NCBI RefSeq assembly: GCF_009914755.1
Contig: NC_060927.1
DNA length: 64,000 nt
Origin: the human T2T-CHM13v2.0 reference genome, Homo sapiens
Strand: one strand, 5' to 3'
Each line of letters opens with the position of its first letter. Positions within the stretch are counted from its first letter, which is position 1. Shown here in pieces: positions 1 through 64,000 of the stretch. The translations under genes were made by a program, and so were the position numbers. The notes below the pieces were generated by a model. It ran no database searches. It was not told the DNA's origin and saw nothing but the letters and a program-made list of their open reading frames with translations.

Positions 1-229
1 ACTTTCGAGAAATTTCTGGATCTGAGGAGCCCACATCTATTTCCTTCTTCCCTCACCTGGAATGAGGCAGAGTGCAGGGAATCTCTACTCAGGCACCCAT
101 CTGCTTTGCAAGTCCAATCACGTCCCCTTGGATCCATCTCTTTCTGCCAGTGGGTTGAATTCTTTCTTTCCTTTGGGTTGGATAAGTGCTCTCCTGCCAT
201 TTAGGCATTCTCTACTCTATGGCTTAGAC

Positions 230-395
230 CCTCACTGTTCAAAATGGTCTGCGGACCAGCAGCATGAATGTCGTTGCCTAGGAGCTAATTAGAAATGCAG
301 AATCTCAGGCTCCACCTCAGACCTAATTAACTGAAAGCTGCATTTGACAAGATTCCCAGGTACATGGTAAGCTCATTACAGCTTGAGACACAGCA
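230..395. mobile_element. MER5A-like hAT-Charlie MITE
   Basis: ggaccagcagcat...agaaatgcagaatctcaggctccacctcagacct motif. Confidence 0.7.
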
Positions 396-1010
396 GGTTA
401 AAGATAAACTCCAAAACAGTTCCCTCAATGTGGATCTTCCTCTACAAGGACAAGAAAAATCATCTCTCTTTCCACAAGGCTAGCTATGGCAAATCAAACG
501 TAACTTGGTGTTCAGACTACTGTAATTTTTTAAACTCTGTCTGAAAGCTTTAAAGTGAGCCATTACCCCTTCCACAGAACGAAAGAATGCCTATGAATTG
601 CCAGGAGGAGACCTGCAGAGACAACTAGGAACAACCAGTACTTACCATGAATGAAAATCACATTGGTTAATATTTCAAAAACATTAACTTGCTAAGTGCT
701 CATTTCCAACACGTGATTAAAATCACCTTGAAATAAAGTGAGTACTGAATAACAGAGAGTTGGACACAAAATTAAACTAACATGAGCTGACTGTGGCTCT
801 GAAGTTAATAGCTCCTAATGAGAATTATCTCAATATCCAGGTATTTGAGACAGATCTATTTTCTCTCCTTAACATGTCGAGAGAGTTTGCTCTTGATTTC
901 CAGGAAAACTTCATAATTTATCTTTTCTTTTGTTGTAACCAGTGACTTAATTTCCAGGAATTTTTTTTTTTTTATGGGAGGCAGCCTGATGTAACAGAAA
1001 GACTGGACCA

Positions 1011-1394
1011 TGATACGGTTTAGCTTTGTGTCCCCACACAAATCTCATCTTGAATTCTAATTCCCACATGTCGAGGGAGGGACCTGTAATCCCCATGTGT
1101 TGAGGGAAGGAAGTGATTGAATCATGTGGGCAATTTCCCCCATGTGGTTTTCATGATAGTGAATGAGTTCTCATGAGATCTGATGGTTTTATAAGTGTTT
1201 GGAGGTTCCTCCTTCACTTTTCTCTCTCTCCTGCCGCCTTGTGAATAAGGTGCCTGCTTCCCCTTCTACCATGATTATAGGTTTCCTGAGGCCTCCCCAG
1301 CCATGCAGAACTGTGAGTCAATTAAACCTCTTTCCTTTATAAATTACCCAGTCTCAGGCATCTCTTTATATCAATGTAAAAATGGACTAATACA
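1011..1394 (+). mobile_element. THE1-family (ERVL-MaLR) solo LTR, inserted in a MIR
   Basis: TG...CA termini (tgatacggtttagc...aatggactaataca), attaaacctctttcc motif, near-TSD gacca/ggcca; MIR sequence resumes at about 1395-1550. Confidence 0.85.
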
Positions 1395-2618
1395 GGCCAT
1401 ATGTTTAAATACTTACTTTTGTGACCTTGAAAAGAATTAACCAGCTTCCATATCTTTTAAATGGGGGTAATAATTCTACCTCAGAGGGTCACCATGAGGA
1501 TTAAATGAGATAATACATGTAAAACCACTGGAATGAAACAAGTGCTACCCACCCCCAATCTCTTCTAGGTTTTCGATTCCAGGTGATCTTCTGGACACCT
1601 CCAGATGACTTTCATCCATATATATCTAAAATTGTGCTTGGTTCAACAATAAATCCCATCCTCTCTGATTTAAAATACTGAAAATTCATTTCCAAACATA
1701 TGTTCCAAGTTTCTGCCCTAGTAAAGTGGCAAAATATTTCAATTCTTTTGGTTTATAATACACATTAATGCATCATGGTTACAGTCTTCATCAGGGATGG
1801 CAAGCTTGAGAACCACCTGCAGTTCAGGCAATTTAACTTACGTCAAACCAAACAGCCTCATCCTTATCTGCCCAATGCTAAGGCTCCATTTCCCACCCTG
1901 AATAACTCTAGCAGCTCATATTTCACTGAAGTTACAAAAACAGCAATACTTGAGGAATTTACCAAGCAAAAGGCCATTTTCCATGGCATCACGTTCAAGG
2001 CCAAATTAATGTGTTGATGCTTTCACAATTAGGACAAATATAGAGGATTTGGCACATTTTGCTTTTCGGCCATTGCCTTGCATGTATGACATTCACTCCA
2101 TTAGTCAACTCCAGTCATATTTTCTTTTTTTAAATCTGATTCTAGCACAGAATGAAGTTTATCATCTTTGTCTACAAAAAAGGGGAAATGGACTGCCAGA
2201 GATGTAAAAGCAATTCCCAGCATGTTAGTAATTACAGAGGTTTATCCTGGCTTAAAAATTCTCATCAAGGATTTTTTATTTTTTAGGTTGGAGACATCAT
2301 GTCACAGTACCAGCCACTTCAGTTCACAATGGAGATAATTAGACATATTCAGGGTGACCTTCTCTCTCTTCTGAATGCGTCCCTGTGCTTTCAGACCGGC
2401 AGCTTATACACAATTTTTTAAGTAGGATAATCCTTTCATTCTTCATATCAAGTCATGCACAGAAGCCTGAGAGCAAAAAGGGCAGCCAAACTCCTCTGGA
2501 TGCAGCAGGACTAGGGGGCCAGATGCCCTGCCCTGCTGGGTCTCACCTCACAGCAGATCCTAGACTCTAGGACCCCGCAGTGCACCTTTAAAACTCACTG
2601 ACCAAGATGATCTAGACT

Positions 2619-3180
<562 letters not shown>

Positions 3181-3385
3181 TCACGTGATATTCGAGATGG
3201 AGAAGCAGAATGTATCATAGAGAGTGCCCCAAACTCCACTTTGTACAACTTAAACTTTGATTTATTTTCATTTTACCCCTAAAATTTACCAAAGTAGTTA
3301 ATATAGGAAAATTGTATCTCTTTCATTCACCAGGTAGCTGCTTTGAACCTTAAAACTATGTTTTTCTTTTAATTAATTAATTAAT

Positions 3386-3680
<295 letters not shown>

Positions 3681-4056
3681 CAAAAAACTATGTTTTTCTT
3701 TATAAATCATGATCATCTCAAATGTAATCTTTCACACACAGTGCATTTTAATTCTTGGAAGATGTACGTTCACTGCAATTCTATAGGTCAACCCGCCTTA
3801 CCGCAAAAAATATATTTCATAAATACCATATAAAATTAGGTTGTGTCCCTCCTCTCCTGTGTAAGTAGCCAATTTTATGAAAAATTGAGCAGAATCAAAA
3901 AAGTTTCCTTATAAAAAACATTATATCAGAGTGACTGGGGACACAACAGGTATGGGGGAGGAAACGTGGGTTTTAGAATAAGTTTTGATATAATATCCCA
4001 GATACCCTCTAGGTTATTATATTATATATTTATAGTATGTAATTCTGGTACAGATT

Positions 4057-4101
4057 TGATATGATATGATATGATATGATATGATATGATATGATATATG
4101 A
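4057..4101. repeat. (TGATA)n pentanucleotide microsatellite
   Basis: About 8-9 direct units visible. Confidence 0.9.
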
Positions 4102-6100
4102 TTCTGAAAACAATCAAACAGAGCCCCTGCCCTAAGGGACCATGGAAAGGGCTGCCCAGAAGCCTTGCTTTTTCCATGTGGCCATTCTCAGCAAGCTAGG
4201 CCTGACTGGTACAAGGATGAAAACTGACCCAAGCTGGGCTGCCTCCCAGCTTTTGGCTGGATCTATAAAAGGTAAATTCAAGAGCTATGGGTTGGCTGAT
4301 GTTACCACATAGACCCAAATGCAGAAAAGGCAGGAGAGATGGAACCCCCGATAGGCTCGGGTTCCCACCACCAGCGCTTCCTCAGGGCCAGCAGCACCCA
4401 GCACTTGGATTCCATAAGCTTCCTTTTCAGTGAAAACTCATTTTCTAATGTTGCTAACTAGAGTTTCTTGCAACCACAGAGTCTGAACTTTTCATACACT
4501 GCCCTGCCCCACTTCTCATTCCACCTTTCCAGCCACACTGCTCAGTCTTCTCCAGAGAGAATGAGAATTTGCTCCCTCAGTCCACTTGGTCTGCAAGCGG
4601 GGAAAGCAAGCTCTATGAGAATGTTGTGGGGGACCCTCAGGAAACCACTCCTCCCCGTAAGTCCTGGGACTCTCTGCCACTGCCAAACATCTTCTTATGG
4701 GAAGCAGATGAGAATAACAGACTTTCTATAAAAGTTAAGTGAAAAGCTTACCAAATAAGGCAAAAAAAAGGTTGAATGAGATGTCGCCAAGGGCCCTTAA
4801 TTTCTGTACCAAGTGAAACAATTAAAAAACAGGAGAACATCGCCCCCGCGCCCCAGCCCTGGAACAGCAATTCACAGTGGCTCCCAGGGGCTTGGCTGCA
4901 AGCTCAAGCAGCCCTTCTGTTACCCACCCAGAGCTGTGGGAGGTGGGCCAGCTCTGGGGACAAGCACTGCTCACTTAGTTGAAGCATCCTTCCTTCAGTC
5001 AAACCGAAGATGGCAGATCCAGGTTTGGCTCTGGCCATAATAGCTCCAGAGCCTGTGTTATTAACCGCTATGCTCCACCACTTCCCTCTGGCTTCTCCTC
5101 CTCCCTCCATACCCTGACCTGTCCAACCCATGTTCCACTCCAGATCAGCCTTCCTTAGGAGCAGCTTTATTATCATCACTTTCTTGCTGAAACCCAGCAG
5201 CTGCATCTTGTTCCCAGGCCAATTCTCAGAATGCCAATTTGATTATGTCCCAGCATGACCCACAACCCTTTAGTGGCATGGTCTACCATATCTCACAAAA
5301 TCTTTCTCTAATGCTCCTCTGTGTCCTAATGAAAACCTCTCTCCTTGTCCACTCTATTGGTATTCTCGACAAATTAATTCAGTTCCTTGGTTGCACTAGC
5401 CACTGTTCAAGTGTTCAAGAGTCACACGCGACTGTAACTACCACATTGGACAGCACAGCTCTAAACTTTCCTTGGTTCTTCTAAGGTCCCAGCTCTCTGC
5501 TGCCTCCAGCCTTTTTAAGCTATACCCTCTGTCTTTAGCGGGTTCCCAGTCTCTCTTTCCCAACCCTCTTCTTAAATTCCTTTTGATCCTTCAAGTCTCA
5601 GCTTAAACACAACTAATCCAGGCTTCACAAGAAGCTTTCCTTGCCCTCTCATGCCTAGGTTAAGTAACCCTCTTAAACACTCCAGAACATATTTAATAAT
5701 TGAGATTATTTATATACAATCTGTTATTTCCCATAAGGATACGTACACTATCTTATAAACGGCTCTATCTACACTGTCTAGTGGACAGTCAATAAAGACT
5801 CACTAACCTTATTCTTGTATATAACGTCTACAAGAAGGGGAAGCCTCCCCTACCTTTCACCCTGAACTTCCTCTGATCCTCCCTGCCTCTCCTACACCCC
5901 AGCCATTAAATAAATTGCACAGCTTGTAACTCACTCTCCTCTGGACTCATCCTGTGTTCTCACTCGAGCTTTTCCTGAACTGTGCCCTCTCTGGCTATCC
6001 CATCCCATTTCAGCTCTCAAACTCTGCCCCTTTCAAATGCCACTTCCTACAGGGAGCCTTTAGGATTCTCAACATTGAGCTGAAATTGTTTATTCTTTAC

Positions 6101-6567
6101 TTTTTTTTTAACTTTTATTTTAAGTTCAGGGGTACTTGTGCAGGATGTGTAGGTTTGTTACATAGGTAAACTTGTGTCATGGGGGTTTGTTGTACAGATT
6201 ATTTCATTACTGAGGTATTACGTCTAGTATCCATTATTTATTTTTCCTGATCCTCTCCCTCCTCCCACCTTCCACCCTCCAATAGTCCCCAGTGTGTGTT
6301 GTTCCCCTCTATGTGTCCATGTGTTCTCATCATTTAGTTCCAACTTACAAGTGAGAACATGTGGTAATTTGGTTTTCTGTTCCTGTGTTAGTTTGCTAAG
6401 GATAAGGGCCTCCAGCTCCATCCATGTCCTTGCAAAGGACACGATCTCATTCTTTTTCATGGCTGCATAGTATTCCATGGTGTATATGCACCACATTTTT
6501 TTTATCCAGCCTATCATTGACAGGCATTTAGGTTGATTCTATGTCTTTGTTATTGTGAATAGTGCTA
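6101..6567 (-). mobile_element. 5'-truncated primate L1 (L1PA/L1PB) 3' end
   Basis: Poly-T followed by L1 3'UTR; ORF2 C-terminal remnant WIKKMWCIYTMEYYAAMKKNE; short TSD tattcttt. Confidence 0.9.
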
Positions 6568-8717
6568 TTCTTTGAACTATTTTGTAGACTATGTTTGGAA
6601 TTGCTACTCTTCAAGTGTGTGTCTCCTCCTGCTGGCCCCTGCTGTGTGGCTTGAAGAGCAGGGGCCACATCATCCCAGTACCCAGCACCCACCACTGTGT
6701 CTGGCACATGGCACACACTCAATGAAGGTGAAGTTGTGGGGGACCACTGAATATCAGTCAGAGTCATCAACAAGTGAGGATCTGCTGAGCTTGGATAGTT
6801 AACAAAGATGATGGCAGAAGAGGAACTGCAAAGTAACTATTTGAGTAGCAATGTATTAAAGAGGCAGCAGAGAAAGCTAATGAACCTCTCCAGTATACTT
6901 TTGGCAAACTGATTCTCTTTTAAAAGACAGTAGTGTAAAGGCCAAAGGAGTAACAGATATTCCATCATGGTAGCTGTCAATTTTACTGGAAAAATTATGC
7001 CCTAATGAAAACTGATATTTGAGTTTCATTCTTTGTTCCTTCTAAAAATGAGCACAGTTTCACTTGTCACCTACATTTTGTTAAATGTAAGAGTTAAACA
7101 CTCATTTCATACCATTTAATTTCATTTGCAAGATGAAGGTCCAATCTAAAGTTACTAACTTTCCTCTCATTACATATACAAATTTTGGTCCCCAATTTTG
7201 GTATCAATTGGTTCCAACATGAATATCCTCACATAAGGAGGATCTCCTTCATAGGGATACAGTTGTAATGAATTCCCTGTAACAATTTAACATTCCAAAG
7301 ATTGTCACTTCTTCTTTGGTCTCAAGCCAATTCACCTAGAGCAAAATTATCCTCTTAATACCCACATAGAAACTGGCCAGAGATGTTTTCAGAACAGGAA
7401 GCTCTACAGCAGCAACAAGCAAAGCAAATATAATACTAGCCCATTTCCATTCATCTTACTGCCTTTGGCAAGGAAGAGCCCTTAACATTTCACTCTCAGG
7501 CTTATGTAACTTACAAGATAGTAACTTAAGTTCAAAGTGTTTTTTATTTTTAGTCTGATAATTCAATTCACTTTTGATTTTCTCACTGATTTACAAATAT
7601 AATATAAGAAAGGGTGAGACACTAGCAAGATGGTGGAGTAGGAGACCCCAGCCATCACTTCCCCCATGAAGAGCAACAATTCAGCAACTGTCCATGAAAA
7701 AAAAAAGTGTTTCTGGAAGAGCTTAGCAGTCTACTTAAGTAGCCTCAACAATACAGTGAAATTAAAAAAAAAAAAAAACCATGAGAATCACCTCCCAAAA
7801 ATAATAGGAAGAACAGTTTCATTTTCTCTGCACCAACCCATCTGTCATCTGCCCTATAGCTGTGATCAGCACAGAGAGGAACTCCCTAGCTCCAGCAGCC
7901 CCCCGCAGAGAAAAGGATCAGAAGGGGTTGTTATAAACAACTATATGCCAACAAATTGGATAACTTAGAGAAATAGATAAATTCCTAGAAGCATAACCTA
8001 CCAAGACTGAATCAAGAAGAAACAGAAGGTCTGACCAAACCAATAACAAATATAGACTGATGTAGTAATTAAAAGCCTCCCAACAAAGAAAAGCCCAAGA
8101 CCAGATGGCTTCACTGCTGAATTCTACCAAACATTAAAGAAAGAATTAACAACAATTCTTCTTAAATTCTTTCAAAAATAGAACTAGAGGCAATACTTCC
8201 AAACTCATTTTATAAGACCATGATTATCATGGTACCAAAGCCCAAAAAAGGCACCACAAGAAAAGTATAGGCCAATATCTCTGATAAACATAGAAGCAAA
8301 AATCCTCAATAAAACATGAGCATCCTGAATTTGATAATACATCAAATTATTATACATTGTGACCACAATGTATATCCCTGGGATGCAAGGTTGATTTAAC
8401 ACATGCAAGTAAATTAATGTGATACATCACATTAACAGAATGAGGGCTAAAAACCATATGATCATCTCAATATATGCACAAAAAGCATTTAACAAAGTTT
8501 AACATCCTTTCATGTTGAAAATTCTCAAGAAATTAGGTTAAACAAAGTAGTTTCCTCAGCATAATAAAGGTCACTTATGAGAAGCACACAGCTAATATCA
8601 TACTCAATGGGGAAAAACTAAAAGCTTTTTCCTTAAGATTCCATATAGGGCAAGAATGCCCACTCTTGCCACATCTATCAACGTAATATTGGAAGTACTA
8701 GCAAGATCAATAAGGCA

Positions 8718-9013
<296 letters not shown>

Positions 9014-10017
9014 TCAATAAGGCAAGAACAAGAAAAGGCACTCAAATAGGGAAGGAAGAAGTAAAATTATCCCTATTTGTAAGTAACATGATCCTACATG
9101 TAGAAAGCCCTATAAAGACCCCATAAAAAAACTGTTAAAATAATAGATGAATTCAGTAAAGTTGCAAGATAAAAAAAATCAACATACAAAAACCAGTTGC
9201 ATTTGTCTACAGCAAATATAACCTATCCAAAAAAAAAAAAAAATCAAGAAAATGATCCGATTTACAATTTCAAAAGCAACAAAATAGGAATAAATTTAAC
9301 CAAGGAGGTGAAAGGTCTGTACACTGAAACTATAACACATTGATAAAAGAAATCAAAGAAGACACAAATAAATGGTAAGATATCCCATGTTCATAAATTG
9401 GAATAATCAATATTGTCAAACTATCCATACTATCCAAAGCAGTCTACAGGTTCAACATAATCTCTATTAACATTCCAAAGTCATTTTTCACAGAAATAGA
9501 AAAATAGTTCTATGATTCATATGGAACCATGAAAGACCTCAAATAGGCAAAGCAATCCTGAGGAAGAAAAATAAAGTGGAGGCATCACACTCCCTGACTT
9601 CAAATTATCCTACAAAGCTACAGTAATCAAAACAGTAGGGTACTCACATAAAAACAGACACACAGGCCAATAAAAAAGAACAGAGAGTTCAGAAAGAAAT
9701 CCAAGCATATATGGTCAACTAATTTTCAACAAGGGCACCAAGAAGACACAATGAGGAAAGGACAGTGTCTTCAATAAATGCTATTGGGGAAACTGGATAT
9801 CCATATGCAGAAGAATGAAACTGCACCCTTAACTTACACCATACACAAAAATCAACTCAAAATGAATGAAAGACCTAAAAGTAAGACCTGAAACTGTATA
9901 ACACCTAGAAGAAAATATAGGAAAAAACTTCTTGACATTGGTTGTAGCAATGATTTCTCAGATGAAACACCAAAAACATAAGCAACAAAAGCAAAATAAA
10001 GAAGTGTAACTACATCA

Positions 10018-10822
<805 letters not shown>

Positions 10823-11008
10823 AAATAACCAGATTTTTAAATGAGCAAAGGACCTAAATAGGCATTTCTCCAAATAAGTCAAAAAATAGTCTTCAGGTTT
10901 ATGGAAAGGTGCTCAACATCACTAATCATGATGGAAATAACAAATCAAAACCACAATGAGATATCTCCCCACTCCTGTTGGAATGGCATTAGCAAAAAAC
11001 AAGAGGTA

Positions 11009-11150
11009 GCCAGGTGAGGTGGCACATGCCTTTAGTCCCAGCTACTCGGGAGGCTGAGGTATAAGGACCACTTGAGCCCAGTAATTTGAGGCCAACCTAG
11101 GCAACACAGCAAGACCTTGTCTGTGTAAATAAATAAATAAGCAAACAAAC
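11009..11150 (+). mobile_element. Free Alu monomer (FLAM-like)
   Basis: Single arm with an A-rich tail; TSD aaacaagaggta. Confidence 0.8.
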
Positions 11151-11404
11151 AAGAGGTAACAAATGTTGGCAAGGATATGGAGAGAAGAGAACCCTTAAAT
11201 ACTGTTGGTCAGAATGCAGACTTTTAAATAAAACTACCATATGACACAGCAATCCTTCTTCTAGATATATACTCCAAGGAAATGAAGTCACCACCTCATA
11301 AAGATATCTGCACTCCCACATTCACTGCAGCATTATTCACAATAGCCAAGATATGGGAACAACCGAAGTGTCTGTTGACAGATAAATGGATAAAGGAACA
11401 CATA

Positions 11405-11643
11405 CAGGTTGAGAATCCCTTATCCAAAATGCTTGGGACCAGAAGCATTTTGGATTTCTGATTTTTTTTTCAGGTTTTGGAATATTTGCATTATTCTTAA
11501 CAGTTGAACATCCCAAATACAAAAATCCAAAATCCAAAATGCTCCAATTAGTTTTTCCTTTGAACATCATGTCAGCACTTTAAAAGTTTCAGATATTGGA
11601 GCATTTCGAATTTCAGATTTTTGAATTTAGGATACTCAACCTG
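11405..11643. mobile_element. Tigger4a/MER46A-like MITE
   Basis: TIRs caggttgag(a/t)atcc ... ggatactcaacctg flanked by TA. Confidence 0.8.
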
Positions 11644-11883
11644 TATACACACACACACAGTGGAATATTATTTTGCTTTTAATAAGGAGATCCTGCTATT
11701 TGGGTCAACGTGGGTGAAGCTATAAGACATTATGCTAACTGAAATAAACCAAACACAGAAAGAAAAAGGCTACATGATCTCACTTACATGTGGAATGTTT
11801 TTTAAAAATCAAATACAATAGAAACAGGATAGAAGAATGGTTACGGCAGGAAGCGGGGACAGTGGGTAAAACAGGGAGATGTT

Positions 11884-12247
<364 letters not shown>

Positions 12248-12461
12248 CTAGAGATCTAATGTTCAGCATGAGGACTATAGTTAATAACAATACATATTAT
12301 TAACTATAGTTTTATAGATATATTCCAGTATTGCATAATGGAAATTTGCTAACAGAGTAGATTTTAGGTACTCTTACCACACAGACACAATCAAGAAAGG
12401 TAACTACATGACATGTTGGATATGTTCATTTGCTTGAATATTGTAATCACTTCACAATGTA

Positions 12462-12797
12462 CAGTCAATTCCTGCATCATGATGTCTCGATAAATGACGG
12501 ACCACATATATGACACTAGTACCATATGATTATAATACTGTATTTTTACTGGACATTTTCTATGTTTAGAAATATTTAGATACACCATTGCATTACAATT
12601 GCCTACAATATTCAGTCCAGTAATATGCTGTACAAGTTAGTAGCCTAGGAGCAATTGGCTATACCATATAGCCTAGGTATGTAGGAAGCTATACTATCCA
12701 GGTCTATGTAAGTATACTCTACAATGTTCACGCAATGTCAAATTGCCTAAAACGCATTTCTTAGAACATATCCCCATCGTTAAGCAACACATGATTG
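12462..12797. mobile_element. Tigger3a/MER7A-like DNA transposon in the L1 3'UTR
   Basis: cagtca... start; ...cgcatttcttagaacatatccccatcgttaagcaacacatgattg end. Confidence 0.75.
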
Positions 12798-15082
12798 TGT
12801 ATCAAAACATCATGTTGTATACCTTATATTTATACAATAAAAATAAATAAAAAGCACATATATAAAAAACAAAATAAATATAAGAGAATTCTAAAATTCT
12901 AAAATACATATTTGTTCTAGCCCCTACACACCTTCAGCAAGTAAAAACTTGAGAAATTCTCAGTATTCCAGAATAATACAGAATTTATATTTGCTAACTT
13001 ACAAAATAAATCAACTTTTAATGTGTTATAATTGTTTAATTTGTTATATTATAGTAAGCCTAACTGGTATAAGTGACTTGACTCCCACTTAATCTAAAGC
13101 AAGTCTAATAACTTTTAAATTTCAATTAAACATTGAAAGACCAAAATAGAAGGGCAGGCCAATTTGGTAAAGTTTACTCCCCCAATCTAACAAAACGTAT
13201 CGCTTTACAAGTTCTAATTTTCACCAGCCTTCTCCCAGACCTTTCCACACTATATACTCAGCTGACTTTAACCTGATGTGGAATGTCCCTAAAGTTGATT
13301 GTGCATGACTGTGTATGTATATCAAAACATTATGTGGTACGCCTTAAATTTGTGAGTGAGACCATTCCTATTTTCTAGTAACAATCAGCTAGGTTTGAGG
13401 TTAAAGATACAAATAGGAGGCAAAATTATAATAGAAAAAAAATTTCAGATCCATCAATAAAAAGAAAACAATGGAAATTTCATTAAGTACTAGCACTTTG
13501 GCTAACGTTATAAACATGCAAGATCCTAACAGCTTGGAAAAAATTGTAACACATCCAGCTGTAAAGGATATTGAGAAGAACTGAGAGTTCCAAGCACCAT
13601 TTTGACTAAAAAGCAGTAAAGTCAAGTTACTATTCTGAGGAATTAGATCCTTCCTGGTTCTCATCTCAAATTTATTTCATCACAAGCTTTATTTCACCAG
13701 TGCTGAAACCCACAAGGAGCTACCTAAACTCACTGGCACCACAACTATCTAGAAGTCCTATCTTAGATGATCCAAATTCAACACACTAAGACACACTCAA
13801 TTTCCTCATGGGTGAGTCTGCTCAGACCCTCCTCTGCATAATTTTAACAAGCTTGGCAATCTAACTCCCAGCCTAAAGAAAATTAACAAACAAAAGCTGA
13901 AATGTGAGAAAAGTGCTACAGACACAAATATTGTCAAAAGTGAGAGGTGATGTCTTAGCAACATAGGAGGAACTAGGGGAAAAAAACACAAAACACCAAA
14001 AGTGGACATTAAAAGTTCATCTGAGACCACTTAGGAAGGAAGCAAATAACCCTATATTCCCAAATACATCTAAAGGCACCCACCCCTTCACAGGAAAGAG
14101 TAATAATAGACATGGTTAATCATGACCCTCAGCTATGAAGAAAAGGCTCCAATCTGCTCAGAACGGTCTATGTGTTAAGAAAGCCAGGAAAATTCAAATA
14201 GTTGTAATTTATAAAGATTTCACTCAGAGTGGTTAATCAGTTTTGAAAGTGTTGACACTTAAAGGGTGAGGCTCTGGTCACTTGGGGAGTAGTCTTATAA
14301 AAAAAAGCTCCTTTTTCCCACCCCATCAGTTAATGAAGCACTGCATATGGACGCTCCACATTGGAAGCCGTTCCAAGGACAGCATTCCAAAGTCAGCTAT
14401 AACAACAAACAGCAGATGTCCAGAAAGGCACAGATATCTCCTCCCTACACCCAAACCATTTAAGGAGGAGGAAAAAATAGACCATAAAATGTGTGACCAG
14501 ATAGGCATAATTGTCAATTAGCTGAAAAACAAATCTCTAAGTTTCCAATGAGGGCACAAGAGCACCTAAAAAAAAAAAAGAAAGAAAAACAACAAATCAT
14601 TCTAATTTTTACAAAAAAATGAACCAAATAAATTTTTCCTTGAACAACTGCCAGGCCTACAGGCAGATCTTCCAATACAAAATGATCAAACCTGAAGAAT
14701 TTTCCCAAGAGAGTAGATACTTCCAAACAGCAAATTTCCATTTTAAAATAAGCACATTTATTGCCATTTTTCCAGTTTCCAGAATGTGTATGGTTGTTAA
14801 ATATTAAATTCTAGTTTTTAAATTCCGGTAATGGAGGAAGGATAGCCCATATTTAGGGTGGGGCCATGTGAGGGATGAATACCCCCAAATTAATAAAATC
14901 TGTCAACTTGGCAAAGACCAGAACTGAGATCTATCTGGATGAAATGTGACTATCATGGCCAAATCTGAGCTGTAGTGTGTTTCCCACCAGCATGGCAGGC
15001 TATTTGTGTATTCATTTATAATTTTTTCATTTCTTCTACAAAGACTCTGTGGAAGATCTATGGCTGAAAACAAGGCCTATAA

Positions 15083-15412
<330 letters not shown>

Positions 15413-15589
15413 CCAGCCTTGTACTTTCTTCACACATTTTCTTTACGTTGTGAAAAACTTAAGTGGGAAAATCACACTCTCATTCAAACTGTTCAAAATA
15501 CAGGTAACAATGCCAAGGAAGATGAAGCAACCCAGTGGTTCCCACTTTATCCATTCTTTGTCTCTGTCAGGGCATGCACCCTAGTCCTC

Positions 15590-15699
15590 TAGGGTGATGA
15601 ACTCCTCCTGGTTTTCCCAGGATTTCCCCAGCCTTAATGAAAGTCTCATATCCTGGGAAACCCCTCACTCTCAAGCAACTGGGACGGTTGGTCATCCTA
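15590..15699. mobile_element. MER96-like hAT MITE
   Basis: Imperfect TIRs tagggtgatgaac ... gttggtcatccta. Confidence 0.6.
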
Positions 15700-16003
15700 C
15701 AGGAGCAATGACATCCACGTGGGCAGCACCTGGAGATATGGTTATGCACAGTCCCTTGGGAAATATAACTGAATTCAAGCAAGTAGGAGTCTCTTGTTCA
15801 TATCTGGGTTCAAATCTCATCCCTTCTGCTTCCCAGCAGTGTGAACTTAAACTCTCTAGGCCTCAGTTTCTACAGCTATAAGATAGAGATAACAGAACCT
15901 TACACAAGGAATTATATGAGAATTAAGTACAATCACGGGCCCAAACTAAACTTTCTATTATATAAGCCATCTAGTAGCATTAGCTATTATCTCCATCATC
16001 ATT

Positions 16004-16396
16004 ATTTTTTAACTTTTATTTTAGGTTCAGGGGTACATGTGCAAGGTTATTATATAAGGAAATTGCATGTTGCAGGGGTTTGGTGTACAGATTATTTCAT
16101 CACCCAGGTAATAAGCTTAGTACCCAATAGGTAGTTTTTTGATCCTCACCCTCCTCCCACCTTCCACCCTCAAGTAGGTCCCAGTGTCTATTGTTCCCTT
16201 CTTTGTGTCCAAGTGTACTCAGTGTTATAAGTGAGAACATGCAGTATTTGGTTTTCTGTCCCTGCATTAGTTTGCTTAGGATGATGGTCTCCAGCTCCAT
16301 CCATGTTGCTGCAAAGAACACAATGTTCTTTTTTATGGCTGTGTAGTATTCTGTGGTGGATATGTACCAAATTTTCTATATCCAGTCTACCATTGT
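16004..16396 (-). mobile_element. 5'-truncated primate L1 3' end
   Basis: L1 3'UTR and ORF2 tail (FAATWMELETIILSK); 15-bp TSD tccatcatcattatt. Confidence 0.9.
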
Positions 16397-16860
16397 CCAT
16401 CATCATTATTATATATAATCATAAAGTTTAGATTTAGCACATTATTTGCAGATTTCATGACCTTAATTATTATTAAGAACAAATTGTTACCTCCAGATCT
16501 AACAATTAATGCTCACACTTGGGAACTCTGCTACATTCACCACTATAAAAATGACATCACCACCAAAATAAAAATCCATGTGAGACCCTTCTTCGCAATT
16601 CAAAGTAACCAACCTGGGCACACCAAAACCAAATAAAAACAACCCCAAAAGTATATCACTTGAACAAAAAAAGTAGATTTTCCTCCATCTCATTCGCTGT
16701 CAATAATTGCTTTCTCTCTTTCCTGCTCTGCCTATCTAGAAGAGTCCCATTATCAGCATCACCAAGGCTGTTGCCTAAATAGGCCAGGTTGAAACCACCA
16801 TTTTCCCTTCCTTGGTGACTATTCAGATGCAATTCTATGTGAAACTACAGACTCCATCTA

Positions 16861-17180
<320 letters not shown>

Positions 17181-17646
17181 AAAGAAATGGAGGTAAAAAT
17201 GGGTAACTGCAGGAACATGTCTCAACCAAAGACCTAACACTAGGCAAACAAAAATGCTCACATGACCAATGCTACGTTATGGGAACAGCCCTTGCATCCA
17301 ATAAGCAAAGTCCTGAAGAACATACATTAGATGTAGTCTCACGTATAAAAGGGGTAACTCGTCCTCATCTCTGTAACGCAATAACCATGTTAACCACTTT
17401 CCTTCATAGCATCAGCTGATCTTCAACCAATCACAGCTGATGAGATTCTTCCATATATCCTGATTATTATCTGCTGGACCTGTGTCAGCAAACCTCTGCT
17501 ATTTAAATGATTTCTTCCTTCCCTTGGACCACTGGGTTGCTTCATCTTCCTTGGTATTGTTACCTGTATTTGGGAAGTACGGCAGCATGAACAGAGGCAT
17601 TAGCAAATGTGCCAAGATGAAAGGGGCATTCAAGGACACCTCCCAC

Positions 17647-17939
17647 TTTTTTTTTCTTTTTTTTTTTTTTTTTTGGTGACAGGGTCTTGTTCCATTGCCC
17701 AGGCCAGAGTACAGTGGTGATCATAGCTCACCTGGACCTCCTGGGCTCAAGCAATCCACCCATCACATCTTCCCAAGTACCAAGGACCACAGGCACACAC
17801 TACCATACCCAGCTAATTTTTGTAGAGACAGGGTTTTCCCATGTTGCCCAGGCTGGTCTCAAACTCCTGGCCTCAAGCAATCCTCTCATCTCAACCTCCC
17901 CAACTGTCAGTATTACAGTAGTCAGCCACCACACCCGGT
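17647..17939 (-). mobile_element. AluJ SINE
   Basis: Diverged reverse dimer; TSD caaggacacc. Confidence 0.88.
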
Positions 17940-18390
17940 CAAGGACACCCCTTTTACGGAGGATTCTTTTTTTCACATTCATGAAAATCAAACAAACTGT
18001 ATTTTTCTTATGGCTCTCAGCCATATTTTTTCTTTGGGGGTAATGATTTGTATTATTTTGCACACCAAAGTAGAAGCTCCCAAAAAAAGGCAAGATAGCA
18101 GGGCTGCCACTAGCCCATATGACTCCTTTGTGCAAATTAGAAAATGAAGCCCCTTCCCAAGACACTTCACTTCTATCTGCCAGAACACTGTTGCAATGTA
18201 CTGATTTTGTTAGATAAGAAACTGTGTTGTCATCTTCTGACAAGCGTATAAAATATATGCAAATCCATGATCTCCATGATAAAAATGGTGCCCTCTAGAG
18301 TTGTGCAGTGCCCAATCTACACAATTCTGTACACTGACTCTAAATGACATCTCTTCATGTTTGTAGCATCACAACATTTCAGATAAATCA

Positions 18391-18971
18391 CAGTTGTCTC
18401 TTGGTATAGATGAGGAATTGGTTACAGCAGGGGTATCCAAACTCCAGGCCGCCAACCATTACTGGTCCATGGCCTGTTAGGAATTAGACCACATGGCAGG
18501 AGGTGAGCAGAGGGCAAGGGAGCATTACCGCCTGAGCTCCCCCTGCTATCAGCTCAGCAGCAGCATTAGCTTCTCTTAGGAGCCTGAACCTTATTGTGAA
18601 CTGCGCATACAAGGGATCTAGGCTGCATGCTACTTATGAGAATCTAGGTAATGCCTGATGATCTGGGGTGAAACAGCTTCATCTTGAAACCATCCCCTGC
18701 CCAGCCCTGTTTGTGGAAAAATTGTCCTCCACTAAACAAGTTCCCGATGCCAAACAGGTTGGGAACTGCTGGGTTACAGGACCACCTACCACAGCATACC
18801 AAAATCCACACACACTCAAGTCCTGAAGAACCTGAATACACAAATTCCCCTCCATAAACATGGGTTCAAATCCAGGGAAACCTGTATTTTCAATCTGCAT
18901 TTGGTTGAAAAAAAAATCCACATATGAGTGGACCTGTGTAGTTCAAGCCCATGTTGTTCAAAGGCCAACTA
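18391..18971. mobile_element. MER8-like Tigger MITE split by MER1
   Basis: cagttgtctcttggtat... start; ...catgttgttcaaaggccaact end. Confidence 0.72.
18428..18771. mobile_element. MER1B-like hAT-Charlie element
   Basis: caggggt...ctgctg termini; perfect 8-bp TSD ggttacag at 18420-18427 and 18772-18779. Confidence 0.85.
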
Positions 18972-20145
18972 TAATTGTGATTTGCCTAAAAACTGTCGTA
19001 ACAAGTCAGATTCAAATATTGTTTGTGTGGGTGTGTGATTGTTCTGTGTGTATGTACCTTTATTATATATTATTTAAATAAATGTTGCCAAAAAGGAGAA
19101 TTGTCTATGTCAGGTTAGATTACTGGCCCACAGCCATGAGAACAGCTATTCTTGATATACCAGGAAGAGAAATTTTAAAATACATGCCATACTAAGGCGA
19201 TGACATGGTGAGAGAAAGAAGAAAAAAGAAAAATCTGGAGTTCTGGAGCAATCTGTTTATTCCCAAGGCAAAAATATTTATCCTTAACTTGTATAACCAA
19301 AAATGTTTCTAATGGTCACAAAAATAATTGCCCCATTTCAAAATCCAGTTGCTATAGTGCAGGAATAAAGTTTACCATGTGAGCCTCATCTTCCTTAAAC
19401 ACTTCTACATTTAGCTGCCATCAACTTCACCTTTCCCACCTTTAGATTCTGGCCTTTAAATGAGACCAGTAAGAGTTCACAAGGCCCAGGATAATGAGTT
19501 TTCCAGAAACACGATCCCAGTTTCCCAAGCAATGGAAGGGCCAGACTACCATGAGAGTCACAGCTTAAAGAAAGTAAATAATTCAAAAATAAAAATTTGT
19601 AAATAAGCAGATTTTTTTATGACCTCCTCTGCTGGCAGAGCACTAACTCAAGCAGACTGCTTTTCCTCACCCTCTGATATCATCACCACTAGCACCAGTG
19701 AGTGTAGTACGGCCAATGAAAACAGCAGAGAGGGGAAGAAGCCAGCCCAGTTGAGATTCTAATAAGGGTTGGGTATACCCTTCTTGTTGCTTCAGCTCAA
19801 TCCACTACTATCATTGTCATAACACAGAAAGTTTCTTAGTCCCATTTTAACAGAGGTGGAACCTGAGTCTCAGAGCAGTTAAACAACTTGCCAGAGGTCA
19901 CATAGCTTTTAATGGTTAGGCATGTCTGGGTTCAAAGCTCTTGCCCTTCTGCTACACCACACTGCCCTGGGTAGAGCTTTAGATCAGTGCATCTCAGCCC
20001 TTCATGTGTCCACAGGTCTCTTGAAGATCTTGTTACAATGCAGATTCTAATTCCAGAGGCCTGGGACACAGCTCTTAGCTAGCAAACTCCCAGAAGATGT
20101 TGATGCTGGTTGCTGGACTGCACTTTTAGTAGCAAGACTTTGAAT

Positions 20146-20365
20146 CAGTGGTTTTTCAACAGGGGATGACTCTATCCCACAGGAGACACCTGGCAATGTC
20201 TGCAGACATTTTTGATTGACATGACTTGGGGGAGTAATGCTACTAACATCTGATAGATGGACGTCAGGGATGTTGCTAAATGTCCTACATGAGGACAAGC
20301 CCCCATCCCCAGCAAAGAACTATCCAGCCCAGAATGTCAACAGTGCTGGCGTGGTTGAGAAACCC
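20146..20365. mobile_element. MER20 (adjacent to a MER5-like fragment at about 19985-20140)
   Basis: cagtggtttttcaac...ggcaatgtctgcagacattttt...ggttgagaaaccct. Confidence 0.78.
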
Positions 20366-20849
20366 TTAGAGGGCCTGAGTTCATTTAGACTTCTTTCAAA
20401 GCCGCTGTAGATTTGCAAACTTGCACTGGAGTTAAAGGTAGCTCTAGTACTTAAGAAATTCTCCATAAAGCCTGATAGAAATGTTGATGCCATGTAACTG
20501 ATAGCTGGAGCATGATGAAGTTTAATTTCCTCACAAATATTCTGTCATTGTGCTGAAGAAAATCAAATCAGCTGATTACAGACAGGGGTTCCAGAAACTG
20601 CCCAGAGTTTCTGTAAGGTCCTTGTATCTTATCACTGGATGTCACAATAGAAAATGCAAGGGATTAGATTATTTTTAGATACAAATTTTATAATTTCCTG
20701 TTCTGGCAGCTCAAACCTTTACCTTGTTAGCAAGGATCACATGAAACCATCTTTTATTATTCAGCATTAGCTCCTGAAACCTACTATCAATATCATGCTG
20801 GGATACTGCCATGCTCTGCACCCAGCATCCATTCAACTCCCAAACTCAG

Positions 20850-20851
<2 letters not shown>

Positions 20852-20883
<32 letters not shown>
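20852..20883 (+). repeat. (A)32 tract
   Basis: Read directly; flanked by caaactcag on both sides. Confidence 0.95.
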
Positions 20884-20884
<1 letters not shown>

Positions 20885-21136
20885 AAACTCAGTCATTCAT
20901 CTGGCTCTTTAATGTCACAGCACCAAAAAATTAGTTCAAGTTGAATATTTTTGACTAAAGTAACCATGGCATATTGTGGTGTTAAGAATCTTTAAATGCC
21001 ATATTGTTTAATTACAGCATATGCTTAGGAAGACTACATTTGAATATAATTTGAGAGGTGAATTAAGGTTTGGTTAAAATTATATAGCTTCTTTGGGAGG
21101 AGGAGGATTTGAGAAAGAACAACGCATGTGCTAGTG

Positions 21137-21357
21137 CAGGGGTGTCCAATCTTTTGGCTTCGCTGGGCCACATTGGAAGAAGAATTGTCCTAGGCCACAC
21201 ATAAAACATATTAACACTAATGATAGCTCCTGAGCCTAAAAACACACACATACACACACACAAAATCTCATAGTGTTCTAAGAAAGTTTACAAATTTTGG
21301 GGGGCCACATTCAAAACCATCCTGGGCCACATGTGGCTTATGGGTTGGACAAGCTTG
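21137..21357. mobile_element. MER30-like hAT element
   Basis: caggggtgtccaatcttttggcttc...ggttggacaagcttg. Confidence 0.8.
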
Positions 21358-22349
21358 TACCAGTATATCAGGGCCCGAGGCCATACATGCCCCCATCTTT
21401 CCTACTTATCTGTCGATGAACTTTGCCTCATCCCTAGGGACCAAACGCAAAGGTCCCTCCCATGAGAGTCTCTCTCATCTCAGTGTCCCCTTCAAGACAT
21501 AGTTTAGAGTTAAAGGTTCTCCATAAAACAACTGAATGCAAGAGTGAATGAATGAATGAATGAGTTCTCTCGCCCTTGACGGCCCTGTTTTCTGGGTTCT
21601 CCCTCCTCTCTAAATATTTCCTTCTCAGTTTTTTTCACTGCTCCTCTTCCTTCTTATTTGTCTTAAACAGAGATATGCCCTAATTCTATCATCAGACCCT
21701 CCTCACTTGCAGGGACAGGGGGAGGTGAAGGGGTATCTAAACTCCATCTCTTATAAATGCTTCCCAAACCCACATCTCTAGCCTAGTCTTCTGCCTTGAA
21801 ATGCAAACCCATATTTTCAAATGCCAAACATTCCTTCTCCTCCCAAAACCCTGCCTCCCTCGTGACTGTCACAGGCATTAGAAATGACCCTGTCCCCAAA
21901 GCTGAAAACTCCAGGCTCTCCAATACCTCCACCCTCCTCATTCTTTAGGTTCTTAGATGTTCCTGTTTCAAGGCATCTTCTTATATTCCTTTCCCTGTCT
22001 ATTCCCACTGTCATCACCTTAATTCTACCTTATGAACAGTCTCCTAGGCTTTCAAAACTGACCCCTAAATGGTGGGTTCAGGATTTCCGTTCACCCATAT
22101 ATTTTCATACTTCCTAGACACTTGAAGCCTGATTAAAAAACAAGCCAAATTACCAAAAAAAAAAAAAATTAGTATAAACATCTAATTTTCTTTAGGGAAA
22201 CTGGCAAGGAAACTGGTTACAGAGAGAATAAGGGTTGGGATTGCCCCTTGGGAAGCCCTTGTTACTCAGCAGGCTGCACCAGCCCCACTCCGACTCTCCC
22301 ACACACAAAGGAGGCAGAGTAGCCCGAGGATTGGGAGCACAGGACTGTT

Positions 22350-22545
22350 GGCCCCCTGACTGTGACTTCCTGTAAGGCCTTAGGCAGAGTAATCCCCTTC
22401 CTGTGACTCCGTTGCTTCATTTGTAACAAGGGGAGATTAATAGGCTCAGCTTTACCAGGGTTGTTGTGAGGATTAAAGGAGTTACTACATATCAAGAGGT
22501 TAGAATAGAGCCTGGCCCACCGTGGGTGACTGATAAATGTTAGTC
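22350..22545 (+). mobile_element. MIR
   Basis: Core ggttgttgtgaggattaaa...ttagaatagagcctggc...taaatgttag. Confidence 0.7.
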
Positions 22546-22969
22546 ATGATGATGACAACAACAACTATCTACTTAGTAAAGACTGCAATATCCCAGAGCA
22601 GAGTTCAGACTGGTGGGATCAACAGTATTCAATAAAATGACCTAGCAACATCATTAACTCTGTGTTCCAATCCCCTGAGAGGGACATCACATTGTTTCTT
22701 TCAGGAATGCATGACCTTTGTCCAATCATGCGAAGATATGGGAAGGGTCTGAAGTGAGGGAAATTCAGCTAAATAATTGATCAATACTCTTCAAGGGTGC
22801 CAAGATCATGGTAGATAAGGAATAACTAAAGAATTGTTGCAAACTGCAGGACACTAGGGAGAAATAACAACTAAATGTAACATAGGATCCTGGAATGGCA
22901 ATAAAAGAACATTGGTAGAAAAACTGGTGAAGTTTAAATGAGGACTTTAGTTTGGTTAATGGTATCTAC

Positions 22970-23390
22970 TGTTTTAGTCCATATTTGTGTTGCTATCAAG
23001 AAATACCTGAGGCTGAGGCTGGATAATTTATAAAGAAAAGAGGTTTATTTGGCTCACAGTTCTGCAGGCTGTAAAGAAGCCTGACACAGGCATCTGCTCA
23101 GCTTCTGATGAGGGCCTCATGCTGCTTCCACTCCTGGTGGAAGAGGAAGGGGAGCCAGCGTGCAGATCACATGGTGAGGGAGGAGGTGAGAGAAAGGAGG
23201 AGGTGCCAGTTTCTTTTAAAGAACCAGCTATCATGGGAACTAATAGAGTGAGAACTCACCCTTATAGCACCAAGTCATTCATGAGGAATCAGCCCTCATG
23301 ACCCAAACACTTCCCACTATGCCCCAACTCCAGCATTGGGGATCACATTTCAACATGAGTTTTTGAGTATTACATATCCAAATTATAGCA
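22970..23390 (-). mobile_element. MST-family (MSTB-like) MaLR solo LTR inside an old L1M fragment
   Basis: tgttttagtcc...gaggtttatttggctcacagttctgcaggctg...tccaaattatagca. Confidence 0.82.
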
Positions 23391-24287
23391 TGTGCCATAC
23401 CAGGCAGAAATGGTAATTTCCTGGTTCTAATACTTGTACTCAAGTTATGTAAGAGAGGAACACTGAGGAAAGCTAGGGGAGAGACATACAGAAACCCTCT
23501 GCCTGATTTTTGCAAATTTTCTGTAAGTCTATAAGTAGTTAAAAATAAAAATCTGATCCTTCACAAAAGAACACTAATGCAGCTTCACTCCAAAATCATT
23601 CCCTAACAGTTTTGGGTTTTTATCATATACTAAGGCATTACTAGGGTTCATGGAAGCATCAGTGAACTGGACATGGTTCTTCCTTTTGATATTTCACAGT
23701 CTAGTGGGAAAGGCAGTCAAGTAAATGAATATTTAGTAATTGTTATGAGCAATATATGCACAAGTAGGGACCTTAATCCAGTCCAGGGCAGGAAGGACTG
23801 AAAGTGAGGATATCCAGAGAAGGTAAAACACCTGGGCTGAATATTGTAGGACAAGTAAGGGTTAGTCAAGTGAGGATGGAGGAGGAAGGAAGCCCCAGCA
23901 GTGGGGGAGTCACACAAACACAGGCACAGAGCCCAGAAGCTGGCTGTTCAGCAAAGCCAGAGTTTAAGCTGACTGGGAGAGGCAAGTGAGAAAGGAAAAG
24001 TAGGTGATAAGGTGGAAAAATGTAGGCAGGGGCCTTGTAAGCCAGGCTCAAGACTTTGTACTTTGTCCTTCGGGCAATGCAGGGTTCTGAAAGGACAGAC
24101 ATACATTTTTCTAAGATGATCCTGAGAGTAGCATGAAGAATGAACTACAAGAGGTACGAAGCTGGGAGACCAGTTAAGAGGACCAAGCCAAAGGTAAGAG
24201 CAATGGAAATGAAAGAACTTAGGCAGACTCGAAAGTGTGTAGAGAGAGAGAATAAATAGGGCTTAGTGATATACTGGATACAGAGGG

Positions 24288-24809
24288 TATGGTAAGCTGA
24301 GTAACGGACCCCCTCAAAGATGTCCACCTACTAATTCCCAAATCCTGTGTATATGTTACTTTACATGGCAGAAGGACCTTGCAGATGTGAATGAGTTAAG
24401 GATTTTAAAATGAGAAGATTATATTGTATTAACTAGGTGGGCCCAATGTAATCATAAGGGTTTTGATAAGAGGGAGGCAAGAGGGTCAAAGTCACGGGGC
24501 AGGAAATATGACCACAGAAGCAAGGGTCATAAAGAAATTTGAAAATGTTTCAGTGTTGGCTGGAAAATGGAGGGGGGTGCCACAAGCCAAGGAGTGCAGC
24601 TGGCCTTTAGAAGCTGGGAAAGGCAAGGGAATGAATTCCCCCTGAGAGCTTCCAGAAGGAATGCAGGCCTGACAACATCTTGATCTTAGCCCAGTGAAAC
24701 TGACTTCACACTTCTGATCCCCAGGACTGTACAAGAATCATGTATTTGTATTGTCTAAAACCACTAAGTTTGTGGTAATTTGTTACCGCAGCAATAAAAA
24801 ACTAATACA
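24288..24809 (+). mobile_element. MLT1 (MLT1D-like) MaLR LTR within L2-derived sequence
   Basis: ccttgcagatgtga..., agaagctgggaaaggcaagg, ...gcagcaataaaaaactaataca. Confidence 0.8.
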
Positions 24810-25558
24810 GGGAGTGATGGAGAAAGAGAAATTGATGAGGTTCCCAGTGTCTGGCTTGGGTTGGGAGGTACGTGGTGGTGACAGCAAGACAAGGACACAG
24901 GGGGAGAATAGTTGGGAAGAAGACAAGTTCCATTCTGGACAGGCTAATCCCAATATGTTTCTGCAACCCACAGGAAGTCCACTAGATGGTTACATGTATG
25001 GTGCTGGTGCTCAAGAGAGAGGTCCAGGCTTGGGATGGAATTTTCCACAAAGTTGCCACTCACCACTTGGTATATACTTAACTAGGTCTACCGAGTTTTC
25101 ATGTTTTAATGAAAAGGTTAGCTTCAGGAGTACTACTGTTACTATTGCTATGGTTATGATATATGCTATGAGGAGTGACTATTTCTACAGGCAAGACTGA
25201 GTAAGGGAAAGAACAATACTTATATTCTAATAGCATGGCAGCTATGTTACCCTGAGGAAGTTACAAATTCTCTGTGCCTCAGTTTCCTTATCTTTAAAAA
25301 GAGAATAAATCCTGAATGGGATTAAATTTAAAATGAGTGCTTGGCACTTAGTTGAGTGCCCAACACAAAGTTAAGTGCTCAATAAAGGGGAGCTAAGTAA
25401 GAACAGCTTATACACAACCCATTAAGAATATTTTGATAAATCATAAGAAGTTCTTAAGTTGTCCAAAAAGCTGTAACAAATTGTAATTCTTTCCCCAGTC
25501 ATTTTCTAAATGTATCGAATACTTCATTTGCTATAGGACATTAAAAGTATAGAGGACA

Positions 25559-25922
<364 letters not shown>

Positions 25923-27087
25923 TCAATAATGATAAAGAACAGTGTGCAAGCTGCTGGTGATACTAAAGATGAGTACAATGTGATTCCTGCCCTCAGGGAA
26001 TGCACAGTCTTGAGAGAAGACAGATTAGATATAGATACAGATATAGATATAGACATATGTTTCTACATGTAGACTAACATTTATTGTGCACCTACTAAGT
26101 GCCGAGCTTTACGAGTATTTAACATGTATTACATTTAAGTTTACTTATTGAAGCCCTGTGAATCAGATATTTCCCATACAGTAGAATTGTCTCCATAACA
26201 TTCTGAAGCAATTACAGAATGAAAGTGGGATGATGAAGATAAGGTTTGTCACATCTCAGAACAAACATCAGTACCCCAATAAGTGACATGTAAAATGCCA
26301 CCAGGCAAGGTTTGATCCTGAGGAGAGAAGTCAATGGTTTGCAAAGGGTGCATGAACTTGCTTTACAAGGAGACCAACTGATCCGAGGGCAACTCTTGCT
26401 TATCCCCTCCTCATTTTTCTTCAAGGAAACATAAATGATATTTGCTGAGCCAAGCCTGTGCAAAGTGCTTTGCATAGGTCATGTCACTTGAGACCAAAGA
26501 GTAAACCCAAGCAGGTGAATGCAAAGATTTTGTAGCAGGCAGAGAAAACTGCTGATTAAAATTCTATTAGACCGCAAGTCTCCTGTAAATTTCACTAGCA
26601 TTCCCAGGTCTCTTGCAAAAGTGCAGAACAGCTACTAGAAATATGACAACAAAGGCAATTAACCTCATAAAACAATGCAGATGAAAAAACAATGGGAGGA
26701 AAATGATTAAGGTTAAAATAAGAGAGGGAAACCAACATATTAAGAGAAAGAATAAGATTTTAAATGAGGTCATAATAGAAACCAGATGAGAAGCCCAAAT
26801 AGAAAAGGAAAGTTTCAAAGAAAACAAACCAGAAAGAAGGAAAGGAATTGGGTGGGAAGAAATGACTAGAAGTTATTTTGACTTTCTACAAAACAATAGA
26901 TGGTATGCTGGTTCTCATTTCTGAGGTCAAGTCCCCCATGAGGTCTCAGGCAAGTTACTTAACTGCCCTGATTAGGTAATAGGACAATGTCAGCACCTAC
27001 ATCTCATAAGAGTTGTTCTGAGGAGGAACTGAGTACAGCACTGAGCTCCATGCTTGCAGCTAGAAGATCTTCCATCTAACAGTGGTG

Positions 27088-27114
27088 CTGCTGCTGCTGC
27101 TGCTGCTGCTGCTG
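27088..27114. repeat. (CTG)9 trinucleotide repeat at a MIR tail
   Basis: Counted directly. Confidence 0.95.
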
Positions 27115-27748
27115 ATTTATGCTATCAACAGCATCCCACCAGGACCTCCCAAGATGAGATTCCATGACCTCTATTCCATGATAAGCCCAACAACCCTCAA
27201 ATGTTCCAGTGCCACACAGATTCCTCAGGAGGCATCTGTGATTTCAGGAAATGTGGTCATTTTAGATCATTCTCTCTAAGTCCTCTATGCAATACACATT
27301 TGTATCTGCAGGGCAACAAAGCAAAGAGCCACCATGCAAAGATAACCACAGCCTAGAAAAAGAAGAAAAGATAATGAGTTATTCACAAAGGTTTCCTGTC
27401 TTCTGGAAAAGCCTGTGTCATTGTGTCTCAGAAGTCCCCACGGTCAGCACAAATATCCTCAAATGTCCACTAAATTTCATGATTGCTCTACCTGTAAGGG
27501 TTGCTTAAGGGGCATCCCAACAATACCCACTGAGGTTTGTGCCTGGCAGGTTTTTAAGGCATCTCAAGCTTTCAATGTGCAATTGGCAAAGATTTAGCCA
27601 TCGTGCACCATTCTGTCCTTTAAAGCAGCTAAAGCTTGAATCTTTGAAATCATCTAAACCTTGACATGCATCATGAAAGTATTGCAACAGAGACCACTGA
27701 CAGGAACACCACTGTGTATCATGAAGGTACAGTGGAACACCTACATTA

Positions 27749-27896
<148 letters not shown>

Positions 27897-29401
27897 GTCA
27901 TTTCTACTGTCTAAGGCACAATCAGAGTTTGCCTCTTCTTTGCTGTGTGGACTCTGCCAGAATGACAAAGGCCCCCTCCACCCTTTACAAATAAATCACC
28001 TTGCAATGTATTCTATTTGAATATGGATGAGAAAAGGAGCATTTTAAAGAAGATCATTTGTCTAAACCAGGATTACTTTCTAGCACACTAAAAAGTGCAC
28101 ATAGGTAGTGAGGGAGCTCTTAATTCCAGATTCAAGTGATTAAATCATAAAAGAAGTTGTTGCTTTTTTTAAGGAACTCTTTGGAGAAATATTTTTAAGG
28201 CTGGACAAGCGGTACAAAAAGAAAGCGGCACAAATAAACCTAAAAGAAATTAAGCTTAGAGTGGCAGCTAATCTCCTTAAATAGGTTTCTGAGTGCAAGA
28301 TGTGTTAAGTGTTGATAAGCATTTCCTTGGTAAATGGCCACTGGCCCCAGTGTGTGGCACTCCAAGAACAGAACCCCTGCCACAAATCTGCAAGATTCTC
28401 TGCAAAAAAAGAACTCTGCTTCATTAATAACTTTTTAAAACATGCACTAACTAATTCACACTGGCAGTTGAAATCTTCCCATCAAAATTCATTCTACAAT
28501 CAGGCTAAGTTCAAAGATATATGCAGGGTAAAGAAAAAACTCAAGTTTAGAGAAGATTTGGGGTGAGTGGTGTAGGTGAACAAAATCATATAGTCTGAAC
28601 TTAAAGTTTTAGAGTCAGGAAAATAGGATAAAACTAGATAGAGGACTTGGTCAAGTGGGTCAAAAAATAAAGGTTTCAATTGCATAAAAAGCCAAATGTG
28701 AGTTCAGATTTTTAACGTGTTATGCATAAATACTTGCTGCTATTTTAATATTTGCCTTGACTTGAGCTGTAGTGGGACTCTGCCTGAGGCAAGATTTTTA
28801 ATAGCAATAATAAAAATACTTAATAGTACTTAGAGCAAAGCATGTGTGGTCACAATGTTTTAAAGGGGGAAAGAAAAGGTAATTTTGAACATCTGCACTG
28901 CATTTCCACATGATAAAACCACTACACTCCAAAATTATTCTGAAGTTTGGTGGTGCTAGAAGCAGGGGAGGAGGAAGAGGCAGTTCATGTAGAGAAATGT
29001 TTGTTTAAAAAACAGAAAGGGAGACACAAAGGCCATTTAGGGAAAAGCAGGGATGACAAACTTTACTGTAAAATAAAACTGCCAATTAATAGTGAGAGTC
29101 CAGTAATCAAAATGTAAGGCTTATGTGTCTTCTCAGATCCATAATTATTACCTCCATAAATACTCCTGAGAATCAAATGTCTTTTATTTTCACAAAGTCC
29201 CAATCTTCCCATGTGGTATATCAGATAAAACACCACCCCCAACCCCTCCTTTAGATTTCTTTTGCAGGACTTGCCTCATTTCCAGCCCTACAGTTTCTGA
29301 GAGAGAAGAGTGCAGTTGGGGTGGGGGAGTTGGAGGCAGCTTCTCTCTCAATCTCTCCCTCCATCTGCCTGTCTCTGTCTCTATCAATCTCAATCACTCT
29401 G

Positions 29402-29402
<1 letters not shown>

Positions 29403-29479
<77 letters not shown>
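29403..29479. repeat. Compound (CT)n(CA)n microsatellite
   Basis: Read directly. Confidence 0.95.
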
Positions 29480-29482
<3 letters not shown>

Positions 29483-30511
29483 TATGTTTCTTTTTAGGCT
29501 CAAGCTCCCCCCCATCCCTACCTCCCCCCAGCACATCTGCTTTCTAGTTAAATCCCCTGGAGTCAGACTCCGGGTGAAGAAGTCTCCTGATCTGGGCTGT
29601 CCTTCCTCAATAAAACCAAGTTTCAAGCAGATGGGGCTAGGAGTTACTGTCCTTGCCACAGCCCCAGGCCAGCCAGCAGAACGGATGGGTCACTCTATAC
29701 CAGCAGTTCACCACCATAATTATTTTGCAATGTCTGGAGACTGTTTTGTTGCTGTCAGCACAATCTGGGGAAGAGTGTAAGTGCTAATTGCATCTAGTAA
29801 GCAAAGGTCCACTATTCGACATCCTGCAATGCACAGGACAGCCCCACACAACAATCACCTTGCCCAATCGTCAACCTTGCTGAGACTGAAAATCCCTGGG
29901 CTACACCAAGCCAGCAACATCCTAGTAACAGGCAGTCTTCCCCCAATACTAAAAATGCTCAAATGTCTGGCAGCCCAGCTCAAACAGATGCGAGAGATCT
30001 GATTGCCCTGGGGGCAGGAAGAAGGGCAGAGAGTGATAAGGGAACTGGCTGTCCTCCTGACCAAATTCTGGCTTAGCTGAGTAAGACCAGTGTCCATGGG
30101 CAAACCTGGCAAGGCCATGGCACACTAACAACTACCACATGTCAATATTTTTTAACACAACCTGCAGATATACACAGTTTCTTTTTCAGGTCAGTTCCTT
30201 CAAAGCAGCCACATTTTTTAAAGCACTAATTGTGTAGGGCTAAAAAGTGTCAATAAACACAGGTATTTAAAAAGAGAAGGAGGAGGAGGAATAGGAGGAA
30301 GCCTGTGTTTTTATCAGGTAAGGAAGTCCTAATTCTTTTGGAGTTTGAATGGCAATCTCCACTTCTCTGGTGATTCTTAAAGAAGTCTTTGTTCACAGTC
30401 CCTTTGGAATCTGCCGGGGTTCCTTCCCAAAACACACCACTCCTAAAAGAGGTGCAGACTTTCGTGATAACTGACAATACCCAATGTGTTAGGAATCAGA
30501 GATCAAAACTA

Positions 30512-30896
<385 letters not shown>

Positions 30897-31027
30897 CTAT
30901 ATGTGAAAACAGTAAGATTTGATCCTCTAAATATAACTAATTGCAGACAGGCTTTTACCAAATGTCTTGATTCAAAAAACTACTTACTTATCCTTAATTC
31001 AGAAAGCTACTTACTTATTATCTAATT

Positions 31028-31240
31028 CAGGGGTCAGCACATTTAAAGAGGCAGATAGTAAATACTTTAGGCTTTGTGGACCAAGAGGCAAAATAAAGGG
31101 TACTATATACGTACTTACGTAATCCTTTCAAATGTAATCATTTAAAAAGGTAAAAAACATTCTTAGCTCCCAGGCCATTTAAAAAAAAAAAAATGCTGCA
31201 GGCCACATTTGGCCCATAATCTATAGTTTGCCAAATCTCA
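31028..31240. mobile_element. MER58B-like hAT element
   Basis: caggggtcagca...ggcagatagtaaatactttaggctttgtgg...tagtttgccaa. Confidence 0.6.
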
Positions 31241-34200
31241 ATCTAAAAACGTAGCAAGTCTTTGTAATTTTTACTCATGAAGTCTCACTCACCTTTCTTT
31301 TTCCTTTTTCTACAAACAACTTATACAGAATTATATTTTTCCTTTAGTGAGAATTTAATTCATTCTTATATGTTATAGCTGCTGTAACGATAGCCACTCC
31401 TAGGAATCACCCATTAGCAGTTCACATTGCCTTTTTAGCGCTCTATCCGAAACACTTAAGAGACCCCTCAACCTACATGCCTAACTGGAAACCCAAATAA
31501 AGTAGCCCTTTCACATCTGAGCCAAGGTGGAAGGGAAAGTAGATTTTACCAAATTAGAAGAGCAATGAAATGCACATGTCTTAGGAGTTACAAATGCAAT
31601 TTCCGTGTCTCACAATTGACACAGAAAGAAACACAAAATACTCAACAAAAACTAGGTAAAAAGTAAAGTTGGTTTTGGGAGACAAAGCATTTCTTTTTGG
31701 CAGTGAGATATTCAAGAAGTTAAAAAAATTGTAAAATAAAACTAACTTTGATGAAATGGGAGAGGTCTAAGTGCCACACATTTGTCCTTATTCTCTGCTC
31801 ACAAAAATTCACCTATTTGTGCAGAATTTATGGAGGGCCAGGTGCTTTCATTTTCATGAGTCAAAAATGGAATGGGAAGACCTAGCCCTGACGTTGCCTT
31901 CTACATGGCACTGTTTAATCTTCCCGCTGCTCTATGACCTCACGGATTTATAGTCCCCAATTCAACAGGCTCTGATAAGATGTGGCAAGAAAATAAATCA
32001 GAGCCTTTTGCATTTCTTCCTTTTTCACATTTATGAGAAAATAACCTTCAGCAAGAAGCTAGAAGACCAGAATCCTAGTCTGTGGTCTACTCTGGATTAC
32101 ACTGAAATCCCTGGCAGCATCAAGAAGTGGTTAGGAACAAGGTACTTCAATCGGCAAGTCCAAATTTGAATGCCAGATCCATCCATCACTATGTGCTCTG
32201 AGAACCTGGGCCAGTCACATCACCTCTCAAGGCCTCAACTTCCCCACCTGAGAGGCAGAGAAACCATTGTTCCGTTCAGAGTATCGATGGAAGAATTAAA
32301 TGGCACTCCTTGGGAAGTGACTGGCACAGGCTGCCCTTAGTGAGTGCCCAGTAAATGTTACATGTCATCACTGCTTAATTTCTCTGAGTCTCCATGTCCT
32401 CCCAGGGTTGCCAAAAGTATCTGAGGAAATAGTTAAAACGGAATGTGTTTTATAATGGAATGTGTTTATAGGCTTTATATACCAAGCCGCCTCCACATGT
32501 AAAGTATTAATGTTTCCACTCAAGACAGGTAGGGCCTTGGTATAGCTGAGCCTGTCTCAACTACCCATTGCTGCAGCTTATGAAACATGCTAACATACTC
32601 ACAGAGCCTGTGCTTGGGGTACTTTCTCACTGCTGAGGTTTTATTTGTGGGGCATCATCACAAATGATGATGATGATAAATTATGTCAGTTACCCAAAAA
32701 ATATTTTTCAGAGCGCCATCACACCTAAGGTAAAGCAGGAGGATGAGGGTGAAGAGGAAGTAATCAGAGCCTCTCTCAGCATAACCTCCGGACATTCTCA
32801 CTCCTCCCTGGTGCCTCCCCACACCCCCAACCCTGTCACTTTCTTTTCTCAGCAGGTTTCAAAATGCCTTGTGTCTAATGGCTTTCTGGGGCTCCACCAG
32901 TCTCTGTTACCGTAAAAAGCAGTTGATGATACTCATTGAAATGAAAATGGAGTAATTAGCATGTAGCATTCAAACTTAAAAGAATGCATGAGAATTTAAA
33001 GATAAGGCAAATGATGCTAAACAGAAAGGAATTTATTTTCCGTGTCATCAGAAATGTGAGGATAAAAATTATGAAAGCCTACTTTTGGATGCACTGTCAG
33101 ATTACAGAGAGAGCGCTTTTCTGGAAAGATGCTTCATTGACATCCATCCTGCATGGAGTACTCGGAGAAAATGGAACTCAGTGAAAACAAAGGGAATTTG
33201 TCTCAAACTAGCATCAGTCAATGAAAATTCCACATAATCTCAAAAGAGATACCATATTCAAAATCAGATGCTTACTCGGGAAAGAGGCACAAAGGAGAAA
33301 CATTCAATTCTAGTGGTTAAATACTAGTAGGAGTAAATGAAAAGGCATGCCTTAGAATGCTCACGGCCTTGGGGCGTGGTGGTTACAAATTATCAGATGT
33401 GTGTGAAAAAAATAAATAAAACTGAGCAATAGTCAGAAATGCCTTGTGTACTTGGGCAGAACGTCACAATCATTTCTTCACCCACATTCTCAACCTTGGC
33501 TGCACGGCTCCACCAAGATTTCATCAAACTCAACACATTCGAAGTCTTCCCTCAACCTTAGCTCCTCCTGCTGACAACCCTTGCCTGCCCACTGCTGTAC
33601 CATATCTGCCTGCACACAGGTCTACAGCAGTTGTCTCTTCCTCCTCAAATCTCCCAGCACTCAGTTCTTAAGTTGTCAAGGTCCTGCCTACAGGTGGAGA
33701 TGACCTTTCCCTTCAACTTCCATGGCCACCACCCAGATTCACACTCTTGGCAACCTGAATAGCCACAGTATCCATCTAACTTCTCTCCCTGCTTTTGTTC
33801 TCTTCCCATCCAATCCACTGTCAACTGATCATCTTCTCTGGTCATGCCATTCTCCAGGTCAAATGCCTTCAAAGGCTCCCCAGAGCCCACAGAGTAAAGC
33901 CACTTCCCTGTGTGTGGGCCTCAGAGCCCTCAGTGATCTGAGACCAAACCATCTGCTCAGCTTTATTTCCTTCCCCCACTGAAAGGCAGAGTTTCAGCTG
34001 CTCCAAACTCACCGTGCCTCAAACTCTCCACAGTTCCTACCTCTGTGATTTGACTCAGTCATCTGCTCTCCAATCATGCTTTCCCACCAACCCCATGTGC
34101 TAAAATTCCTCCTGCCTTGAAGACTGGTTCTACCGTGGATGAAGCCAGTTGTCAGCTCTCCTACCTTTAAGCTGTACAGCATTTGGATGCCATTCAAGGC

Positions 34201-36712
34201 CTCTCAGTGTACCACCCCAAGAAGCAGTAGCATGCAATGGGGACAGGTACAGAGTCTAGAGTCACACTGCCCAGCTTCCACTCTTGATTGCAGCTTTTGC
34301 AGTGTGTGACTGGAGGCAATTACTTACCTCACTCTGCCTCTGTTTCCCTATCTGTGTAATACACATGATGACAACAGTATTTACTTAGCACAGGACAATA
34401 CTTGATAATTATGAGCTGTTCCTCTTATTGCTCACCTGAATCTCTGAACAAGACCACAAAATTGCCACTGATACTCCCACAGCATCCTCCATAGGGATGC
34501 TCAACATATGCCCAATGATGTCCAACACATTTTAGAAAAAAATGAAAGAAGACTGCCAGTTAAAGCTACCTGCAAAGTTTCTTCTCTACTCCAAACATAG
34601 AGCAATGATGCAGAAAACATTTTTTAATGGAGCTCATACCAACCATTATGAATTCTTCTGATACTGACAAAATAAATCACAGAGTAATTCTCTAGATATT
34701 TTTAACAAATTTTTCACTCATTACAATATTTATTGAGCAGCTACTGGCAATATCTGAGGTCTGGGAATACTGATGGAATGTACTGATCAGGTAAGAAATT
34801 TACTGTATTAAAATAGGGAGCAATTGTTAAGTTCTGTAATATGTATAGGAAACAGCCCTTGTAAAAGATCGTGTATATAAAATGTTATGTTTATATGTTT
34901 GGGAATAGTTTCTGTAATTAGCTTTGTTGGTAGAAATAGAATGTATTGAATCTGTAGAGACAGAATTAGAAATGCCTGCATCAGCAAAATCATGGCTTAG
35001 GTCAGCAGAACTAGGGACAAGCATGTATTAAGGAAATCATGTGGTTTTGAGAAGGGGGACCGGAATGGCATTTAGAAGTTTGGGCAGAGATTATACAGGA
35101 CAAGTTTGAGCCATCAGTAAAGGTCTGAAAGCTTAAGAAATTCCAGGTAATACCTTTTGCCTTGGTGGATCTCCCACTGTCCTGGGTTCAACCTGGATAA
35201 GGAGACCAGGAGACCAATAATTCATGTTACCTCTTTCTCCTGTCTGCCCACCCCCAGCACAGAGGGAGGCCCAGGTCTCCTGGGGGTTTTGCTTGTCCTG
35301 GGTTATTAGCAACTGTGGCCTGTAAAGACTTGGGTGCTCTTCTGGCCCTGCTACCAAAGAAGGGCAAGATGCCCAAAAGGATTAACACAGGACATCAATA
35401 GGATTAGCAGCAGAACATATACTGCTTCCCATCAAGATCTTACAGCGAGATAAGTCCAAAGACCCCTATCTCTCTTCTAAGGACCAGTCAAGAAAATAGT
35501 AAGCAGGGTAAGTATAAGAGGATCTTGGTCTATTAATCCATTTCTTTTTCTTTAATGAGATCAGTTGTGTTTCAAATACTTGATCGCTAAAACTTCTAGA
35601 TGGAACAATATGTTCTTTGCAGAAAAAGCTAGAGAACAAGGTAAACGTCAAACAATGTCTTATCAAATCAACCTGCATCCAAATACATCAGACAATGCTA
35701 GTGAGTAATGCTGAGTTTCGGCCAACCCTTTGGCTCACATTAGCACATCAGTTGGAGTTCCTGCGCAATGGTTTTGGTCTTCCAAGTAAGTTGAGATCAT
35801 AACCTTTTTGTTGTTGTTTCCTGCCAGACAAAGAAGTGGTTTCACACTCAGCCTTTTCCAGACCACCAAAAGACAATAAGACACTAAAGCAACCCACCCC
35901 ATATGCAACTCCTGCCAACTCCAAATCTCCTAAAACAATAAGCTGAACAAGGCCAGGAGATGGGGTTTATGTGAGGTCCACCACCTCTGCCTAAGAATGA
36001 ATCATAAAACCACTAGCACTCCATTCCCCAGCTTCACACTGCCTAGCCCCAACCTACTCGAACTGTGCATAATGAAAATGAAATCAGGAACACACTGAAC
36101 CTAAAACCTCAAGTACATTTTAAATCTTGTTTTAGATTCATCTATATTAACAGAGGTCAGGCAATTTCTTTATTCAAGCTAAGTTATTCTTACTGGTATA
36201 ATGACAAAAGTGGTCAGACACATTCTTTCTACTAAAAAAAAAAAAAAAATACCCTGACAAAGTACATTCTAAAACTCAGTAGAGAATATGGAAATAGCTT
36301 GCAATAAACTTTGCCTTATAAAATAACTAATGAAGGAAATAACCCAGTTATTTGGCAATGGGAAACAACCATTTGTATATTATTACGTATTTGGTAGGTC
36401 ATTAATTAGAAGCACTTTTTATTTTCTAGCATAGCATTTTTCAAAAATGTCTTACAAAGAACACCAGTGCAACAAGAGAAAAGCAAGTCACGTAAGTTTG
36501 AGAAGCTCTGCCTTCTCTGGTCCCCTTCTTGGAAATGACTAATGCATATTTGCATATTAAAGACTGAGACTGTAACTCTGTGGAATCCCTCATTTCCCCA
36601 AGTTCACTTGGCACTGCAACCCTTTTTCTCTCATAACACATATCAACAGCCCACAAAATGGCTGTTCTGCCAAGCACAATTTGGGGAAAATTTCTTCTAG
36701 AAATGGGATGTA

Positions 36713-37032
36713 GGCCAGGCACGGTGGCTCACACCTGTAATCCCAGCACTTTGGAAGGCTGAGGCAGGCAGATCGCTTGAGCTCAGGAGCCTAGCCTGGG
36801 CAACATGGTGAAACCCCGTCTGTACCAAAAATACAAAAAAAAAAAAAAAAAATAGCCAGGCATCGTGGCACATGCCTGTAGTCCCAACTATTCAGGAGGC
36901 TGAGGTGGGAGGATCACTTGAACCTGGGAGGTAGAGGTTGCAGTAAGCCGAGACTGTGCCACTGTACTCCAACCTGGGTGACAGAGTGAGACCCCGTCCC
37001 CCACCGCCCCCCGCAAAAAAAAGAAAAGAAAA
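36713..37032 (+). mobile_element. AluJ SINE
   Basis: Dimer with a small internal deletion, gaggatcacttgaacctggg. Confidence 0.88.
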
Positions 37033-37484
37033 GGGACATAGTAAAATGGTTTAAGAGCTGAGACTCCAGAGTCAGGCTGATTCAAACACTAGCTTCACCA
37101 TTTGTTAGCAGTGTGACATTGGGTTTGTCCCTCTGTTCCCCCAGGTAAGATGGGCAAAGTAACAGCACCTACCTCCTAGGCCATGGGTCTTTCCATCTGA
37201 GTGGAACAGTCTTCTGAGATCCTCACATGGCTGGTCCTTTTGGTTATGCAGGTCTCAGTTCATACTGTCACCCCCTCCAAGAGGCCTTCCCTGACAACCC
37301 AACATAAAATTAGCCCCACCCACATCACCAGTGCTTCACTCTCTTCTTCATGACACGCCTCTATTTAAACCATAAAATTGTCATCTATTTTCCCCCAATA
37401 GAATGTAAGCACCATGAAGGTACATTTTGTTAATTATCATTGCTATATCCCAAAACAGATCTTCAATAAGTATTCATCCAACGA

Positions 37485-37550
37485 AGGAATGAATGGATGG
37501 ATTAATGAATGAATGAATGGATGGATGAATGAATAAATGAATGAATGAAT
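37485..37550. repeat. (TGAA/TGGA)n tail of an L2 fragment
   Basis: Read directly; preceded by L2 3'-like sequence. Confidence 0.8.
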
Positions 37551-38625
37551 GAGATGATTCAGTGTGAATCAACGTAAAGCATTCTTCATGATGCCTGACA
37601 CATAAGCTGACACATACAGATGCTATTTTGAAAACTTTTGGGGAACCGTGAGTGGTTAATACACACATAATCATAATTCTCCCAATAAGTAACATTATGA
37701 CTCCACAGTGTATCCTCTTGCTGTATTAGAGGTAAACATTTCACAACATTCATTCAGAGGTGTGCCAGTAAACCAGCTTTCAGGAATGGGCAAGGGAATG
37801 GGGAAGGTAGTCCCTAAGAGTAGCATCTTCCAATTTCCATGGTGTAAATACACCAAATATGACCAATTCCAGGCTACGTGTGGTTTAACACCAGGATCAT
37901 GAGATTCCTGAGAATTTAACAAATGGCTCTCACAGGGCAGTACAACCCTTCTCATGGGAATGATCCTTTCAGGCCTTCAAGTCTTGTTTGCTGAGTTCAA
38001 GTTTAACATGAGTCTTTTATATACAGATGTATTTTCCAAATTCTCCCCCTCTTGATGAGCTAAAATAAGGGCTACCTACTCACTTTGGTCTGATGCTCAG
38101 GGAAACTAGTTGAATGTATTGGTCTGCACTTTCTGTTCTCCCTTCTGTGTGCTTTCAAACTGGTGTTTAGGGATCTAAACATGATCTATATCCACACCAG
38201 ACCATTGTGAGAACCAGCCAATCTCAGAAAACCCAAGATGAATTGTGTTTAGATTCATTTAAATGGAGGCAGCCACATAAGGCACCATCTAGTAAGTGCT
38301 ATCAATGAGCAGAATCTAATTGCAGAAGAAGAATGACTCCACCCTGACCACAAGATCCCAACAAGGAGTGAGAAATGGTGCTGCAGATGGAGATTTCTCT
38401 GGCATCACAGCCTTGCTGCCCCTTGGCATCAAAATAAAACAGCAGCTTTTTCCAACTATAGTGATCCTCTATCAACTGCAGTTTTGAGATAACACAAGAA
38501 AAATTCCAAAATCCACAGTTAGTCTACATGCAAGTAACAACATGCCAGTAATTGTTGCTCCTCTTCTGTAAACTACATGAGAGGTCTATGAAGTAAGACA
38601 TGGAGAAAATTACTTTCTGCTCTAC

Positions 38626-39205
38626 TGTATTTGTTATCTATTGCTGTGTAACAAATTACCTTAAAATTGAGCAGCTTAAAAGAGTACACATTTATTATCT
38701 CACAGTTTCTGTGTGTCAGGAATCAAGGCACAACTTAAGTGGTTCCTCTGTTTCACAGTCTCTCACAGCCTGCAATCAAGATGTCATCCCAGGACCTGTC
38801 TTCTTATCTGAAGCTCGACTGGGAAAGGATCCACTTCCAAGCTCACTAAATGGCTGTTACCAGGTTTCCTTTCTTTGTGGCTGTTGAAATGAGTGCCTCT
38901 GTTCCTTACTGAGTGTTGGCTGGAGGCCACCCTCAGTTCCTTACCACATGGGCCTCTCCACATGGCAGCTTGCTTCATCAAAGCATGCAAGCTATGAAGG
39001 CAATAGAGTCTGCTAGTAAGATGGAAGTAACAGTCTTATGTAACCTAATCCTGGAAATAACATTGACATTCTGTTAATTTTGCCATATTCTATCATTTAG
39101 GAGCAAGTTATGAGGATCAACCAATACTCGAAGAGGATTATATAATGGTGTGAATTCCAAGGAGTAGGGATTATTGGAGGCCATCTTGGAAGTCTTCTCA
39201 CCACA
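38626..39205 (-). mobile_element. MLT1 (E/F-like) MaLR LTR
   Basis: tgtatttgttatctattgctgtgtaacaaattacc...ggaggccatcttggaagtc. Confidence 0.75.
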
Positions 39206-40429
39206 TTCACCCTCTTGGAAGATGGATGGGAAGACCAGGCCCAACCAAAACATCTCTTTAAGCTTTTCAATATGAAACCAAGCCATGTGGTTTCCCAAGC
39301 ATGTTGGTAAAGTATCATTAAAACGAAACAAGGAAGAATAGGAGTAGAGGACATTAAATTTGCAGACACAAAAGTCTTTTCCTATGTGCTAGGCAAATAT
39401 AACCCACATCAGAGCAAATTCCTGGGAGCATCTGCACTTTTGCAAATCCCAACATGGAAGCCATGTCTTCCGACCAACCAAACAAGTGACTCACAAGAAG
39501 CACCACCATCTGAACAGGTATACTGCCAAGAAATCTAGTTTGGTCTAGAAGGAAATATCTTCTAGAATTTTTATTTATTGCTATAGAATAGTTTGAAAAC
39601 ATATTTAATGCCATTTTATTGCTTGTTATTTTCTGTGAGATCCACGTCTCCCTACAGCAGTTTTGCCTGCATGATACTTTTAAGGTCCATATCCACCACA
39701 GTGGCAAGGAACTGCTATTAAAATTTCAAACCTTGGCAGTCATCCACATTTTTTCTAAGCTCTACCCAACCACATATTCTCAGATACACGAGCATCCCAA
39801 CATTGAATGGTGGTAAAAGGCCAGAGAGACTGCCTCTGAAGGACTTCAAATGATTTAATCTACTAAGGGCAAAACACATACTCAGAAAACCTGTAATACT
39901 CTGTCCTAGACAAATGTAAATGCAGACAAAAATTATCTTAACCCTAAACACTCAAAATTGGTCTGTGCATTTTACCATTCTTTCCCATAGGCTTTACTTT
40001 CTGCAAATCTCATCCCCAATTCAGTAATAAAAATATTTAGGGTCATTGTGTTGCTAATCCTATTTATTTTTTCCTTTAGAGAGATGATATTTGATAAACA
40101 ACTAAACTGAATAGTACCATACCTAAAAGACTCTGAAACCACAGCCACCTGTGGGAAAGCAATTGTTTATAAACCAACTTACAGTTGATATGTCCTGTAT
40201 ATGCTTGGATCGCGGATATGTGCTGAATAATAATGGAATGCATGTGCAGTGAGCAAAGACTAATACAAAATTCCAGTTTAATGGTCTTAAGCCGGCAGGA
40301 AGGTCATAAAGCAGATGACAAAGGGAATTTTGTTAAGGATGTAGATATCTTCCAACCTGTGAAAATAACTTGATAACATATTTTCACTTATAAATTAAGG
40401 CTTTGGGGAAATACAGTGAATGCTCTTAC

Positions 40430-40846
40430 CTCTCTAAGATGTATGTTTTCCTTCTCTTTCTGATCTAAAATCACTTCCAAGTGGCTGACCTGAGACTCAG
40501 CCTCTGCCATCCGCCGCGTTCGCTCATTGTCATCCTCCAGGCTTTTGGATGGCAAGCCTTTACTTTGCAACATCTCAAGAAGTTTTTTAATTGACTCATC
40601 TCGGGCATTGAGGGTTTGTTTCTGCGTTTCAATTCTCAGCTCCATTTCCTCTAATGTCTTCCTCAAAAGGAACAGCTCCTTAGCCTGCCTGTCATGCTCG
40701 GCTTGGAGCCGCCTAAAGTTCTCCTCGGTCAGCTCGATGGTGAAGTGCTCCGCTCCTCGGTTGCCACTCTCTTGCTGGAGGAGGTGGTTGAGGTCTCTCT
40801 GGGTTCGCAGCTCATCTTGAAGGGCCTGGATTGTCAACTGTAGGTG
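40430..40846 (-). CDS. ERC2: Internal coding exon of ERC2 (ELKS/RAB6-interacting/CAST family member 2), N-terminal coiled coil; 417 nt, 139 codons, phase 0/0
   Basis: Peptide HLQLTIQALQDELRTQRDLNHLLQQESGNRGAEHF...EKENIHLRE recognised as ERC2 (the ERC1 paralog reads HMQMTIQ...). Acceptor on the minus strand is a long pyrimidine tract ...ctttctcattgcag|CAC; donor is GAG|gtaaga. Local CpG retention is typical of a coding exon. Confidence 0.96.
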
Positions 40847-40900
40847 CTGCAATGAGAAAGATGGAGCGGGAGAGGAGAAAGAAGGAAAAAAAGTCAATGA
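40847..40900 (-). promoter_or_regulatory. 3' splice site: polypyrimidine tract and putative branch region of the ERC2 exon
   Basis: Minus strand cattgacttttttccttctttctcctctcccgctccatctttctcattgcag. Confidence 0.85.
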
Positions 40901-41492
40901 AAATGTCAAGTGCCGCTTGCTGCCACCACACTATGAAGATGGAATGTTAATCATGAGGTCCGGAGGGCCAGCCATGAATTCCTCCACGGTGACTTCAGAA
41001 GCATGGGACAGCACATGGAGAGGGGGAGATTAATTCAGTGATGCTTTCTGAATGTCTTGAGAGAAGAGAAATGCACACACACACAGAAACAATAGATTAG
41101 TGTCAATCACAAGGGAAATTATACATCTACAGAGTTTTAATTTAGGAAATGGAAAAGGTTAGAAGGAAACTTTCACAAACACACCTTCTTTATGCCCAGA
41201 ATGCTCCAGACTCAGTATTCCTTGTTTCCTAAGGTATTCTTTATTGTACTATCCATTATTTCCCACGATCAATATGTGGTGATTTAAAAATGAAAATAAT
41301 AGCATCCACTACAAGTAGACACAAACAAAGACTTTATTTTTTACAAATAAAGCTGTGAACAGGTTTAGTAAACAGGATTACTGCATCTGCAAGCAAAAGG
41401 GAATAAATGCAGGCACAGACAAACACACTCAAACACACAAGGAGGTGAGGCTGCACAGAGCAGAACAAACAAGCTGCAAAGAGTGGACAAAC

Positions 41493-41516
41493 CTTGGTTC
41501 TTCTGGCATCCAGTAA
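41493..41516 (-). CDS. ERC2: Candidate 24-nt alternative microexon of ERC2 (TTA CTG GAT GCC AGA AGA ACC AAG = LLDARRTK)
   Basis: Minus strand ...ttttttttcatttaccaTGCtgttcag|TTACTGGATGCCAGAAGAACCAAG|gtttgt. Multiple of 3, phase 0 like the next exon, no stop, UGC at -10..-8, no AG for about 88 nt upstream. Confidence 0.75.
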
Positions 41517-42469
41517 CTGAACAGCATGGTAAATGAAAAAAAAATGAAGCAAAAAATCAACACAAAGAAAAGTCCAGTGCAAGCAAAGGATATTTAACAG
41601 AAAGAACTTAACACAAAGTACCTTCACAGAAGAAGAAAAAAAAAAAGAAAAAAAAATTCTAATTACAGCAAAGACCCATAAGCTACATGGAGTTTATAGC
41701 ATTGACGTTTGATAGACATGGAAAAAAAAAAGAAAGACCAAACCTGAGGTTTATCCCACCTTTTGTTTTCCTAAATCTCACTGACCCAGAAACAGAAAGT
41801 CTTGAAAGTATTACTAGAGAGGGAAGCAACTGTTATTTTGGGTCACCATTTTAAGCAAAGTCAGAGTGAAAGCACCAGAGAAACAAAATAGTTATCAGAT
41901 GTGAGAAAAGGCACCCGTGCTTGAAGATAGTTGATGAATTTGGCAACACCTTTCCCCATAGGACAAACCCCCAGGCTGGTCAGAGAAGGCAGCCACAAGC
42001 CTGAAGGCATTTCTATCCCTATGGACAAGCCAAGATGCTTCCAAGACAGCAGCTGTTCATTCGCCAAACACATGATCCTGCTTGTGGAATGAACACAGTG
42101 CTAAGCACAGGAATCAAGAGGGACATAAGACATAGCTCCTGCCCACAGGGAACTCACAGTATTGTAAGGCATGGGGTAATACTATAAGTTATATGAATAT
42201 TGGAGCAGTCAACATTTTGAAATCTTTCTGAATTCCTATAGCTGACACTCAGAGGTATTGAGATCTTTCTGAGTGTGGCCTACACCCAGAAACTAGCACT
42301 GGGTGATGCACCATCTTGATTATATTGTTTCTGGGTATCCAATTCATATTCCCATTTATGAATGTCCATTGAGAAATTATTAGAGCATTCTCATCTGTAT
42401 ACCACAGTGCCTCTCAGGGTATTGAATGCAGAGAAAGAAACTGATATGTATTTAATGATGGAGGTTATT

Positions 42470-42819
42470 CATTTTTAATACAATGCTCCCCTATAAAGTG
42501 TAACATACAAAGTTGTACAACCATCAACACAATAAATTTTTTAACATTACCTCAGAGACACCTCATGCCCTTTAGCAGTCATTCCCCATCTCCCTCCCTT
42601 TCCCCAGGCCCTGGTAACCACTGATTTACTTTCTGTCTTTATGCCTGTTATGGACCTTTCATATCAATGGTATCATGCAATAAGTGGTTTCTTTCACTTA
42701 GCATGTTTCCAAGGTTTATCCATGTGGTAGTGTGCATCTGTACTTCGTTCCTTTTTATGGCTGAATAATATTCCATTGAACGAATATACCACATTTTATG
42801 TATCCATTCATCAGTTGAC
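42470..42819 (-). mobile_element. Old L1M 3' fragment (reverse)
   Basis: ttcacttagcatgtttccaaggtttatccatgtgg...ataccacattttatgtatccattcatcagttga. Confidence 0.8.
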
Positions 42820-43295
42820 TCAGACACAAATATTCATAGCAGCAACATTCATATTAGTCAAAAAGTGTTAACAACCCATTTGTCAATCAACTGGTGAATG
42901 GATGAAATCTAGTATATCAATTTAATGGAATATTATTCAGCCATAAAAAGGAATGAAGTGCTGACATACAGGATAAGATGGATAAATCTGAAAACATTAT
43001 GCCATGTGAAAGAAACCAGTCACAAAAGACCACATATTGTATGATTCCACTAATAGAATGTCCAGAATAAACATATCCATAGATGGAGAATAAATTAGTG
43101 ATTGCTGGGGGGTGTGGAGTAAATGGGGGGACTCTAAAGGGTATGGGGCATCTTCTAGGGTGATGAAAATGTTCTCAAGTTAGATAGGGGTGTCCTTTGC
43201 ACCACTTTGTGAATATACTAAAACCAACGAATTTCACACTGTAAATGAGTGAATTGTATGGTACATAAATTATATATCAACAAAGTTGTCACAAA
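42820..43295 (+). mobile_element. Old L1M (L1MB-like) 3' fragment (forward)
   Basis: ggaatattattcagccataaaaaggaatgaag...gggtgatgaaaatgttct...tatatcaacaaag. Confidence 0.8.
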
Positions 43296-43503
43296 AATCA
43301 TGAGGTGGGACCATAAAGTAATCTAACCTTCCTCTACCAACCCGCTGTCCTTAAACCACATTAGAACAGAGTCCACAGGAGTATCCGCAGCCTTCAGCCC
43401 AGAGATGCGGCTGCAGCCAAGACTCTTGAAAGAGTGCTTTGGCAACTGTCTTTGAGGCATTTTATATATCTATATATATATACATATATAGCTAGATAGG
43501 TAG

Positions 43504-44156
<653 letters not shown>

Positions 44157-45378
44157 TGACCATGGCAAATCTTTGTCCTTTGAAGGTGGCTTGGATTTCT
44201 GAGATGATCCAGGTTTATCTGGAGTCAAACATCATGAATTGGGATGATCACAAAGGAAATGATCTTTTCTGAGCATAACCAAAAATAAGATTGGTCTTCT
44301 TAAGATTCGTAAACCAGCCAGAAGGAAATTCCAAAGAAAAACTGCCAAATGCTTTGAACAGAAACAGCAACATTGGAAAGACCACTCTGTGAGGGAGCTG
44401 CCCCTTTGAATGGACACATTCCTTATTGCCCTGATCCTTTGTCCCCACATCTACGCAGTGGGGATAATCATAATGCCTACTATAGGGTTCCTGTGGGCAA
44501 TAATGAAGATAAGGTGGCAAGTGCCAGGTTTGACAGCAACGGGAGGGAGGAAGGATGGCAGAAGTGAAGGAAGATAAGAAAGAAGAAAAGCAGGAAAGAA
44601 GAAAGGGAGCAGAGGAGAATGGAGGGAAAATTGGTCCATTTATCCATTCAATATACAGTTACTGAGTATCTCCCTCATACTCATGAAATACAAAAAAAAA
44701 AAAAAAGAAAAACAAAAGAAAAAAAATAGCCCATATTCAAAGTCTATGTGGACAAGTAAACCAATAGAAGCAACACTATGTCATGAGGGTTACAATAGAA
44801 GTCATAACCAGGTGGCTAGAAATGCAGAGAGGAGGGAACCCAGGCTAGGGGCATGTAGGAAAACATCCCAAACCAAGAGGCCACCAATAAACTATGTCTT
44901 ATTTGAAGGGCAAATGAGAGTCATCCCTGTGAAGAATGATGGAAAGAGAAGAGAAACTGTAAAAGCAAAGAGGTAAGGACAGACCAGATCTATTAAGAAA
45001 CAGTGAAAGCAAAAATCTGTATATCATTTGTAATACCACATGCCATGCATGGTCCTAAGGTGTCTTAATCCTCAGAACCACCCTAAAAGGTAGCAACTGT
45101 TATGATCTCCACTTAATGCATAAGAAAATGGGGACAAAAAGTACTTAAGTAACCTGCTCCCAGTCACCCACCTACGTAAGTGGTACAGCCACAGGTGTTC
45201 ATCCAAACACTTTGACCCCAATGCCCCTGTTCAAACCACGACATCATTGGCCTCTGAATTGGGACAAATGCTTCAAGATGGCAGGAGAAAAGGATGGGGA
45301 GGGGAGAAGTAGTAAAAGCAGACAGGTAGGCATTTATAACAGAAATAGAAATTCTCAAAAATAAGAATTAGCCATCTT

Positions 45379-45505
45379 GGCTGGGTGTGGTGGCTCACAC
45401 CTGTAATCCCAGCACTTCGGGAGATCAAGATGGGAGATCACTTGAGGCCAGGAGCTCAAGACTAGCCTGGGCAACATAGAGAGACCCCATATCTATTTAA
45501 AAAGA
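45379..45505 (+). mobile_element. FLAM-type Alu monomer
   Basis: TSD aagaattagccatc. Confidence 0.85.
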
Positions 45506-45999
45506 AAGAATTAGCCATCCTAACCAGGCTGTTCCTTATTCAGAAGTGGTTACGATGGATGCTTCCAGGCTGTACATTTATTAAGAAGCAAAATCTATTT
45601 TTCAGGTAGTCACACTATTAGTCACTAAATGACTTCAGCATGATGAAGCAATCTCATAATCACCATAAAATTTAGTGTTCAAAATTTTCTCAAATTCATG
45701 TTTATATTTTCATTTTCTTTTAATTTTTCATTTTCTTTTAGTTTTCATTTTCTTTTAATTTTAAGATATTCAAAATCAAATAGGAATCTTGTTCCTACAA
45801 AAAAGATTTTTGAGGAAAATACATACCTTGTAGATCCTTGATCATCCTTTTGCTTTACATAATTGAAGACGGGGAGGGGATGTGAAGTAATCTTATCCAT
45901 CCTCCCTCTCCCCTCTTCTCTCCCCCTCCTACTCTCTTCTTTCTCATTGTTCTACTTTTTAGCAATTCAACTCAATCAAGTTTCAAAACTCATTTACCA

Positions 46000-46136
46000 A
46001 GCTGGGCACAGTGGCATATGCCTATAGTCCCAGCTACTTGGGAGGCTGAGAGGATCACTTGAGCCCAAGAGTTCAAGACTAGCCTGGGCAACATAGGGAG
46101 ACCCTGTATCTAAAAAAAATAAAAATAAAAAAAAAA
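46000..46136 (+). mobile_element. Alu monomer (FLAM-like)
   Basis: Single arm with an A-rich tail. Confidence 0.8.
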
Positions 46137-49100
46137 TTACCAGATTTTCAGTTATGTATTTAACATAGACAATTTCAATTATAAAATATAATAAGAGAAA
46201 TAATCCATAGAAATTGATAAACTTTCTGTGCCTCGGTCTCCCCATTTGTAAAAGGAGGAGAGTAGTAATTCCTTCTACCTTGGAATCATTAAATTTAATG
46301 AGGATAAATCATTTAATGGGGATTAAATGAGTTAATACATATAAAGCTCTAGAAAGTACCACATGCAGAGTAAGACATCAATCAGGATAGGCTTAGGATA
46401 TGCTGCAGTGACAATAGCAACAAAAAACTATATTCAGAAAGACATAAACCATCTGCTGCCAGGGAATAGGAACATTCAGAACTCAAAGAAACCTTAAAGA
46501 CTGCCTTATTAACCTCATTTTATAAACAAGAAAATTGTATCCACACAGATGAAATGACAGGCTCAAGAGCAGATACACACTGACAAAGCCAGAATCTGGG
46601 TTTCTGGGATCCTGGACTCAGTCCTGGTATGTATTTCAATAACCCTAAGAGTAGACCAAAAGGGGGTAACTGTACACTTTGACTAGGAACTTTGACAACT
46701 GTACACTTTGACAATGTAGGAAATGGCCATGGTGTCTCTGACAAGGAGGATGAGAGATACCTAAGTCACTTCACTTCCATGTCACCGGGTCCTATCCAGT
46801 AGTTAAATCACATGGAATGATCCAAGGACAATTTATTTAAGACTTCTTTTCTAAGTACTCAGAATTAGACTGTGTAAATATTGGAAGACATATTCAATAA
46901 AAACTAGCTCTAAAGGACCAGGATACAATACAAGTGAACGCTCTAGCAAAGCCACAGCACCTTCTCTCTGAGTGAAAGGTACGAAAAACTGCAGTTTTCA
47001 ATTTCCTCCTCCAGAGGGGGTTCCTTCAAGCCAAATCATCTACCCTTTCCCAACTATGAAAACACACTTCTTTTAAGACAGTCACCCAAACTCCACTGGC
47101 ATTCATTTCATCTTGTTACCTACAGCAAGTACCTACAAACCAGAATTTGCATGACTGTATTCTAGGGCCATCTCTTTGGAATCTCCCAGGCATCACTGTG
47201 GTCTCAACTTCTGAAAGCTTCAGTCATTCTTTCTGTGGCTTCCATTCCACTGCACATCAGGACAGAGACCTTCCAATACCCACTTGCACTAGGAAAGGAC
47301 ATTACCAGGTGATCCAATCTCATGCCTGGGTCCCAGTCAAACTGCTGTCAACTTAGCACTTACAGCACAGCTTAGCGCTTATGGCAAAACAGCTAATTCT
47401 CCTCAAGTGCAAAGTGAGTCTGTGGTTGAATGAGGGCTCAGAAAGGTTTTTACTCGCCACCCTGTTTCTGGGATCATTCTCCAGTTGTCTGCAAAGATTC
47501 AAAATTCAAAAGGCAAACTCCATTCTCCACTGTCTGCCACTGGAAAGATACCCTGGAGGAAAGTAAAGCAACTGTGACAATGGGAATCCAGGATGCTGTC
47601 TGCAGTCACTTTGCTAGGAGCACAAATAGAATTTTTTACATTTATCCTGATACTTGGCTTTTAACCCAATCCTGTTTAGCCTTTTTCCAAACTTAGTTGC
47701 ATACTTTAAAGTCTCCCCTGGATAGTAAAGACTAGCCCCATCTCCAGTCCACAAAAGGGAAAAAGCTTAAAATGACTCATCTGTGCATTAAAAATACGCA
47801 AATGGAAGGGGAGATAAATAGCTTGGTGTGTCCAATTTATTCCCAGTTTCAAACATGCAGCTCTGGTATACCATCCCAGGACAATGAAGGAGGTCATAAT
47901 GACTTCCATTTCTAGGCTTCCGGGAGACTGCATTTTCTGATAGGCCCTCCTCTACACTACAGCTAGATAAGAGCAAATATGCTTTTCAAAGCATAGTTGA
48001 GCTTACAAGGAAGTAAGGGAAATCTCCAAGGGAGGGGTTGTGGGAGAGAGCACTCTCTGGTCTCTCTTCCTCTTCTTATAAGGAGCAAATGCCAATCTAA
48101 GCACTGAGCTTGAGAGAGCGAACTGGGACTCACTGAAGCGAGGGAACTGAGATTCTTCTAGCAAGCCCATATTTGCAGAAGGGTTGAATGTGGTCCTAAG
48201 TGCCCCCTGGCGCCTAACAGATGCAAATGCAAATCCTTGTAAGGGGGACAGGCAGTGGGTGGGCAAGGACTGGGAGAGGCGATTAGGCAGAGAACAAAAG
48301 CCCTCAGGAGTCCAAAAAATTCAGATTAATGAAATACAAGCTTACAATAAAAAATTACCACAGACACAAGGAAACTTCCACGAGTGATGGCCATATGCAA
48401 AATATAAGGTGTTTTTGAAATGTTTAAGAAAATAAATAAATATTTCAGCAGAAATATAGAATTGAAGAATCAGCATGGAAAAGTGACTCTCCAAAATTAT
48501 CAACCAGATCTGAAAAAGAATAAAAATATACAGCAATGAAAAATAAAGTATTTAAAGTGAAACCTAACAGATGGGGTAAGAAAAAAGAGAAAACTAGTGA
48601 ACAAAGACACAATGGAGATAAGCCACAAACAAAATGATGCTTCTTTGAAATGACTAATAAAACAAGCCTCTTCAGAAATGAGTACACATAGGAAATATTT
48701 AAAAGGTGATATGAAAATACTGTTAACTTTGGGCCAACAAATTTTGAAATGTCAAGAAAATGGACAAACGACTAGTCATATCTTACATAATCTGACTCTA
48801 GAAGAAACAGAAATCCTGAAGAGTTCTGCAGCTATTAAATAAATAGAATCAGAATTTTAAAACTCTTCCTGCAAAGAAAGCCCAGGTGATTCCAATTTGC
48901 AAAAACTTTCAGATAAATGGAAAGTCTTCATTCTGTGAGACTTGATCATCTTGACACCAAAGCTAGGCATGAACTATACAAGAAAGGTACCTTCTAGTCC
49001 AAACTTCACACTTAGACGATGAGTATTATTAGCAAGTGGAATACAGGGATATATTAAAAAGGTAATACATCATGCCCAAGATGTGTTTCTCATAGGAATT

Positions 49101-49918
49101 AGAGGATACTTCAGCATTAGACAAAGTATTCTATAAATAATGTTAACAGAGTAAAGATGAAAAATAATTATGATCAGCTCAAGATATAAAGTCTTAGTGT
49201 TTTCTAAAAATTGTTACAAACTAGAAATAAAGAGGAATTTCTTTAACTTATAGAGTATATCTGCTGCAAACTGACAGTATCATTCTTAATGGTAAATGTT
49301 AGAAGCATGCCCCTTAAAATGAGAAATAAAATTACGCTATTATAAGCACCACTTGTAGAATGTTGCATCAGCCTTCTCCTGGAGGCTTAAGTTAGGACAG
49401 TAAGACCAGAAAATAAGGAGAAAAAAATAATAATTCAAAAGAAGGAAAGTTCTATTATCATCAATTGTATTATGTGGTTTTCTACTTAGAAAACCCAAAA
49501 GAATCTATAAATTATTAAAAATAAGAAAGTTATTTCCTTATCAGCAGGGCACAAAAAATGTAGCCATAAAAAGAAGAGTAGTAAATTTGACAATGTTAAA
49601 ATTAGGAATTTCTGTTCAACAAAAGATACTATAAACAGAATGAAAAAACAATCCACAGTTGAGAGATGATGCTTGCAATACATTAAAATGACAAAAAATT
49701 ATTATCAAGAATATATATAGAATTCCTATAATTCAATAAAAAAGTACCAACAGTTAATTGAAAAATGCACAAAAGAAATGAGCAGGCATTTCACAGAACA
49801 GGAAATACGATCAGCCAATAAACATATGAAAAGATGTTCAATCTTATTAGTAATCAGAAAACCACATGAGCCATATGGAAGCCACAACAAGAAAGCATTT
49901 TATACCCCACTCTCTTAT

Positions 49919-49920
<2 letters not shown>

Positions 49921-49960
<40 letters not shown>
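49921..49960. repeat. (AC)20
   Basis: Read directly. Confidence 0.95.
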
Positions 49961-49962
<2 letters not shown>

Positions 49963-50213
49963 TAATAATCATAATAGCAGCAGCAAAAATAAATAACAAT
50001 AGCAAGTACTGACAAGGATGTTGATCAATAAGAACTCCTAACACAGCTGCTGCACGTAAACTAGTGCAACAATGCAAGAACTCACCATGCATATCCTCAC
50101 CCAGAAATTTTACCCTTAGGTACCTGAATTTGCCATACCTGAAGCCGGGATGGCAAACTACGGCCTAAGGGCCAAATCTGGCCTTTTGCCTGCTTTTGTA
50201 AATAAAGTTTTAG

Positions 50214-50553
<340 letters not shown>

Positions 50554-52232
50554 TTATATATTGTCTATTGCTACTTTTGTAGTACAATTGCGAGTCAAGC
50601 AGCAGACACCATATGACCCATGAAATCTAAAATATTTACTAACTGGCACTTTACAGAAAAAGTCTGCTGGCCCCTGCCCTAAAGAAATACTTGTACATGA
50701 GCACAACAGACACATACAAGAACATTCAGTACAGCACTATTCCTAATAGCAAAAACTAGAAATAGTCCATCAACAGGAAAACAGATAAATTATGACATAA
50801 GCATGTAATGGGATGTTAGATTATTGTGCAAAAGAACAAATGACAGCTACATGCAGCAGGAATTTATCTTAAAAGAATATTGAACGGAAGAAGTAAAAAC
50901 AGAGAATATATACAACATCATCTCACTTAGACAAGGTTCAAGGGCATGATTATCATAACACAGAAGAAGAAATAGAAACTGAGAAGCACTCATGTGTAAC
51001 ATCAACAGGATGGGTAATTTTCTCAGGTGGGGCAGGGAGGCTCTCCAGGTGTTCATGTTAGTATTATATACCATAATTTACATACGTGTTCTTTTGTACC
51101 TATCCAACAGCATAGAATAATCTCCTTGGATGAACCTGTGGGAGGAGTATAATATAGTGTGTAACAGCCCAGACTCTGGAGCCAGGCTGCCTGGTTCCAA
51201 TCCCAGCCCTATCACTTTCAAGCTGTGTGATCTTGAGAAAATGTCTCAGCATCTCTGAATCTCAGATTCCTCATCTGTAAAACAGGGATGCAAGACCTAC
51301 CTTACGTCACAGAGTACACACAAATCATAACTTCAGTGGCAAGCATGAGCTCACAATATGCTCAGCATCACTCCCCACGTATCAGCAGAGCCTGTGCCTA
51401 CAGCCATCCTCCTTCACCCTGCATGGTTGAATCAGAGGCCAGAGCCAGGGCACTGTGATACACACTGGCCCTGGTGCAGAGGTGCACTGATGGATTATCA
51501 CAGGATCCAGACAGGAAGGTGGCCTACCAAGGGCAGGGGGTGTAGGATATAGTCTCATAATCATGATGTTTGGCTAGAAAATGTCTGCACATGGCTCCTA
51601 AAGTGAATTCACAAAGAACGAGAAGCCAACTTCAACATCAGCAGCACCTGAAATCATCACCTACCAGGTCAACAAGAAAAATGTATATATTTTTTGCCTT
51701 TCCAAAGTAAAGAAGCAACCTGAATCCTTGCGTCTTATCTCAATTTATCTTTTCCATGCAGTGCACAATTACAGTGTAGGGAGGAAAGTATGGGTTTTGA
51801 GCAATATTGGCTGAGAGTCTCTCAATTACCAGAGCTCAGTTACTGAATCTCCCCTAAGCCATAGTTTGGTCATCTGTAAAGTGGGGATAACAGTGTAGAC
51901 CTCACAATGTTATTCAAAGGCTTCAGTGAGACACTGTGTGTTCCTCTAGACAAGCCCTCAAGAAAAGCGAGTCCTCAACTTCAAATACTGGTGACATTGG
52001 AGCCAAAATGCCAAGACCATTAACCTGGTGTACTTCTTTAACCAATCAGGCCACTGAAACATTAAGCATCCTCATGGCTTTTACCAGACTGTGTTTCAAT
52101 AGTGTTTCCCCAAATACGTTCCCTGAAACAGCATTCTGCAGATGTTAATACGTGTTCTGTTGGGGGAGTAGTGGAAAGGAAGGGTTCTATTGTCATGTAT
52201 CATATAATCATGTATTCACTATACACACACTT

Positions 52233-52233
<1 letters not shown>

Positions 52234-52263
<30 letters not shown>
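52234..52263. repeat. (CA)15
   Basis: Read directly. Confidence 0.92.
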
Positions 52264-52266
<3 letters not shown>

Positions 52267-55114
52267 TGACCCTCTCAAGGACAGTTTCTAATTTTCATAA
52301 TGAAGTATAGAAGAAAGGTGAGAGGACCAGAGGGAAACTGTCTCACCAGACCGTCGGCACAAGGGAACAATTTCAGAGAGAACAGGTTTCCATTCCTCTT
52401 TGCTTAGCTATAGCTAGATTGAGGGGCTGGGGGTGCAGAGAGTTTCCTTAACCTTGGATTACTCTGTCCTGTCCTCTCCATCAAAACTCACATGCCTCAC
52501 ATCCACCACTCACTCATCTGACAATACTGCTCCAAAGCTGCCAACACTATGTCCACTTCACAAGAGCATAAATTGTGGTGGCTTAGGGGATTTGACTGCA
52601 ATCACATCATTAGCAGATACAGGCCAGTGTCTAAAATTGAGGTTTCCTCCAGCCAATTCTACAGTCTCCCCTGCTCTAAAAATACTACAGAATTTCATCT
52701 TGAACAACTCATATAAGCTCCTATATTCATTCAGTTCTGAAAGAAGTTACAATGAAAATACAAGAAACTAAGCCCTACTTGAGTTTATATAAAAAAGAAG
52801 GAAAAATACACTTTGCCTTAGCCAACGTTTATAAGAGTGACTTCCAATAGCTACTGGAGTCAGAATCTAATCCAGATCTCAGAAGTCTAAAACACAGAAA
52901 GGTAACTAGAATGAAAATATAATTATATATGTATGATGTGCATGGAACACACAATTATTTAAATAGGGAATAGCCAGATGTTTAGAATCTACTGTGTCTT
53001 ATCTCCAAACATGGAAAATATGAGCTCCTGGCAGGTTTGAAAAACTGTGTGACCTTAAGCTCTTTTCCACACTATGGGGAAAAAACAAAAATGATAAAGT
53101 TTTGCACTGTAAAGCAGCTTAGGGTTTCATTGCTATGAAAACCGTCTCCAAGCTATATAAAAATATGAATTGGCTTATATCCAAAAGTCGTGAAGTTTTT
53201 TTTTTTAATAAATCCATACTCCTTCTCAAGCAAGTACTTACCATAACTCTTTCAAAGAAAACAGAATCTCTTTGCAGACAACTTGGCCTGCTTTACTTCT
53301 CCTGTGACTTTATTTTCTTATTAATCACTTCCTAGTTTGTCTGTAATTAATGTGAAGGGCAGGTTCTCTGATCCCTTTCTCTGTAATCCTATGTACAGGC
53401 TGTACAACACTCTTCATGACTTCAAATCTTCCTTAGGCTGTGTCATGTGTGTGAAAAGACAAACAGCAGACCAGCTGAAAACATGTGGCCCCAGTGTGTG
53501 GTGGAAGAGTTGGCCTGCTGAGGGAGGTATAAAAAATTAATATTTAGACATATGGTCTAGCCTCTAGGCTTTCTCTTTTGGGGTAGAATACCCCAAGGAG
53601 AAGCACATATAACTAAATAAAGAATATGGATAGGTGATTTTTAAAAGCACTGGGACTCTGGGTTCCTCACCCACACACTGTCATTGATAACTGCATAACT
53701 CACTTTGGTTGATAATATGTGACATTTTGCCAAGATTCATAGCACTAAGAACAGTATACATGGGAAAGCCCTCTTGGCAGTTGCTTTTGTACACAAAGAG
53801 GAGTTCTGGTTTTCATTACAGACCAATACTCTAAGGTGGCACAATATTGGAATACTGCACTGAGCTTAGAGTTAAGGACTTAAGTTCTAATTCTAGCTTT
53901 GCAACTAACCAGTTACGTGATCTGGGGAAAAATCACTAAACTTGTCTCAGCTTCCGAGAACAGTGGTGAAGAGTTGAGTTTTGAATCCTGGATCTACCCA
54001 TGACAGCCTGTGATGCCTTGAACAAATTACTTAAGTACTCTGAGCATCAGGCTACTCATCCGTAAACAGGAAATAATAATTGTAACTCACTACAGGGTTC
54101 ATACAAACACCACAGGAGATGCTTACTGAGTGAGCAAACAAGTTCCCTTAAAGCCTGAAGCACAGGGCTTGGCACATAATGAATGCTCCACAAATGTTAG
54201 CTATTTTCATTATTTTGAGACACTGGTGGTGGCTAGAGGCCTGGAATTAAAATTTCTGTCCTCCCTCCTCCGATTTGGGCAGGGAAAAGAAACGGGCATA
54301 ATGAACATAAATCTTTGATTATCAAATAAATGCAACAGTGGGAAACAAAATGCTAAGCGCTTTGGCATTTTTTTAAATAAGAGAAAAAGGGAAATAGATG
54401 TTTTAAGACCAATTCGAAGATGGATATAATTTATTTCACATTAACTGACCTGTAAATAACTCTACAAGGGACTCTCAGGAATACCAACCATTTCTGTTTT
54501 GAAGGTCAGTGTTCTTTCCCTGTTGTTAGCCAGTAATCCACAACCAACTAAAGGATAATGGCATGCCCTGTTATCAACACTTCTCAACCTGATACAGGTT
54601 ACAAAAAAAACTACAGTTTAAGAAATACTGGTATTTTAAAAATGTGTTGAGAAGCTACCCCAAACGTGTAATGATAGAAACGATAGCTAAAATAGAAACG
54701 CTTATAATATTAACAGTCACAGCCATATACAGTTATTATAGGACGGCTCTTTCATTTAACTGCTTAGCAAATGTTTAATGCCAATGATGTTTTAAAGGTT
54801 TTATTGAAATTTCCTTCCCTGTCACTTCCTCTTCACCCTCCAACATGTTCATTTAGCAAAACTGCTAACCATCTAAGTACTTTTCAGAATTGTAAGATGT
54901 CTTACCTAAATTAATATCATTTCAAATAGCTGGGTGGCAGGCATTGAACTATATTAACTTTCCCCTACTCTGAGCTGCCTGGGTTCATCAGCCAAACTCT
55001 AGTCCTTGCTACTTTAAAGTTTTAAAGAGGAGAGATTTTCCCCATGTACCCTCCCTGCTTCTCTCTACTTCTTGAGTCACTCCAACCCTGAGAAGGGAGA
55101 ATAACAGACCTCCA

Positions 55115-55275
55115 TGCTACTCAGAGGATCCTTGGACCAAAAGCATCAGCATCACCTGGGATCTTGTCAGAAAGGTGGGATCTCAGGTCTCACCTCAGAC
55201 CTGCTGAATCAGAATCTGCATTTTAACAAGACCCACAGGTAATCTGTAGTCACATGAAGGTGTGAGAAATGCTTC
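55115..55275. mobile_element. MER5A-like MITE
   Basis: agcatcagcatcacctggg...gaatcagaatctgcattttaacaag. Confidence 0.75.
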
Positions 55276-55514
55276 CCTAAACTTAAAAAAAAAAAGTTTC
55301 AGTTTTACTACTGATTTAAGATTATTTGGTAATGGAAAGTTAGGGAAGGAAAGCACTCTGAACACAATGCTGTAGGATAGTCCTGAGAAACAGACTGAAA
55401 AGCCAGTGTGTGTGATTAATAAAGTCTGAGTAAACTATGAGTGGCGCCCCCAATGCAGGACACTACTAGATAAAGTGGGTCATTCACTCATTGATTTAAC
55501 CATTGTTGAACTAT

Positions 55515-55628
55515 GTACTATTTTTTTTACAGATCATAATAGATGTTGATATTTTCAGGGCACATGTGATAATTTAACACATTCATATAATTTGTAAAGA
55601 TGAAATCAGTGTTCTTGGGATATCCATC

Positions 55629-55700
<72 letters not shown>

Positions 55701-56160
55701 TATAATTTTTTTTTTTAAGACAGAGTCTCACTCTGTCACCCAGGCTGGAGTGCAGTGGCGCAATCTCGGCTCGCTGCAAGCTCTGCCTCCCAGGTTCAGC
55801 CATTCTCCTGCCTCAGCCTCCCAAGTAGCTGGGACTACAGGTGCCCGCCACCACGCCCAGCTAATTTTTTTGTATTTTTAGTAGAGATGGGGTTTCACCG
55901 TGTTAGCCACGGTGGTCTCAATCTCCTGACCTCGTGATCCGCCCGCCTCGGCCTTCTAAAGTGATGGGATTACAGGCTTGAGCCACAGCGCCTGGCCAAT
56001 ATTTTTTTCTTTATGCTAGAAACATTCAAATTATTATTCTCTAGCAATTTTGAAATGTATAATAGATTATTGTAAACTATAGTCACCCTACTGATCTATC
56101 GAACCCTATGTCTATTTCTTCTATCAAACCATGTATTTTTACCCGTTAATCAACTCTACC
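55515..56160 (-). mobile_element. L1MA-type 3' fragment split by a (TC)n(TA)n tract and an AluY
   Basis: tcagggcacatgtgataattt ... aactatagtcaccctactg. Confidence 0.7.
55706..55997 (-). mobile_element. AluY-type SINE
   Basis: Reverse dimer; its tail grades into (TA)n(GA)n at 55633-55703. Confidence 0.9.
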
Positions 56161-56217
56161 AAGATACCTTTCCAAGTCAAAAAGGAAATCCTGCCAGGTT
56201 AAATTATATACATATAA

Positions 56218-56219
<2 letters not shown>

Positions 56220-56255
<36 letters not shown>
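56220..56255. repeat. (TG)n
   Basis: Read directly. Confidence 0.95.
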
Positions 56256-56258
<3 letters not shown>

Positions 56259-56268
56259 AAATTATATA

Positions 56269-56580
56269 CAATTGGCTCTCCATATGCACAGGTCCTACAT
56301 CTGAGGTTTCAACTAACCACGGGTTAAAAATATTTGAGGGAAAACAAAAAATAATACAACAATAAAAAAAGAAAAAATATAGCATAAGAACTATTTGCAT
56401 AGCATTTACACTGTGTTAGGTAGTATAAGTAATCTAGAGATGATTTAAAGTATCCAGGAGGATGTGTATAGGATATATGCAATACTACGCCATTTTATGT
56501 CAGGGACTTGAGCGTCCACAGATTTTGGTATCTGTGGGAGTCCTGGAACCAGTCCCCCACAGATACCAAGAAATGAGTGT
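56269..56580. mobile_element. MER2 (Tigger) element
   Basis: agtaatctagagatgatttaaagtat...gggacttgagcgtccacagattttggtatc...ggaaccagtcccccacagatacc. Confidence 0.8.
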
Positions 56581-56699
56581 GTATGTTGTTTACTATTTCT
56601 AAAGATTCCATAAATACTGAATTTTAATTCTGTCCTGCTACTTATTGTTGTCATAATTTAAAGAACAATCCAAGAAGACCTTTAAAAATTATCCGATCG

Positions 56700-57025
56700 A
56701 TGCCAGAAGCTAGGAAGGGTGTGTGGGTGAAAAGGAAGATGAGGAGAGGTTGGTCAATGGGTACAAACATGTAGTTAGAAAGTATAAATTCAAATGTTTG
56801 AAAGCAGAATAGAGTGGGTGATCATAGTTAGCAACAATGTATTGTATATTTCAAAGTAGCTAGAAAAAAGAATTTGAAATCTTCCCAACATATAAAAATA
56901 AATACTCAAGATGATGAAGTATTTACCCTAATTTGATCATTACACATTCTATGCATGTAACAAAATACCACATGTATCCCATAAATATGTTAAATGCTAT
57001 GTATCAATTTAAAAATAATAAAACA
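56700..57025 (+). mobile_element. L1MA-type 3' end
   Basis: gagaggttggtcaatgggtacaaa...catgtatcccataaatatg...aaaaataataaa. Confidence 0.78.
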
Positions 57026-57395
57026 ATTAAAAAGTCATCACAATGCCAGTTCTAGGCATTACACTAAACTGTTTTGCTCATTTGTGCTTTTAAGCAGCAT
57101 TTCTGTAGCATGTCTGTGCTCTCGGTGGAATTTTAAGTGACTGGGAAAACCATGAGGAGTCTGTGATAAATCTTTTTCATTAATTATAACTTGAATAATG
57201 TACAGAAAAAAATTGAATATGTGAATATACTGGTTCCTAATTAGCCTAATAATTCAAATTCTCTAAGGTTTTCCATTTTATTAATGAACTAGAATCAAAG
57301 GCCTGTATCTTTTTCTTTCTCTGGTGTGAAGATAAGCTACCTACTGCTATATCCACACAATGCCTATGGTCCTTAATATTTAGTGAATATGTATA

Positions 57396-57398
<3 letters not shown>

Positions 57399-57446
<48 letters not shown>
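57399..57446. repeat. (AT)24
   Basis: Counted directly. Confidence 0.95.
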
Positions 57447-57448
<2 letters not shown>

Positions 57449-60400
57449 GGTGGGAGATGAGTGAATGAATAAATAAATGAAAGAATATGCCATACCCCAT
57501 AAACAAAAATGTGTCCAGCATACCATAAAAAAGTAATATGAATGGACAAAAAAAAAAGAGAGGAAAATATACCACAGTGATCATTGCTGGGGAGAGGAGG
57601 ATGGGGAAATGACTGCTAAAGGATAGGGAGTTTTTAGGAGAGGTAATTAAATTAGAGTACTTAAAGTTTTAAATTAGACAGTCGTGATGGTTTCACTACT
57701 CTGTGAATATACTAAAAATCACTGAATTGTACCATTTAAAAGGGTAAATTTTATGATACATGAATTATATCTCAATAAAGCTGTTAAAAATGATGGGAGG
57801 CGAGAGCATTACGGATGCCTTCCTATTTCCCATTTTCATTCAGCAAATATTTTTTCCAAGAATAACTTATTTACTCATCATCGCTAGGCTAGTTAATATT
57901 CTTTGGGTTGCAAGCAACAGAAAACAACTTGGCCTGTCTTGAGCCACAGAAGGGAGTGCATGAGAAGGATATCAAGACATCTCCCCGAATCAAAGCAGCA
58001 ACTGTGAAAACAAGACCCAAGAAAAGAAGGAAGCAGTACGCAGCATGAATCTCTGTGAGAAGCTTGGTTCCATGTTACTTGGTTTCAAGGACTCCCTGCT
58101 CCAAATTGAAAATACCCAGGATGGAGTATAGAATTAGCCTGGCTTGGGCCAAGTGTCTTCCAAGCATCAATAGGCTGTGGCAGCTGACCCTCACCATCAG
58201 AAGCTACTCCAAGAGGAAGAAGAGTTGCTTAAAGGTCCACAGCAACCCCAAGAAGAATCTACTACAATTGCTATTCTGATTAAAGAAAAAAGAAGCAATA
58301 TAAATAATATGACAGTGCTATGATTATGTTTCTTTGGAGTAGGGGATTCCTAAAGTACCCTTTAGGACTATATATAAGACTCAGGTGAACTGCATGATAA
58401 AGATGTAGCCATGCCAGTTCAACCTTCTGACATGCAGTATTCGGTTTTCTGTTCCTGTGTTAGTTTGCTAAGGATAATGGAAAGTTTTAAAGATTTGATT
58501 TACTATCCCAAATTAAGATCTCTGACTATGACATCAGACAGTCTGGGGCCAAAAGCCTGGTCACTCACTAGTTATGGGGTCAGATAACCTTGAATGGGCC
58601 TCCAATGTGGTCATACACTAGCTTTAAGGTCATATAACCTTGCGGAGGTGGGGGCTGTGGGATATTGGCAGGTTATTTTCGCTAAACCTCAGTTTCCATC
58701 TCTTTTAAAAGCTGCTAATAACACATCTTGCAGAAGCATGATAAAGTTAGATGATAACACATGCCCAATACTTACTTATGCCTGAAACTTAGTAAGTACC
58801 CTAGCCAACAGGAAGCCATCATTTTCAAGCTCCTACTATTATTAATATACAAATACAGATTGCAAACTGTTCCAGAATGCAGTGCAAACAGGTGAAACTG
58901 CAATTCCAGTGGGTGGGGGGGTGGGGTCAGTGAAATAATGTTTGGCTGTGTCTATACAAAGAAAATCTTTCAACCAGAGAAACTTTTTAGTTTGGCCACT
59001 TCAAGTGCTAACTTGAAGCAAATAAAGCAATAGCACATAAAATAGCACATAAAAAAAAAGAATAACCCTAGATTTTGCCACAAGCTGGTACATGCATTTT
59101 AAAGAGACAGCAAATATTTAACATCACTGAACACTAGTGATGGCACAGATCACAAAGATAATCTTTGTTTCTTTTTGCAGGAGGATAAACTAAGGCCCAA
59201 AGAGGTTGACCACTGGTTGTCTGAAGTCACAACAGAAATGACAGCACTGCTAGTTGTGAAGTCCAGGCACCAAACTCTCAGCACAAAACTCTTTCCTGCT
59301 CTTTCCCTTCTAGCTCCATGTACCAGTCTTATTTGGTCACTGCACTGCAGAGGGCATGTTACCACATAATTAGTTTCAGGGTATGTGCAACAGCTGCCAC
59401 GAGCCAGAGTTCCACACTGGAGTCAAATGTCTTTGGTCTAGACGCATCCCTTCCACCACATGCCACTGATGGGACAGCCGCCATAACCACATTCCTTACT
59501 CCAGCGGCTCCAAGCCTTTAGGAGTTGGAGCACATGACACATTCCAACCAAGATGAAGTAACTCCTCTCTCTGAATGACTTACTAAAGAACACCTTTAAG
59601 GATTTTTTCAGATTTGACATTCTTCTACCCGGGAGCTTAAGGACTTTAAAAAGGGTTTAGAGAAATTTTTTTTCCTAAAAATCTATGTGAGATAAATGTT
59701 AAGAATTAAGGGGCCACTTAGGAACCTGGAAATGATAAGTCACAGGAGATCCATGTTATCATTGAGTAAGTCAAAGCAAAAACCAGAAAAAAGGAAATGG
59801 TTGTTTTGCAGATACCATCACCGAAAGAATATGTCATATCACTGAGAAATAAGATCTCTTGATACCAATCTTGAGTAATATCTGTTTGAGATTATTTTAT
59901 TGTATCTGGATAATTTTGGGCCTATTAGCAACAACAAAAATTTTCCTTAAAACGAAGACTCAGAAACCCATGTATGCATTCCTAAGCACATAGATATATT
60001 TCATATGCTTTAAGATTATTTTTCAAATCTTCAAACCAGTGAAATAGAAATTTCTCCAAAAGTACAGTAAAAACTATATTTAAACAAGGAATTGCAAAGT
60101 GCTTATTTCATCCCTTGATGTTTATTTTGTTTTACAATTCATTTGAGACTTTTAAAGTCAGAAAGAGAAAAAAAAAATAGCTTTCAAATTTGAGTCTGGA
60201 ACAGAGCTCACCTATCAAGTCCAACAGGGATATAAAGAAAGTATCCCTGTTGGGATAGTTTCCCAACAGGAAAGTATAGAAAAAAAGAAAGTATCTAACA
60301 GTACAGATACTGCTGGTGCCCAGAACAAAAGCATTATTGAATGAAAGAAGAATTTAAATCGAAGTAAGCCCTTACTAACTCCAGGTCTTGCTGGCATTTT

Positions 60401-62607
60401 TCCTAATAAGATGAACTATTAGTCCTGGGTTACATAAACTTCAACACACTAGATCCCTCACCAAGTCAGAGGGAGGCCACAGGCCTCTTGAACCCATGCA
60501 TCTGTACTCTATTTAAGATGCATGACTGTCCCTCTCTTCTTTGTTTGGGTCCTTAGCTGTGGACTAGGAGAAGAGTGAGGCACAAAACCAGCAGAAACAA
60601 AGGCCTGCAAAATGAGTGGAATTTTTTGCTGTTATCTTTGAACATTTTATTTCTTTATTTCAGAAATCCAAAGGGAAATAAAAGTGGAAAGAATTGCAGG
60701 CTTTATGGTTTAAAAAAGAAAAAAGAAACATAGGATGAGTTTACAGTTTATAGTATCTGCGAAGCAACTCTTCACTCATTCCTTTAAATAAACTTTTAAA
60801 TCACCTTTTAAGTGGACAGAAAATGCTGTTATTATGAGTTACTGAGATCTAATGTGGGAGACTAGTTAAGAACCTGAGTCCTGAATTCAAGCAAGAAATT
60901 ATTCTACCACTGTTAATCTCTGTCCTGTTTAATCTCTGGAAAGTTGTTTGCCCTCAGTTTCTTCCACTGTAAAATGGAGATGATACAGTTGTAGTGATGA
61001 ATAAATTTACACACACAAACAGATACACACACACACACATATATACAGTAAATAACCTCTCTTAATATTATAACTAGTATTAAGAGTAAAAATAACTATT
61101 ATGCTGGGGAAATCTCTTTAAAGATTATTTCACAACTTATTCAGTGAATTCCAGGTAGTACAGTTACTTATCTCCTTAGATAGAAGGCTTTTCCTTTTTT
61201 CAAAAAGAAACATTTTTAAGGCTATAACACAATCTCTTATTATACTCCCTATCTATCAGCCATTATGCTACAAAGAATTCTTCCTTCGTTAGAGTCTATA
61301 CAGAGAGGTATAGTATATAAGCTGGTCATTCATTTCTGCCACAACCATTCACAGGTGACATTCACTCAACTCACTTTCACTGACTGTTTATTCAGTGTGC
61401 TAAGCACTATGCTAAGGCATGGGGATTCAACAACAAAGAGGCATGAGACATCGTCCTTGGCCTTGAGAAGCTCTTAGTCAAAAGAAGCAACAAATGAGGA
61501 GACGCAATCACAACAGAAAAGGATGGGAGCAAAAGGGAATGTGTACAAAGTGCTGAGGCAGCACAGAGGAGGGAGGCATCAATCTGGTTTGAGCACAAGG
61601 GAAGATTCTGCAGAGGATGTGAACCTTAAGTGAGGCCTAGAACAAGGAAGAAAGATATTCCAGGCAGAGTGAAGGGCACGGGCAAAGGCACATATATATA
61701 TACATACTTTTTAAATGCATGGCATCTTGGGTGGAAAAAGAAGACAGCTTGATGGCTAAACATGAACCCCAAGAGTAGAAGGAGGCAGCTACGAAGGTAG
61801 CGATACTCATCAATAAAGGATCCAGAAGAACATAGAAAGGGCACTTCATTCAGCAGGGGGGCGACGTAAATGGAGTGTTTAGCACCACATGTTGCAAACT
61901 GGGCTTGTGAATGCATTCTCAGAAGTCTGTGAGTTTTATGAAAATTTGAAAGTTCTTTAATTTTAATGATAATCTAAAAACTAAAATTGCCTGCAAATTA
62001 AGACATCACTTTTTTGTACTGATCATTTATATTTCAATCGTCCACTCAAAAAATATTTATTGAACACCCCTATGTGCCAGGCACTGGGGATATAACAATG
62101 AGCGAGACACAGTACCTGACCTCATAGAAGTTAGACTAATAAGAGGAGGTAACCAAGAAATAAAAGTATAGCATAGCAAGAGACAGTAAGTGCTGCACAG
62201 ACAAATAAAATATTAACGTGGCAAGAGGTAGAAAGTCAAATGGGGGGTGTTCATTTCATACAGGGTAGTCAAGCAGTCAGTGCACTTCTTCATTAACATG
62301 GTATCTGAGCAAAGACCTGAAGGAAATAAGATATTTGAGAGATATTTTCAGAGAAGAAGATTTTACTTCCCCACATTTGTCACAAACATTCCTAAGGGTC
62401 TATAAGAATGCTCTTTGTCTCTCTTTCTCTGTTTCTCATTGTTATAGCTCCAGTGCCTAGTATTGTGCCTGGCACATAGGAGTGTTTAATAAATGTTTTT
62501 TGAGTGGATGATTTAAATATAAATGATCAGTACAAAAATAGTTGTCTTAATTTCCAGATAATTTTATGTTTTAGATTATCATTAAAATGTATGTCTGTCT
62601 CTCTCCT

Positions 62608-62885
62608 TCTTTTGAGACAATGTCTTATTCTGTCACCCAGGGTGAAGTGCAGTGGCATGATCATGGCTCACTACAGCCTCAACCTCCTGGGCTCACACCT
62701 CAGCCTCCCAAGTGGCTGGGACTACAGGCATGTGCCACCATGCCGAGCTAATTTTTGTATTTTTTTGTAGAGATGGGGTTTCACCATGTTGCCCAAACTA
62801 GTCTCAAACTCCTGGGCTCAAGTGACCCGGCCACCTTGTCCTCCCAAAGTGCTGAGATTGCAGACATGAGCCACTGCAACCAGCC
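62608..62885 (-). mobile_element. AluJ SINE
   Basis: Diverged reverse dimer. Confidence 0.88.
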
Positions 62886-62904
62886 TGTTTTTATTTTTAA
62901 AAGG

Positions 62905-64000
62905 TAATCTGAAAAAATGGAGAAAACATTTGCAAACCATGTATCTGATAAGGGGTTAATATCAAAAATATATATAAGGAACTTCTACAACTCAAAAGCA
63001 AAAAAAAAAAGACAACCTGATTTTAAAATGGGCACATAGACTTTTTTTGAAGAAATGTCTATTTCTTCAAAAGAAAACATACAAATAGCCAACATGTATA
63101 TGAAACAGATGCTCAAAATCACTAGTCATCAAGGCAATGCAATTCAAACTCACAATGAGATATCATTTCACGTCTATTAGGATGGCTGTTATAAAAAAAA
63201 AAAGCTAAAGAGGGTCTGGATGCAGTGGTTCGTGCCTATATCATGCCTATAATCCCAGCACTTTGGAAGGCCAAGGTGGGAGGTTTGCTTGAGCCTAGGA
63301 GTCAAGGCTTCAGTGAGTTGTGATTGTGCCACTGTACTCCAGCCTGGGTGACACAGTAAGACCCTGTCTCAAAAAAAAAAAAAAAAAAAAAGATAACAAG
63401 TCTTGGTAAGGATACGGAGAAATTGGAACCCTTGTACACTGTTGGTGAGAATGCAAAATAGTGTTTCACTAAGAAAAACACAACAGAAGTTTCCAAAACT
63501 AAATTAAATATAGAATCGCCATATGATCCAACAATCCTACTCTGGGTATTTATCCAAAAGAATTGAAATCAGGATCTCAAAGACAAATTCACACTCCTGT
63601 GTTCACTGCAGCATTATTAACAATAGCCAAGGTCTGGAAATGAAACTAAGTGTTCATAAATGGATGAACGGATAAAGAAAATGTGGTATATACACACAAC
63701 AGAATATTATTCAGCCTTAAAAAAAAAAAAGAAAATTCTGCCATATGCCACAACAAAGATGAACTTTGAGGACATTACGCTAAATAAAATAAGCCAGTTA
63801 CAGAAGAACAAACATTACGTGATTCCACTGATATGAGGAATCTAAAATAGTAAAACTCATAGTGGTTGTCAAGGGCTAGGGGGAGGAGGCAACAGGGTGT
63901 TGCTATGCAACTGGTATAGAGTTTCAATTAAGCAAGATGGGTAAATTCTAGAGCTCTGCTGCACAACTTTACACCTATAGCTAACCATATTGTATTGTAC
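62905..64000 (+). mobile_element. L1MA-type ORF2 end and 3'UTR, interrupted by a deleted AluJ-like element (about 63212-63391)
   Basis: catttgcaaaccatgtatctgataaggggttaatatc...gataaagaaaatgtggtatatacac; runs off the window end. Confidence 0.82.

What the first reader, a model, noticed from the sequence alone, without database searches (positions are those of the whole stretch)
41493..41606. In-frame 24-nt neural-type microexon (LLDARRTK) upstream of the ERC2 coiled-coil exon
Seen: on the minus strand, ttcag|24 nt|gtttgt, phase 0, stop-free, with TGC at -10..-8, a U-rich tract and no AG from 41519 to 41606. Established: UGC just upstream of the 3' splice site, a long AG-exclusion zone and frame preservation are hallmarks of SRRM4/SRRM3-dependent neuronal microexons. 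Inference: inclusion adds 8 residues (a heptad plus 1, basic) just before HLQLTIQ, which could shift the coiled-coil register and tune active-zone interactions. It may already be catalogued as a minor isoform; I cannot check.
Basis: partly seen in the sequence, partly recalled or inferred. Interest (0 to 1): 0.8.

Follow-up and report, generated by a model that had tools for sequence, protein, structure and literature searches.

The report
Known conserved 24-nt ERC2 microexon
This is a real 24-base alternative exon of the synaptic scaffold gene ERC2 that adds eight amino acids to a coiled-coil helix, but gene and protein databases already list it, so it is not a discovery.

Summary
On the minus strand, 41516..41493 is a stop-free 24-nt exon (LLDARRTK) between ttcAG| and |GTttgt. 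It has TGC at -10..-8 and no AG for 90 nt upstream.

It is not new. The hub's RefSeq table lists 41493-41516 as an exon of other ERC2 transcripts. Of the 120 best database proteins matching the downstream exon, 32 read EENQ-LLDARRTK-HLQLTIQ. These include rat ERC2 isoform 2 (Swiss-Prot Q8K3M6-2) and human XP isoforms.

The peptide is deeply conserved. All 116 top hits to a carp ERC2 junction carry an insert with core LD[A/S]RRTK, in mammals, birds, gar and teleosts. The paralogue ERC1 lacks it.

AlphaFold2 puts the insert inside one continuous helix, about 38 residues before the solved LL5beta-binding CC3 segment.

SRRM4/SRRM3 dependence fits the cis signals but was not tested. The only published link found is Erc2 named among genes mis-spliced in Srrm4-mutant mice, with no exon given.

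The register-shift idea is arithmetic only. The upstream heptad signal is weak, and some fish carry 9 residues.

Verdict: already known, function untested, low interest.

The parts
41493..41516 (-). 24-nt alternative cassette microexon of ERC2 encoding LLDARRTK (net charge +2), phase 0
   Evidence: Sequence read. The hub RefSeq table lists 41493-41516 as an exon of other ERC2 transcripts. 32 of 120 database proteins carry the peptide at this junction.
41517..41518 (-). 3' splice-site AG (context ttcAG|T)
41524..41526 (-). UGC motif at -10..-8 from the exon, at the 3' end of the pyrimidine tract
   Evidence: This motif class was described upstream of Srrm4-regulated exons by Nakano 2012 (PMC3464207, passages read).
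41519..41606 (-). AG-free, U-rich tract (73% pyrimidine, 56% T) with candidate branch points (yUnAy) at -14, -18, -29 and -41. Further UGC at -35, -65 and -69.
41487..41495 (-). 5' splice site AAG|GTTTGT. It departs from the usual consensus at +3 and +4; the neighbouring constitutive exon has GAG|GTAAGA.
   Evidence: The consensus is recalled, and no score model was run.
40847..41492 (-). Short downstream intron of 646 nt. Its first 100 nt are UG-rich: 11 UGU and 6 UGC, against window rates of 2.47 and 1.6 per 100 nt. No GCAUG lies within 300 nt on either side of the exon.
40430..40846 (-). Downstream constitutive ERC2 coding exon (139 codons, starts HLQLTIQ), part of the Cast domain
   Evidence: Pfam PF10174 Cast, E 4.3e-57, 194.4 bits against a cut-off of 29.1. 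Listed in the hub RefSeq table.

Best explanation
This is a genuine, already annotated 24-nt alternative cassette exon of ERC2 (CAST/ELKS2), conserved across vertebrates. Shown: it is spliced between the first large coding exon (ending ...EENQ, about 137 kb upstream) and the HLQLTIQ exon 646 nt downstream. It inserts eight residues, LLDARRTK (net +2), after residue 219. Inferred: inclusion in neurons is most likely promoted by SRRM4/SRRM3 acting on the UGC at -10, at the end of a long U-rich, AG-free tract. That would compensate for a short exon with a non-consensus donor. Predicted: the insert lies inside one continuous alpha-helix of the N-terminal coiled-coil region, about 38 residues before the CC3 segment that binds LL5beta. 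Inferred: it lengthens that helix by roughly two turns and adds a conserved basic patch (RRTK). It would change the spacing and rotational phase between the N-terminal segment and CC3, and so tune partner binding or self-assembly. My odds: about 0.97 that it is a real conserved exon, about 0.6 that it depends on SRRM4/SRRM3, and about 0.25 that it works by register or spacing rather than through sequence-specific contacts.
For: Anatomy is confirmed. The hub RefSeq table lists the exon. Of the 120 best matches to the downstream exon, 32 include the peptide, 85 skip it and 3 are aberrant models. The 32 include rat ERC2 isoform 2 (NP record and Swiss-Prot Q8K3M6-2), rat 'cytomatrix protein p110', human XP isoforms X14 and X17, and 4 unnamed transcript-derived proteins. 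Removing the 8 residues from P0109 gives P0066 exactly. All 116 proteins tabulated from the carp junction search carry an insert with core LD[A/S]RRTK, in mammals, birds, gar and teleosts. L221, D222, R224, R225, T226 and K227 are at least 90% conserved in a 30-sequence alignment. The UGC position matches the motif Nakano 2012 found upstream of 54 Srrm4-regulated exons, and that paper names Erc2 among genes mis-spliced in Srrm4 bv/bv mice (passages read). AlphaFold2 gives a continuous helix through the site in both isoforms: H144-254 with the exon and H189-245 without. The pLDDT is 61-83 (10-residue block means) around the site. PDB 8whm (ERC2 CC3 with LL5beta) covers residues 266-325 of the including isoform (PMC11297316 passages).
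Against: No RNA-seq, VastDB or SRRM4 perturbation data could be consulted. Neural specificity and SRRM4/SRRM3 dependence therefore rest on cis motifs plus a paper that does not name the Erc2 exon in its main text. No UCUC motif occurs within 300 nt on either side of the exon. The long U-rich AG-free tract and the UGU-rich downstream intron fit PTBP- or CELF-type control equally well (regulator-motif links recalled). The upstream heptad register is weak, and some fish have 9 rather than 8 residues, which argues against a fixed +1 register shift. The AlphaFold2 models are monomers with pTM 0.22 and only moderate local confidence. The conservation count is biased because the query contained the insert.
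Confidence: 0.6

Rival explanations
1. The exon is real and conserved but is controlled mainly by factors other than SRRM4/SRRM3. One route would be relief of PTBP1 repression through the long U-rich tract. Another would be UG-binding factors acting on the UGU-rich downstream intron.
For: There is an 88-nt AG-free tract that is 56% T. The first 100 nt of the downstream intron hold 11 UGU, against 2.47 per 100 nt window-wide. No UCUC lies within 300 nt on either side. The links between these motifs and those regulators are recalled.
Against: UGC sits exactly at the 3' end of the pyrimidine tract (-10..-8), which is the position Nakano 2012 showed to be required in 6 of 6 mutated minigenes. Erc2 is among the genes mis-spliced in the Srrm4 mutant. 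The two modes of control can also co-exist.
Confidence: 0.3
2. The insert works through sequence-specific contacts or a regulated site, not through helix length or register. The invariant basic RRTK patch and its threonine are the candidates.
For: The C-terminal LDARRTK is the conserved part, while the N-terminal end varies in residue and length: L, F, P, M, HL, QL, QP, QQ, VI. Insert length is 8 or 9, so the register change is not constant. D222, R224, R225, T226 and K227 are at least 90% conserved.
Against: ERC2 as a whole is 76-100% identical among 28 of the 29 aligned sequences, with one outlier at 59%. The exon is therefore not more conserved than its flanks. No partner, kinase or modification was tested. 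The phosphosite idea is inference only.
Confidence: 0.35
3. The exon is a low-inclusion by-product of splicing with no function of its own, carried along in gene models.
For: 85 of 120 listed proteins skip it, and the RefSeq selected transcript omits it (hub table). Most including entries are predicted XP models. The donor is non-consensus.
Against: The peptide and its frame are kept across mammals, birds, gar and many teleost orders. It is present in a cDNA-derived, curated rat isoform and in 4 unnamed transcript-derived proteins. Its splice signals are rare in the window: 2 of 2341 candidates.
Confidence: 0.05

Closest known systems
ERC2 isoforms already in databases that contain this insert: rat ERC2 isoform 2 (Swiss-Prot Q8K3M6-2, P0032; NP record P0030), rat 'cytomatrix protein p110' (P0008), and human XP isoforms X14 and X17 (P0109, P0088)
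   Same: They hold the same exon. All read EENQ-LLDARRTK-HLQLTIQ at the same junction. Human P0109 minus the 8 residues equals the canonical 957-aa protein P0066.
   Different: Nothing differs at this site. The rat isoform 2 also differs elsewhere, with one internal deletion and one further insert.
The 12-nt ERC2/ERC1 microexon (hg19 chr3:56020004-56020016 and chr12:1313666-1313678), listed as 'Known' by Rahimi et al. 2021 (PMC8355340, supplement file 7)
   Same: It is in the same gene family, is a frame-preserving microexon, and was detected in human and mouse brain.
   Different: It is a different exon in the C-terminal half of the gene. It is shared by ERC1 and ERC2, whereas the 24-nt exon has no ERC1 counterpart. 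The 24-nt exon is not in that paper's ERC2 rows.
Srrm4 (nSR100)-dependent exons with an upstream UGC motif (Nakano et al. 2012, PMC3464207)
   Same: It is a short cassette exon with UGC at the 3' end of the pyrimidine tract just before the AG. Erc2 is named among the mis-spliced genes.
   Different: Dependence of this particular exon on Srrm4 is not shown in any text I could read.
Microexons inside alpha-helices, as analysed in PMC13759335 (Nat Struct Mol Biol 2026; passages read)
   Same: It is a 24-nt microexon rich in charged residues, inserted in a predicted helix.
   Different: That paper reports that 12- and 21-nt helix-preserving microexons are spread along helices, while other lengths sit near helix ends. 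This 24-nt exon sits mid-helix in my models, about 31 and 26 residues from the ends. Its ERC example is ERC1, not this exon.

Membership tests
Annotated alternative exon of ERC2 | The exon is listed in a reference annotation at these coordinates | tested here: met
   The hub RefSeq table (RS_2025_08) lists 'exons of other transcripts 41493-41516'. The coordinates match the sequence read.
Annotated alternative exon of ERC2 | The encoded peptide is present at the expected junction in deposited protein isoforms | tested here: met
   32 of 120 best matches carry EENQ-LLDARRTK-HLQLTIQ, including a curated rat isoform.
Neural microexon (3-27 nt class; definition recalled from Irimia et al. 2014) | Length 3-27 nt and a multiple of three | tested here: met
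   24 nt, phase 0 on both sides.
Neural microexon (3-27 nt class; definition recalled from Irimia et al. 2014) | Conservation across vertebrates | tested here: met
   At protein level, 116 of 116 tabulated hits from mammals, birds, gar and teleosts carry the LD[A/S]RRTK core. The query held the insert, so the count is biased. Intron and splice-site DNA of other species was not available.
Neural microexon (3-27 nt class; definition recalled from Irimia et al. 2014) | Higher inclusion in neural than in non-neural tissue | not testable with these tools
   No RNA-seq or VastDB access was available.
SRRM4/SRRM3-dependent exon | UGC (GC essential) close upstream of the 3' splice site, at the end of the pyrimidine tract | tested here: met
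   TGC at -10..-8. The motif definition comes from PMC3464207 passages.
SRRM4/SRRM3-dependent exon | Inclusion changes when SRRM4/SRRM3 is lost or over-expressed | not testable with these tools
   The evidence is only indirect. Erc2 is named among genes with splicing defects in Srrm4 bv/bv mice, with the exon unspecified in the main text.
Cast / ELKS family (Pfam PF10174) | The flanking coding exon matches the family profile above the curated cut-off | tested here: met
   E 4.3e-57, 194.4 bits against a cut-off of 29.1, profile positions 71-213 of 766.
Coiled-coil 'skip' (one-residue heptad shift) | A continuous heptad register on both sides of the insertion in the skipping isoform | tested here: inconclusive
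   The downstream register is clear (14.8 against 10.2). The upstream register is nearly flat (5.5/5.4/5.2/4.9), using my own crude a/d scoring. Monomer AlphaFold2 models show a continuous helix but say nothing about dimer register.

The most novel reading that the evidence does not exclude
The exon could be an ERC2-specific, neuron-regulated switch, absent from ERC1. Under this reading it inserts a conserved basic LDARRTK turn into the helix just upstream of the LL5beta-binding CC3 segment, within the CCA-CCC region that binds liprin-alpha. That would re-phase the two halves of the N-terminal coiled coil and change ELKS2/CAST self-assembly, condensate formation or partner choice at the active zone. 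It would give a concrete function to one of the internal ELKS splice variants, whose relevance the 2018 review (PMC5830537) calls 'not known'.
Probability: 0.15. Interest if true: 0.55.

Novelty: already known. Interest (0 to 1): 0.15.

Why it matters
As a discovery it does not matter, because the exon is in RefSeq and in curated protein isoforms. What stays open is its function. [quoted passage not shown] The Held and Kaeser review states that the relevance of internal alternative exons in ELKS genes is not known. In the text I could search, no main text discusses this exon: a search for 'LLDARRTK' found 0 papers, and searches pairing ERC2 or Erc2 with microexon, Srrm4, Srrm3, nSR100 or cassette exon named no 24-nt exon. 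The exon is conserved across bony vertebrates, is specific to one paralogue and lies near mapped binding regions. That makes it a reasonable but ordinary candidate for an isoform-specific experiment.

Tried and rejected
1. I searched for an ERC1 paralogue of the exon. The whole homologous human ERC1 intron (54,485 nt, L003-L008) held 697 stop-free AG..(18-30 nt)..GT candidates. The best BLOSUM62 score against LLDARRTK was 15, against a self-score of 38, and blastn gave only T-run matches. Of 120 best ERC1 proteins, 119 read EENQ directly before HMQMTIQ and 1 starts at the exon, so 0 carry an insert. I rejected the idea that the exon is shared by both paralogues in mammals. ERC1 of fish and other non-mammals was not examined.
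2. I checked whether the ERC2 microexon reported in brain by Rahimi 2021 is this one. It is not. Their rows are a 12-nt human exon, and 12-nt and 27-nt mouse exons, at other coordinates.
3. I tried to identify which Erc2 exon is Srrm4-dependent in Nakano 2012. An ERC2 splicing event validated by PCR in autism cortex (bioRxiv 10.1101/077057, passage read) and one in clock-mutant beta cells (PMC7397853) are also not specified by exon.
4. Wang et al. 2002 (PNAS), the likely first description of ERC splice variants, is not held by DOI or by PMC id.
6. The second window candidate passing my splice-signal filter (minus strand 35350-35330, 21 nt, QGQKSTQ) has a poor donor (GTCTTT) and no annotation. 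I judged it a chance match.
7. I did not run complex prediction, because this report makes no new binding claim.

Full report
OBSERVATION. The minus strand of 41516..41493 reads TTACTGGATGCCAGAAGAACCAAG. This is eight sense codons, LLDARRTK, preceded by ...accaTGCtgttcAG and followed by GTttgt. TGC occupies -10..-8. The nearest upstream AG is 90 nt from the acceptor AG, at 41608-41607. The AG-free stretch 41519-41606 is 73% pyrimidine and 56% T.

The frame is phase 0 on both sides. The previous coding exon lies outside the window and ends ...CAT GAA GAA AAT CAG|gtaggt at G000:C3:56474780. The next exon (40846..40430) begins CAC CTA CAG, HLQ. The upstream intron is therefore about 137 kb and the downstream intron 646 nt.

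The signal combination is uncommon. AG-to-AG gaps of 90 nt or more are 30 of 4222 on this strand. Of 2341 stop-free AG..(9-27 nt)..GT candidates on both strands, only 2 combine an AG-free zone of at least 60 nt, TGC at -20..-5 and at least 70% pyrimidine (thresholds set after the fact). One of the two is this exon. The other, at 35350, has a poor donor.

WHAT IT IS. The hub's RefSeq table already lists 41493-41516 as an exon of other ERC2 transcripts. The downstream exon is a clear piece of the Cast domain (PF10174, E 4.3e-57).

I searched 5.8 billion proteins with that exon and examined the 120 best matches. Of these, 32 read EENQ-LLDARRTK-HLQLTIQ, 85 read EENQ-HLQLTIQ, and 3 are aberrant models that read in from the intron. 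The 32 include:
- rat ERC2 isoform 2, as an NP record and as Swiss-Prot Q8K3M6-2;
- rat 'cytomatrix protein p110';
- human XP isoforms X14 and X17, and mouse X19 and X21;
- models from other rodents, primates, rabbit, sheep, pig, donkey, mustelid and cats;
- 4 unnamed proteins from short, transcript-sized contigs.

Human P0109 with the eight residues removed is identical to the canonical 957-residue protein P0066. The insert starts at residue 220.

CONSERVATION. A representative search gave a carp ERC2 (P0128) that reads EENQ-HLLDARRTK-HLQL. I used its junction region as a query and tabulated 116 proteins from that search: the query P0128 plus the 115 ids new to the session. The 4 listed hits already held were left out of the tabulation, and all 4 carry the insert. 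All 116 have an insert with the core LD[A/S]RRTK:
- LLDARRTK in mammals and many percomorph fish;
- FLDARRTK in crows and a loon, and VILDARRTK in a low-quality razorbill model;
- PLDARRTK in gar;
- HLLDARRTK or HLMDARRTK in carps, minnows, a piranha, a catfish and a pupfish, with one HMLDARRTK in a cave tetra;
- MLDARRTK in stickleback;
- QPLDSRRTK in elephantfishes;
- QQLDARRTK in arowana.

The count is biased, because the query contained the insert. It shows presence, not how often the exon is included. In a 30-sequence alignment, L221, D222, R224, R225, T226 and K227 are at least 90% conserved. However, the whole protein is 76-100% identical among 28 of the 29 aligned sequences, with one at 59%. 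The exon is therefore not more conserved than its flanks. Splice-site and intron DNA of other vertebrates was not available to me.

PARALOGUE. The homologous ERC1 exon is at G000:C12:1078928-1079344 and is 77% identical. The entire 54,485-nt ERC1 intron upstream of it holds no LLDARRTK-like AG..GT exon. The best score was 15 against a self-score of 38 among 697 candidates, and blastn gave only T-run matches. Of the 120 best ERC1 proteins, 119 join EENQ directly to HMQMTIQ and 1 is uninformative. In mammals the exon is specific to ERC2. Non-mammalian ERC1 was not examined.

REGULATION (inferred). Nakano et al. 2012 found a UGC motif at the 3' end of the pyrimidine tract upstream of 54 Srrm4-regulated exons. 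They showed by mutation in 6 minigenes that the GC is needed (passages read). Their discussion names Erc2 among the synaptic-ribbon genes mis-spliced in Srrm4 bv/bv mice, without saying which exon. The supplementary tables could not be opened.

The exon here has UGC at -10..-8. It has 4 UGC in the upstream 100 nt, against 1.6 per 100 nt window-wide, and candidate branch points at -14, -18, -29 and -41. Its donor (AAG|GTTTGT) departs from consensus at +3 and +4, whereas the neighbouring exon has GAG|GTAAGA. This fits an exon that needs an activator.

Several points count against a simple SRRM4-only picture. No UCUC lies within 300 nt on either side. No GCAUG is present. The first 100 nt of the downstream intron are strikingly UGU-rich, with 11 against 2.47 per 100 nt. 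A long U-rich AG-free tract also fits PTBP repression (recalled). I put SRRM4/SRRM3 dependence at about 0.6.

STRUCTURE AND LIKELY ACTION. AlphaFold2 was run with 30-sequence alignments. It predicts a continuous helix through the site in both isoforms: H144-254 with the exon and H189-245 without. Ten-residue block means of pLDDT are 61-83 around the site, and pTM is 0.22 for these long rod-like monomers. The insert therefore lies mid-helix, not at a helix end.

The nearest solved structure is 8whm, ERC2 CC3 bound to the LL5beta EBM. It covers residues 266-325 of the including isoform, so it starts about 38 residues after the insert (PMC11297316 passages). The review by Held and Kaeser places liprin-alpha and LL5beta binding in CCA-CCC. 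It also says the functional relevance of internal alternative exons of ELKS genes is not known.

Eight residues add about two helical turns and one heptad position. My crude a/d scoring gives a clear register only downstream (14.8 against 10.2). Upstream it is flat at 5.5/5.4/5.2/4.9. Several fish lineages carry nine residues. A fixed +1 register shift is therefore not established. The conserved part is the basic LDARRTK end next to HLQ, which points at least as much to sequence-specific contacts as to pure spacing.

PRIOR KNOWLEDGE AND NOVELTY. The exon is in RefSeq and in curated isoforms, so I rate it already known. In the searchable literature I found no main text that discusses it:
- 'LLDARRTK' gave 0 papers.
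- 'ERC2' with 'microexon' gave 1 paper, whose ERC2 microexons are different exons of 12 nt (and 27 nt in mouse).
- Erc2 with Srrm4, Srrm3, nSR100 or cassette exon gave nothing that names the exon.
- The ERC1 microexon papers concern other exons.

Supplementary exon tables that I could not open may well list it. Wang et al. 2002 was not held. ERC2 splicing events reported in autism cortex and in clock-mutant beta cells are not specified by exon in the text I read.

VERDICT. The feature is a real, deeply conserved, ERC2-specific 24-nt microexon that is already annotated. Its regulation by SRRM4/SRRM3 is plausible but untested here, and its function is unstudied. Interest is low as a finding. It is a modest candidate for an isoform-specific experiment.

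Noticed in passing
window 35330-35350, minus strand: This is the only other candidate in the window that passes the filter of AG-free zone at least 60 nt, TGC at -20..-5 and at least 70% pyrimidine. It is a 21-nt open AG..GT segment (QGQKSTQ) in the intron downstream of the HLQLTIQ exon. Its donor is poor (GTCTTT) and it is not annotated, so it is probably chance.
   Followed up: partly
window 41393-41492, minus strand (first 100 nt of the 646-nt intron after the microexon): The stretch is strongly UG-rich, with 11 UGU and 6 UGC against 2.47 and 1.6 per 100 nt window-wide, and includes GTGTGT runs. It may be a binding platform for UG-binding splicing factors. No GCAUG lies within 300 nt either side.
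   Followed up: partly
proteins P0128, P0271-P0303: Carps, minnows, characins, catfishes and a pupfish carry a 9-residue form (H or Q before L[L/M]DARRTK), and elephantfishes have QPLDSRRTK. This may reflect an acceptor 3 nt further upstream in those lineages. No fish DNA was available to check.
   Followed up: no
window 41630-41665, minus strand: Long T runs (for example ttttttttctttttttttttcttcttc) lie just upstream of the AG-free tract. They caused all the spurious blastn matches to the ERC1 intron.
   Followed up: no
L002 1-1500 (G000:C12:1077428-1078927): The 1.5 kb upstream of the homologous ERC1 exon contains Alu-like segments (GCCTCAGCCTCC..., GGTCTTGAA...). The ERC2 counterpart in the window holds the microexon instead.
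   Followed up: partly
protein P0463: This is an unnamed 1435-residue database protein whose ERC1 exon is 100% identical to the human one. Its precomputed Pfam list also carries PF00454, PF00168 and PF00787, which suggests a fused or mis-assembled gene model.
   Followed up: no
protein P0032 (rat ERC2 isoform 2): Besides LLDARRTK, this curated isoform lacks a block of the central coiled coil (it reads ...ILQTE-IENLQEQ...). It also carries an extra QAEQLFNQMYNP insert before AHNIEDD. ERC2 therefore has several internal alternative segments.
   Followed up: no
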